This document shows positions 1 to 7,010 of a DNA stretch of 7,010 nucleotides, in pieces. The notes below the pieces were generated by a model. The model searched no databases. It saw only the letters and a list, made by a program, of their open reading frames with translations, and had not been told where the DNA came from. Where the stretch lies: assembly GCF_000008565.1 (NCBI RefSeq), contig NC_001264.1:405339-412348 (forward strand). Direction: 5' to 3'. The stretch comes from Deinococcus radiodurans R1 = ATCC 13939 = DSM 20539. GTDB taxonomy: Bacteria; Deinococcota; Deinococci; Deinococcales; Deinococcaceae. Numbering within the stretch: position 1 is the stretch's first letter; each line of letters starts with the position of its first letter. The translations under genes and the position numbers were made by a program.

Positions 1-2
1 AC

Positions 3-884
3 GGCATCGCCGCGCACACTGGGTTGCCACTGACCACGCCCGGCACCTCGGCCATGACGCTGGTGCTGGCGCTGACGGCGCACGCGGTGGGCTGGCCTTT
101 TCCAGCAGGCGGCGCCCAGGCGCTGGCCGACGCGCTGCGGAGGTATCTGGAATATCTGGGAGGCGAGGTGATTACGGGCGTGCGCGTCAGCCAGCCGCGC
201 GACCTGCCCCCGGCCCGTGTGACGCTGGTGGATTCCAGCCCGGCGGTGCTCCTCCGCCTGCTCGGGGACCGCGCTCCGGCGAGTTACCGCGCCGCGCTGT
301 CCCGCTACCGCTACGGCGCGGGGATGCAGAAATTCGACTACGCGCTCAGCGGCCCGTTGCCCTGGCAAGACGAGCGGCTGCGGCGGGCGGCCACCGTTCA
401 CATCGCCGGAAGCGCCGCTGAAATCGTGGCGTCCGAAGCGTCGTTGCAGTCGGAGCGGCCCTACCTCCTCGCCGCGCAGCACAGCCTTTTTGACCCCTCA
501 CGTGCCCCGGCGGGCGGGCACACCCTGTGGGTCTACGCCCACGTCCCCAACGGCTCGGACGCCGACTTGCGGCCCCGGGTCGAAGCGCAACTCGAACGCT
601 TTGCCCCCGGTTTCCACGAGCGGGTGCTCGCCTGCCGGGTGACCACCGCGTCGCAGCTTGAGCGCTTTAGCCCGGTCTTCGTTGGCGGCGACGTGGCGGG
701 CGGGGCGGTGACCCTGCCGCAGCTTGTCGCGCGCCCGGTGCTGTCGGCGGCTCCCTACCGCACGCCGGTGCGCGGGGTGTATCTGTGTTCGAGCTCCACG
801 CCTCCCGGTGGCGGCATTCACGGCATGTGCGGGGTCAACGCGGCACGAACGGCGCTGGCAGACGAGTTCGGCTTCAGGAAGTAA
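3..884 (+). CDS. NAD(P)/FAD-dependent oxidoreductase, phytoene desaturase/dehydrogenase-related family (COG1233-like). This is the C-terminal part; the 5' end is off window.
   Basis: Frame 3 is open from the window edge ([12 protein letters not shown]...), so the TTG at 24 is only the first possible start codon in the window. The stop is TAA at 882-884. The translation carries C-terminal hallmarks of this flavoprotein family: [20 protein letters not shown] and [31 protein letters not shown]. The N-terminal FAD-binding fold is not in the window. Confidence 0.75.
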
Positions 885-981
885 AGCCGCCCTCAGCCGG
901 GCAGGTCCACACAAAATTCGCTTAAGGCCCCTGCAACCCGCCACGCCCCCAGCTTCGGCACACTGGGCAGCAGGAGACCTC

Positions 982-1896
<915 letters not shown>

Positions 1897-1908
1897 CACG
1901 GCAGCAAT

Positions 1909-1945
1909 AAAAAGGCCAGCGAGGGAAATCCTCCTGGCTTTTTTT
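1909..1945. terminator. Bidirectional rho-independent terminator between convergent genes
   Basis: AAAAA (1909-1913) is followed by a stem GCCAG(c)GAGG (1915-1924), loop GAAAT (1925-1929) and stem CCTCCTGGC (1930-1938). This gives 9 bp with one bulged C, followed by TTTTTTT (1939-1945). On the - strand the same hairpin is followed by TTTTT. It lies 13 nt after the SDR stop (1896) and 10 nt after the FRG-gene stop (1956). Confidence 0.8.
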
Positions 1946-1955
1946 CTGTCTGAAC

Positions 1956-2857
1956 TCAGCGGTGCTGGTTGCGGCTGTCCTCGGGGGTGCGGTTGTCCTC
2001 CTGATCGGGGAATTCGTCGCCGCGCACCCGGTAGTAGCGCCGCAGCCACTGCCCCAGCCCGCTCAGGTCGGGAAACAGGGTCCGCTCGGTGATGTTCGCC
2101 TGATCGAGCCGGTCGCGCACTTCCCACTTCAGCTCGGCGGGCAGCAGCACACGCCGGGCGGCGCCGTCGTATTGGCCCAGCCACGTTTCTAGGTCGTCCT
2201 CGGGGTTGGACAGCATGGAAAACAGCGCCGACTGCTGCACGATGCGCTGGTCGAGCGAAGGTGGCTCCAGAAACATCAGGAAAGGGCGCCCGCTTTCACG
2301 CTCCATGCGTTCGAGCCAGTGGATGTCGGCGTCGAAGCTCAGGCCCTGAAGCCTCTCCCCCGCGCTGAACGTCGCCAGCATGTCGGTGGTAAACACACTG
2401 CTGCCCTAAACACACTGCTGCCCTCATGCCGCAGCAGGTGCGAGAGCGGCCCCGGCAGCGCGGCGTTGGTCGTCGCCATGTCAAGCATCCAGATCACGCC
2501 GTCTTTGTCGTAGTCGCGCTCCTCGGCGGTGGCAAAGTGCAGCGCGACAAGCGGCGAATAGCTCCAGTCGAGCAGCCGGGTCGGCAACCCGTGGTGCTGC
2601 CCGAGCGCCAGCCAGTACCACAGCACATTCTCGGTCTGCACGTTCGCCTGCGTGTACTTGCGAAACGCGCGTACCAGATGCCGCTCGATATCGCGCGTTT
2701 CCCCGGCGAGGCGCTGAAGCGAGGTCGTCAACCGGGCAGCGCGGCCCTGGCCCCGAAACACGTAGGGCGAGCGAAAACGCCGCAGCTCCGCGTTCCAGGA
2801 ATTCTGGTTGAGCACCTCAAGCAATTCGAGCCAGCTGGCAACCCGAATGTCTTCCAC
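1956..2857 (-). pseudogene. FRG-domain protein gene, frameshifted by a 17-bp tandem duplication
   Basis: There are two consecutive - strand ORFs in different frames. The N-terminal fragment is 2857->2339 (GTG start, 172 aa) and the C-terminal fragment is 2396->1956 (146 aa). The N-terminal fragment has RSPYVFRGQGRA and LALGQHHGLPTRLLDWSYSPLVALHFA. The C-terminal fragment has PPSLDQRIVQQSALFS. Together these are the conserved blocks of the Pfam FRG domain family. Removing one 17-nt repeat copy joins them as ...HEGSSVF|TTDMLATF..., giving 294 codons. Confidence 0.8.
2390..2424. repeat. Perfect tandem duplication of a 17-bp unit (AAACACACTGCTGCCCT x2)
   Basis: Read directly from the sequence: 2391-2407 is identical to 2408-2424. 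One extra T of microhomology (2390, 2407, 2424) makes the duplicated tract 35 nt. Confidence 0.95.
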
Positions 2858-2862
2858 GGCCT

Positions 2863-4042
<1,180 letters not shown>

Positions 4043-4050
<8 letters not shown>

Positions 4051-5218
4051 CGGCACTCTCGCGCAGAGGGGCCGGGGCCGCGCTCTGCTGGGTCTGAACG
4101 GCGCTTTCCATCGCCGCCTGCATCTCATTCCAGGTGCGGTCCCACGACAGCCCAGCGAGGTAGGCGTCGGCCCGCTGCTGGCGCTCGGTGGCCTGCGCGG
4201 TGCCGGCTTCGTCCAGTGCTGCCGCACAGGCGGCTTCGAAGGCGTCTACCCCGTCCGCCACGCGCACCATCTCTCCTTCCCCGTAGGGCCGGATCACGTC
4301 ACGAATGCCGGTCGACACCACCGGCACGCCCGCCGCCAGATATTCGGGCGTCTTGGTCGGGCTGATGAACTCGGTGGACGGATTGAGCGCAAAGGGCAGC
4401 AGCGCCACGTCCCAGTGGGCGAGGTACTGCGGCAACTCGGCATAGGTCTTCTGCCCCAGGTAATGCAGGTTGGGCGCCTGCGGCAGCTCGGCGGGATCAA
4501 TCTTAACCACCGGCCCCAGCAGCACGATCTGCCATTCGGGGCGGCGGCGAGCAAGTTCACCGATCAGGGCGGTATCGAAGCGCTCGTCGATCACACCGTA
4601 AAAGCCGAGACGCGGACGCGGCAGCTCACGCTGGTCCGCTGGATCTGCTAGATCTTGCCGCGCCTGTGCGAAGTGCTCGACTTCCACACTGGAGGGAAAA
4701 GGATACACATTGCCGTGTTGCAGGCACTTGGCCTCGTACAGACGGTGCCCGCCGGTGAAGACCACGCCGGCCTGCTCAAACAGTTGCTGCTCGCGTTCAC
4801 GCAGTTCGGGAGGAGCGCCCCTAAAGTTGGCAAGTTCGTCCATGCAGTCATAGACCGTCAGGCGCGGAGTGAGGCCCGCCGCCACCGGCAGCTCCATCGG
4901 CGTATAGACCCACAGGTCGTAGGTGTCCAGGCCTTCGCTCTGTACCAGTTGCGTGAGCAGCCGCGCGGTGCGGGCCTGGGATTCTGCTGGGCTGTGCCCA
5001 GACTCGACGTGGGGCGTGCAGACCGTCACGCCGCTGGCATCTGTCACCATTTCCAGTCTGTCGGCGTCCTCACCAAACACCGGCTCTTCAATAAAAAACA
5101 CCCGGCGGGTGCGAGCGGCGCGGGTCATCAAATGTTGCGGCCTCTGAAAAACAAAGTTCCAGCGGAGATGCGAGAGCACCAGCAAAGCCGGAGCCTGGGT
5201 TGAGCATGAAGCGACCAC
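4043..5218 (-). CDS. GT-B fold glycosyltransferase (GT4/TuaH-like family), about 391 aa
   Basis: Stop TGA at 4045-4043. The N-terminal block LLVLSHLRWNFVFQRPQHL and the C-terminal block EFISPTKTPEYLAAGVPVVSTG are typical of TuaH-like family-1/4 glycosyltransferases. The preferred start is GTG at 5218-5216, which is preceded by GGAAGGAGG (AGGAGG is the complement of 5225-5230) with a 6-nt spacer. The longest ORF starts at ATG 5290 but has only GGAAG directly abutting the ATG. Confidence 0.85.
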
Positions 5219-5427
5219 AACGGGCCTCCTTCCATCGTGAGGGCGAAATTGTTCAGGTGGGGGGCAAAGTGGACGGAGAGCGTGGCTCATCTTCCAGTCA
5301 GGAGCTTAGTGCAAGCGCTGAAATGAGAAGGTGGGATATGTGAGAAATAAAGCACTTTGATGCTCAGATGGGAAAGAGACAAAGAAAATATTGACCTTAA
5401 CTGGCCCAATGTCATTTAGAAATCCAA

Positions 5428-5447
5428 TTCCACAAAGTGCCACAGGC
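5428..5447 (+). repeat. Iteron-like repeat copy 1 (TTCCACAAAGTGCCACAGGC)
   Basis: Exact 20-mer shared with copy 2. It contains two CCACA pentamers 10 bp apart (5430-5434 and 5440-5444). Confidence 0.85.
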
Positions 5448-5542
5448 AGGCAGGAATACTAGGAAAAGAGCGTTTTTGTAAACGATTGAACCCTAGATAA
5501 GCGTCACTGACTGCTGCCACATCTACGTGGAGGGCAAGAATT

Positions 5543-5562
5543 TTCCACAAAGTGCCACAGGC
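5543..5562 (+). repeat. Iteron-like repeat copy 2 (TTCCACAAAGTGCCACAGGC)
   Basis: Identical to copy 1 and starts exactly 115 bp after it. Together with the two preceding T residues it reads TTTTCCACA (5541-5549), one mismatch from the canonical DnaA box TTATCCACA. Confidence 0.85.
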
Positions 5563-5657
5563 GAGGACTAGGCAAGACAATCCAGGTGGAGCTCGGCGTC
5601 AAATTCAGACCTAAAAACCGTGAAGCTCGCCGCCCCACAGTTTTGAGCGAGCAGGAA

Positions 5658-5677
5658 CTCCACAAAGTGCCGCAGGC
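5658..5677 (+). repeat. Iteron-like repeat copy 3 (CTCCACAAAGTGCCGCAGGC, 18/20)
   Basis: Starts exactly 115 bp after copy 2 and has two substitutions. It shares the extra 3' bases AG with copy 1 and ends 3 nt before the Rep-like gene stop codon (5681-5683). Confidence 0.8.
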
Positions 5678-5680
5678 AGC

Positions 5681-7010
5681 TCAGGCCTGTTCCCAGGCTT
5701 GAATTTGTGCCTGAGCGGCTGCCGTTTCCTTGTTAAGTAGCCCGATGAGGTCCAGACTGCTCACCCGTTCCGCAACATAGAGCGCAGCGGCGCGGTCCCG
5801 CAGTTCACGGCGCTCCGCCGTATCGTCGTACTGGCCGAGCAAGATCACATGCGCCGAGCGGGCTTTGCGGGGAACAGTACTGGTTTCCGAGTCGCCTTCT
5901 TCGCTCGTCTCCTGAGTGGGCTTAGCTTGAGCACGGGCTTCGTCGGTGGTCTTTTCAGCCACGGTCAGCAGCGTGTCGTACTTGTCCGGCGATTCCAGAA
6001 TGTCGCTGAGCATCCCAGCGCGGTTACGAATCTTGGAGCGGTAGTCAGTCTGCAACAGGGCTTCTAAGACGCTCACAGCCCTCTGGACGGCCTCCGAGCC
6101 ATATGCCTGGGCCAGAGTGAGGGCTCGCCCCCCGCTGACCCCGTAGCGGGCCAGGACGGCGATGGCCTCCGGGTCGACTGCCGCGCTTTTGGTGCTGGCA
6201 AAGGTGTAGTGCACCATGCGCGTTTTGCCTCGCCCCCGGTATTCCACCTCACGCAGAAAACCTATGGCGATCAATTCCTCGTGCGCTGGCTTGAGCGCCC
6301 GCATGACTGTATCGAGACGCATCTCGTGCATCCCCAGATGGGTCGCCCAGGTGTTGAGCGGCACAGCGAAGGCCAGCACCGGCTCCTGGCCGACCTGATC
6401 CCGCTGAAAAGACAGCGTGCGGAACAGATTGCGGGTCAGAGGCTGACTCAGTCGCGCCAGCATCTCAAAATCGAGCGGCAAAATGTGTCCGGCCCGGATA
6501 TTGCTGATCAGGCTGTCGTCAAGCCGGATAGCGAGAAGTGTCTGGGCACGCCACTGCCCGGCATTGGTCACATCCGCCGTATTGTCTTCAGCCCCCAGGC
6601 GGACAATCAAACTGAAGCTTACGCTCCGCCACCGGTGGCGGCTGCCGTCATACCAGCTGTCGGTCACGTCGTATGCGGTGTGTTGCAATCGCCGCAACGA
6701 AGCTTGCAGATTGCGATAAGCACGGGCACTGGGCGTAATCCCGCTGAGCTGCAAAAGTTCGCGGGTCGTCAGACGAACGGTGTCATCCTGCGGCATCCCC
6801 TGCAACACCACAGCGTTGACGAGTCCAAGGAGAACATCGTTGTCCACCCCATGAGGAACCAACGCGTTACGAGGCGCAGTGCAGCGCACGCTGACGCCTC
6901 CAATGGCATCGAAGGCAATGTGCCGGGCCCATTCGTAGAGCTCGGTGCGGTTGGGAGCGAGCACCAGGTTCAGCCGTGCCAGATTTGGCTCGTCGTGCCT
7001 GAGTGCCAGC
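5681..7010 (-). CDS. Replication initiator protein A (RPA/RepA)-like plasmid or secondary-replicon initiator. The 5' end is probably off window.
   Basis: Stop TGA at 5683-5681. The frame stays open beyond the GTG at 6964 to the window edge (LALRHDEPNLARLNL|VLAPNRTELYEW...). The pattern matches the RPA family as I recall it: an NLARL-type N-terminus, HGVDNDVLLGLVNAVVLQG, TTRELLQLSGITPSARAYRNLQASLRRLQHTAY, PLDFEMLARLSQPLTRNLFRTLSF, and a winged-helix-like EELIAIGFLREVEYRGRGKTRMVHYTF. A further C-terminal module contains KIRNRAGMLSDIL. The call is by recollection of family motifs, not by a search. Confidence 0.65.
   Translation of the reverse strand, partial: LALRHDEPNLARLNLVLAPNRTELYEWARHIAFDAIGGVSVRCTAPRNALVPHGVDNDVLLGLVNAVVLQGMPQDDTVRLTTRELLQLSGITPSARAYRNLQASLRRLQHTAYDVTDSWYDGSRHRWRSVSFSLIVRLGAEDNTADVTNAGQWRAQTLLAIRLDDSLISNIRAGHILPLDFEMLARLSQPLTRNLFRTLSFQRDQVGQEPVLAFAVPLNTWATHLGMHEMRLDTVMRALKPAHEELIAIGFLREVEYRGRGKTRMVHYTFASTKSAAVDPEAIAVLARYGVSGGRALTLAQAYGSEAVQRAVSVLEALLQTDYRSKIRNRAGMLSDILESPDKYDTLLTVAEKTTDEARAQAKPTQETSEEGDSETSTVPRKARSAHVILLGQYDDTAERRELRDRAAALYVAERVSSLDLIGLLNKETAAAQAQIQAWEQA

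Follow-up and report, generated by a model that had tools for sequence, protein, structure and literature searches.

A clade-wide 17-bp tandem duplication splits an FRG-domain gene of Deinococcus radiodurans into two overlapping ORFs that both remain under purifying selection

D. radiodurans is the best-studied radiation-resistant bacterium, and the locus considered here, located on its chromosome II, comprises genes DR_A0366 and DR_A0365, which have so far been treated as an authentic frameshift or as two hypothetical proteins. The window, i.e. the whole stretch of 7,010 nucleotides that was analysed, carries both of them together with their neighbours, and its features relevant to this study are the following.

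2408–2424, minus strand: copy 1 of the 17-nt unit, AGGGCAGCAGTGTGTTT, 5' in gene orientation (sequence, Tandem Repeats Finder)
2391–2407, minus strand: copy 2 of the 17-nt unit, 3' in gene orientation (sequence, Tandem Repeats Finder)
2404–2408, minus strand: copy-1/copy-2 junction (sequence, predicted 16S-tail pairing)
2339–2857, minus strand: upstream ORF DR_A0366, 172 aa, AAF12501.1 / WP_010889625.1 (ORF list, protein look-up)
1956–2396, minus strand: downstream ORF DR_A0365, C-terminal half of the ancestral protein (ORF list)
2339–2407, minus strand: dual-frame 69-nt stretch from copy 2 to the stop of the upstream ORF, both frames open (sequence)
2863–4050, minus strand: glf, UDP-galactopyranose mutase, DR_A0367, directly upstream, its stop codon 5 nt away from the start of the FRG gene
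4043–5128, minus strand: family 1 glycosyltransferase, first gene in the conserved GT1-glf-FRG order (gene neighbourhood)
1905–1945, no strand assigned: A-run, hairpin and T-run (sequence), with a terminator-like site at 1921–1933

DR_A0366 consists of 150 native residues followed by a 22-aa out-of-frame tail that stops at TGA 2341–2339, and copy 1 read in this frame encodes (E)GSSVF, the final native residues of the N-terminal fragment. The frame of DR_A0365 is -1 relative to that of DR_A0366; it is opened by a GTG (2396–2394) in copy 2, in the original frame (GSSVF-TTDML), and gives 146 aa from this GTG or 141 aa from ATG 2381. The convergent SDR gene and DR_A0365 are probably separated by a bidirectional terminator formed by the element at 1905–1945, and a promoter scan found no sigma-70-like promoter within the gene. 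The UniProt accession Q9RYF4 corresponds to this neighbouring SDR.

By direct string comparison, AAACACACTGCTGCCCT is a perfect 17-mer tandem pair at 2391–2407 and 2408–2424. Tandem Repeats Finder reported the same repeat at 2390–2424 (period 17, 2.1 copies, 100% match, no indels), one additional flanking base also matching so that the repeat covers 35 nt in all, whereas about 2e-6 perfect tandem repeats of at least 17 nt are expected by chance in 7010 bases of the same composition. As its length of 17 nt is not divisible by 3, the duplication is itself the lesion that splits the gene, and the computed deletion of one copy yields a 294-codon ORF reading ...HEGSSVFTTDML.... The first-pass annotation of this DNA, made from the letters alone, had recognized both minus-strand ORFs, the back-to-back duplication, its role as the lesion and the repaired frame, all of which are borne out; its view of the event as very recent, as an artefact or as a reversible switch is not supported, as detailed below.

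Over its full length (100% coverage), the repaired protein of 294 aa can be aligned with Deinococcus FRG-domain proteins of 292–314 aa, its identity being 91% to the D. wulumuqiensis-type proteins and 70% to that of D. deserti, and a motif that is invariant or nearly so in the family (E145-G146...F150-T151...L155) spans the cut. The Pfam FRG model (PF08867, gathering cut-off 25 bits) scores 96.8 bits on the repaired protein and 98.2 bits on the upstream fragment, but this match covers only residues 31–117, wholly in the upstream fragment; the downstream fragment has no PF08867 match with the Pfam HMM, yet carries family-conserved blocks. This corrects the earlier statement that the joined protein holds all conserved FRG-domain blocks. 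HMMs of the PADLOC candidate defence family PDC-S15 also match the protein (E 5.9e-47, and another with E 5.9e-37 over residues 2–267). PMC9503650 assigns the FRG domain to the ART superfamily, with a predicted role as NADase or immune effector. The product is predicted to be ADP-ribosyltransferase-superfamily-like; its structural similarity to ART toxins is weak, and the genomic context of the gene is a galactofuranose/glycosyltransferase operon. In an AlphaFold2 model of the 91%-identical intact orthologue (pLDDT 89.7, pTM 0.88), both halves contribute strands to a single compact fold. According to this model and the alignment, the cut interrupts the compact fold and the conserved motif instead of falling between domains, and is closely followed by a variable loop of low confidence (157–167).

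The frameshifted 172-aa product was recovered from 286 contigs and 344 blocks of assemblies (NCBI, ENA, Logan), including AAF12501.1 of the 1999 R1 genome and the complete assemblies CP015082, CP031501, CP038980 and OV024759, and the exact repaired protein was absent from the ~15 billion proteins covered by an exact-protein look-up. The repaired protein was also used to scan genome contigs; the only hit was a distant Gemmatimonadota relative, D. radiodurans itself being missed, and the strain comparison therefore rested on exact-protein look-ups. In the JGI metagenomes, neither one or two copies between fixed flanks nor copy 2 with the right flank gave a match. Two copies were present in all D. 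radiodurans-clade loci recovered (L010–L030), the sample outside R1 being about a dozen contigs from several studies with ~95% DNA identity to R1 across the locus. Alignment of the orthologous loci placed a single copy in all D. wulumuqiensis-type loci, at exactly the duplication site. A transposon footprint or target-site duplication was considered and rejected, this sister species having an uninterrupted single unit and no other difference at the site. The two-copy haplotypes differ from one another by dS of ~0.1–0.28 and at ~5% of nucleotides across the locus, so that the lesion they share cannot be described as very recent. Their nearest differences lie 23–24 nt from the repeat on each side, which makes a recent recombinational sweep of the duplication allele unlikely, and this candidate was also set aside. 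As judged from these comparisons, the duplication is a real, old and stably inherited lesion, which goes back to a single event on the D. radiodurans stem, later than the divergence from D. wulumuqiensis.

The copies were also described as identical and free of further decay, which is true for the R1-type alleles only. In six loci (L016, L017, L018, L027, L028 and L030), copy 1 bears a T>G change at 2408 (TTT>TTG, F150L), hereafter the TTG allele, and in three others (L021, L022 and L026) a T>G change at 2414 (AGT>AGG, S148R), hereafter the AGG allele; L017 and L018 have in addition a 57-bp in-frame deletion by which ATG 2381 is lost and the GTG retained. Copy 2 is unchanged in every two-copy haplotype examined. 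GTG 2396 is kept in all two-copy lineages, the D. wulumuqiensis codon at this position being GTC.

Purifying selection on both fragments had been overlooked in the first-pass annotation. Among the two-copy lineages, DR_A0366 accumulated 38 synonymous and 4 nonsynonymous changes (binomial p against neutrality 4e-19) and codons 151–270 of DR_A0365 accumulated 24 and 7, respectively (p 7e-10). Codon-position periodicity gave p 5e-14 for the upstream ORF, and of the 31 sites that segregate downstream, 24 are third codon positions in the restored frame (p 6e-7). Pairwise dN/dS was 0.00–0.06 upstream; for codons 151–270 it was 0.016–0.10 where dS exceeded 0.18 and reached ~0.3 in little-diverged pairs. 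In the same lineages, the intact neighbours glf, GT1 and SDR show dS of 0.10–0.23 and dN/dS of 0.01–0.09, with glf, taken as the intact-gene baseline, at 0.11–0.19 and 0.01–0.07. In these substitution patterns, purifying selection on both halves matches that on the intact neighbours, which indicates that the locus is still in use. Constraint is 2–3 times looser downstream than upstream, and two lineages carry changes at invariant residues (D243H, L262V); the C-terminal piece may therefore be in the course of being lost in some lineages. The 69-nt stretch at 2339–2407 contains 1 segregating site against ~6.7 expected (Poisson p ~0.009, a post hoc test). This site (2370), the sole substitution of the overlap, is synonymous downstream (ACG>ACC) and changes R to P in the upstream tail.

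Taken together, these data lead us to consider a functional split gene as the best explanation of the two-copy locus, a reading that we hold with moderate confidence. According to this proposal, the duplication did not destroy the gene but turned one 294-codon FRG-domain gene into the overlapping DR_A0366 and DR_A0365, both of which are still maintained. Ribosomes would make the N-terminal 150 residues followed by a 22-residue junk tail, and the C-terminal piece would be started separately at the GTG within copy 2, so that it would begin with fMet/Met-FTTDMLATFSAGER. The N piece would then end with ...EGSSVF and the C piece start with (M)FTTDML, no native residue being lost from either because the duplicated segment encodes GSSVF. 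The two chains would presumably reassemble into the compact fold predicted for the intact orthologue; since the cut lies within a single compact fold and a conserved motif, this reassembly is an assumption. Separate initiation at GTG 2396 and reassembly of both chains are what we infer, and several observations bear on the split-gene reading. Both ORFs are under purifying selection in their own frames, as expected for a split gene, and copy 2 is invariant whereas copy 1 tolerates S148R and F150L, F150 being nearly invariant in the family. In addition, both ORFs are transcribed: in an RNA-seq data set (Table S7, PMC8533742), DRA0365 and DRA0366 are both quantified and change significantly (p 1.7e-18 and 6.6e-8). 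An iTRAQ proteomics supplement has no entry for either fragment, a comparative-genomics supplement has none for DR_A0365/DR_A0366, and literature searches by locus names and UniProt accessions found no paper on the two genes.

The copy-1/copy-2 junction provides a further element. The R1 sequence, U-AGGG, is a weak Shine-Dalgarno-like motif located 7 nt upstream of GTG 2396 and at the same time gives rise to a TAG in the -1 frame (2408–2406); in the TTG allele the junction reads G-AGGG, with a GAGG core, and the TAG becomes GAG. The predicted 16S-tail pairing before GTG 2396 amounts to -3.3 kcal/mol in R1, whereas the TTG and AGG alleles reach -6.1 and -6.5, respectively, on a par with the stronger of the annotated starts in this window, which have -4.6 to -7.4 kcal/mol; the R1 value is weaker than the gene-wide background mean of -4.6. 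ATG 2381 has no Shine-Dalgarno match in R1. A pairing of -6 kcal/mol or better results from 6 of the 60 possible single changes, both natural copy-1 SNPs among them, although the argument is weak when restricted to T>G changes (2 of the 5 possible, p ~0.1). Moreover, Shine-Dalgarno-like motifs also promote frameshifting and bypassing, so that the same evidence is compatible with recoding.

Translational recoding of the two-copy mRNA into a full-length protein is indeed the main alternative, which we regard as unlikely. It could proceed by a -1 shift, by a +2 slip of tRNA-Val on GUGUG in copy 2, or by a 17-nt hop in which the peptidyl-tRNA passes from a copy-1 codon to the identical copy-2 codon, for example from UUU before the rare AGG to UUU followed by ACC. 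The hop would recreate the ancestral 294-aa protein exactly, with the junction peptide HEGSSVFTTDMLATFSAGER; the alternative recoding junction would read ...SSVFRAAVFTTDML..., and the +2 slip would give AAVFTTDMLATFSAGER. Several features are in agreement with this possibility: the downstream frame is -1 relative to the upstream one with both halves selected, the take-off and landing codons are identical by construction in R1 (GGC AGC AGT GTG TTT twice), frame 0 past copy 1 meets the rare codons AGG, TTA and AGA (3.4, 0.5 and 0.5 per 1000), and U UUA is preceded, at a distance of ~10 nt, by a Shine-Dalgarno-like motif (AGGG or GAGGG). The single segregating site of the dual-frame stretch fits as well, suppression of synonymous changes being typical of recoding signals. 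Against it, neither hallmark of a programmed -1 frameshift was found, as no X XXY YYZ heptamer occurs in frame 0 between the -1-frame TAG and the TGA at 2341–2339, and no stimulatory downstream RNA structure appears, the 171-nt local fold being no stabler than shuffles (z -0.88). Furthermore, the common TTG allele breaks the UUU-to-UUU match without sign of decay in L016, and bacteria very rarely use bypassing or +2 shifts. Precedents in which recoding allows a gene interrupted by a frameshift to be expressed are Sulfolobus fucA1 (PMC1616953) and the correction described as 'savior indel' (PMC5009743).

A stronger form of the recoding idea, which we consider improbable, is that the two-copy state is actively maintained and the full-length FRG/ART-like protein comes from rare recoding only, the duplication acting as a translational gate. 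The 17-nt hop, or a -1/+2 shift, between the identical copies would then keep a possibly toxic predicted NADase at a very low or conditional level. Loss of one unit from a perfect 17-bp tandem repeat is expected to be far more frequent than mutation at single sites, yet no lineage has reverted to one copy across ~5% sequence divergence. If true, this would represent bacterial chromosomal repeat-mediated bypassing or frameshifting conserved across a species-level clade.

It had also been suggested that the repeat is a reversible on-off switch, with one-copy ON and two-copy OFF states interconverted by slippage or recombination and selection acting on ON cells. Slippage can delete a perfect tandem repeat precisely, both halves should be under purifying selection if ON cells matter, and the TTG allele, read one base out of register, is again a perfect duplication of 17 bp (GAGGGCAGCAGTGTGTT twice), which could reflect a second, independent duplication event. 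We nevertheless regard such a switch as very unlikely. No one-copy allele occurs among the D. radiodurans-clade haplotypes or the 344 assembly blocks, the repaired protein is absent from the proteins searched, and in the assemblies the two repeat states are not found together among close relatives but are perfectly partitioned, two copies across the radiodurans clade and one across wulumuqiensis. The AGG allele, whose copies are not identical, persists in three contigs. Moreover, with a microhomology of just 1 nt, the 17-bp duplication should hardly ever be formed anew, making the forward direction of the switch implausible.

An ordinary functionless pseudogene, in which the apparent constraint would be an artefact of recent recombinational spread of the lesion into diverged backgrounds, is strongly disfavoured. 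The locus is mosaic (L023 is R1-like mid-gene, and L030 has TTG on R1-like flanks), so recombination does move segments; the changes at invariant residues or the further deletion in a few lineages, and the blank Hua and Hua 2016 identifier column for both ORFs (Table S7, PMC8533742), also point in this direction. However, the differences within 23–24 nt of the repeat on both sides mean that a shared tract of at most ~80 bp would be needed in every lineage, and R1 and L019 are diverged in both halves (dS 0.15 and 0.23). In about a dozen haplotypes, ~880 bp contain no other frameshift or stop, and the sole further indel is in frame. Lastly, dN/dS equals that of the intact neighbours, at 0.00–0.10 in well-diverged pairs rather than near 1, and the lesion is not limited to one strain. 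A sequencing or assembly artefact hiding a single-copy genome, in favour of which no evidence was found, is refuted for practical purposes by the identical two-copy sequence, with its frameshifted product, in the 1999 R1 record, in later complete assemblies and in hundreds of independent Logan/ENA run assemblies making up the 344 blocks, and by diverged wild lineages with their own SNPs inside the repeat.

An ancient, clade-fixed and still selected lesion provides a testable case of gene fission by tandem duplication or of translational recoding. It also provides a naturally divided form of an uncharacterised FRG protein (ART-like, candidate defence), and this form could help to define the parts of the fold needed for activity. 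More generally, identical copies and otherwise intact fragments do not imply a recent lesion, the age of which is revealed only by the comparison of lineages.

The locus can be compared with several known systems. Its strong HMM matches (PF08867 at 96.8 bits, PDC-S15 down to E 6e-47) relate it to the FRG/PDC-S15 family; however, PDC-S15 is a candidate single-gene anti-phage system, whereas the Deinococcus gene belongs to a conserved GT1-glf-FRG arrangement with no obvious defence island. As in phase-variable contingency genes switched by repeat copy number, the coding sequence holds a tandem repeat with a unit length not divisible by 3. Here, however, the long unit is present only twice, the whole clade is fixed for one state, some lineages have copies that differ from each other, and an ON allele was not observed. 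The alpha-L-fucosidase gene fucA1 of Sulfolobus solfataricus (PMC1616953) similarly consists of two ORFs in -1 relation with a short overlap, and has intact single-ORF orthologues. It differs by a canonical slippery heptamer and experimental proof, where our locus has neither heptamer nor stimulatory structure. In phage T4 gene 60, a 50-nt translational bypass takes place between matched GGA codons. The likeness lies in matched codons flanking an untranslated gap that holds a Shine-Dalgarno-like motif, and in a poorly decoded codon after the potential take-off site, overlapped by a UAG in another frame. On the other hand, the gap here is 17 nt long and simply repeats the sequence before it, neither a take-off hairpin nor a nascent-peptide signal can be recognized, and the best codon match is lost in the common TTG allele; a bypass of the gene 60 type at this locus is purely hypothetical. 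Finally, the locus resembles gene fissions caused by frameshifts, in which both ORFs stay selected and work as a two-chain protein: here too, overlapping ORFs cover one ancestral protein, both being selected and transcribed, and the second ORF has a putative start codon of its own and a Shine-Dalgarno-like motif. Compared with the known fissions, the cut falls here within one compact fold, not between domains, and assembly of the two chains is presumed; the split was made by a short tandem duplication, whose duplicated codons complete both ends and supply the putative restart GTG.

The 17-mer AAACACACTGCTGCCCT was found twice back to back, at 2391-2407 and 2408-2424, by sequence reading and direct comparison, and Tandem Repeats Finder reported the same element (2390-2424, period 17, 2.1 copies, match 100%). 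The chance expectation for a perfect tandem repeat this long is ~2e-6 per window of such size and composition. Two ORFs meet at the repeat, the reading frame of DR_A0365 being -1 relative to that of DR_A0366, and a terminator-like element lies beyond them.

2339-2857, minus strand: DR_A0366, upstream ORF of 172 aa (AAF12501.1 / WP_010889625.1, "FRG domain-containing protein")
1956-2396, minus strand: DR_A0365, downstream ORF of 146 aa
1905-1945, in the gap that separates DR_A0365 from the SDR gene convergent with it: A-run, GC hairpin and T-run, which looks like a bidirectional intrinsic terminator

When one 17-nt copy was taken out, a 294-codon ORF was obtained that reads ...HEGSSVFTTDML... 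The repeat and the split ORFs reported in the first-pass annotation were thus right in every detail, and the duplication is, as proposed there, the cause of the frameshift, the one-copy repair giving a full-length family member. Thousands of FRG-domain proteins match the repaired protein, and the best of them (292-314 aa) cover 100% of its length, with identities of 91% for D. wulumuqiensis-type proteins and 70% for D. deserti. The homologue alignment is continuous over the junction, as had been anticipated, with E145, G146, F150, T151 and L155 invariant or nearly so; these comparisons indicate that the repaired gene is a real gene. The claim that it joins all the conserved FRG blocks stood in part: the C-terminal half is conserved within this FRG subfamily, and one PADLOC PDC-S15 model covers residues 2-267, but the Pfam FRG model spans residues 31-117 only, so that the Pfam domain lies wholly inside the upstream fragment. 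A scan of species-representative genomes with the repaired protein returned neither D. radiodurans nor any other Deinococcus; its peptide patterns stand verbatim in the window, and masking of this region in the collection scanned is possible.

The window is 100% identical to D. radiodurans chromosome II (NZ_OV024759.1, 284301-291310) and adjoins the RepA-like initiator and ParA/ParB genes of this replicon. Upstream of DR_A0366 and DR_A0365, and on their strand, lie a family 1 glycosyltransferase gene (GT1) and glf (UDP-galactopyranose mutase), and D. wulumuqiensis has GT1-glf-FRG in the same order and orientation as D. radiodurans (window 1956-5128) with the FRG gene intact; annotation also places glf beside FRG in D. 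deserti, D. proteolyticus and D. taeanensis. This conservation suggests that the gene is tied to galactofuranose glycan synthesis, an odd fit with the candidate phage-defence listing of the family. The window has a single low-GC stretch (46% GC), lying between the glycosyltransferase gene and the RepA-like initiator gene (5681-6964, minus strand). It carries three 24-nt direct repeats (5426-5449, 5541-5564 and 5656-5679; core TCCACAAAGTGCCACAGGC, 83-100% identical, spaced by exactly 115 nt), possible iterons or origin repeats for chromosome II. An imperfect in-frame 12-bp tandem repeat near the glf 3' end (2911-2934, CGCCACCACCTG twice, 83% match) is probably trivial.

The exact frameshifted 172-aa product occurs on 286 contigs (344 blocks of the collection), including the 1999 R1 record and the complete assemblies CP015082, CP031501, CP038980, OV024759 and JBHDLK01, and it recurs in many run assemblies from Logan and ENA; the exact repaired 294-aa sequence is absent among ~15 billion proteins. 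A sequencing or assembly artefact, one of the readings first offered, is effectively ruled out by this recurrence of the two-copy product in the 1999 record and in later complete assemblies. When DNA was retrieved for the variant 172- to 174-aa products of the 90% cluster, two copies were found at every D. radiodurans-clade locus (R1 type, Deinococcus sp. PESE-13 and ~10 metagenome or run contigs from several studies), and all D. wulumuqiensis-type loci held a single unit, AGGGCAGCAGCGTCTTT. Across the locus the non-R1 lineages are 94.8-95.6% identical to R1, with differing sites 23-24 nt from the repeat on both sides, and D. wulumuqiensis is ~85% identical. Since the two copies are clade-wide, in lineages this diverged, and D. 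wulumuqiensis has a single unit, the comparison points to a duplication that arose once, after the D. wulumuqiensis split and before the D. radiodurans clade diversified, and not to the very recent event first suggested.

Copy 2 was without variation in any two-copy locus examined and copy 1 was polymorphic, with TTT>TTG in six contigs and AGT>AGG in three (gene orientation). The TTG allele (window 2408, last base of copy 1) is itself a perfect 17-bp tandem duplication with the register shifted by one base (GAGGGCAGCAGTGTGTT twice), turns the -1-frame TAG that straddles the copy junction (2408-2406) into GAG and is found with more than one flanking haplotype; either a selectively favoured SNP or an independent duplication event could account for it. 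Codon 31 (window 2765-2767), which adjoins the invariant RS motif, was hit twice independently, by CCC>CGC (P31R) in PESE-13 and by CCC>CTC (P31L) in L019/L020, two further clade loci. In one metagenome lineage (L017/L018), a further 57 bp are deleted directly behind copy 2 (equivalent to window 2330-2386); the deletion is bounded by 7-nt microhomologies (CCGACAT), is in frame for DR_A0365, removes 19 codons and ATG 2381 and keeps GTG 2396. L262V, a change at an invariant residue, is found in this lineage too, so loss of its C-terminal piece may have begun.

Because all two-copy lineages descend from the duplication, the differences among them post-date it, and the substitution rates of both halves can be set beside those of intact neighbours.

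Substitution rates in the FRG gene and its neighbours
FRG upstream half, codons 1-150: dS 0.085-0.24, dN/dS 0.00-0.06
FRG downstream, codons 151-270, restored frame, pairs with dS >0.18: dS up to 0.28, dN/dS 0.016-0.10
Intact neighbours glf, GT1 and SDR: dS 0.10-0.23, dN/dS 0.01-0.09

Counted on the clade, changes were 38 synonymous and 4 nonsynonymous upstream and 24 and 7 downstream (binomial p against neutrality 4e-19 and 7e-10, respectively). Codon position 3 of the appropriate frame held 71 of the 88 segregating sites, and in the downstream half 24 of 31 were third positions in the restored frame, equivalent to second positions in the upstream frame (p 6e-7). No further frameshift or stop codon was present in any haplotype examined. 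This pattern argues that both halves are under strong purifying selection, the gene not decaying, and that each is translated in its original frame and is useful to the cell. DRA0365 and DRA0366 were quantified by RNA-seq over a time course of growth, in which both changed with high significance (PMC8533742, Table S7), and both ORFs are therefore transcribed. From the sequence comparisons, we interpret the locus as an ancient, clade-wide gene split by tandem duplication.

How the C-terminal piece is made admits several readings, of which we rank first, and hold to be somewhat probable, a split gene with separate initiation at GTG 2396. This codon of copy 2 would give a product (M)FTTDML..., the upstream product would end in ...EGSSVF plus 22 junk residues, and neither piece would be short of native residues because GSSVF is encoded twice. 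The D. wulumuqiensis codon at this position is GTC. In R1, the predicted pairing between the 16S tail and the UAGGG before GTG 2396 is weak, at -3.3 kcal/mol (-4.6 to -7.4 kcal/mol at the window's annotated starts), and the natural copy-1 variants lift it to -6.1 (UGAGGG, spacing 7 nt) and -6.5 kcal/mol. Only 6 of the 60 possible single-base changes reach -6 kcal/mol or better, both natural variants among them, a coincidence that is weaker (~0.1) if only T>G changes are counted. In the upstream frame these variants are nonsynonymous (S148R, and F150L at a near-invariant position), which fits a copy 1 dispensable at the protein level, with copy 2 supplying the conserved VF(T) residues. Over the 69-nt dual-frame stretch a single substitution was seen, silent in the downstream frame and changing R to P in the tail of the upstream product.

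Translational recoding that restores the downstream frame seems unlikely, no X XXY YYZ heptamer being found and the RNA fold at the junction not being unusually stable (z -0.88), although the frame would be restored if tRNA-Val slipped by +2 on GUGUG or if the ribosome hopped 17 nt from one codon to its identical partner, such as UUU before AGG (AGG 3.4 per 1000 here). The dual-frame stretch is also unusually invariant (1 segregating site vs 6.7 expected, p ~0.009, post hoc), which is compatible with an RNA-level signal or dual coding. The reversible on-off switch of the first-pass annotation is disfavoured and very improbable, every clade locus examined being two-copy and the proteins searched holding the frameshifted product in place of the repaired one; each of the remaining readings is just as doubtful.

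As a rule, slippage removes short perfect tandem duplications at a rate far above that of single-site mutation. No reversion was seen in any two-copy lineage over a divergence of ~0.1 synonymous substitutions per site per lineage, so either the deletion rate is unusually low here or the two-copy state is itself favoured; in the latter case, the locus would be making a potentially toxic enzyme in split form or behind a recoding gate.

An AlphaFold2 run on the intact 91%-identical orthologue, with an alignment of 79 sequences, gave a model (pLDDT 89.7, pTM 0.88) that predicts one compact alpha/beta fold, with strands 2-5, 32-37, 96-99 and 120-126 in the N half and 188-191, 205-210 and 228-233 in the C half. 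In this model the cut at residues 150/151 falls just ahead of helix 152-156 and a variable, low-confidence loop (157-167), where some homologues are gapped by 19 residues. Conserved positions of the alignment that are putative active-site residues lie in both halves (R35/G36 and S101 in the N half; E192, D197, R199 and Q203 in the C half), so that activity would need both pieces. Foldseek against the PDB gave no significant match, and its weak top matches were nearly all ADP-ribosyltransferase (ART) toxins. As a lead and not as proof, these agree with published work that places FRG in the ART superfamily and sees in it a possible NADase or immune effector (PMC9503650); they also fit the PADLOC candidate family PDC-S15.

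Follow-up and report, generated by a model that had tools for sequence, protein, structure and literature searches.

Toward the right end of the window, as we call the whole stretch of 7,010 nucleotides of Deinococcus radiodurans R1 DNA analyzed here, a glycosyltransferase gene (- strand) is followed by a gap holding three copies of a short repeat (the trio), then by repA (- strand) and, beyond the window, by an intergenic region, parA (+ strand), and parB (+ strand). The window forms the end of D. radiodurans chromosome II. Window position x corresponds to x + 2801 in the D. radiodurans chromosome II (chrII) locus, L001. The features of the window that matter here are the following.

5129 to 5680, no strand: intergenic region from the start of the glycosyltransferase gene to the repA stop; moderately AT-rich, holds the trio, lowest GC in a 40-bp window 32.5%
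5343 to 5378, + strand: conserved block AAATAAAGCACTTTGATGCTCAGATGGGAAAGAGA, 60-80 nt before iteron 1; to its left, similarity with D. wulumuqiensis ends
5426 to 5449, + strand: distal iteron 1 (AATTCCACAAAGTGCCACAGGCAG), equal to the cisII consensus (PMC7671480); 24/25 positions kept in D. wulumuqiensis, flanks at random level
5541 to 5564, + strand: distal iteron 2 (TTTTCCACAAAGTGCCACAGGCGA), 23/25 positions kept in D. wulumuqiensis; its 5' end is one mismatch from a DnaA box
5613 to 5644, - strand: 13-bp hairpin with a U run after it, read on the repA strand and placed between iterons 3 and 2, from a minimum-free-energy fold
5656 to 5679, + strand: distal iteron 3 (AACTCCACAAAGTGCCGCAGGCAG), the GCCGCAGG variant
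5681 to 7010, - strand: repA (DR_A0369 in strain R1), RPA-family replication initiator by Pfam (PF10134, E 1e-18) and PGAP annotation

An earlier reading made from the letters of the window (the sequence-only reading) described the sequence correctly throughout. The gene it took for an RPA-like initiator matches the Pfam RPA family and is annotated as 'replication initiator protein A', with its first 14 nt lying beyond the window end. The 20-mer TCCACAAAGTGCCRCAGGC is found at 5429, 5544, and 5659, start-to-start distances being 115 and 115 bp, and the same two distances hold for the 24-nt family to which the copies belong. Copy 3 agrees at 18/20 positions (T>C at position 1, A>G at position 15), and 3 nt separate its end from the repA stop codon. 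A pair of CCACA pentamers 11 nt apart occurs in each copy, the second one in copy 3 reading CCGCA, and the lone CCACA pentamers are present at 5517-5521 and 5635-5639. Resemblance to the DnaA box is a property of copy 2 alone, where TTTTCCACA is within one mismatch of TTATCCACA. The gap is AT-rich as described, with 41-49% GC over 5200-5600 against 60-66% in the flanks. Such a recurrence is not expected by chance: allowing three mismatches, the 19-mer core is matched three times in the window, compared with 0.00 expected from 200 shuffles.

The spacers between the copies are unrelated, as the sequence-only reading had it, a gapless comparison giving 20/93 identities where shuffles average 23.7. 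Because this identity is at random level, a 115-bp tandem repeat, decayed or not, was rejected, and Tandem Repeats Finder made no call in the trio region. A CRISPR-like array of short repeats and unique spacers was rejected as well: there are only three copies, the spacers are ~95 nt long, and the same repeat is dense beside repA. A scan of the window against Rfam, with E up to 1, gave no match.

Replicon-wide counts were made on the chrII record of isolate DRR11 (NZ_OV024759.1, 412,465 bp), to which the window is 100% identical. At three mismatches or fewer, the 18-mer is found 15 times on the whole of chrII, comprising an origin array of 11 copies, the three copies of the trio, and one in a prophage. 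The rep region accounts for 14/15, and all 14 are on the + strand, flanking repA. The possibility that the 20-mer is a dispersed intergenic repeat of the Deinococcus SNR/SRE type, which the sequence-only reading had itself raised against an iteron, therefore fails on chrII, since the copies are confined to the rep region but for one; short-query BLAST likewise gave no match in the other D. radiodurans records of the plasmid collection.

The prophage copy, AATTCCACcAAGTGCCACAGGC at 377855-377872, has one mismatch (21/22 when flanks are included) and is placed right at the start of gene M7777_RS15780, with phage terminase, capsid, and tail genes nearby; ~7e-4 chance hits like it are expected by our estimate. 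Lone exact iterons were also seen on other contigs of same-iteron species (L113 3204 and L118 4938, from D. aquatilis and D. oregonensis, and NZ_CP097150.1 from QL22), inside what appears to be a conserved tyrosine-recombinase/integrase gene, where they read LWHFVE, and further lone copies occur in L015, L069, and L074. The lone copies on other contigs might be remote RepA sites or a coincidence of coding conservation. In the gap itself, cross-species similarity of the small ORFs is limited to the same LWHFVE, a peptide encoded by the iteron.

The 11 further copies are located at L001 10003-10314 (window-equivalent 7202-7513), between repA and parA. They lie ~200-500 bp past the right window end and ~1.5 kb from the trio, are spaced by 22/32/33 bp (2 or 3 helical turns), and share the strand of the trio. 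Between them and the repA start codon is a stretch with 17.5% GC in 40-bp windows. The array is the published cisII element, which the only study found on these repeats places at R1 coordinates 99-544 and describes as '11 iterons of 18 bp' with the consensus T(G)CCACAAAGTGCCA(G)CAGG (Maurya & Misra, 2020; PMC7671480). Against this consensus the trio scores 18/18, 18/18, and 17/18, the variant of copy 3 being one that the consensus permits. The trio and cisII thus share the repeat, the replicon, the strand, and the orientation, and the claim that the 20-mers are iterons of the adjacent Rep replicon is supported by their identity with the published iterons. They differ in arrangement, since cisII is a dense array upstream of parAB while the trio sits beyond repA, at the opposite end of the R1 numbering. 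The available part of the cisII study makes no mention of three copies beyond repA (PMC7671480). The start of the R1 numbering falls between repA and the array, which may account for the two not having been linked. The 'hypothetical protein' M7777_RS15355 (151 aa, no Pfam match; L001 9835-10290), which overlaps the array, is probably a spurious ORF made by the repeats.

On a plasmid that does not otherwise replicate, cisII alone gives maintenance at ~6.9 copies in D. radiodurans, and deletion of cisII lowers chrII from ~6 to ~1.5 copies (PMC7671480). The 11-iteron array with its unwinding element is therefore the experimentally supported origin of chrII. Autonomous replication has been reported for a fragment that lacks the trio, and the proposal that the trio marks the origin gives way to a dense array and a 17.5%-GC element on the other side of repA (PMC7671480).

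Comparison with relatives shows what has been conserved at the trio. Deinococcus sp. PESE-13 and two metagenome contigs have intergenic DNA 96% identical to that of D. radiodurans and keep both the 115/115 spacing and the 1543 bp to the array. D. wulumuqiensis, with a RepA 93% identical, likewise carries three copies 3' of repA; the last of them lies directly against the stop codon and has the A>G variant of D. radiodurans at the same position. Of the two spacings there, one is 112 bp in both strains and the other is 144 or 143 bp, depending on the strain. In a segment-wise alignment of the two species, the iterons are 92-96% identical and neither spacer rises above shuffles (z 0.6 and 0.0). 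The 120 nt to the left of copy 1 align with a z of 3.8; they contain the block at 5343-5378, which includes GCACTTTG, the iteron core in inverted orientation, occurs once on chrII, and keeps its distance to iteron 1 within 1 nt between the two species. On the left, the conserved rep module ends at this block. To its left, the neighboring gene is unrelated, encoding a glycosyltransferase in D. radiodurans and a hemin ABC transporter in D. wulumuqiensis. Because the iterons were kept while the spacers were randomized and the left neighbor changed, the three sites travel with the repA module and look selected. In the close relatives L146, L147, and L148, all ~96% identical, the origin array numbers 11, 6, or 13 copies (13 with a 122-bp gap) and the trio is invariant; the differences in copy number could be real plasticity or assembly collapse.

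The geometry fares less well. All copies on one face of the helix, locked in phase by a spacing of exactly 115 bp, was part of the sequence-only reading, and exact 115/115 spacing is found in D. radiodurans and its relatives with 96% identical intergenic DNA. Since the spacing differs in D. wulumuqiensis, the phase lock is not a conserved property. With 10.5 bp per turn a distance of 115 bp is in phase, with 11 bp it is not, and for the D. wulumuqiensis spacings the reverse applies, so that no single helical repeat fits the sites of both species and consistent phasing was discarded.

Further afield, the trio is absent. Seven replicons with a RepA 64-70% identical carry the identical iteron (QL22, D. 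aquatilis, SL84, a Deinococcus MAG, and three metagenome contigs), and none of them has a copy 3' of repA; upstream arrays are present in all seven, two being cut by a contig end. The D. radiodurans megaplasmid has repA, a 17.5%-GC element, eight iterons of its own sequence, and parAB in the same layout, and again no distal iteron copies. In six more distant RPA-family replicons, each replicon's own iteron forms a dense array on just one side of repA. Since neither the seven same-iteron relatives nor the megaplasmid has it, the trio is not a required part of the replicon design; it is a feature derived in the lineage of D. radiodurans and D. wulumuqiensis.

Such a lineage-specific distribution is also what one would see if the trio were a functionless leftover, formed when part of the iteron array was duplicated across repA and then split by insertions. 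The extended flanks of the trio (GGCAGG, GGCGAGG) do resemble particular units of the origin, and the mini-replicon without the trio shows no copy-number effect (PMC7671480). Neutral relics should decay at the same rate as the DNA around them, however, and here the sites, including the private A>G of copy 3, are nearly unchanged next to randomized spacers. We regard a relic as unlikely.

The comparison also bears on whether the trio, together with the adjacent AT-rich DNA, might still be an origin, either as part of the chrII origin or as a weak secondary or back-up origin fired by RepA. Three iterons beside the least GC-rich DNA of the window, one of them with a near-DnaA box, would suit this role. 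Moreover, cells without cisII keep chrII at ~1.5 copies, so something else can sustain the chromosome, and the 500-bp homology arms used suggest that the trio survives the deletion (PMC7671480). A back-up origin, if real, would explain this persistence. However, origins of this family have closely spaced iterons at multiples of ~11 bp (22/23/32/33 bp in the RPA-family arrays), while the sites of the trio lie 112-144 bp apart at variable distances. The AT-rich patch is mild and not conserved, its minimum rising to 40% GC in D. wulumuqiensis, compared with 17.5-20% (40-bp windows) at the conserved unwinding elements of chrII, the megaplasmid, and D. wulumuqiensis, which lie solely on the origin side. 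The published sufficiency of cisII for plasmid maintenance points the same way (PMC7671480). The GC-skew analysis of the whole replicon that the sequence-only reading had proposed is uninformative on the origin, the cumulative curve being noisy, its extremes falling at 64 kb and 178 kb. Taken together, an origin at the trio seems quite unlikely.

If the trio is not an origin, the question becomes which protein it serves. In strain R1, DR_A0369 is listed as a 'hypothetical protein'. An AlphaFold model of RepA (pLDDT 71) consists of two winged-helix-like units, and its sole significant PDB matches are domains 2-3 of RctB (E 1e-8), the initiator of Vibrio cholerae chromosome 2. RctB uses regulatory iterons beyond the minimal origin (PMC6090056). 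According to the cisII study, no known initiator is encoded on chrII, and sequence searches turned up no homologue of RctB or RepC there (PMC7671480). By domain match and predicted fold, DR_A0369 is instead an overlooked RPA-family RepA with an RctB-like model.

Each of the RPA-family replicons examined has its own iteron beside repA. The iteron differs whenever RepA has strongly diverged and is identical where RepA is at least 64% identical. Within one cell, the chrII iteron is not that of the megaplasmid, DnaA being common to both. The identical iteron is also kept in two of the replicons with a RepA 64-70% identical (L004 and L140) with no parAB annotated or called across the flanks that were fetched. 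Because the iteron co-varies with RepA, persists without parAB, and differs between replicons sharing DnaA, its specificity appears to follow RepA and not DnaA or ParB, and RepA would be its natural ligand. The published gel shifts report DnaA and ParB2 and not RepA as binders of the repeat (PMC7671480), and this weakens our main reading.

The gel shifts also raise the possibility that the repeats are centromere-like sites for ParB2 and the trio a second partition site, cisII having been published as 'parS-like'. In vitro, ParB2 binds cisII fragments with a Kd of ~0.4 uM and needs at least three repeats (PMC7671480), and the trio has exactly three. Cooperativity of the kind seen on dense repeats is unlikely here, though, because the sites are 115 bp apart. 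A parS would be an inverted-repeat site that co-occurs with parAB, and the iteron is a direct, non-palindromic repeat that stands beside repA in the two replicons without parAB in the fetched flanks; the published ParB2 binding counts the other way (PMC7671480). Furthermore, the related Thermus plasmid pTT27 uses a palindromic parS. A second partition site is, in our judgment, rather improbable.

A better centromere candidate is in fact present nearby. Directly after parB in D. radiodurans lies the 18-bp perfect palindrome GTTCTTACCGGTAAGAAC (L001 12128-12145), and in D. wulumuqiensis it occurs on both sides of parAB (L002 6975-6992 and 8671-8688). It is thus conserved beside parAB in the two species and missing from the parAB-less relatives, and a copy with one mismatch lies at 36636 of the chrII record, 157 kb away. 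From this distribution, GTTCTTACCGGTAAGAAC is a candidate parS of chrII distinct from the iterons, paralleled by the palindromic parSm inside parB of Thermus pTT27. The searchable literature yielded no mention of the palindrome. As a side note, one extra lone iteron copy of pTT27 also lies inside parB.

The immediate surroundings of the trio raise a further possibility, in which RepA bound there would act on transcription or on the fork, as a roadblock insulating the downstream operon or as a polar barrier to a leftward fork. All copies face one way, iteron 3 has the repA stop codon on one side and a terminator-like hairpin on the other, and iteron 1 directly adjoins a sigma-70-like site (5415 to 5387, - strand). 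The hairpin is a possible repA terminator on weak evidence: the scan for promoters and terminators, which found one promoter-like site, did not call it, it has no evident conservation in D. wulumuqiensis, and RNA structure in the repA 3' region is not significant (z -1.84). The promoter-like site lacks conservation, an apparently conserved promoter beside iteron 1 having been dropped because the distances differ by ~14 nt between the species. Conservation of the trio between species does not extend to the downstream operon, and no skew asymmetry points to unidirectional replication. We therefore consider a roadblock or barrier very unlikely.

With the origin role filled by the dense array, and with a layout of the incA/incC type discussed below, we rate as most likely, at somewhat better than an even chance, that the trio is an auxiliary RepA-binding locus outside the origin that acts by titration, by pairing with the origin, or by both. 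The trio consists of iterons of origin sequence, in origin orientation and linked to their cognate rep gene, placed outside the minimal origin and across repA, and the contrast between its iterons and its spacers is that of sites kept by selection. RepA (DR_A0369) would recognize the direct repeat of chrII, the trio being outlying copies of it. The trio could then damp initiation by titrating RepA, and RepA could pair it with the origin iterons, either by looping over repA in cis or by handcuffing sister copies in trans. Copy control through looping or handcuffing, offered as an alternative in the sequence-only reading, is hence the reading best supported, with the qualification that we infer both the binding of RepA to the trio and its negative effect. 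A strong cis-acting brake has left no sign in the published copy numbers, where the mini-replicon pNOKcisII, which lacks the trio, is present at 6.86 copies and chrII at 5.95 (PMC7671480). That comparison is a weak one, as chrII was there to supply RepA and the trio in trans.

The layout has well-known counterparts. In P1 (incC-repA-incA) and in F, origin iterons are followed by the rep gene and by extra iterons of the same sequence on its far side, so that a position downstream of rep, which the sequence-only reading had found unusual, is shared with P1 incA and F incC. These extra iterons are dispensable for initiation, and their 9 and 5 tightly packed repeats, respectively, have a proven effect on copy number and incompatibility. 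The trio has the same layout, but it is made up of three single sites 112-144 bp apart; that it is small next to P1 incA, three sites against nine, speaks against our reading. The auxiliary clusters reportedly go back to work by Abeles in 1984, Chattoraj and co-workers, and Das & Chattoraj in 2004.

Vibrio cholerae chromosome 2 offers a second likeness, as its ori2-inc region has initiator sites beyond the minimal origin that act by titration and handcuffing (PMC6090056, PMC3401445). Both are secondary chromosomes of plasmid ancestry, and the best structural match of RepA is to the central domains of RctB. Unlike Vibrio chromosome 2, no 39-mer-type sites, methylation sites, or crtS equivalent were identified here, and RepA is shorter than RctB, the match being confined to those central domains. 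Isolated iterons that communicate with a main array through the initiator are found at the R6K alpha/beta origins and in the upstream iteron of RK2 oriV. The distant sites of R6K are alternative origins, and we liken the trio to R6K and RK2 only as isolated distant iterons.

D. radiodurans chrII is a model secondary chromosome whose replication control is poorly understood, and the sole study found interprets the iterons as sites for DnaA and ParB and denies a replicon-specific initiator (PMC7671480). The window instead presents a classical initiator-plus-iteron replicon, with RepA, a selected three-site iteron locus, and probably a separate palindromic centromere. By itself, the trio is an expected feature of iteron replicons, and the RctB-like RepA and the candidate parS are more useful by-products. 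If the trio does control copy number, it would give a simple genetic handle on chrII ploidy, a trait linked to radioresistance, and it would extend control of the incA and ori2-inc type to the Deinococcus-Thermus group.

Two observations unrelated to the trio may be recorded. At window 2390-2423, a perfect 17-bp tandem duplication (TAAACACACTGCTGCCC twice) breaks an FRG-domain gene into two annotated ORFs, and deleting one copy in silico restores a single FRG-domain reading frame of 294 aa. A hint that isolate DRR11 is an engineered laboratory strain is that its chrII carries an aadA1 streptomycin/spectinomycin resistance gene (99% identity) at 259842-260852 of NZ_OV024759.1.
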